The notes beneath the pieces are model-generated. The model made no database searches and was not told the DNA's origin. It saw nothing but the letters and a program-made list of their open reading frames with translations. Positions 1 through 32,510 of a stretch of 32,510 nucleotides of DNA are shown here, piece after piece. A program made the position numbers and the translations under genes. The stretch lies in NCBI GenBank assembly GCA_031409655.1, contig JANNXQ010000270.1, positions 1 through 32,510 of the forward strand, given 5' to 3'. Origin of the DNA: Chthoniobacteraceae bacterium. GTDB lineage: Bacteria > Verrucomicrobiota > Verrucomicrobiia > Chthoniobacterales > Chthoniobacteraceae. How positions within the stretch are numbered: the first letter of the stretch is position 1; every line of letters starts with the position of its first letter.

Positions 1-879
1 GAAGGCATCGGTGGTGAAATTGTGAAATTCGTCGATGAAGAGAAAGAAGTCGCGGCGCTCGGACTCGGGCTGGTTCACGCGGGCCATCGCGCCGAGCTGG
101 AACTGCGTGGTGAGCAGGCTGCCGAGCAGGTTGGCCTTGTCCGCGCCGAGCCGGCCTTTGGAGAGATTGGCGATGAAGATGCGGCCCGTGTTCATCATGA
201 AAGGCAGGCTCACTTTCGCGCGCACCTGGCCGAGGATGTTACGCACGACGGGATTGAGCAGGAACTGGCCGAGCTTATTTTGGATCGGCGCGATGGCTTC
301 GCGCTGGAAACGCGCATCGTAGTTCTCGAACTCGTCCGTCCAGAAGGCGCGCACGAAGGGGTCGCGTACTTTCGCGACGATGCGGCGGCGATAGTCGGCG
401 TCGGTGAGCATGCGGTTCACGCCGAGCAGGGAAGTATTCGGGCGATCGAGCAGCGCGGCGACGGCGTTGTAGAGGATGTATTCGAGACGCGGCCCCCACG
501 AGTCGCGCCAGATGCTTTTGAACGCGCCGACGATGCCGCTGGCGACGAGGTGCCGGTCATCGGGCGCGACGTTGGCGATAAGATTGAGGCCGATGGGGAA
601 GTCGAGGTCGCCAGGATGAAAATAGACGAGGTCATCCGCGCGATGCGGCGGGATGCAGTCGAGCAGCTCGTCCGCAAGATCCCCGTGCGGATCGATCAAC
701 CCGACGCCGTGCCCGGCGGCGAGATGTTGCACGATCAGATTGCGCAGCAGCGTCGTCTTTCCGGTGCCCGTCTTGCCGATGAGATAGAGATGCTGGCGCC
801 GATCGGAAAGCGAAAGGCCAACGGCCTTCTCGCCGCCCCAGATTTCCTTGATGCCGATGTATGAAAATTGTTCGTCCAT
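1..879 (-). CDS. Type IV coupling protein-like / VirD4-TraD-HerA family P-loop ATPase (3' end runs off the window)
   Basis: Not in the ORF track because it has no stop in the window. Manual translation from ATG 879: MDEQFSYIG...DRRQHLYLIGKTGTGKTTLL (Walker A), LIDPHGDL, WGPRLEYIL, IAPIQNKLGQFL, ANLSKGRLG, RRDFFLFIDEFHNF (Walker B). No N-terminal TM segment. Confidence 0.9.
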   Translation of the reverse strand, partial: MDEQFSYIGIKEIWGGEKAVGLSLSDRRQHLYLIGKTGTGKTTLLRNLIVQHLAAGHGVGLIDPHGDLADELLDCIPPHRADDLVYFHPGDLDFPIGLNLIANVAPDDRHLVASGIVGAFKSIWRDSWGPRLEYILYNAVAALLDRPNTSLLGVNRMLTDADYRRRIVAKVRDPFVRAFWTDEFENYDARFQREAIAPIQNKLGQFLLNPVVRNILGQVRAKVSLPFMMNTGRIFIANLSKGRLGADKANLLGSLLTTQFQLGAMARVNQPESERRDFFLFIDEFHNFTTDAF

Positions 880-1066
880 GATGCCGGAGCCAGCCGCCAC
901 TCCTTCGCCGAGACGCGCGCTTGTGATTCGCGCCGGCTGCCCGTGTCAGATTCAGCCGACGCGAAGCGGCGCTCAAGCGAGACGCATGTCCGCCCGCAAA
1001 ACGCACGAGGGCGAGCGGACGAGGTAATGGAAGCTGGCTGCGATGCCTGACGGTCGGAACAGCTTC

Positions 1067-1095
1067 ATTATACACCCACGAAGCGGATTTCTCGA
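1067..1095 (-). promoter_or_regulatory. Putative sigma70 promoter for the coupling ATPase
   Basis: Minus strand TCGAGA-17 nt-TATAAT; perfect -10 at 1072-1067, weak -35. Confidence 0.4.
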
Positions 1096-1239
1096 CAAGT
1101 GACGGCTCGTTGCGCACCACCGTGTTATGCCGGCGGCATGGCGCGACCATCCAAGCGTAAATTGTGGGCAGCGAGCGCCGTAGGAAATGCGAGTAAAGAT
1201 GCTTGCCTTCTCGTCATTGCAAAGCAGCCTCTCGCACGC

Positions 1240-2499
1240 ATGAAATGCGTGCGGTTCCCCCTCCTCACCCCTCTCCTCCTTGCGGGGATCGGGTCGGCGG
1301 GGGCGGTTCCACCCACGGTGTCGAATGTCCGCGGGTTGCAGCAGGTGTCCGGGCAGGTCGTGGATATATACTACAATCTGACGGACCCGGATTCGGCGGC
1401 GGTGAGCGTGTCGCTGCTGATTTCGAGCGATGGTGGGGCGACTTGGACGGTGCCGGCAACTTCACTCAGTGGGGCGGGGATCGGTGGGGCGGTGGTTCCG
1501 GGGGCGGATCGACATATTGCGTGGAATGCTGGGGCGGACTGGCCGGGGCAGAAGTCCAATTCGATGCGCTTTCGGGTGACCGCAACCGATGATCCGCCCC
1601 CGCCCGCTGGCATGGTGTTGATTCCGGCCGGAAGTTTCCAGATGGGGAACTCGACGAACAGTACCGAGGGCCGAAGCGACGAGCTGCCGGTGCATCCGGT
1701 ATCGGTAAGTGCGTTTTTCATGGATCGATACGAGGTGACGAAACAGTTGTGGGATGAGGTGCGGGCGTGGGGGGCAAGTAATGGACGTGGGTACACGGAT
1801 TTACCGTTGGGGTCGTATGGCGGGACGACAAACTTTAGCAAGGGGGCGAATCACCCGGTGCACTACGTCGGTTGGTTTGCGGTGGCGAAGTGGTGCAACG
1901 CTCGATCCGAAATGAATGGGCTGCTGCCGGTGTACTACACTAACGATGCGCAGACGACGATCTACAAGACCGGGAGCGTGAATTTGACCAATACTCAAGT
2001 AAAATGGGGGGCGAATGGGTATCGGTTGCCGACAGAAGCGGAGTGGGAGAAGGCGGCGCGAGGCGGATCGTCCGGGCAGCGTTTTCCTTCAGGAGCGACG
2101 ATTTCCCACACGCAGGCTAACTATTTGGTGTATTCCGCAGATGGGACGACGAACTACTATACTTATGACGTAAGTCCCACGCGGGACCATCATCCGACGT
2201 TTGCTGTAAATGGAAATCCTTACACGAGTCCTGTCGGTTACTTTGCACCAAACGGATATGGCTTATATGATATGGCTGGAAATATTTGGGAGTGGTGCTG
2301 GGACGGGTATGGAGCGAGTTACTACGACACTTCTACGAGCAGTGATCCACTGGGTCCCCCAGCGGGCCTTAACCGGGTAATGCGCGGAGGTGGCTGGGAC
2401 GATTACGCATTAACGGCTCGCGCGGCCTCTCGTTCCTACGGTTCGTCGTTCGGTTCGCCCTACCTAATGTTATTCGGCTTCCGCTGTGCCCGCCGGTAG
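1240..2499 (+). CDS. Secreted formylglycine-generating enzyme (SUMF1/FGE-sulfatase, C-type lectin fold) domain protein
   Basis: Signal-like N-terminus from ATG 1240 (MKCVRFPLLTPLLLAGIGSAGA); motifs MVLIPAGSFQMG, YEVT, GYRLPTEAEWEKAARGG, NGYGLYDMAGNIWEWCWD, RGGGW, GFRC. Confidence 0.92.
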   Translation: MKCVRFPLLTPLLLAGIGSAGAVPPTVSNVRGLQQVSGQVVDIYYNLTDPDSAAVSVSLLISSDGGATWTVPATSLSGAGIGGAVVPGADRHIAWNAGADWPGQKSNSMRFRVTATDDPPPPAGMVLIPAGSFQMGNSTNSTEGRSDELPVHPVSVSAFFMDRYEVTKQLWDEVRAWGASNGRGYTDLPLGSYGGTTNFSKGANHPVHYVGWFAVAKWCNARSEMNGLLPVYYTNDAQTTIYKTGSVNLTNTQVKWGANGYRLPTEAEWEKAARGGSSGQRFPSGATISHTQANYLVYSADGTTNYYTYDVSPTRDHHPTFAVNGNPYTSPVGYFAPNGYGLYDMAGNIWEWCWDGYGASYYDTSTSSDPLGPPAGLNRVMRGGGWDDYALTARAASRSYGSSFGSPYLMLFGFRCARR

Positions 2500-2578
2500 G
2501 AGCCATGAATGCTCGCCCCTCTGCCACGTTCGACGCACCTTGCGGAGTGCCGGGCGCTTTTTCCGCGTCGCGGACACT

Positions 2579-5500
2579 ATGAAATTTCTCACGGGACTCA
2601 TTTTCTTTGCGGCCTTCCTCGCCGTGCGTCTCGATGCGGAGGCGGGAACGAGCACCTCGGGAAACATCTCGGTGGATACGACAGGCCCTGCGGGCAACGT
2701 GACGGTGACGATGTTTCGCGCGAAGGAGAGCGCAGTGCTCGAAAATGCCGTCGAGGGCGTTTCGGCCGACGAACCTTTGCGGGTGAAGGCGATCACTCCG
2801 GCGACGATGGCAAGCCTGGCGGTCGTGCCGGCTTGGAACTCTTCCACCAATACCGGCGGTGGCTTGGTGGCCGATGGCGTGACACCTCTCATCTTCCGAA
2901 TCGCAGCCAATGGCACGCCTTCCGCGAGTGGCGACCGTTACGTGGTTGCGGTCGGGAAAAAGTGGGATGGTGTCTTGAGCTTCCCATTTCCGAGATTGTC
3001 CCTGGCCGGGAGTGCGGTGTCTTCGCCGGAAGCATGGATCACCCTGACTCCGGCAAATCCGGTAGCGTTTGTCGTGTTGAACGCAATTCAGGCGGAGGAT
3101 CTCATGGAGACTGGCTTTCCAGGAGTAGTGGTGGCGACGCTGACAGTGCGGGATGCAACTAACGGAAAGCGCCGTGGCGAAATCGACTTCGGTGTCAGCT
3201 TTCCTCCGGTGGTCCTGGTGCATGGATACAACGTCAGCGATCCGCAAGATTGGGGAACTGACTTTAGGTATAATCTCCGTGTAGGGCGTCCGGACGATTT
3301 TGTAATCGTCGCGAGCTATGGAGTCGAAAATGACTTCAATACAACTGGCAGCTTGGGGGAACTGACAAAGACACTTTATGGAGTGTTACTGGTGGGAATG
3401 GAAAAGGAGGGCAGCCGCTCCGCTGTTTTGAATCAGTGGGCTTGGACTCGGTATGATGCCGTGGGGCACAGCCAGGGCGGCGTTCTGCTCCGGCTGCTTT
3501 GCTCGCAACGAGAGAAAATCGGCGGCGGCACGGTTTACGAAAACGGCTTCGACCCTTGGAGAAATCATCGGAATCATTATCGCGGGCGTTTTCATCGAGT
3601 TGTGACGATCGGCTCACCGCACGCGGGCTCGACGCTGGCGGAGCTAGGTATTCAACTCCAGAATGAGGGTGTACCTATCCGGTATGAGACTGCCGCTGAG
3701 CTCGCGGCTCTGGCGGCTGGCGGACCCCTCGTCGGTCCGTTCTGGGCACAGGAGATCAAGGATGAAGTGAAGAGGCTTTTCCAATCGAAGTTTCGAGTCG
3801 GCTCGCCGAGCCAACTGGCCACAATCAACGATGCGTTCCAGTGCGATCCGTATGCGCGCCTGCACCTTTTGCGGACCACGATTTACGGTGGGCTCGCGCC
3901 AGGGGAAAGCGGGAATGGCTGGTGGCCTTTTTACTACAGTGCGCTGTATCTGAATGAGGCGACGCCGACGGTGAATGGCCTGAGCCCCGGCGAGGTGGTG
4001 GCACCGAACGGTGCGGATGGGGTGGTGGACACGGACAGCCAGGGGGCCGGCGCAGGCAGCAATCACACCAGCGCGATCACCGGCGAGAATATCATCCACG
4101 CTGACGTTCCTTACCTAGACGATGAAGTGGGGGATACGCACTCGCAGACGGTCGCGGATAAAGTGGCTGAACTGCTCAAGGGGTCGGCGGCGGCATTCGG
4201 CCCGGTGACGATTCCCGCGGCTTTGAAGGCCACGATGGCAGTTCGGCGGGAGAATATCCTGACGCTCGCACAGGCAATTCGTGGTGGGCAGAGGCGCGAA
4301 CCGGGTTCGTTGTACTCAGGTGGGGGTGGAGGCGGAGGGGGCGGCGGAGGATTTCTAATTCCTGCGCCGGGCGAAACAGGCAAAACTGCATCCTTCACGG
4401 ATCAGACGCTCCACTTCACGCTGCAGCCGCCGGCAGGTGAATCGCCGAACGGACCGGTCGAATGGACGACCGTGGTTTATGGGCCGGAAGGGATGGCTGC
4501 CACGGGCCTGACTATGACGACCGCCGGCACGTCTGGCGACGAGTTGACGATGTTCGTCGCAGCCTCGGTGCAAGGGCAGGTGGTGTTGAGCGTGAGCTTT
4601 CGCTCGACGAGCGGGAAGATGGTGTTCGGCTCGCCGCAAGTGGTGCTGAACCGCCCGACGGGTAGTGTGCTTACGAGCCTCGCTCTATCTCCCGCGGTCA
4701 TCGAATTGCAAGTGGGCGCCGAGGTGTCATTGGCGTTGTCGGGCATCTACGACGGCACGGTGTCGAGCCGGTTGTTCACCAATGCGGCGAACACGTCGTT
4801 TGTGTCATCCGATCCCAGCGTAGCGACAGTGGACGCGGACGGTCGCGTAAAGCTCATCGCATTGGGGATGGCGAGGATCACCGCGACCTACAATGGGACG
4901 CTCATGGCAGCGGTCGTGGTGACGGTGTTGGATGTGGCGCCGGTGGTGGTGAGTCCCCCGACGATCCCCGCGACGGTGGGGCAGTATCTCTCGCTCCAGC
5001 TTTCAGCTTCGCAGGTCGTGCAATCTTTCACGATGGATGCGCTGCCGACGGGGCTCTCGCTTGATGCGCAGTCGGGGCTGATCGAAGGGGTGCCGACGAC
5101 GGAGGGGCGCTTCCCCGCGGTGGTGACGGTGCAGAATGCCAATGGGACGGGGAGCAAGCAGATGGAATTTGTGATCGCGGGCGTGCCGGGTGCGCCGACG
5201 GATGTGAGCTTGGATGCGGCGGGGGTGAATGGCGGGAAGCCGGTGGGAACGGTGGTCGGGCGTCTGGTGACGGTCGATCCGAACCCGCTCGACACTTTCA
5301 CCTACCAACTCGTGAGCGGCGCGGGCGGCGCGGACAACGGGCTCTTCACGATCGCGGGCAACTCGCTGGTGACGGCGGCGGTGCTCAATCGAGCGGCGAC
5401 GAGCACGGTGACCATTCGGGTGCGGACGACGGATTCGTGGGGCGCGAGCTTTGAGAAGGCGCTGGTGCTGCCGGTGGGCACGCCGCCGGCGATCGTGCGG

Positions 5501-6124
5501 CAGCCGGATGCGCGGGAGGTCTTCGTCGGCGAGAGCGCGATCTTCTTCGTGGAAACGACGGGGCTCGAACCGCTGCAATACCAGTGGAAGAAGGGGGGCG
5601 TGGACGTGGCCGGCGCGACAAGCCGCATCTTCGAGGTCTCCGCGGCGTCGCTGGCGGATGCGGGGAATTACACGGTCGCGGTGAGCAACGGCGACGGCAG
5701 CGTGACGAGTGCGGCAGCGAGCCTGGCGGTGAATCCGATCACGTATGGCAAGTGGGCAGCGGCGCTGCCGTCCGGGATGGCGTCGGCGCTCTTCGAGCCG
5801 GGGGCGGACTACAATGCAGATGGGATCGTGAACTTCCTGGACTTCGCCTTCGGCGTGCAGCCGGGGCTTGAGTCAGGCGTCGGCGCGCAGCCCTCCGTGT
5901 CGCGCGATGCGCTCGGCTATGTGCTGACTTATCGCGAGGCGGATAGCGTCTCGCCCCTCACGTATCGCATCCTGAAATCGGTGAACCTCGGCGCGTGGAC
6001 GGAGCATGTGCCCGTCGTCGGCGACGTGACACGGACGAATCTCGGCACCCACACAGTCGTGGCTGTGCGGGTGCCCTCGCCTGCTCCCGGGTTGTTCTTC
6101 AAACTGGAGGTGAGTTCTCAGTAG
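2579..6124 (+). CDS. Large secreted alpha/beta-hydrolase (lipase-like) with Ig-like, putative-Ig, cadherin and immunoglobulin domains
   Basis: Signal peptide from ATG 2579 (MKFLTGLIFFAAFLAVRLDA); PVVLVHG, GHSQGG nucleophile elbow, VTIGSPHAGS, DGVV; poly-Gly linker; SSDPSVATVD, LPTGLSLD, FTYQLVSGAGGADNGLFTI, PLQYQWKK...DAGNYTV. Confidence 0.88.
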   Translation: MKFLTGLIFFAAFLAVRLDAEAGTSTSGNISVDTTGPAGNVTVTMFRAKESAVLENAVEGVSADEPLRVKAITPATMASLAVVPAWNSSTNTGGGLVADGVTPLIFRIAANGTPSASGDRYVVAVGKKWDGVLSFPFPRLSLAGSAVSSPEAWITLTPANPVAFVVLNAIQAEDLMETGFPGVVVATLTVRDATNGKRRGEIDFGVSFPPVVLVHGYNVSDPQDWGTDFRYNLRVGRPDDFVIVASYGVENDFNTTGSLGELTKTLYGVLLVGMEKEGSRSAVLNQWAWTRYDAVGHSQGGVLLRLLCSQREKIGGGTVYENGFDPWRNHRNHYRGRFHRVVTIGSPHAGSTLAELGIQLQNEGVPIRYETAAELAALAAGGPLVGPFWAQEIKDEVKRLFQSKFRVGSPSQLATINDAFQCDPYARLHLLRTTIYGGLAPGESGNGWWPFYYSALYLNEATPTVNGLSPGEVVAPNGADGVVDTDSQGAGAGSNHTSAITGENIIHADVPYLDDEVGDTHSQTVADKVAELLKGSAAAFGPVTIPAALKATMAVRRENILTLAQAIRGGQRREPGSLYSGGGGGGGGGGGFLIPAPGETGKTASFTDQTLHFTLQPPAGESPNGPVEWTTVVYGPEGMAATGLTMTTAGTSGDELTMFVAASVQGQVVLSVSFRSTSGKMVFGSPQVVLNRPTGSVLTSLALSPAVIELQVGAEVSLALSGIYDGTVSSRLFTNAANTSFVSSDPSVATVDADGRVKLIALGMARITATYNGTLMAAVVVTVLDVAPVVVSPPTIPATVGQYLSLQLSASQVVQSFTMDALPTGLSLDAQSGLIEGVPTTEGRFPAVVTVQNANGTGSKQMEFVIAGVPGAPTDVSLDAAGVNGGKPVGTVVGRLVTVDPNPLDTFTYQLVSGAGGADNGLFTIAGNSLVTAAVLNRAATSTVTIRVRTTDSWGASFEKALVLPVGTPPAIVRQPDAREVFVGESAIFFVETTGLEPLQYQWKKGGVDVAGATSRIFEVSAASLADAGNYTVAVSNGDGSVTSAAASLAVNPITYGKWAAALPSGMASALFEPGADYNADGIVNFLDFAFGVQPGLESGVGAQPSVSRDALGYVLTYREADSVSPLTYRILKSVNLGAWTEHVPVVGDVTRTNLGTHTVVAVRVPSPAPGLFFKLEVSSQ

Positions 6125-6417
6125 CGGGATGCCGGAAGAGTCGGGGCCGTAGGCGCGAGCGCATTTTTCATCCGGGGGGAACAGAGCGAGGTAGTTCATC
6201 GCGTTCGCGCGAAGTCGTCGTCCGGCTCGCTAGACCGGATGTGTCGTGCGTGCGTGAGCACGAGGTTGTCCTTTACGAAAACCAGTTCCCCCAAGGTTGT
6301 CGGCAGGCGCTAGCCGGAACGTCGTAAGCGTCATGCATAGCTCCGTGCGGTTTTCGTTGACGGCGCAGGTTGACCGATGCCGGGAGGTATAAATTGCGTA
6401 GCGGACAGCTACGGAAC

Positions 6418-8025
6418 TTACGCAGCGGCTTGCGTGGTGTGGCCTTGCCTGCGGGCTTTGCTCCAGGCTTCCGGGGTGACCTCGGGGATTTGGCTGGTGG
6501 TCATCTTCGGCAGGCGCGTGAGCACGTCGCGCAGGTAGGCCTGCGGGTCGATCCCACGGCGGCGGCAGCTTTCGACGAGGGTGTAGAGGATCGCTCCGCG
6601 ATGGCCGGCCTCGGCCTCGCCGATGAACAGCCAGTTCTTTTTGCCGATGGCCGTTGGGCGGATGGCGTTCTCGACCCGGTTATTGTCGATGGCGATGCGG
6701 CCGTCGCGCAGGAACGCTTCGAGCGCGGGCCATTGGCCGAGCGTGTAAGTGATGGCTTTGCCCAGCGCGCTTTGGGGCAGGTGCCGCGGGCGGATGCGCA
6801 GCAGCGCGGCGCGGATGCGGCGCAGGATCATCGCGCTTTGCGCAGCGCGCACGGCCTGGCACAGCGCTGGTCCGACGCGATGCTCTCGCAGGTGCTCTTC
6901 GATCTGGTAGAGCTGGGCGATCTGCCGCAGCAGCCAACCGATGGTGCGCGGGGCACTCTCGCGAGCCTGATGGATGGCGCGACGGGCATGCGCCCAGCAG
7001 CCAGCCAGCGTGATCGCCTCCACTCCGGCACGGCTATTGTGTGCGCGCACGAAGGCGGGGTAGGCGCTGTAGCCGTCGGTCTGCAGCGTGCCGCGAAAGC
7101 CGGCGGGGATGATGGTTTCCAGACAGGCGGCGGCGCGACTCACGGCCCAATGAAAAACGGTGTCGCCGCCGGGGCGCGCGCAGGTCCAGAGGTAGCCGAG
7201 TTTGGTTTCGCCATGGCCGGGAACCAGATACTCGACCGGCGTTTCATCCACCTGCACATAACCGCCGCCGAGCACCCCGGTGCGGATGTGTTCGTAGATC
7301 GGGCGCAGCCAATCGGCGGCCAGGCCCATCCACTGCGCCATCGTCTGGCGCGGGATCGCGACGTCGTGGCGCGTGGCGAAGATCTGCTCCTGCCGATAAA
7401 GCGGAAGGTGATCGACGTATTTTCCGACGACGATCGCGGCGATCAGGCCGGGTGCGGCCAGGCAGCGGTCTTGCAAAGTGCAAAGCGGCGCGAGGATCGG
7501 CGCGGCGAAGGGATGGTCGCGCCGTGCGTATTTGCGCCGCACGATCCGGCGTTTGAAGAAGCGCGCCGGCTCGTAGTCGAGTTGCTCGGTCACTTCCTCG
7601 CCAATGCAACGCCATGCTTGTGGACAGGCTTTGACCGGCTCGGGATCGATCACCTCCTGGACGACCGGCAGGTGCGCCGGGATGCGCGGCCCGCGCTCAC
7701 GCGGAGGCGATGGGACCGTCGAGCGCCGTGGTGCCTCCGCTTCCACGGGCTCCGGGGCTTTTCCCGGCGCATCGAGTCCTTGCAGCATCAGGAGCAGTTG
7801 CCCGGGATCGAGCTTCTGCCAGCGCCCTCCGGCGCTGCCCTGCGGGCTGCCTGCGGCAGGCTATCTCGCTCCGCTCGGTTCGCTCTGCGCGCCGTAGAGC
7901 CTTTTGATCAGCGCATCGATCTTTTCCCGCAGCAGCTTGTTCTCGCCCTGCAACTCGACAAGCTGTGCCGCCGAGCGTGCGAGTTGTTCGGATAACTCGG
8001 TTTCGCGCGAGGTTGGATCAGGCAC
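6418..8025 (-). pseudogene. tnpC: IS66 DDE transposase interrupted by an in-frame TAG inside a 63-bp insertion
   Basis: The N-terminal leucine-zipper part (GTG 8025, ...LLREKIDALIKRLYGAQSE) and the main part (KYVDHLPLYRQE, VDET, LQTDGY, CWAHARR, DNNRVENAIRP, GKKNWLF) are in the same frame, separated by TAG at 7863-7861. Confidence 0.88.
7816..7879. repeat. 63-bp palindromic mini-hairpin insertion in tnpC
   Basis: Removing 63 nt restores ...GAQSE-KLDPGQLLL. The insert (minus strand) contains GC-GGA-GC, CTGCC-GCA-GGCAG, CCC-GCA-GGG and CAGCGCC-GGAG-GGCGCTG. Boundaries are ambiguous by 1-2 nt. Confidence 0.75.
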
Positions 8026-8089
8026 GCTGCTTCTACCCACTGACACTCAGTGTTGTTAGTCAGCCTTTTGTTACTAACTCGATTTTGTT

Positions 8090-8443
8090 TTACTCGCGCT
8101 CAAACCAAGGCCGCATCTTCGCCCCGCGCAGGTCGATCCCGTCGGTGAGCATCGCCAGCGCCTCGGGCCGCAGCGCCAGCTTCGGCGCGCCGATCTCCTC
8201 CACTTTCGGCCACGCAAAGGTTCCTTTCTCCAGCCGCTTGGTCAAAAGCCATAAGCCGCTGCCGTCGAAGTAAAGCACCTTCAGCCGCGTGTGCCGCTTG
8301 TTGGTAAAGACGAACAATGCGCCCGAACGCACCTCCTCGCGCAGTCGCTCCCCGACCAGCGCGTGCAACCCCTCGAAGCCCTTGCGCATGTCGGCCGGTT
8401 CCACCGCCAGGAACACCCGCACGCTGCCGGCAAAACTCAGCAC
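8090..8443 (-). CDS. tnpB: IS66 accessory protein TnpB
   Basis: DMRKGFEGL, LFVFTNKRHTRLKVLYFDGSGLWLLTKRLEKGTFAWP; GTG 8443 overlaps the tnpA stop. Confidence 0.93.
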   Translation of the reverse strand: MLSFAGSVRVFLAVEPADMRKGFEGLHALVGERLREEVRSGALFVFTNKRHTRLKVLYFDGSGLWLLTKRLEKGTFAWPKVEEIGAPKLALRPEALAMLTDGIDLRGAKMRPWFERE

Positions 8444-8826
8444 GCCGATCCTCCCCCGCCAAACACCCGCAACAACTGCGCCGCCAGCACCACCTGCGCC
8501 GCATCGCCCACCTCCAGGCGCGCACCGCCCGGCAGATGGACCGTCAACGTCCGCGCCGCGCCAGCCTTCGCCTCCTCCACCGTCGCCTCCACCCACTGCA
8601 ACGCCACAGGCTCTTGGCACCCTGGCGCCGCGCCATAACCCCGTCGCTTCCGGCGCTTCTGCACCCACGAAGTGAAGGTCGAATATTTGACCCCGAGGTG
8701 GGCCGCAAACTTCGCCGCCGGCAGCCCGCTGCGTTCAAACTCATCCAGCACCGCTTCGCGCTGCTCCCGGGGCGTCCACACCCGCCCCGCCGCGTCCACT
8801 TTCAAAATTCGTTCGGTCTGGGTCAT
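8437..8826 (-). CDS. tnpA: IS66 accessory protein TnpA (HTH)
   Basis: EFERSGLPAAKFAAHLGVKYSTFTSW, VHLPGGARLEV; first gene inside the IS end. Confidence 0.88.
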   Translation of the reverse strand: MTQTERILKVDAAGRVWTPREQREAVLDEFERSGLPAAKFAAHLGVKYSTFTSWVQKRRKRRGYGAAPGCQEPVALQWVEATVEEAKAGAARTLTVHLPGGARLEVGDAAQVVLAAQLLRVFGGGGSAC

Positions 8827-9131
8827 AGATTGCGTAGCGTAACGCCTCCGCAATCTATGACCACCGCTCCTCAACGGCGCGCCGCGTGACGCTTACGGAA
8901 CGTCCGACTTCGCGCGTTTTGGTCAGGTCGGAATGGTTAATGGAGACTGACCTGATAACCGGATGGAAAATGCGCGAAGTCGGGCGTTGCCCGACAACCT
9001 TGGGGGAGCCAGTAACCGCGCCGTTGAGCCGCGAAATCGTCGCGCCCTCGGCGCGCGCCCCTACATACCATGTTTGTAGGGGCAGCCAGTAGGGAAGCGA
9101 AGCGACAATCGTCAATTCTACGAAAGCTTCG

Positions 9132-9398
9132 TCACGTCTCGGCTCGCTTCGTAGCCTTTTCGATAATCTTCCAGAGCTGTACGTCGAGAGCCGCTGCTAT
9201 TCTGAGGAGAGTGTCTAGCGTGGGCCTGCGCAATTCGCGCTCCACGAGAGAAATCATGCTCACGTGGAGTCCGGCGCGCTCGGCTACCACGTTCATCGAG
9301 ATGCCTTTGCGGAGGCGTTCGGATCGGAGGGCTTGAACGACGTTCGAGGAAATCGTTTCCCGTAAGGAGTGCTTTGGCACTCCATAGGAAATAGTCAT
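9132..9398 (-). CDS. XRE/Cro-C1 HTH transcriptional regulator (C-protein-like)
   Basis: LRSERLRKGISMNVVAERAGLHVSMISLVERELRRPTLDTLLRIAAALDV; start uncertain (ATG 9398 or a downstream GTG). Confidence 0.9.
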   Translation of the reverse strand: MTISYGVPKHSLRETISSNVVQALRSERLRKGISMNVVAERAGLHVSMISLVERELRRPTLDTLLRIAAALDVQLWKIIEKATKRAET

Positions 9399-9407
9399 TT
9401 TCCGCGT

Positions 9408-9431
9408 TTGACACGGATTTGACTATAGTCG
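9408..9431. promoter_or_regulatory. Divergent promoter region with palindromic operator GACTATAGTC
   Basis: Perfect 10-bp palindrome at 9421-9430 just downstream of TTGACA (9408-9413), between divergent genes; a second ATAGTC half-site at 9391-9396. Confidence 0.55.
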
Positions 9432-9442
9432 CATTTCGCGCC

Positions 9443-9688
9443 ATGAACTTCACCAAACGCATCGGTCCTGATCCTCACGCAAACGGCGCGAAGACTTCCG
9501 CGCTTCGAGGCTGCCCGGACATCCTTGAAATCGAGGGTGGCGATTTCGCCATCATCGGCACGGACATCACCGCCGACGCGGAACCGCGTCTGGCGTTTGG
9601 TGCGAGTTGCGGGCCGGACGAGCGGATCATCCGGGTCCCGCGCCGGACGCTCGTGCTGGCGAAGGCGGACATTCCCGACACCCTGTAG
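9443..9688 (+). CDS. Small hypothetical protein (CPDILE...GDFAIIG motif)
   Basis: 81-aa ORF with natural-looking composition, divergent from the XRE gene and co-oriented with the next gene. Confidence 0.8.
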   Translation: MNFTKRIGPDPHANGAKTSALRGCPDILEIEGGDFAIIGTDITADAEPRLAFGASCGPDERIIRVPRRTLVLAKADIPDTL

Positions 9689-9722
9689 CGCAAGAGCCGC
9701 CCGGCGGGGTATAATGCCCGGC

Positions 9723-10187
9723 ATGGGAATAGGGGAATGGCTGGCGCAAAATTGGTTCGACCTCTTGCAGACTGTGGCGATCACCACGGGTCTCTTTGCG
9801 ACGGTTCACAACATCCGTGCGGATCGGCGGGAGAGGATGGTCACCACTCAGTTCAGAATCGCGGCGGCACATCGCGAGATTTGGTCGCGGCTGGCCGACA
9901 ACCCGAGTCTCGATCGCGTGCTGAGCGAGGACGTGGATCTGGCCGGGAACCCGATGACGATCGAGGAGGAATTGCTCGTGCAGTTTCTGATCCTGCACCT
10001 GCGAGCGACTTTCAAGGCGCGGCGCGCAAAGATGGATTTTGCGGACGATCAGATCGGACTGGATACGCGTGCGTTCTTCACGCTGCCGATTCCGCGCGAG
10101 GTTTGGCGGCGTTCACGTCCGTTTCAGGACGCGGAGTTCGTGGAGTTCGTCGAGTCCACACTTGTGGACAGAGCGGCGGGGAAGTGA
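9723..10187 (+). CDS. Membrane-anchored hypothetical protein, DUF6082-like
   Basis: N-terminal hydrophobic helix (WFDLLQTVAITTGLFATV) followed by a helical domain; TATAAT 7 nt upstream of ATG 9723. Family assignment is from recall and unverified. Confidence 0.72.
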   Translation: MGIGEWLAQNWFDLLQTVAITTGLFATVHNIRADRRERMVTTQFRIAAAHREIWSRLADNPSLDRVLSEDVDLAGNPMTIEEELLVQFLILHLRATFKARRAKMDFADDQIGLDTRAFFTLPIPREVWRRSRPFQDAEFVEFVESTLVDRAAGK

Positions 10188-10237
10188 GCGCGCACGAATC
10201 GCGTCGCACGGGATCTGATTCCGGTAGGCAGCGGAAT

Positions 10238-10265
10238 AGACGGCTCTTGTTGGGCCGTCTTTTTG
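10238..10265 (+). terminator. Rho-independent terminator
   Basis: AGACGGCTC-ttgtt-GGGCCGTCT followed by a T run, between convergent genes. Confidence 0.7.
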
Positions 10266-10284
10266 CGCCGCGCTTTCGCAAGCG

Positions 10285-10701
10285 CTACGACTTGGTGATG
10301 ATTCCCTGAACGATGAGGTCGGCGACGAGCAGAGGGACGCTGACGACTTTGACGCCTTGGACGGTCTTGCCGTAAAGGTGGCCGAAGTCCTTCTTGTCGC
10401 CGGTGAGCAGGTAGTCCGCGTGACCGGCAATCGCTCCGCAGAGGATGGGGCGGTCTTTCTCCGCGATCTTCACGCCGGGATCGAAGAGTTGCAGTGGCAC
10501 CAACTCCAGGCCATCGGCAAAGGCCCGCAGCGCAGCGAGGCGTTTCGGGGCTTTGGCGGCGATGTTTCGCTCGGCTTCAGTCCGGGCGTAGGCGTTGGTG
10601 AGGAGATCGGCGTGGCGCTGCAACTCTTCCAGGAAGTCGGCGAGCAAGCTCTTCGCAAAGCCGGCGGAGAAGAGGATGTTGGCGTCGAGGAAGACTCTCA
10701 T
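10285..10701 (-). CDS. PIN-domain (VapC-like) toxin
   Basis: MRVFLDANILFS, EAERN, KDRPIL, ADYLLTGDKKDF; directly downstream of an AbrB-type gene. Confidence 0.9.
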   Translation of the reverse strand: MRVFLDANILFSAGFAKSLLADFLEELQRHADLLTNAYARTEAERNIAAKAPKRLAALRAFADGLELVPLQLFDPGVKIAEKDRPILCGAIAGHADYLLTGDKKDFGHLYGKTVQGVKVVSVPLLVADLIVQGIITKS

Positions 10702-10706
10702 CGCGC

Positions 10707-10943
10707 TTAGCGCCAGCGCAGCTTCTTTCCGGCGAGAGGCTTCTCATTCATCTGCTCGAATTCCGCGACGCGTGCGGCGCTATAAATTTCGATGGGCATG
10801 ACGACGCCGGCGCGGAGGACGACTTCGCCATTTTCGTCCACGCTGACGACGATCTGGCCTCCGCGCGTGACGCCGAGTTTGTCGCGGGCCTCCTTGGGCA
10901 GCGTCAGTGCACCACGTTGATTGACGGAAATGACTGTGGTCAT
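10707..10943 (-). CDS. AbrB/MazE/SpoVT-type antitoxin
   Basis: MTTVISVNQRGALTLPKEARDKLGV...GEVVLR; ATG 10943. Confidence 0.9.
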   Translation of the reverse strand: MTTVISVNQRGALTLPKEARDKLGVTRGGQIVVSVDENGEVVLRAGVVMPIEIYSAARVAEFEQMNEKPLAGKKLRWR

Positions 10944-10949
10944 GAAAAC

Positions 10950-10979
10950 AGCATAGCACGGAATGCAGGAATACTGCAA
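10950..10979 (-). promoter_or_regulatory. TA operon promoter
   Basis: TTGCAG-18 nt-TATGCT with an extended -10 TG; ATTCC direct repeats in the spacer; 6 nt upstream of the ATG. Confidence 0.6.
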
Positions 10980-10992
10980 TGCAGCCAAATGA

Positions 10993-11023
10993 AAGGGCTG
11001 CCTCCTTGGTGGAAGCAGCCCTT
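10993..11023 (-). terminator. Rho-independent terminator
   Basis: AAGGGCTGC...GCAGCCCTT stem followed by a T-rich tail, immediately after the stop at 11027. Confidence 0.7.
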
Positions 11024-11026
11024 GTT

Positions 11027-11338
11027 TCAGTATTCGTCCGGCAGAAGCGCGGTCGTCGTGCTCCGGTCGCCCTCTGTGATGATGTAGAACTTCACGCCGG
11101 CCTTGGTGTGATAGACGGACATCAAGCGGCAGCCGTCGCCCAGGCTGCGCTCGTTTTCGCTGCGATCTGCTGCGCAGAGTTCGCCCCAATCGCCGCGGTG
11201 ATTACGGCGGAGGGCGGACTGCATTTCGTCGGGCGGAACGGCGGCGAGTACGCCGGGTGTGGCGACGATGCGGCCAAGTGGGAACTTCCCTGCCGGCGCT
11301 GGCGCTGCGCCGGACTGGTCGGTGAGGAGATGGATCAT
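11027..11338 (-). CDS. Conserved plasmid/ICE-related hypothetical protein
   Basis: FPLGRIVATPG...RGDWGEL...D...N...RLMSVY...YIITEGDRSTTTALLPDEY, a motif set typical of a mobile-element family; start uncertain. Confidence 0.85.
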   Translation of the reverse strand: MIHLLTDQSGAAPAPAGKFPLGRIVATPGVLAAVPPDEMQSALRRNHRGDWGELCAADRSENERSLGDGCRLMSVYHTKAGVKFYIITEGDRSTTTALLPDEY

Positions 11339-11453
11339 GGTGTGATGTGCGGTGGAGCCGCGCCTGCCGGGGGCCGGATGGCCTCCGTGGAAACAGGTGC
11401 GGTTCATGGCGCACACCACTTCCCTCCCCTGCCGGGTCTGCGCCGGGTGAGTG

Positions 11454-11484
11454 AAAGGCCAGATGGGGTTGCCATCTGGCCTTT
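11454..11484. terminator. Perfect 13-bp hairpin, likely terminator
   Basis: AAAGGCCAGATGG-ggttg-CCATCTGGCCTTT, 30 nt downstream of the stop at 11515. Confidence 0.65.
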
Positions 11485-11514
11485 GGTCGGAATGAACTGC
11501 GGAGAGCTGTGATG

Positions 11515-11844
11515 TTACAGCCCGTGGTCTTCGTAGGTCGCGGCCAATCCGTCTTCGTCGCCTGCGAGCAGGTTTTCGAGTTCGGCTTTGATCCGCAACT
11601 TTCCGGGGTCGGGTTGAGCGTCTTTCGGACAGCCGGGACAACGGATCACGTTGATCACCGTCCGTCCGAAGACGTAGCCGGCCGTCTGGAACTGCGTGCG
11701 CCATTTCTCGGCGAGCTTCTCGTTTTGCGGGAGATTCTCCCACTCGCGGACTTCCGCTTCCGAGAGACCCGTCTCCCAGATGGCGTCATGCCACAAGTGG
11801 TAACAGTCCCATGGTTCCCCGCAGGTCGTGCAACGGACATCCAT
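11515..11844 (-). CDS. Hypothetical protein with two CxxC motifs
   Basis: MDVRCTTCGEPWD...CPGCP, acidic C-terminus; starts 3 nt after the ardC stop. Confidence 0.8.
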   Translation of the reverse strand: MDVRCTTCGEPWDCYHLWHDAIWETGLSEAEVREWENLPQNEKLAEKWRTQFQTAGYVFGRTVINVIRCPGCPKDAQPDPGKLRIKAELENLLAGDEDGLAATYEDHGL

Positions 11845-11847
11845 ACT

Positions 11848-12795
11848 TCACGAGGCAACGGGTTCTGCGGCTTGTGGGTCGGGGAGATCCACGGCGGGTG
11901 CGTCGGACGCGACCGCTGTGTTCCTCCCGAGGATAAAGTCCGCAGCGCGACCGGCCTGATTGGCGGCCAAGACGATCCAGCGCCGATGTTCCGCGACGCC
12001 GAGCACATCAAGCCAGCCTTTCAAATAGGCGGCGGATTGCTCATGGGTGTCGCGGACGATCCCGGCCTCCATGCCGAGAAAGGCTGCCCCCATTTCGGCG
12101 ACCAGTTCCTCTTGCGAGTAAGTCTTCCCGCCGAAGCCGTCGTGCTCGATGACGCCTTTGCGCGCGAGCCGCGATTCCGCGCCACTGGCGTGGATGGCCT
12201 CATGGTAGAGGGTAAGGTGGAACTCTTCCGGGGTGGCGAAGCGCGCGAACGCCGGCATGTCGATGGTGTCGGTGCTGCGGCGATAACACGCTTGCGTGGT
12301 GTGGCCTTCCCGAATGATCGGGCGCTGTGGCATCTTCTCCACGATCTCCTGAGCGCGGGCGATGCGTTGCGAAGCATCGAGCTGCGGCCCGTTCTCCACG
12401 GGTGGAAACTCGATGCCCTCGATCTGCGAGGCGTTGAAGACGCGGTAGCTCTTGAGAAAGAACCGGGCCTTCTTTTCCTCGGTGGCGTTGCCATTCGGCG
12501 CGGCCTTTTCCTGCCGGCCCCATTTCATGACCGTGGCGCCGTGTTCGCCTTTGCGAATGCTGCCGCCCCGTTCGTTGGCCTGGCGGAAGGTCATCCACCA
12601 GGGTGATGGGAATTTCAGCAGGCCGAGCAGCAGGGTGTTAATGCCCTGATACTCGCGCCCGGAATGGAAGTTCCGCGGGCGGCCAGTGGAACGATTCCAC
12701 GGGCAGCGCCACGGAACGACGCCGCGCTCGAGATGCGTGAGGATGATGTCAGTGACGAGTTGATAAGGATCAATGCGAACCGGTTCTGGGTTCAT
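11848..12795 (-). CDS. ardC: ArdC-family antirestriction ssDNA-binding protein with zincin-like domain
   Basis: VPWRCPW, Y.GIN, WMTFRQA, IRKGEHG, VFNASQIEG, HEAIH, YSQEELVAEMGAAFL, SAAYLKGWL. Confidence 0.93.
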   Translation of the reverse strand: MNPEPVRIDPYQLVTDIILTHLERGVVPWRCPWNRSTGRPRNFHSGREYQGINTLLLGLLKFPSPWWMTFRQANERGGSIRKGEHGATVMKWGRQEKAAPNGNATEEKKARFFLKSYRVFNASQIEGIEFPPVENGPQLDASQRIARAQEIVEKMPQRPIIREGHTTQACYRRSTDTIDMPAFARFATPEEFHLTLYHEAIHASGAESRLARKGVIEHDGFGGKTYSQEELVAEMGAAFLGMEAGIVRDTHEQSAAYLKGWLDVLGVAEHRRWIVLAANQAGRAADFILGRNTAVASDAPAVDLPDPQAAEPVAS

Positions 12796-12914
12796 AGGTT
12801 TGTGCTCCTTTGTGAGTTATGGGTTGCGAGGTGAAGCCAACCTCCGCACACCTGTGCGCGAGACGGACTTCAGCCCGGCAACCGGGAACACCGACCCCGG
12901 TAAATCTGCGGAAC

Positions 12915-12944
12915 ATTGTACCATGGAGCCGGTCATTCGTGCAA
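12915..12944 (-). promoter_or_regulatory. Sigma70-type promoter upstream of ardC, embedded in inverted repeats
   Basis: Minus strand TTGCAC-18 nt-TACAAT with an extended -10 (TGg). Confidence 0.65.
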
Positions 12945-13071
12945 ATGACCCGACTCCTCGGATGGGTTACTGGCGAATGACTGGGAGTGGGTTGAAAGTT
13001 GAAGCGGGTCTCCGCACTCCCGTGTGAGCCCTGGACCTTTTTTCCAGCAACCAGCGCCATCCCGGCGTAAG

Positions 13072-13914
13072 CTACGCCGCTTCCTCGAATTCTTCGCTCA
13101 ACAGCTTTTCGAGCAATGATTCGACCACCGCTTTCATGCGATTGGTCGCGTTTCGTCCAGCGGGACCGACCACGCTCGCGGTGTATCCGTCGAGGATCAC
13201 CGACGCGCGTTCAGTCTTCTTGCGGCGGGTGCTTTTGTTGTCGTTCAATTCACCGATGTGCCGGCGGAGTTCGGTGTTGCTCAGGCCGCTGAGAGCCAGC
13301 TCGGCGAGCCGCTTCTGCTCATGCTCGTCAGTAATCCGGGCGATGCGAATGATGGTATCGTATGGCACCGCAATCTCGGAATGCCTCAGCGTGGTTTGCA
13401 GCGCGGTGGGTAACGAAAGCACGCGCAGCATGTCACTCACCCATGCCTCCCGTTTGCCCAGCACCCGCGCGAGTTCACGCTGACTGGTGATCTGGTTGTC
13501 CTCATCGAGCATCGCCTGCAAGGCTTCCGCCAAATCCACCGCACCGAGGTCCTCGCGCTGCACATTGGAGATGAGGCTCTTTCGGCGGCGCAACAGTTCA
13601 TCTTCTGCTTCGCGAATGAGCACCTCCACTTCCCGCAATCCGGCGAGCTTTGCTGCTCGGGCACGACGGTGGCCGGTCAGGATGCGATACCTTTCGCCCT
13701 CCGTCGTGACGGTGATCGGTTCGACCAGCCCCACGGCTTTGATCGAAGCCACCAACCCGTCCATGTTGCGGAAGGTCTTTCGTTCGTTGTGCGGATCTTC
13801 GAGGAGCCGGTCCAGACTCACAATGAGCCGTCCGCGCTTACCCAATCCGCTCGCCAGTCCCTCCTTCACCAACTCCAGCCGGCTCTTGCCAGTCTCTTTC
13901 GTGAATATTCCCAT
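13072..13914 (-). CDS. parB: ParB/RepB/Spo0J family partition protein
   Basis: SIKAVGLVEPITV, YRILTGHRRARAA (GxRR), NVQREDL, HTH SQRELARVLGKREAWVS. Confidence 0.92.
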   Translation of the reverse strand: MGIFTKETGKSRLELVKEGLASGLGKRGRLIVSLDRLLEDPHNERKTFRNMDGLVASIKAVGLVEPITVTTEGERYRILTGHRRARAAKLAGLREVEVLIREAEDELLRRRKSLISNVQREDLGAVDLAEALQAMLDEDNQITSQRELARVLGKREAWVSDMLRVLSLPTALQTTLRHSEIAVPYDTIIRIARITDEHEQKRLAELALSGLSNTELRRHIGELNDNKSTRRKKTERASVILDGYTASVVGPAGRNATNRMKAVVESLLEKLLSEEFEEAA

Positions 13915-14677
13915 CGTTGTTTTCGTTAGCTGATAATGTCGCCATCGCCTCCGCCACCAACGCGCTCAGGTCTGCGGCACCGCGCGAGAGCGGTCGCCAA
14001 TGGAAAATGCTGCCTCCGTATTCATCGACCTGCGCGAGCCAGCCACAGGAACGGATCTCCGTTTGCGCAGGCGTCAATCCGTCCGCCTCCAGCAGCTCGA
14101 TGACCCGACGGCGCAATCCCGGCAGCCGGGTCAGATTGCTGAGCACATGGAGCACTTGGTAGTCGCCCGCGACGCGATGCTGGAGGAGGAGCTTGTAAAC
14201 GCTGGCGAAACTTTTGACGGCCTTGGTGCTCTCAAACGGGACGATGAAAAGATCGGCCGGATAGATCGCGTTCTCCATGATCGGTGAGATCTGGTTCGGG
14301 CTGTCGATGACCGCGAAGTCGTAGTCGTCGCGCACGGTGGCGAGTTGCTGGGCGAGCAGAAAGGCATAGCTCTCGCGGTCTGTGATCTGCCGACCCAATT
14401 CCTCCAGACTGTCGGCGCTGGCCGCGAAGTGGAGATTGTCGATGTGGGATCGCTGTACGATTTCGGAGAGCGTTTGATCACCGTTGAATACCGCAGCCAA
14501 GGTACCGGAGACGTTGAACCCGTCGCCAGCATGAAGCCACTGGGTCACCTGCGCCTGCGGATCGAGATCGAGCAGGAGCACCCGTGCCCCACGCAGGCTC
14601 AAGCCCGCGGCGAGGTTCATGGCGATGGTGCTCTTCCCACACCCGCCCTTGGCATTGATGACGGTGATTACGCGCAT
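13838..14677 (-). CDS. parA: ParA family ATPase
   Basis: NAKGGCGKST deviant Walker A, LLDLDPQAQ, YDFAVIDSP; overlaps the parB start by 77 nt. Confidence 0.93.
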   Translation of the reverse strand: MRVITVINAKGGCGKSTIAMNLAAGLSLRGARVLLLDLDPQAQVTQWLHAGDGFNVSGTLAAVFNGDQTLSEIVQRSHIDNLHFAASADSLEELGRQITDRESYAFLLAQQLATVRDDYDFAVIDSPNQISPIMENAIYPADLFIVPFESTKAVKSFASVYKLLLQHRVAGDYQVLHVLSNLTRLPGLRRRVIELLEADGLTPAQTEIRSCGWLAQVDEYGGSIFHWRPLSRGAADLSALVAEAMATLSANENNDGNIHERDWQEPAGVGEGGTGERIG

Positions 14678-16377
14678 GGTTGAAATGGTTGAGGGTTAAA
14701 CTCCGGGTCCCAGTGCCAGAAATCCGGGAGCTGGAAATGGCGCTGGAACGCGAGTAGCCGCTGGCGCTCCGGGTCTTCCACCGTGGGTTGCCAGCGGGTG
14801 CTTTGGTGTAGCGTCAGGAAGCGGGCGTATTCGTCCGGGCGCTTCAGGCGGCAGGTCGTCTCGGTCTCGACCAAAAAGCGATACCACGCCGGCTCGTGCA
14901 TTGTGCGGTGAACGGCGCGACTGGCTTTCTCCGCCTCGGTGCGCAACTGCTGCTGGGCGCGACCAAAGCGCAGCAGCCACGCATCCCCGTGCGTGCGCAA
15001 AGCCAATACGAGTGAGTTCAGATCCCGCGCGCTCTTGCGGTCGTTCACATAGGCCGCAAAGTTGCGTCCCCAAGCGACCACGTCGGTCTTCACCGGCTTC
15101 GTCGCTTGCAGTCGCTCGACGAATCGTCCGGCCAGTTCAGTGTCCCGTGCGGATGGTTCGGCGACCGGCAAGCCGGCGTTGCCCGCCAGCCCCGCGTAGA
15201 AATGCTGCGCGAATTCCCGACCTGCGGAAACTTCGGCATGCCGAAGTTCTTCCGGAGCCGGCCAGCCTTCCTCAATCGCCCTTCGCAACATTCCCAGCCG
15301 ATTGCGGCTCGGTGCCCTGCGCGGCAGCCACGCGATCTGCGCCCCGATTTGCTCCTCCGAAAATTCTCCCGCCAGAGTCTTCGCCGCCTTCTTCGTGAAC
15401 CCTTCCCCTTTCAAAAGAGCGAAAGCGTTCGGTGTGACCGCATCCGACTGCTGCTGTTTACTCATTTCATTTTCTTGTTTCGTTTGTATGTCGGTGGGGT
15501 TTTCGGACTGGTTCACCGGTGGGTTTTTCGAACCGGTCCCGGTAGGGTTTTCATACCGGTGAAGCTCGATTTGAGCCGGTGGGTTTTTCAAACCGGTCAG
15601 GTAGGGAGAGACATCCGCCCAGCGCAAAGTGAAGCGGCCAGGTCGGCTCTCCCGTCCGGCGTTGGGATCGAAGTATCCCTGCTCAATGCGGTAGATGTAG
15701 CGGCATTCCTCCGCGCGCCGCAAAGCGTCGGCAAGCGAGTGCCGGTCGCGCAGATGGGTGTAGCGCTGGATGTCGGAGTAGGAGAGACGCACCTCTTGAC
15801 GGCGACCTCCGTGACGGGCCTGGAACCCAATCGAGAAGCGAATGACCGAAGCGACGACCTTGATAACCGAGAGAGGTTCGGCCGGAACGACACGATCGAA
15901 GAATTGATTGGGGATGTCCGTGCGATTGCCTTCGCCCTCGAAAAATCCACGGAACTGTTTCGGATCTTTGATGTATTCGGAACGGGAGTCCCAGCGAAGC
16001 TGGTAATGGGCACTCTCGGCGGGGAAGTAGGCGCGGGAAGGCTGTCCCGTGTGAACGCATTCGATGAACCCGCCCTTCAACGCAGCGTCCAGCGTCTTGC
16101 GGATCTCGCTCCGGGCGATCCCGGCCCGACTGACCAGTTCACCGTAGGAGACGCGAATGTGTTCATGCTGAGGATTACCCTCGGCATCGCACCATCCCAG
16201 TGCCTGACGAATGAGAAAGGCAACCAACCGGACAACGCCACGGGAATAGTTCGGCACACACACGTCGAAGAACTGATTCGGTGTGTAGGTCGTGTTGCTC
16301 GTCGGCGCCGCAAAGCCCGGGAACACCTCCACGGCAGCGTGAGTGCGGGTCTGTTTTTTGGGGGAGACGCGCAGCAT
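14668..16377 (-). CDS. Putative replication initiator with two tandem homologous (wHTH-like) domains
   Basis: Duplicated unit NxTxxPNQFFD...V+...IR...G...+R+SY; internal DNA direct repeats; located between an RHH gene and parAB. Confidence 0.75.
   Translation of the reverse strand: MLRVSPKKQTRTHAAVEVFPGFAAPTSNTTYTPNQFFDVCVPNYSRGVVRLVAFLIRQALGWCDAEGNPQHEHIRVSYGELVSRAGIARSEIRKTLDAALKGGFIECVHTGQPSRAYFPAESAHYQLRWDSRSEYIKDPKQFRGFFEGEGNRTDIPNQFFDRVVPAEPLSVIKVVASVIRFSIGFQARHGGRRQEVRLSYSDIQRYTHLRDRHSLADALRRAEECRYIYRIEQGYFDPNAGRESRPGRFTLRWADVSPYLTGLKNPPAQIELHRYENPTGTGSKNPPVNQSENPTDIQTKQENEMSKQQQSDAVTPNAFALLKGEGFTKKAAKTLAGEFSEEQIGAQIAWLPRRAPSRNRLGMLRRAIEEGWPAPEELRHAEVSAGREFAQHFYAGLAGNAGLPVAEPSARDTELAGRFVERLQATKPVKTDVVAWGRNFAAYVNDRKSARDLNSLVLALRTHGDAWLLRFGRAQQQLRTEAEKASRAVHRTMHEPAWYRFLVETETTCRLKRPDEYARFLTLHQSTRWQPTVEDPERQRLLAFQRHFQLPDFWHWDPEFNPQPFQPCA
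15229..15248. repeat. 20-bp palindrome AACTTCGGCATGCCGAAGTT, parS candidate, copy 1
   Basis: Perfect palindrome, identical to the core of the copy at 16647-16672. Confidence 0.65.
15491..15597. repeat. Four ~22-bp iteron-like direct repeats; putative replication origin
   Basis: CCGGTRGGKTTTTCnnACCGGT-like units at 15491, 15516, 15539 and 15576, next to an AT-rich tract at ~15455-15490. Confidence 0.75.
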
Positions 16378-16381
16378 CGAG

Positions 16382-16588
16382 TTAGATCGAGATGATCTGC
16401 AACGGCGGCGGGAGCTTGCCGCGGTAACGATACGCGTGCTCAGAAACGATGGCGTTGATCAGGAACGTCCGATCTCGCTGCATCGCATCCGAGAGCTGCG
16501 CCAAATACTCCGCCACCTCCGGCTCCATCTTGATGCTCGTCTGCGGACGCGCCCCTTTCCGACCTTTTTGTCCATTCCTTTTTTCCAT
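16382..16588 (-). CDS. Small ribbon-helix-helix (CopG-like) regulator
   Basis: QTSIKMEPEVAEYLAQLSDAMQRDRTFLINAIV strand-helix-helix pattern; ends 4 nt before the rep start. Confidence 0.75.
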   Translation of the reverse strand: MEKRNGQKGRKGARPQTSIKMEPEVAEYLAQLSDAMQRDRTFLINAIVSEHAYRYRGKLPPPLQIISI

Positions 16589-16633
16589 GCCCTCCAGTGT
16601 ATCACATCACATTTCCATGGGATACAGGCCGCC

Positions 16634-16642
16634 TGTGGATAA
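16634..16642 (-). promoter_or_regulatory. DnaA box
   Basis: TGTGGATAA is the reverse complement of the consensus TTATCCACA; it lies upstream of the RHH-rep-parAB operon. Confidence 0.55.
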
Positions 16643-16646
16643 CTCA

Positions 16647-16672
16647 AAAAACTTCGGCATGCCGAAGTTTTT
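16647..16672. repeat. 26-bp palindrome, parS candidate, copy 2
   Basis: AAAAACTTCGGCATGCCGAAGTTTTT, perfect. Confidence 0.65.
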
Positions 16673-16924
16673 CCGTTCGCACGGAACGGTCTGAAGCGGG
16701 TTCGAGTCTCTCTGTCCGGCCAACACGCGTCAGTAGGAGGAGGCGAAGCGTCCGCGATCAGTTTATTCTAACGGCATCCTACTCGCAAATGGCACTAGGT
16801 TCCGGCAGCCTCCTCTATACGGCACTCGTCGAGTTTGTAGTCCATTACTTTGGACGCGCGACGAATTAAACCCAGTGGAGTGAGTATACTTCCCGGACAC
16901 GGGGTATCAATCGGGGAGCGAAGG

Positions 16925-17797
16925 TCACCACGCGATAGAAAAAAACGGGTATTCGAGGGGAAACCCTTTCAGCGGGTGGGTGCCGACCGGTGTGGGTGAT
17001 CGGAAAATGGACATCTCCTTCGCAACGTATTCGCTGCCAAGGCAAGGAGTGTGCAAACTACCGGCCAGTTTTTCCATGCGGAAGACAAAGTTAACCTCAG
17101 ATCCCATCATGTTCGCCGCACCACCCGAAGGAGTACTTCCCAATGAAATTTCTCCTGCATGAATCGCCAGCCGGAATTTCAGCTCGCTCCGCTCCCGACG
17201 TTCGGCGAGCGCGTCCATTATCTTATGGATCCTATCGACAACAAGCGGACTTTCCGGCCAATAAGCAAGGAACCCATCACCAAGGTACTTGTTGATTTGT
17301 CCGCCCTGGGCTTCAACCGCATCGCGGCAATCCGAAAGCCAACCCCCAACGGCTCGGGCCAGTTCATCCTGCGGTAATCGCACACTCATCGGTGTAAAAT
17401 TCTCGAGGTCGGCCAGCAGGAGCCAGGCGCGCATGGTCTCAATGACGGGAATCGTGACCGGTGTGGTTTCCGGAGATGGTGCGGTTTCCACGAATTCGTC
17501 TTGCCGAAATGTAACCCCTTGCTCGCCTAACCGCAGTTGGTCACCATCGTGCAGGCGAACGGGTTGGACGCATCGGCGCGCATTGACGTGGGTGCCATTG
17601 GAGCTGCCAAAGTCCACGAGCCAGTACTCGCCTTCGTGCTGTTGTTGGATGATCGCATGGCGCCGAGAAGCCTTGGTGGAGGAAAGGACAACTTGATTCG
17701 TGCTCGAACGCCCGATGGAACAAGCGCCGCGAATCGGGATGACCGTGCCGTCGCTCGCCTCGAGCCAGGCCGGTCCGTTTGGCAATTGTCCGTTCAT
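16925..17797 (-). CDS. FHA domain + class III adenylate/guanylate cyclase
   Basis: FHA motifs IGR, SRRHA, DFGSSNGTHVN; cyclase motifs LADLENFT, KYLGDG, GSEVNFVFRME. Confidence 0.93.
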   Translation of the reverse strand: MNGQLPNGPAWLEASDGTVIPIRGACSIGRSSTNQVVLSSTKASRRHAIIQQQHEGEYWLVDFGSSNGTHVNARRCVQPVRLHDGDQLRLGEQGVTFRQDEFVETAPSPETTPVTIPVIETMRAWLLLADLENFTPMSVRLPQDELARAVGGWLSDCRDAVEAQGGQINKYLGDGFLAYWPESPLVVDRIHKIMDALAERRERSELKFRLAIHAGEISLGSTPSGGAANMMGSEVNFVFRMEKLAGSLHTPCLGSEYVAKEMSIFRSPTPVGTHPLKGFPLEYPFFSIAW

Positions 17798-18036
17798 GGT
17801 ATTGGAAAAGCGTGTGCGATGCCGACCGACGTGTACCCGCGGATAAACGTCGCATCCAGAGGGGAATTTCTCAATTCTTGGAAAAGGGTCTGCTGCGGTG
17901 CCGGCGCGTGCTTCACAACGAGGATGGAATCAAATGCAGGAACTGGCGACAAGCCTCGAACGAGAACAACGCTATCCGCTTCACCGCGTGCTTTTTGTAC
18001 CCGCATCGTGGAGGTGTTTGTTTGGCGCCCGGTCAT
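17794..18036 (-). CDS. Possible 80-aa hypothetical protein
   Basis: Fills the kinase-cyclase gap exactly, with ATGA overlaps at both ends; no recognisable motif. Confidence 0.45.
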   Translation of the reverse strand: MTGRQTNTSTMRVQKARGEADSVVLVRGLSPVPAFDSILVVKHAPAPQQTLFQELRNSPLDATFIRGYTSVGIAHAFPIP

Positions 18037-20864
18037 TTGGGTGAGTTCGAGACGGGAGCGCCCGCCTTTTCCATTCCGGCGAGGGCGATGCGGACCGCTT
18101 CACTCAAACGCCGGGTTTCGGCATCGCCGGGACCGGTTTGCCCGAGACCCTCGAGTAACTCGCGCGCCCTGGTAAAGTCTGTCCGAGCTTCGAGAGGGTC
18201 CGAGGGCCGCGCGCGACTTAGAAGGATCTGGCCATGCCGAATCAAGCTGGCGGCGAAGTCCCGCAACTGGATCGGTTGATCCCGGAATTTTGCCGCGAGG
18301 GCCTTATTGAGCGTGAGGTCACGAACCGAGTGGTCGAGCGCTTCGTCGAAGCGCCGGAGGTCACAGAGAGCGTGGGCGAGGCGCTGGTGCGCCGCCGCGA
18401 GTTCGCGTTGCTGTTGAAAGTTTAATGAGTCGATGCGTGCTAAATCGGCTGCAGAATTTACGGTATCTTGCAAATCAGGCAGCGCACGGCGCGCGCGCTC
18501 AGCAGCGATCGGGTTGCCCGTTGGCCAATCCACGGAAAGCAGCGCGTCTCCGACTTTTCCCCTGGCGATGACCAGTCTCCCAAGGAGGAAAAGGTCCCCG
18601 GGAGTCGTGACCGAAAGCGATTGCCAAATCTCCACTGCTTCGTCGAAGAGTCGGAGGGCGGTCTGCGGTTGCCGGAGGGTGAGGGCGACCTTCCCAGATT
18701 TCTCCCGATTTACAGCGAGCGCCTGCCGCACGGATGGATCGGCTGGACGTGCTTTGCCCAAGCCTAGCAGGATGTTTTGCTCGCGGGCGAACAAGCTGGC
18801 CGCCATTCCCAGCGAAGCCTCGGCAACGGAGGGAGAGACGGCCAGTTCGCTCAATCGAAACTCGAGGTCGCCAAGCCGCTGAAAGGTGCTGGCCCGCAAG
18901 AGACCAAGGCTAGGATCGGCGGCGGGATCGGCGGGCTCCGGACCCAGAAGTTCCAATTGTCGTTGGAAGGTCTTCCGCGCCACCGCGAGCCCGCGTCCGT
19001 CATCACGTCCGTCGGCAAGTTCGACCAAGCCCCGGCCATCGAGCGCTCGAACGAGGTCGATCCGGCGGGAGGGATCGTCAGGCTGGATAGTATACCTGTG
19101 CTCCATAATTTCCACGGCCTTCTCGAAGGAATCCTTCGCCTCTGAGTTGCGACTTTGGGCGAGGAGGATCAGGCCCCGGTTGGCGTACATCGCTCCTCGG
19201 TTGCGTTCGAGGGTTTCATTGTCAGAATCTGCTGGTTGCTCCTCAAAATACCGTTCCGCGCGGACGGAGATGCTCTCAAGTAGGCGCGACCGACCGAGCG
19301 GGATCAGTTGGTCGCGCAGATCATAAAGCATATAGTTGATCAACTCCTCGGCTTCACTCCGCGCCCGCACTTCGACATTACGGGCCCGTTCGGCCGCTTC
19401 GCGCGCAATTTCTGCCGCCTCCTTCGCCGCGACTGCGGTGTTACGTTCCAACACTGCGACGGCTTTGGCTTCAGCTTCCTGAATCCGTGCTTCCTCAGTG
19501 TCGTGCAAGGCGATGCTCTCGCGCGTCAGGGCCGCGTCGGTGGTGAGGTAGGCGCCGGTCGAGATCGCTGCGGTGCAGATGACTAGAGCTCCGACAAAGC
19601 TGGCGGCCTTGTGCTGGCGCATAAAACGCCCCAGGCGATACAATTTTCCCGGACGCGCCTGAACGGCCTCGCCGCGTAAATGCCGCGCGACATCATCCGC
19701 CAACTCACCGGCACTCGCGTAACGGTCTTCAGGACGCTTTTCGATCGCGTGGAGCACGATGGCATCGAGATCTCCCTTGAGCTTCGAGGGGAGTCGCCGA
19801 CCTTCGATGTGGCGATTGGCCGCGACAATGGACATACGATCCCCGAGCGAAGCCGCGCGCGCGCTCGGGGGATCGGGATTCTTCGAAAGGATAGCGGAGA
19901 AGATTGTCTCGTGCCTTTCAGCCCTGCTCGCCACAGTCGCCGACGGACGGAACGGTGTCTCCCCTGCGAGTAATTCGTATAGTATAACTCCGAGGGTATA
20001 GACGTCGGAAGCCGCCCCGATCGGTCCTACCTTGGGCGAGACCTGCTCTGGGCTCATGTAATACGGGGTGCCGACGCGCTCGTAAGCCATTGTTTGTGCC
20101 CCCGCGGCGGTGAAGTCTGCCCCCTGGATGACCTTGGCGATGCCAAAGTCGATCACCTTTGGCGTCGGGCCGTCCTCGCTGTCCACTACGATGATATTTC
20201 CCGGTTTCAGGTCACGATGGATGACCTTGATCTGGTGCGCGTAATCGACCCCACGGCAAATGGCGACGAAGATCCGGAGCCGGGCCTCTGTGCTGAGTTT
20301 CTGCGCGTCGCAGTAAGTCGTGAGCGTCTCCCCTCCGAGCAACTCCATCACCAGATACGGTCGCCGCCCGTCCGTCGTTCCGCACTCATAGACCACGGCG
20401 ATATTGGAGTGGGCCATCCGGGCCATGATCTGCCGCTCGAGCTCAAAGCGGGAAAGAAGATGGGTATTGCAAAGCTCGCGCTTGAGCACCTTGATCGCCA
20501 CAGCCCGATCCAGCGCAGAATCGTGGGCCCTCCAGACCTCGCCAAAAGTACTCGGCTTTCCTAGACGCGAAACTAGATGGAAGTGTCCTGCGATGACCTT
20601 TCCAGGCGTCAGTTCGACCTCGCCGGCGCGCACTGCGCTCGCAGTGGATCGGCTGGCCAGCGGGGTAAAGTCCCGATCCCCGGCACCGGGCACTGGCGTG
20701 ACCTCGGTCGCTCGCGCTGACTCATTACCTTCGATCGTCGTTGCCTGCGTCTCGCTCGCAGGCTCTACGCCGCCCGCGTCGAGACTCCCGGGAAGAGGCG
20801 AACCAATCTCAGTCGCCTGCGGTTCGCCTTCCGGGGAGTGCATTGAAGATGGGCGGTCCGACAT
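18033..20864 (-). CDS. Hanks-type Ser/Thr protein kinase with TM helix, coiled coil and TPR-like repeats
   Basis: VAIK, HRDLKPGN, DFG, GTPYYMSPEQ, SDVYTLG; TM ASFVGALVICTAAISTGAYL; helical repeat C-terminus. Confidence 0.95.
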   Translation of the reverse strand: MSDRPSSMHSPEGEPQATEIGSPLPGSLDAGGVEPASETQATTIEGNESARATEVTPVPGAGDRDFTPLASRSTASAVRAGEVELTPGKVIAGHFHLVSRLGKPSTFGEVWRAHDSALDRAVAIKVLKRELCNTHLLSRFELERQIMARMAHSNIAVVYECGTTDGRRPYLVMELLGGETLTTYCDAQKLSTEARLRIFVAICRGVDYAHQIKVIHRDLKPGNIIVVDSEDGPTPKVIDFGIAKVIQGADFTAAGAQTMAYERVGTPYYMSPEQVSPKVGPIGAASDVYTLGVILYELLAGETPFRPSATVASRAERHETIFSAILSKNPDPPSARAASLGDRMSIVAANRHIEGRRLPSKLKGDLDAIVLHAIEKRPEDRYASAGELADDVARHLRGEAVQARPGKLYRLGRFMRQHKAASFVGALVICTAAISTGAYLTTDAALTRESIALHDTEEARIQEAEAKAVAVLERNTAVAAKEAAEIAREAAERARNVEVRARSEAEELINYMLYDLRDQLIPLGRSRLLESISVRAERYFEEQPADSDNETLERNRGAMYANRGLILLAQSRNSEAKDSFEKAVEIMEHRYTIQPDDPSRRIDLVRALDGRGLVELADGRDDGRGLAVARKTFQRQLELLGPEPADPAADPSLGLLRASTFQRLGDLEFRLSELAVSPSVAEASLGMAASLFAREQNILLGLGKARPADPSVRQALAVNREKSGKVALTLRQPQTALRLFDEAVEIWQSLSVTTPGDLFLLGRLVIARGKVGDALLSVDWPTGNPIAAERARRALPDLQDTVNSAADLARIDSLNFQQQRELAAAHQRLAHALCDLRRFDEALDHSVRDLTLNKALAAKFRDQPIQLRDFAASLIRHGQILLSRARPSDPLEARTDFTRARELLEGLGQTGPGDAETRRLSEAVRIALAGMEKAGAPVSNSPK

Positions 20865-20886
20865 AAATTAAAGCGACAGCCTTCAC

Positions 20887-21174
20887 TCAATTCTTGAGCG
20901 CATTATCGAAATCCACTTCGCAAACTCGAGGCCGAAACCGTTGGAATGTCAGCGAAATGGACCGGGCTTTCTTAGCGGCTTGATCGTACTCGCTCAAGCC
21001 GGATTTCGGCTGGCCCCTTTCGGAAGTGATCGATTCCCCCTTTGAGGAGGTCACCTTGAAGGAAACGTAAACGGCTCTTTCGTGCAGTGGAGCGCGCTCG
21101 ATCCACACCACCAAAGCAAACACCAAAACCGCCATGGCAGCGCAGGCCAACAAGCAAAAAAACGAAATCTTCAT
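20887..21174 (-). CDS. Small membrane/secreted hypothetical protein
   Basis: Strong N-terminal hydrophobic helix; ends 22 nt before the kinase start. Confidence 0.6.
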   Translation of the reverse strand: MKISFFCLLACAAMAVLVFALVVWIERAPLHERAVYVSFKVTSSKGESITSERGQPKSGLSEYDQAAKKARSISLTFQRFRPRVCEVDFDNALKN

Positions 21175-21340
21175 GGATCGGAGGAAAGCTAGAAATTCTC
21201 CACCGTGCGGGAAAGGACATTCCGTGGTCCGGCGTGAGCATCAGACGGGGAGAAATGCGGTGCTGTGTTCATTGATTTCATCCCCTTTCTTCGCCGTCCC
21301 GCGCATTTCGTTACATTGCTCTCACGTCCCCATCACCCTT

Positions 21341-23233
21341 TTAGAATTTTGGCCTTTTGCCGAAACCACTCACCTTCAACCCACCGCCGGCCTGTATGGT
21401 GCCGAAGGGGCCGGTATTGAAGTTGGACTGGTCGGTGAAAACGTTTCCTTTCCCGGAAATATTGACGGCGCCGCCGGGATCGACTTCCACGGTCTTACCG
21501 GCAAGGTCGGCGCGCGGGGTCGTGAGGTTGACGGTGTTGCGGAAGCGAAGGGTGGATGCGCCTTCGGCGTAGAGGCGGATGAACTGGGAGGCGTTGAAAG
21601 TGGAGCCGTCGATGATGAGAGCATCACCGGAAGGTGAGAAGGCTCTTACGCGAATCAGGTTCGCCATGGCCTGGATGCTCTTGAGGTTCACCACAGCGGG
21701 GTCGCTGGGAAAGTTCTTCGCAAAGGAGTCGATCGTAAGCATCTTGCGGGCAGTGAGCTTCGACCCGTCAATGGTGATGGCTCCCCCACCGGAGAGCAGG
21801 TCGAGGCTGTCGATGAGGGAAGCGAGTTCGCTGGAATTCCGGATATTGATACCGGTCTTCACGGCGTCGCTGCCGACGGAAAGACGCCGGTTGGCGGTGA
21901 GGGTTGCGGAAGTGTCGATGTTCAACGTTTGAGGCTGGACGGAGAGCGATCCGCCGGCCACGGAGATGCGTCCGCCTTTGAGATTCGCACTGCTGCCGAC
22001 GTTGATGTCTCCTGTCGAGGAGGTGATGGAAAGCAGTTCGGAGTTGCTGGTGGCTTTGCCCGCCTGAAGTCTGGCGCTGATGATGTCGGCCCCGGTAGTG
22101 CGGAAGGAGAGGCCCACACCGGGCGGTGTCTCAATGTCCGCGGTCGCTACGATTTGCAGGCGATCGAAGCCGGGGTCGGGCGTGATCACGGCGAATTCCA
22201 GCGCCTTCGGACTCCCGGAGAAAACATCCGGGTCCACGCGAATCGTGCCATCAAGGCGCGGTGCGGCAGTTGGCGTGACCGCACCCGTGACGGGATCACT
22301 GGTGAAGTTTGTAGTCATGCCGACGCGCAGCAGGTTTGTCTTGGCACCGGTGCGCGTAATGGTGAGCGCGCCTCCGCTGCTTGGCGTTGGGAGGGTCGTT
22401 TGATTTACGCCGTCGAAGGCGGGTTTCTCGCGCACGATGGCCCGTGGGTCGTCGATATCGTTTGCAGATCTGAAAATCGTCCTTTCAACAACTTGAGGCT
22501 TGGGTGCCACGGGTTTTGGCGGAGCGTTGCGAAGGTGGTCGCGCGCCTGCAGATCATTGTCGAGACCGGTGAGGAAAAACGGGGTGCGGGCCAGATCGCC
22601 ACGGCGCAATCCGGCGCCCTGTCCGCCCAAACTCTCGTCGATAAGCGGCTGCGTGGCGAGCGCGCCGAATTGGCCGTTAACCATCTGGCTAGTGGCAACG
22701 AGCCGCCCGAGGTCGATCTCGACCGGTTCGGGTAGCCGATTGTCGCTGGGATTAATGATGAGCTGCTGCCCTGGGGTGAGCGTTTCGAATTCACCGGCCA
22801 GCGAGTCGAGCGACACCGTCACTTCGCCTTCGAGAACCACGACTTTTAACGCACGGCCCGGATCATAGGCGATCTGCGCAGTGCCACGGATGCGGGCGCG
22901 ATAGCCGGGAGCACGTACTTCAATAGTCTTGCGGAAAGCGCCGGGATTGCTCGCCACGAGGGTCACGCCCTGGCGCAGCGCGATGCCGCCGCTCCTGGCC
23001 ATGTCGAGCTCGGCCTTCTCCCCAACCCGCACGACTCCGCGACGGGAGGCGAGCTCTGCCTTCCCCCCCGTGCCGGTTGTGAATTTCGCACCCTCGGCGA
23101 GCGTCGTTTCGGGTTTGCTGCTTGCTTTACCGAAGACGCGCTGAACGGTGACCGAGTGCTCGGTGGCGGCAAAGGCGGTGAAGCCAAGTGCGTTGAATGC
23201 AGCAAGAGCGAAGGGGAGTCGGAGCAGGCGCAT
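21341..23233 (-). CDS. FecR-domain secreted protein with beta-rich C-terminal region
   Basis: Signal peptide; TG...AEL...VRVGE, ARIRGT, VVVLEGEVTV, LTPGQ; C-terminal Gly/Ser/Thr-rich beta repeats. Confidence 0.8.
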   Translation of the reverse strand: MRLLRLPFALAAFNALGFTAFAATEHSVTVQRVFGKASSKPETTLAEGAKFTTGTGGKAELASRRGVVRVGEKAELDMARSGGIALRQGVTLVASNPGAFRKTIEVRAPGYRARIRGTAQIAYDPGRALKVVVLEGEVTVSLDSLAGEFETLTPGQQLIINPSDNRLPEPVEIDLGRLVATSQMVNGQFGALATQPLIDESLGGQGAGLRRGDLARTPFFLTGLDNDLQARDHLRNAPPKPVAPKPQVVERTIFRSANDIDDPRAIVREKPAFDGVNQTTLPTPSSGGALTITRTGAKTNLLRVGMTTNFTSDPVTGAVTPTAAPRLDGTIRVDPDVFSGSPKALEFAVITPDPGFDRLQIVATADIETPPGVGLSFRTTGADIISARLQAGKATSNSELLSITSSTGDINVGSSANLKGGRISVAGGSLSVQPQTLNIDTSATLTANRRLSVGSDAVKTGINIRNSSELASLIDSLDLLSGGGAITIDGSKLTARKMLTIDSFAKNFPSDPAVVNLKSIQAMANLIRVRAFSPSGDALIIDGSTFNASQFIRLYAEGASTLRFRNTVNLTTPRADLAGKTVEVDPGGAVNISGKGNVFTDQSNFNTGPFGTIQAGGGLKVSGFGKRPKF

Positions 23234-23236
23234 ATT

Positions 23237-24214
23237 TCAAAAAGAAAGGTGGAGGTTGAGGCCGACGGCACCGACTAGATTGTCGTACTCGGCGAAGTGG
23301 CGATTCGAGGTATTGCGGCTAAAACTGGTTGTGGCCGAAAAGCGCACTCGATCGGTGGCATCGAAGGTGAGGCCCAAGGAAAGGATCTGGTTCCAATCGT
23401 TCCGTCCGCCTGAGTCGTAGCGATACCAGCCGAGCCGGTAAGAGCTTTGGGCGGTGATGCGTTGTGTCAGCCGCGCATTGTAGCCAAGCACCAACGTATA
23501 TTCGTCGCGCTGCGCCGCGAAAGGATCGGCGGTGAGGGAAACGTCGCCGGTGAGGCCGATAAAGACCTGCTGGCCTCGGCTGACCTTCCAGACTTTCTGC
23601 AATTGGAGGACGACGGAATGGTTGTCGAAGAGGTGCCCGCCAAAAGGTTCGGCGATCCGCTCGTAGGCGTAGCGCGTGGCGAAGAAGGCATCGGCGAGCC
23701 ACGGCAATTGCCAGAGCAGGCCCGCTTCGAACCGCGTGTCATCGAAGTCTAGCGCGTCGAATTCCGCGTAACGAAATAGGTCGTGCGTCAGCGAGACATC
23801 GACGAAGAGCGATCCCTTCACGCGATTCGTGTACGAGAAACTGAGGCCAGTGCGCAGATACGAATCCTCCTCCTGAGCGCTGGGCGTGAGGCCCGCGTTG
23901 TCGGTGAAGGCGAGAAGCGCCGCAAGGCTCGCCGACCACGGCTCAACTTGTGCCCGGCGCCGGAGGATGGCCTGTTCGCCAAACTCGGTACCGTGGCCCA
24001 GGACTTCGAGCGGCTTGGCTTTCGGGAGCAACGCCGTCGGGACGCCGTCCTCAGTGGCGATCCCGAGACGGAGCGCGGGTGTCTGCCCGGCGACTTCGCG
24101 GCGCGCATCGGACGGGAGTTGCCGCGCCGCAAAGGCCGAACCGGAAAGAGCCAGCGCGAGAAAAAGAGGAAGTCGGCGCAGTCGCAGACAGGGGGGGGAA
24201 GATGGCCTCATCAT
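23237..24214 (-). CDS. Outer membrane beta-barrel protein
   Basis: Signal peptide, alternating amphipathic aromatic strands, C-terminal LNLHLSF. Confidence 0.82.
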   Translation of the reverse strand: MMRPSSPPCLRLRRLPLFLALALSGSAFAARQLPSDARREVAGQTPALRLGIATEDGVPTALLPKAKPLEVLGHGTEFGEQAILRRRAQVEPWSASLAALLAFTDNAGLTPSAQEEDSYLRTGLSFSYTNRVKGSLFVDVSLTHDLFRYAEFDALDFDDTRFEAGLLWQLPWLADAFFATRYAYERIAEPFGGHLFDNHSVVLQLQKVWKVSRGQQVFIGLTGDVSLTADPFAAQRDEYTLVLGYNARLTQRITAQSSYRLGWYRYDSGGRNDWNQILSLGLTFDATDRVRFSATTSFSRNTSNRHFAEYDNLVGAVGLNLHLSF

Positions 24215-24216
24215 TC

Positions 24217-24894
24217 TCAGCGGGGTGGTACCGGTGCGACGACAGCCACCGCGGGCGACGGGAAATAAGTCGCCGCGGTGCCATTGCCGGCGTCGATTCC
24301 CGCGCCCTCCGTAAGCGAAGCGATCGGGCGGTCCAGTTCGTAAGCAGCATCCTGCACGACGATGCTCTCGCCTTCGAGCCGCGAAAATACGACCGCCGAA
24401 CGATTGTCGGAGCCGCGGACCGGGCTGGCGATCACCCGCCCGACGCGTTGAGCCAAGACCCTCATCGCCTCGGAACGGATCTCCGCATCGAGCCGCGCGG
24501 TGCTGGCCGCGACAACGCGCGGATCAGCAATCTTGCGAATGGCGGCGCGCGCCGAGCGATTTTGCGGGAGCCGCTCGAGCCGCCGCACTTCGAGTGCGAT
24601 CAAGCCATTGAGCCGACGGCTCACAGAACTGCGGACCAGCGCTTTTTCGGCCGCATCCAGAGTTTTGTAACGGCGAAGGATGCGCGCTGCGGTGGCCAGA
24701 TCGCGGGCATGCACCGTTTGGTTCTCGGGCGCGAGCACATAGGTCGTCGGTTTCGAGTCGCCGAAGATCGGCGCATCGAGATCATCGGGAGCGAGTCGGG
24801 TGCGCGGGCTTCGGCATCCGACCACGGCGGCACAGAGTAGCGCGGTGACGATCGCGGGCGACGGCGGCAAGCTGCGTTGTCTGGCGGAGTCCAC
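24217..24894 (-). CDS. Putative lipoprotein
   Basis: GTG start; hydrophobic stretch ending AAVVGC (lipobox-like); 2-nt gap to the barrel gene. Confidence 0.68.
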   Translation of the reverse strand: MDSARQRSLPPSPAIVTALLCAAVVGCRSPRTRLAPDDLDAPIFGDSKPTTYVLAPENQTVHARDLATAARILRRYKTLDAAEKALVRSSVSRRLNGLIALEVRRLERLPQNRSARAAIRKIADPRVVAASTARLDAEIRSEAMRVLAQRVGRVIASPVRGSDNRSAVVFSRLEGESIVVQDAAYELDRPIASLTEGAGIDAGNGTAATYFPSPAVAVVAPVPPR

Positions 24895-25038
24895 GTAGGT
24901 TCGGGAACACTGGCCGTAACAGCTCTGCCAAAACGGAGCAAGGCTTCTCCGCCGATCATCTGCGCGATTCGCTGTAACGAGGGATTGCTAAAAGCGGAGA
25001 ATATAGGTGGGATGACCTTTGCGGTTGCCCGTCAAACT

Positions 25039-28000
25039 ATGAAAAGTCTGCGTATCGCCCTCCCGATCGCTGCGGTCCTGGCAGCGATTTCCGCCTTCCT
25101 TTGGCTTCAGAACCTCCCGCCCTCTGTGCCAGACGGCCCTGGCTTGCCAAACCTGCCAGTTCAGCCGGGCCGAGTTGCCGCCGCGGCAGGAACGCTCGTC
25201 GCCCCTGCTTCTGCACTCGTTCTGCCTGCGCCTGGAGTCATGCCGTCGCCCGCAAAGCCGGAGGTCATCGATAAATCGCCACTGCACTCGAATGTTTGGC
25301 GCGATCCCTATGCGCCGGCGCTATCGCATGCGAAATTCGAGCGCCAGGAGCGGCACGTATTTCACGCGCAGCCATGGGAAGTGGATTTGGCGAGCGGCCT
25401 GGACCTCCAGCCAGGGGAGAGGCTGGAGCGGCGTAGCGGCTTTTTCGTTGCGTCAGATATGCCGTATGCCCGCATCCGGCTCGACCGGGTCTACCGTCTC
25501 GGCCAGTCATCTGGAGCGACTCCCTCGGGTGTTGCTACTGCGCCTGCGGCTGCTACTCAAGGTGGCAATCAAGTCCTTGGCGACGACTCTCCCCCGACGG
25601 TCCACGCGAGCACGCCCGCCAACGAGCCTGCCGAAGCACAAACTCCCGCACATGCGGCGGCGAATGCCGCAGGCGTCAGGCGGCGCATTCCGGCCGGTGC
25701 TGGCGGGCCACTTGATGCAGGGGGTGGCGAAATCGTTTGGAGCAACGCCATGGTTGCGGATCACGTCATGGTACAAGTGGAGGACGGAATCCGCCGCGAA
25801 AGGCTCGTCGCGACCCTGCCGCCTCTATCCCGCATTCGCAAGCAGGTCACCGCAGGTGGGCTGTATCTCGTGGAAGTGCCGGCCGACGGCGAGCGCAGCA
25901 TCGAACGCGCAGTGCTGGCGCTCAGCCAACTTCGGGGCGTGGTGAAATTTGCGGAGCCCGACTTCTGCATGACCGGCTCAGATCTTCCCGCCAACGATCC
26001 GCTTTTCACGGCCAACCCGGCAGATACGTCCAAGCAGTGGCATCTCGCCAAGATCGCCGCGCCGCGGGCTTGGGGTGTCTTGGTTGCTCCGCCCTTCCCG
26101 ACGAATGACCCGCAATACGAACAGCGGCTCAACCAAACGATCGTCGCGATCGTGGACACGGGATTTGACTACACCCACCCCGATCTCGGGTTGGCCGATT
26201 GGATCAATGCTGGTGAGGATGGCTTGGACGCACAAGGCCGCAGTCGGCGCACCAACGGGGTCGACGACGATGCGAATGGCAAGGTGGATGACTGGCACGG
26301 CTGGGATTTCGTCGATGCGGACAACAATCCTGCAGACGACGTCGGCCACGGCACCCACGTGGCAGGCATCGTTGGAGCGACCGGCAACAACGCCCTTGGA
26401 GTGACGGGCGTGTGCTGGAAGGTAAAGCTACTGAACTTGCGCATCATCAAGAAGAGTGGGACCGGAACGCTCGGCTACTACTCCGGAGCGGTCTCGGCGA
26501 TGGATTACATTCGTGCTCTGAACCAGTTACCCGGTCGCAAGGTCGCCGTAGCTAACCACTCCTGGGGTGGCGGCGGCTACAGCCTCGCCTTGTTGAACGC
26601 TCTCGCCCCTCCGGTGAATGTTGGTGGCCAGAATCTCCCGAAGCCATATGGCACGATTCACGTGGCGGCGGCAGGGAATGCGAATGCGAATGTCGATCTG
26701 CTCGCGCCGACTTATCCAGCGTGTCTGCGGAGTGGGTTTCTGATGAGCATTGGAGCGACAGACATCAATGATGCGTCCGCAGTGTGGCAAACTGGAAGCG
26801 GGTCCAACTACGGCGCGCTCAACGTCGACCTTTTCGCTCCAGGAGGTGGTCCAGGAACGGGAAATGGCATTTGGAGCACGTACTGGAAGCCGGCGAATGC
26901 TGCCGCGCCTTCTGGTTTTATTGCGGTGCCAGGGAGTCAGACGCAGGGCTATCTGGCGCTCCGGGGGACCAGCATGGCGGCACCGCAGGTGGCCGGCGCC
27001 ATCGCACTTTTGCGGATGTATCAGCCCGCACTTACGGAGCTTCAGGTCCGGCAGATCGCCATCGATCAGGTGGACGTGCTGCCCTCCCTCAATGGGAAGT
27101 GCGTGGCCAAAGGCCGGCTCAATCTCGCCAAGATGCTGGATCGCCTTTACACGCCAAACCTGATCAGTGACGGTGGCGGCCTTACCGGTGGTGCTGGCAA
27201 TACCGTCAAGGCTCTCGGCGGCGGACAGACCCTCTACGGTCGAATCTCCGGAACAGTTGGCCACTCGTTTTTCACGCTTACGAGTGATGGAATTCTCGGC
27301 TGGGGCGGGAACACCGCCGCCAGCAATGCCCCGGGGGCGCCGCCGCCTTTGCCTTCAGCGCCCGCGACCGTTACCCCGGGCACGGCGACCGCCAATGTCG
27401 TGATGATCAATGGCTTCGGCACTGGCACGGCACAGGGCTGTCTGTCGCTGTGCAATGACGGCTGCGCGAAGGTCTTTCACTTCAAGACGGGAGTAACCAC
27501 CGAACTTACGGGCTTGGTCGACATCATGTCCATCGTCGCCACCGGCACTATTCATGTTGGCGTGCGTGCAAACGATACATTTGGGGTGACGCCAGTGAGC
27601 GGGACCGTGTGGTATGTGCGACGGGTCGATCCGAACGATCCAGAGAACTTGACCTACGCGACTGCGGCGCGCGTTTTGGACGGTGCCGGCAACCCGTTTA
27701 TGGACGCACTTCAGGTGCAATCCGATGGCGTTCGCACCTATGCGGTCAAACGGGATGGCACAGTTTGGGGCTGGGACTACGACGTGCTCGGCGTTGCCGA
27801 GGTTCCCGCGCAGGTTCCCGTACTCACAAATATCTCGATCATCAGCGGATTTGAGGGCGGCGGCCTCATCGCCCTTCGCGACGATGGCACCGTGTGGGAG
27901 TGGGGCCGGCTGCCGGGCACTGCGAACTTCCAGGCGACTCCAATGCAGCGTGTCTTCGCTCCAATTTATCCGAGCGATCCAGACCATCCAGAGATTTTGG

Positions 28001-29955
28001 ATCTCCCTCCTAAAGTGGTGCAGGCCGTGCGCGGTTTCGATCACGCGCTGGCCATCGACGACCAAGGACTGCTCTTCGCATGGGGCACAAACGAATTCGG
28101 GCAATTGGGAGATGGCACCACGGGTGGGTTCGTCACCGTGCCGGTCGAGGTGCCGGGTGCCAGCGGAGTCGTTTGGACCTCGGTCTCGGCCAGCGCTTTC
28201 GCCACCGCAGCGCTGACGAGCGAAGGTGAAATTTACACCTGGGGTGACAACTCACCCGGAACACTTGGCATCGGTCGCGATTCGGGCAGTTCATTGCCTG
28301 TCGAGATCGGCTTCGGCGGGCCAGTCGTGAGTGTCGCCCACGGCCTGAATTCCGGCTGCTATGCGGTCCGCTCGAATGGCAACATCTTCCGCTGGGGACC
28401 GGAAATTGAGAGCGGTGGTGAGACTGGGACAGGATCGTTTATCCAGGCGCCGGAACTGTTTACCGGCATTTCTGGAGTCACGAAAGTCTTCGCTGGGAAG
28501 GACGTGAAAATCGTCCTGGCGATCAAGGGCGACGGCACCCTTTACTCGTGGGGTTGGAATGGCATGGGCCAGCTCGGTCGCGGCACCCCGCAAGCTGCCT
28601 ATCTGCCTCCCGGCGTGATTCCCGGGATCACAAACGCTGCTACGTGTGCCATTGGATCCAATCTTTGCATGGCCATTCTCGCCGACGGCACACTGCAGCA
28701 ATGGGGAACGAAGGTTTTGGCGGACGCTGCGTCGGCCATCATTTCTCCGGAGAGTGTCCCCGGGCTGGATAGCGTCGCGCAAGTGGCGTCAGGCTACGCG
28801 CACCAAATTGCGCTGCGTAGCGATGGAACGGTCTGGACCTGGGGCCTTGACCGCTCCGGCGAACTCGGGCTCGGTCCCTTCCCTGGCGAACACTATGAAG
28901 GCATCCCGCAACAGGTCACGGGCTTGCCACCCATCGTGTCGATCGATGCCGGATTCTCCACATCCTGGGCGCTCGACGCGACCGGCGCGGTTTGGGTCTG
29001 GGGGGTGAATCCGCGGACCGGGATCGCACATCCAACGCCTGGTCCGCTCCAGACGCTGGGAGCGGTGCCCGTTCAGGTCGCACTCACTGGTGGCGCCCAG
29101 TTGTTCGCCTACGACTCCCTGCTCTTCATTCGCCGCACCGACGGTTTGTTGTTTGGAATGCTGATGGTTGATTCCGCGGATGGCCCCGCACGTCAACTCG
29201 GCCGTGATCCCGCGTCCACCGTTGCCCTTACTGATCTCGCGCAGGTGGTCGGGATCGACCACGTCGCCCACCTGAGCGTGAGCGAGCAGTCCGCGGAGGG
29301 CGTCAATGTTGCGCTGACTACTGAGGGTCGTGTCTTTACCTGGGGCTACGGATTCGGCGGATCACTCGGAGATGGCACTGGCTGGTCGGATGATCCCGTG
29401 CGGGTCCATGGGTTCGCCGGTATCTCCAATCAACTCTCAACCCTCGGCGCCGCCGACGTGCAAAGCTCCTGGCTCCTCGAAAAATTTAGCGTCGGCGAAC
29501 TCGTTGACGAAGCCATCTCCAGCGACGAGGCAGATCCTGACCTTGACGGCCTGAGTAACCTGATCGAATACGCCATCGGCACCAATCCTCGGGTTCCCGA
29601 CCCTCGGACTCCCGACCCAATGGTGCCGGAAGCGCATGAGCTTCCAGCAATCCGCATCGATCAGATCGGCGTTTCGGCAAAGAGCGAGTCCGCGGGGGAC
29701 ATTCAGCTCTTCGCCGTGCCTACGGTCGATCTCACGGACGGCAAGCACTATCAAGTTTTCAGCGTCGCGCGGCTCGGTATCCGCCAAGACATCGAATACG
29801 TCGTCGAGGTTTCGTCCGACCTTGTTTCCTGGCAAAGTGGCGATCCCCACACCGTGACTGTCCTTGATACCGCGGAGGCGCTCGAAGTTTATGACGCTAC
29901 GGCCGTCGAGGACGCTCCTCGTCGCTACATGCGGCTCAAAATTGTCCGACACTAG
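25039..29955 (+). CDS. S8 subtilisin-like serine peptidase with RCC1-like repeats
   Basis: Catalytic triad motifs VAIVDTG, HGTHVAG, GTSMAAP and oxyanion AAAGN; many DG.V..WG.N..GQLG repeats; N-terminal signal/TM from ATG 25039. Confidence 0.93.
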   Translation: MKSLRIALPIAAVLAAISAFLWLQNLPPSVPDGPGLPNLPVQPGRVAAAAGTLVAPASALVLPAPGVMPSPAKPEVIDKSPLHSNVWRDPYAPALSHAKFERQERHVFHAQPWEVDLASGLDLQPGERLERRSGFFVASDMPYARIRLDRVYRLGQSSGATPSGVATAPAAATQGGNQVLGDDSPPTVHASTPANEPAEAQTPAHAAANAAGVRRRIPAGAGGPLDAGGGEIVWSNAMVADHVMVQVEDGIRRERLVATLPPLSRIRKQVTAGGLYLVEVPADGERSIERAVLALSQLRGVVKFAEPDFCMTGSDLPANDPLFTANPADTSKQWHLAKIAAPRAWGVLVAPPFPTNDPQYEQRLNQTIVAIVDTGFDYTHPDLGLADWINAGEDGLDAQGRSRRTNGVDDDANGKVDDWHGWDFVDADNNPADDVGHGTHVAGIVGATGNNALGVTGVCWKVKLLNLRIIKKSGTGTLGYYSGAVSAMDYIRALNQLPGRKVAVANHSWGGGGYSLALLNALAPPVNVGGQNLPKPYGTIHVAAAGNANANVDLLAPTYPACLRSGFLMSIGATDINDASAVWQTGSGSNYGALNVDLFAPGGGPGTGNGIWSTYWKPANAAAPSGFIAVPGSQTQGYLALRGTSMAAPQVAGAIALLRMYQPALTELQVRQIAIDQVDVLPSLNGKCVAKGRLNLAKMLDRLYTPNLISDGGGLTGGAGNTVKALGGGQTLYGRISGTVGHSFFTLTSDGILGWGGNTAASNAPGAPPPLPSAPATVTPGTATANVVMINGFGTGTAQGCLSLCNDGCAKVFHFKTGVTTELTGLVDIMSIVATGTIHVGVRANDTFGVTPVSGTVWYVRRVDPNDPENLTYATAARVLDGAGNPFMDALQVQSDGVRTYAVKRDGTVWGWDYDVLGVAEVPAQVPVLTNISIISGFEGGGLIALRDDGTVWEWGRLPGTANFQATPMQRVFAPIYPSDPDHPEILDLPPKVVQAVRGFDHALAIDDQGLLFAWGTNEFGQLGDGTTGGFVTVPVEVPGASGVVWTSVSASAFATAALTSEGEIYTWGDNSPGTLGIGRDSGSSLPVEIGFGGPVVSVAHGLNSGCYAVRSNGNIFRWGPEIESGGETGTGSFIQAPELFTGISGVTKVFAGKDVKIVLAIKGDGTLYSWGWNGMGQLGRGTPQAAYLPPGVIPGITNAATCAIGSNLCMAILADGTLQQWGTKVLADAASAIISPESVPGLDSVAQVASGYAHQIALRSDGTVWTWGLDRSGELGLGPFPGEHYEGIPQQVTGLPPIVSIDAGFSTSWALDATGAVWVWGVNPRTGIAHPTPGPLQTLGAVPVQVALTGGAQLFAYDSLLFIRRTDGLLFGMLMVDSADGPARQLGRDPASTVALTDLAQVVGIDHVAHLSVSEQSAEGVNVALTTEGRVFTWGYGFGGSLGDGTGWSDDPVRVHGFAGISNQLSTLGAADVQSSWLLEKFSVGELVDEAISSDEADPDLDGLSNLIEYAIGTNPRVPDPRTPDPMVPEAHELPAIRIDQIGVSAKSESAGDIQLFAVPTVDLTDGKHYQVFSVARLGIRQDIEYVVEVSSDLVSWQSGDPHTVTVLDTAEALEVYDATAVEDAPRRYMRLKIVRH

Positions 29956-30011
29956 GCGTCCACCGCGCCGTCATTTTTCACCACAGAGAGATTTCACCCG
30001 GTGAAGCTGCC

Positions 30012-32510
30012 ATGACCTGCCACAAGCACACTCCGCTTCGCACCCACCTTCGCGTTCCATGTCGCGCGAAACTTCGGTGGCTGCTGGTTGCCTGCCTCAC
30101 CGCCATTTCCAGCATTTCCTTGCGCGGAGCTCCTGTGGATCCGGCGCCGGTGCCGGGTTCGGTCTTCGGTGTCAATCACACGGATGTGGTGGTGCCGGAG
30201 GGCGGGGCGGTAGTGACATCGGCAATTCCGATCACTGGAGTGCCGCAGGGGGCGATCGTGACGGGCATCGAGGTCTCGTTTTCTGTGGTGCATGAGTATC
30301 CTGGAGATCTGGAGGTGACGCTGGTGGGCGATAATGCGATCGGACAGCCGCTGAGGAAGGCGCTTTGGTTGCAGGGCGATCATACGCTGGCGGATTATCC
30401 GGCGACGGCGTTGGCGAGCTTCAACAAGGCGCTGGTCAATCAGACGTGGTCTTTGGAAGTCCGTGATCGCGGCGCCAGTGCGGATGTGGGCTACCTCAAT
30501 GAATGGAGGATCCGCATTTATTACTTTGCCCCGCCCGCATTGAAGCTCCCGGGCACGGGGGTGGCACCCGGGGAGACGGTCGGGACTTTGCTGCCGAGGC
30601 TGGAGTGGAATAATGCGGCGGCAGCTTCGAGTTACCGGGTGCGACTTTCGAAGAGCAATGCGAATTCACCGCTCTTCAGTCCCAAGACGACCACGAATAC
30701 GTTTTTAGGCCTTTCATCGAGTCTCTCGACGGCGGAGTCCTATCGGTGGGAAGCGATGTCGCTCCGCAACGGCTTCGAGAGCGAATACGGCGCGCCGTTG
30801 TATTTCAGCACCGCGCCGGCTGGGGTGCTGGTGCCGCCGCCGTTGCTTGCGCCGGGGAACCCTGGGGAGAACAACCGGGCTTTTCTGCCCAATGCCCCCC
30901 CGTTGTTTCAGTGGAGTCCGGTCTCTGGGGCGATTGGCTATAGGGTGTACGTGAGCAAGTATCCCTTTGGGCCTGGTGACGTGGTGCTGGCCCAGGACAG
31001 CGCGGCGGTGAGCTTCACGCCGGCGGCTGGCCAGCTCATTGCTGGAAAGCGTTATCGGTGGACGGCGACGGCGCGCTATGCTGGCGGGCAGGAGAGCGCG
31101 CTCTGGCAGAATGCGCTCTATTTTGAACTGAGCGAGCCGCTGGCGCCGCAAGTAAGTAGTGTGCCGAGCTATCCGCTGACGCGGGGAGTGGGTTTTAGCC
31201 AGCCGATCCTGGCGAGTAATGGGCCGACGAGTTACGATGCGGTGGAGCTGCCGCCGGGATTGACGGTGAACACGAACACCGGAGTCATCAGCGGTGCCCC
31301 GACGCTGACCGGAGTATACGCGGTGTTGTTGGAAGCCTCGAATGCGGCAGGCGCGGGCAATCAACTGGTGGTCTTCAATGTCCGGCCGCCGGCGCCTGTG
31401 ATCACGAGCAACGGAGCGGCGACGGCGTTTGTGGGTCGGCCTTTCTTTTATGCGACCATCGCGACGGATTTTCCGACCAGTTACTCCGCGAGCGGGCTGC
31501 CTGCGGGAGTGACAATCGACCCGCTCAATGGAGAGATCACCGGTGTAGCGGGCGAGTTCGGCACCTTCAATGTAACCTTGAGTGCGACCAACGACGGAGG
31601 CACCGGAACGAAGGCCTTGAGCATCGTGGTCAGCGACGGCGGACCTTACGACACCAAGCTCGCCCCGCGTGGCGTGCATGAGAACCAGCCGATCGGCACG
31701 GTGGTCGGCAACTTCGAGACGCTCGACGGGACGGTGGGCGAAATCTTCACCTATGCGCTGATCCCCGGTCCCGGTTCGGACGACAACGCGCTCTTTGAGA
31801 TCCGCACCGGGGAGCGGGCGCTGCGCACGTTGGCTGTGTTCGATTACGAAGCGCGCAATAGCTACTCGATCCGCGTGCGGACCACCGATGTCAGTGGGCA
31901 GACGCTGGACAAGATCTTCACGGTGCGCGTGCTAAACGTGATCGGCGAGCAACAAGGCGGATTGCTCCTAAGCGATGCGACCATCCGCGAAAACCAGCCC
32001 GCAGGCACTTTGGTAGGATTTCTGAGCGCCGTCGATCCCGATCCGGGCGAGACGTTCACCTTCAGCCTCATAAGCAGCGGAGTGGAAGCGGAGGACAACG
32101 CGAACTTCCAAATCGTGGGCAATCAACTCCGCAGCACGGTGAGCTTCGACATGGAAGCGAGGCGGTTTTACCGGATCCGCATCCGGGTAACCGACAGCGG
32201 GAGCAACACGTTCGAGGAAGTCGCGGTGATCGAAATCCTCGACGACAGCACGGAGGACTTTGATGGGGATGGACTTACCCAAGCGCAGGAAGCGGCGCTG
32301 GGCAGCTTCGATCTGGAGAAGGATGCGGACGGGGACGGCTCTGGTGACGGGGCGGAGGTGCTTGCTGGAACCAATCCACTGGATTCGAGTTCCTTTCCCG
32401 ATGGCACAGTGGTGGCGGTGGGGGCGGGCAGTGCCGTGCTCAATGTGCCTGGCACGCTGCACAGCGTGGTGGATGGGGCGGCCTATGGGTATGGAAGTGT
32501 TGCACTCAAG
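30012..32510 (+). CDS. Large secreted protein: proprotein-convertase P-domain, FN3-like, putative-Ig, cadherin, DxDxDG and start of RCC1-like repeats (runs off the window)
   Basis: Not in the ORF track because it has no stop. Manual translation from ATG 30012: WLLVACLTAISSISLRG signal; HEYPGDLEVTL...WSLEVRD...GYLNEWRI; LPPGLTVN, LPAGVTID; DDNALFEI...FDYEARNSYSIRVRTTD; DFDGDGL, DADGDG. Confidence 0.88.
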   Translation, partial: MTCHKHTPLRTHLRVPCRAKLRWLLVACLTAISSISLRGAPVDPAPVPGSVFGVNHTDVVVPEGGAVVTSAIPITGVPQGAIVTGIEVSFSVVHEYPGDLEVTLVGDNAIGQPLRKALWLQGDHTLADYPATALASFNKALVNQTWSLEVRDRGASADVGYLNEWRIRIYYFAPPALKLPGTGVAPGETVGTLLPRLEWNNAAAASSYRVRLSKSNANSPLFSPKTTTNTFLGLSSSLSTAESYRWEAMSLRNGFESEYGAPLYFSTAPAGVLVPPPLLAPGNPGENNRAFLPNAPPLFQWSPVSGAIGYRVYVSKYPFGPGDVVLAQDSAAVSFTPAAGQLIAGKRYRWTATARYAGGQESALWQNALYFELSEPLAPQVSSVPSYPLTRGVGFSQPILASNGPTSYDAVELPPGLTVNTNTGVISGAPTLTGVYAVLLEASNAAGAGNQLVVFNVRPPAPVITSNGAATAFVGRPFFYATIATDFPTSYSASGLPAGVTIDPLNGEITGVAGEFGTFNVTLSATNDGGTGTKALSIVVSDGGPYDTKLAPRGVHENQPIGTVVGNFETLDGTVGEIFTYALIPGPGSDDNALFEIRTGERALRTLAVFDYEARNSYSIRVRTTDVSGQTLDKIFTVRVLNVIGEQQGGLLLSDATIRENQPAGTLVGFLSAVDPDPGETFTFSLISSGVEAEDNANFQIVGNQLRSTVSFDMEARRFYRIRIRVTDSGSNTFEEVAVIEILDDSTEDFDGDGLTQAQEAALGSFDLEKDADGDGSGDGAEVLAGTNPLDSSSFPDGTVVAVGAGSAVLNVPGTLHSVVDGAAYGYGSVALK

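Follow-up and report, generated by a model that had tools for sequence, protein, structure and literature searches.

Genetic context of the element

The window analyzed here is a stretch of 32,510 nucleotides, the start of which overlaps the end of contig C102 by 141 bp (100% identity). The following genes and insertions were localized in the window and on this neighboring contig:

C102:55089-56108, DnaG-like primase of the element
C102:64513-65430, minus strand, cognate relaxase (Replic_Relax; PF13814, E 3.4e-27, above cut-off)
1-879, minus strand, 5' part of a VirD4-like coupling-protein gene (TrwB_AAD_bind match), the open frame of which runs on into C102
1099-6124, plus strand, cargo (FGE-sulfatase and Ig-domain genes, Pfam) between the coupling-protein gene and the putative origin of transfer (oriT)
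6324-8896, minus strand, IS66 (tnpC Pfam matches), inserted in the left arm of the structure described below, between its side hairpin and its inner stem
6316-6323 and 8897-8904, left and right copy of the 8-bp target-site duplication of IS66
9132-9398, minus strand, XRE-type HTH gene
11848-12795, minus strand, ArdC anti-restriction gene in the leading region, facing the putative oriT, with the plus strand as its template
13072-16377, minus strand, ParB, ParA and a 569-aa ORF without Pfam match, which might, as a guess, be a replication initiator

A coupling-protein gene beside the origin and the relaxase gene is the expected layout of MOBC systems (10.1101/2024.01.30.577996), and in homologous elements the mob genes directly adjoin the structure. 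Among 16 long loci, the coupling protein was found to the left of the element in 13 and a full relaxase in 11. ArdC faces the element in 12 of them, the HTH gene comes next after the oriT in 14 and a DnaG-like primase is encoded in five. When 30 independent metagenomic homologues were inspected, 21 carried a coupling-protein or relaxase gene within 1.5 kb, compared with 1 of 50 other pattern matches. A Chthoniobacter sp. locus (L135) combines the element with both genes. Of the 14 other relaxase loci scanned (L214-L227), 12 had no matching rod in their vicinity, and in L276 the coupling protein is present and the inner stem is absent.

In the relaxase, PD and E-x-D motifs are invariant and so is a tyrosine (Y228). 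The third acidic residue is D in this family, but E in the named MOBC relaxases. A structural model (pLDDT 86) had BstEII, FokI and winged-helix proteins as best Foldseek matches, all of them weak (best E 5.7e-4, TM 0.23). No significant similarity emerged when profiles were compared directly with pAM373 Orf8 and pMET1 MobC. Pfam gave no match for pMET1 MobC, and a search by sequence returned no solved structure. The element is associated with a tRNA-Ser site, a 35-bp duplicate and a serine recombinase. A search for the VirB4-type T4SS family PF03135, the one family searched, gave no match in the genome (95% complete), and an integrated mobilizable element fits better than a self-transmissible ICE. 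A phylum-wide DNA search matched 0 of 400 other genomes, so that within this sample the DNA family has a narrow distribution. PLSDB contained no real DNA homologue and one distant relaxase.

Two alternative folds interrupted by IS66

The preliminary description of this DNA had claimed a single-stranded structure with two mutually exclusive folds, split by IS66. We recovered every helix it named:

Fold A
6286-6303/8991-9008, plus strand, outer stem, 18 bp with 1 G-T (-112..-95/+12..+29 relative to the predicted nick); its left arm (6286-6303) is left unpaired by B1, B2 and B3
8899-8920/8967-8988, plus strand, inner stem, 22 bp with 2 G-T (-80..-59/-12..+9); its left arm (8899-8920), the proposed splint, pairs with sequence on either side of the predicted nick
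8922-8956, plus strand, inner hairpin in the terminal loop of the rod (helix 8923-8931/8947-8955, 9 bp with 1 G-T)
6306-6315, plus strand, side mini-hairpin with a GCTA loop
Fold B
6159-6175/8959-8975, plus strand, helix B1, 17 bp with 1 G-T (right arm at -20..-4), leaving a 3-nt unpaired 3' flap
6206-6217/8905-8916, plus strand, helix B2, 12 bp perfect; 6206-6217 is a direct repeat of the nick-proximal word
6219-6230/6309-6320, plus strand, helix B3, with three true mismatches
Common parts
8959-8988, plus strand, right arm used by fold A as well as by fold B, with the predicted nic at 8978/8979 (AA/GTCGGGCG)
8979-8995, plus strand, hairpin of 7 bp at the 5' end that the predicted nick would set free on the transferred strand
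9061-9079, conserved palindrome at +82, candidate binding site of the relaxase winged helix

To the right of IS66, the inner stem in its full length still lies together with the predicted nick site and the +82 palindrome; the sole parts moved off, by 2.6 kb, are the left arm of the outer stem and the arms of fold B. Searching for natural IS-free homologues, we obtained matches in 20 of 151 family genomes (this count includes our own genome, G000, and one weak match of 43 nt). One IS-free allele, which comes from a relative, was present in three of four sequencing runs, all from one study. An exact IS-free version of the window allele was found in none of these four runs, and the left IS66 junction recurs without differences in a contig of run X2. 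The rebuilt IS-free allele folds as DNA far below 40 shuffles on both strands (z -9.2 on plus, -7.9 on minus). The energy of fold A on the full allele was -84.2 kcal/mol (fold B, -74.9), and both folds are stable as RNA, too.

Covariation was tested for both folds, and compensatory changes were found in fold A and in the main helix of fold B. For fold A, 93% of the cells were paired and 8 pairs had changed on both sides, a result reached in 0 of 500 shuffles. At -9..-3, 20 different words occur in 50 sequences, all of them compensated; at least 7 of 9 positions were matched in 50/50, and the fold is perfect at -3..-11 in 14/50. The outer stem comprised at least 10 bp in 30/30 metagenomic homologues, and the inner hairpin varies in sequence among homologues. 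Since the homologues are mutually related, the p-values of these comparisons overstate the significance. The preliminary description had named a MITE, a REP or a recent neutral inverted duplication as what might undo its claim. That three of the 16 long loci (L046, L048, L051) have no mob genes beside the element in the stretch fetched would suit such an origin. However, the structure is single-copy in its own genome, it keeps a fixed position among mob and leading genes, and its compensation is extensive. Because both folds covary, we give these explanations practically no weight.

Which strand folds, and whether as DNA or RNA

In the 50 sequences, GNTA mini-hairpin loops occurred 102 times on the plus strand and 0 times on the minus strand (4.7 in shuffles). 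GNRA loops numbered 14 (10.2 in shuffles), and GNA triloops showed no enrichment (18 vs. 18). The restriction of GNTA loops to the plus strand indicates that the folded molecule is plus strand DNA. The initial statement that all non-Watson–Crick pairs are G-T holds for the five main helices, but not for the third helix of fold B, which has three true mismatches. Among the mismatch types of the 50-sequence set, G was kept 10 times and C 0 times. With strand-neutral scoring, 20 sequences gave 10 distinct G-T versus 3 A-C mismatches (p=0.09), so that the G-T count as sole strand evidence is weak; the larger set of 50 provides the better indication of the strand. Thus, the idea of a selected, two-state structure of the single plus strand was borne out by the covariation of both folds and the strand bias of the GNTA loops.

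A switchable ncRNA transcribed from the plus strand, one of the options of the preliminary description, would agree with the stability of both folds as RNA, and covariation alone does not distinguish RNA from DNA. The sequencing runs listed include no RNA data set with the element, which bears on expression in neither direction. The loops, however, are of the DNA type (GNTA) and not of the RNA type (GNRA). Rfam gave 0 matches at gathering score in the window and three sub-threshold miRNA-type matches only on 12 IS-free loci, and no sigma-70-like site (-35/-10 boxes) was detected in the homologue scanned (L046, 9700-10700). Moreover, position and geometry are those of a DNA origin, specifically of a MOBC oriT, and we consider the ncRNA very improbable. 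The same scan speaks against an ssDNA promoter, another of the options, as do the leading genes, which face the element and do not point away from it. Like Frpo/ssi promoters and phage G4-type origins, the element has long plus strand stem-loops on the transferred strand and GNNA mini-hairpins. Unlike Frpo/ssi, it shows no sigma-70 boxes in the scan, lies downstream of the leading genes and is centered on a nic-like motif.

Predicted nick site and comparison with known origins

An oriT region, also among the options, agreed with both the location and the shape of the element, which are those of a MOBC oriT. The element very probably is the oriT of an integrated MOBC-relaxase mobilizable element, which acts as folded plus strand ssDNA. 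A nic-like motif lies inside a large inverted repeat, and it is linked to a Replic_Relax, PD-(D/E)XK-like relaxase with an adjoining coupling-protein gene. The CloDF13 nick motif ends in /GTCGGG (PMC5935869). From the CloDF13 nic and the geometry, we infer a nick at 8978/8979, inside the stem; GTCGGGCG is invariant in 20/20 aligned homologues. The element had been placed at the end of the leading region, but most of it lies on the trailing (3') side of this predicted nick. Two other candidate sites, one in the terminal loop of the rod and one at the TG/GTCAG motif (8919-8926), were rejected since they are poorly conserved in the 50 sequences. A deletion in L051 ends at the predicted nick, but it sits on a 5-bp microhomology and is therefore ambiguous.

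The raw count of sequences with a hairpin of 4 bp or more in the interval +0..+23 was 50/50. The palindrome was found at +82..+84 in 21/21 sequences, and G027 and G062 have a similar palindrome at a similar distance. The binding site of TraX lies 70-120 bp 3' of nic (PMC12857230); at this distance the present element has one palindrome and not five direct repeats. By analogy with CloDF13, it is probable that the relaxase binds 9061-9079 and nicks at 8978/8979.

Among the known origins, CloDF13 (MobC relaxase, MobB coupling protein) likewise forms a rod of two parts whose right arm carries the nick motif. Its inner stem (-74..-59/-11..+4) and outer stem (-108..-94/+13..+27) occupy almost the same positions as those in the window (-80..-59/-12..+9 and -112..-95/+12..+29), with 47 versus 46 nt between the inner arms. 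The side hairpin at the same place, a G-T near -6, a hairpin just 3' of the nick and mob genes located 5' of the origin and directed away from it are also shared. In contrast, CloDF13 is a small plasmid and not an integrated element, the bases 5' of its nick differ, it has downstream direct repeats in place of the +82 palindrome and it lacks fold B. A search with an IS-free homologue matched no MOBC plasmid, and there is no overall DNA similarity to CloDF13.

The pAD1 oriT2/pAM373 pair (TraX, Orf8), of which we examined pAM373, shares with our element a Replic_Relax relaxase with winged-helix and nuclease domains and a large inverted repeat that is extended on one strand by G-T pairs. The pAM373 repeats start about 70 nt 3' of the placed nick, as reported for the TraX binding site. 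These self-transmissible plasmids differ by longer and more perfect stems, AT-richness, five direct repeats and the lack of fold B. For ICEKp1, ICEEc1 and pMET1, the oriT described comprises a direct repeat and two inverted repeats, one of which contains nic motifs (PMC4891358, PMC2262945). pMET1, the one examined of this group, resembles the element in an ArdC-like gene facing the origin and in a mini-hairpin located at +7, but its inner stem is perfect, its mob genes lie 3' of the placed nick, it has its own T4SS and it lacks fold B. The right arm begins between -10 and -13 in each of the six origins compared, with the nicks of pYR8, pMET1 and pAM373 being our own motif-based placements.

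Fold B and the proposed mechanism

B1 was above shuffles in 18/19 sequences of the genome set and in 24/30 metagenomic homologues, being not significant in the other 6/30. B2 is present in the genome set and reaches at least 9 contiguous bp in only 5/30 metagenomic homologues. The bases facing -1..-3 are unable to pair in 17/17 sequences checked. Because these last three bases never pair, we rejected fold-back self-priming from fold B as the default, although trimming could permit priming. For a strand ending at the nick, fold B is predicted to dominate in 15/20 and 21/30 sequences, whereas fold A is predicted to dominate in 20/20 full sequences. For the window allele, the two states of the switch comparison are predicted to lie 0.2 kcal/mol apart. 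The fold-B value of G062, the left arm of which is at -195..-171, was left out as invalid. The two ends are predicted to co-fold as a nicked duplex in 25/26 and 30/30 sequences; the latter result is partly circular, since possession of the inner stem was the criterion by which the 30 loci were chosen. CloDF13, pYR8, pMET1, pAM373 and G027 lack fold B, which thus is not needed for MOBC transfer in general. We consider fold B probably functional. No description of such a second fold was found in the literature searched, but older primary papers may already discuss the role of the hairpin.

On the basis of gene context, geometry, covariation, strand bias and predicted energies, we infer the following steps. 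The relaxase would bind 9061-9079 and then nick at 8978/8979. The strand would leave 5' first, toward HTH, ArdC and ParAB, with the hairpin capping its free 5' end, and 6159-8978 would be the last region to arrive. This trailing end may fold as B, which would engage the inner left arm as well as the 3' end (with its 3-nt flap) and leave the outer left arm open. Being free of B1, B2 and B3, the outer left arm is a possible toehold. Once post-nick sequence is present, fold A would form and unite the two nick ends in a single duplex, some 12 bp of which lie on the side of the 3'-OH, with the inner left arm presumably acting as splint. We have good confidence in this explanation taken as a whole. 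More tentatively, at somewhat less than even odds, fold A might offer a double-stranded site for cutting within the displaced strand and, as a self-splint, let host DNA ligase close the circle again, with fold B weakening A sufficiently to set the cut tail free. Fold B may release or park this tail.

According to a 2025 review, no covalent intermediate has been seen for MOBC relaxases, and DNA recruitment, transfer and religation are open questions (PMC12857230; also PMC6736028). It is conceivable, though we hold it to be the more doubtful step, that MOBC elements recircularize their transferred strand without covalently bound relaxase. The oriT would then be its own ligation splint with a 5' mini-hairpin cap, and in the present lineage fold B would add a nick-triggered switch of the tail between a released and a ligation-ready state. 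For TraX, a tyrosine is essential and a covalent link has been suggested (PMC6736028); together with the invariant Y228 this counts against our preferred explanation. If true, the model suggests a testable way for such elements to protect and re-join DNA ends without bound protein, and the open religation question leads to simple disruption-and-rescue tests. The family supplies natural covariation, which is hard to get from near-identical enterobacterial plasmids, and its nick-side sequence varies freely, subject to the need for a single strand to keep its pairing across the nick. It also provides an oriT signature for a group for which none was found described in the literature searched; the oriT identity alone, if only that holds, is a modest addition.

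The tail fold of the same oriT could instead serve mainly as a single-strand initiation site, with fold B (or A) presenting mini-hairpins to a primase that would begin the complementary strand near the 3' end of the transferred one. GNNA mini-hairpins occur at the phage G4, ST-1 and alpha3 origins and at ssiA (PMC13037366). In addition, the element encodes a DnaG-like primase, and the interval -200..-80, which enters last, holds most of the GNTA loops. Such a site leaves unexplained why a stem always spans the predicted nick and why B1 ends at -3 to -5 in most homologues. We regard it as unlikely to be the main role, and it is compatible with our preferred explanation rather than exclusive of it.

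It is less probable still that only the inverted repeat around nic matters, as donor cruciform or hairpin substrate, with the B arms being template-switch repeats or dsDNA protein sites and the second fold having no role. The few G-T pairs in B1 are in line with this idea. However, B1 tracks freely varying sequence at spacings of about -170 to -300 while the flanks diverge, which argues against a sequence-specific protein site. Furthermore, B1 outperforms fold A at -4..-12 in the genome set, where 9/9 positions were paired by B1 in 13/19 sequences and by fold A in 1/19.

Organization of the locus

The element is very probably an origin of transfer (oriT) of the known MOBC kind that carries a lineage-specific second fold. 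It consists of the following parts:

6286-6303/8991-9008: outer stem of the rod (fold A)
8899-8920/8967-8988: inner stem of fold A, spanning the predicted nick
8923-8931/8947-8955: inner hairpin of fold A, in the terminal loop of the rod
6159-6175/8959-8975: helix B1 of the alternative fold B
6206-6217/8905-8916: helix B2 of fold B
6219-6230/6309-6320: third helix of fold B
6324-8896: IS66 insertion
8978/8979: predicted nick

When the sequence was checked directly, the helices of the preliminary description were found at these positions, as were IS66 and its 8-bp target duplication. Its statement that all non-Watson-Crick pairs are G-T was correct except for the third helix of fold B, which has true mismatches. 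DNA folding of the IS-free allele, a computational join of the sequence after removal of IS66, yielded z-values of -9.2 (+ strand) and -7.9 (- strand), and the predicted energies were -84.2 kcal/mol for fold A and -74.9 kcal/mol for fold B. The genome (G000) has a single copy of the element. Two further contigs (C217, C187) carry a second intact relaxase with a primase, plus a broken third; no further copy of the origin sequence was found in the assembly.

Predicted position of the nick

The CloDF13 nick is given as 5'-GGGTG/GTCGGG-3' (PMC5935869), and in the plasmid record it falls in a rod, on the right-arm side; this rod has an inner stem (-74..-59/-11..+4), an outer stem (-108..-94/+13..+27) and a side hairpin between the two. 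By analogy, we infer a nick at 8978/8979, which places the window stems at -80..-59/-12..+9 and -112..-95/+12..+29. Here, GTCGGGCG was unchanged in 20/20 homologues, and a palindrome followed at +82..+84 in 21/21 sequences. AA/GTCGGG was also found inside a compensated stem at two loci reached via relaxases about 35% identical (G027, G062); the remaining 12 scanned relaxase loci, several of them truncated or separated from the coupling protein, had no such rod. In pYR8, pMET1 and pAM373, whose nicks were placed by motif, the right arm starts at -10 to -13. The pAM373 repeats begin about +70 from its motif-placed nick, in agreement with the 70-120 bp reported for TraX (PMC12857230). Inverted repeats enclosing nic are already described for MOBC origins (PMC4891358, PMC2262945).

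In a divergent origin (L221:9800-10230) the inner arms are about 110 bases farther apart, yet nick motif and palindrome spacing are unchanged. At L051:13683-14113 a natural deletion has taken out the inner left arm and loop; its end coincides with the predicted nick and lies on a microhomology of 5 bp.

The predicted nick, inner stem and palindrome stay together on one side of the IS66 insertion. The IS-end segment 8865-8881 is complementary to 9017-9033 at 15/17 positions and is predicted to form a substitute outer stem, but this pairing of the inner IS end with downstream oriT sequence may be due to chance. The IS66 variants on contigs C44 and C45 differ from the window copy in this segment. 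The transposase region of IS66 contains a REP-like segment (7811-7880, about 68 bp) that resembles segments at 15 further positions of the genome and is missing from other IS66 variants in the sequencing runs.

Covariation of the two folds

In a 20-row alignment of non-independent relatives, 93% of the cells were paired for fold A (8 two-sided pairs) and 92% for fold B (3 two-sided pairs). Metagenomes were searched with a pattern of nick motif and palindrome only, and 80 of at least 120 matches were analysed. A stem across the nick was present in 30 of them, all with the palindrome at +81..+85, and in 0/40 matches with other palindrome spacings. Ten matches had the +81..+85 spacing and no stem (five missing upstream DNA, four chance-like, and L276, a counter-example). 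A mob gene lay within 1.5 kb in 21 of the 30 stem-bearing loci. Across 50 sequences, 30 of which had been chosen for having this stem, 20 different words occurred at -9..-3 and the left arm matched each at 7/9 or better. Helix B1, which was not a selection criterion, exceeded shuffles in 18/19 genome sequences (L002 and L051 excluded) and in 24/30 metagenomic ones; B2 was clear in only 5/30 metagenomic sequences. The covariation check proposed in the preliminary description found compensation in fold A and, for fold B, mainly in helix B1. The structure is real and under selection.

Strand and type of molecule

In the genome set, G-T mismatches outnumbered A-C mismatches 10 to 3 (p 0.09). Where the inner stem varies, the mismatch types retained G in ten cases and C in none (naive p 0.002), a bias to which cytosine deamination on an exposed + strand could contribute. 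GNTA tetraloops, present in 46/50 sequences, numbered 102 on the + strand and 0 on the - strand (4.7 in shuffles), whereas GNRA loops were not enriched in the same 50 sequences. These data bear out the earlier reading of a single-stranded + strand. The alternative of an ncRNA loses ground with the missing GNRA enrichment and with Rfam: the window gave no match, and 12 IS-free loci gave none that exceeded the gathering score.

Mini-hairpins of the types GCGNNAGC and GCGNAGC are described as very stable, exonuclease-resistant DNA structures that occur at ssDNA origins (PMC13037366). Such a mini-hairpin is located at +7 or +8 in CloDF13, pMET1, G027 and G062 and within the first 20 nt in 21/50 sequences; pAM373 has none, and in the window the loop of the 5' hairpin is GTT. 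The template of ArdC is the + strand, which fits the expectation for a transferred strand (PMC11541004, a study stated to have omitted MOBC for want of leading-region enrichment).

Relaxase

Both the relaxase of the element and pAM373 Orf8 score above the cut-off of PF13814; pMET1 MobC had no Pfam match. In the relaxase alignment (n=21 sequences), PD and E-x-D do not vary, nor does a Tyr located after them. The best fold matches of the structure model (pLDDT 86), which are weak, were restriction endonucleases and winged-helix proteins, and direct comparison with Orf8 and MobC was not significant. Therefore, the enzyme likely belongs to MOBC, by family and fold.

Predicted switching between the folds

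The following predictions describe equilibrium, without SSB or supercoiling. Among fragments ending at the predicted nick, fold B was dominant in 15/20 (3 mixed, 2 absent) and in 21/30 metagenomic ones; with the post-nick sequence added, fold A dominated in 20/20. In two-piece co-folding the ends formed a nicked duplex in 25/26 and 30/30 cases, the exception being the window allele, whose released and joined states are 0.2 kcal/mol apart. B1 commonly ends at -4, and the final three bases were never paired. CloDF13, pYR8, pMET1, pAM373 and G027 have no fold B.

MobC of CloDF13 is reported to leave the 5' end free, and religation of MOBC strands is described as an open question (PMC6736028, PMC12857230). 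We tentatively propose, with somewhat more doubt than confidence, that fold A would provide a duplex site for a restriction-like enzyme inside the displaced strand and would then line up 3'-OH and 5'-P for host ligase, while the 5' hairpin would shield the unbound end. Fold B would free the cut tail and leave the outer left arm open to capture the 5' end later. One of the two main rivals assigns the tail fold a priming role. According to the other, fold B is functionless. Our literature search, with primary papers outside its scope, turned up neither a second fold nor a self-splint. The splint proposal offers a directly testable answer to the religation question.

Distribution and gene context

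DNA searches matched the element in 8/61 relatives and 20/151 family genomes (each including G000 and one weak match) and in none of 400 further genomes from the phylum. One named record, a Chthoniobacter sp. MAG (L135), carries it. To the left of the element, the long loci have genes pointing away from it for a VirD4-like coupling protein (13/16) and a full Replic_Relax relaxase (11/16); on the right an HTH gene is next in 14/16, and ArdC is oriented toward the element in 12/16.

The window has 5 kb of cargo between the element and the coupling-protein gene. This gene leaves the contig and continues into contig C102 via a 141-bp identical overlap. The relaxase gene comes next on C102, and farther along there are type I restriction genes, a primase, a second coupling protein, a serine recombinase and a tRNA-Ser. 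The 3' end of this tRNA-Ser is duplicated on contig C193, the candidate far end. The genome search gave no match to the VirB4 family, so an integrated mobilizable element is the best reading. Three origin homologues (L046, L048, L051) have neither relaxase nor coupling protein in the stretch examined and are candidates for mobilisation in trans.

Cargo of several kb between coupling-protein gene and oriT, seen in the window (1099-6124) and in L049, suggests that the trailing edge of the origin is an insertion hot spot. After the HTH gene, two small conserved + strand genes (about 84 and 150-160 aa; window about 9430-10190), present in 12/16 and 13/16 loci, respectively, gave no Pfam match. The leading region also holds a pair of PIN-like toxin and MazE/AbrB-like antitoxin (10285-10944), found in either orientation among homologues. 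Finally, a 26-bp perfect palindrome (16647-16675) upstream of a 569-aa ORF has a copy inside this ORF (15228-15254, 26/27 identical), and both are candidate sites of initiator binding or autoregulation.
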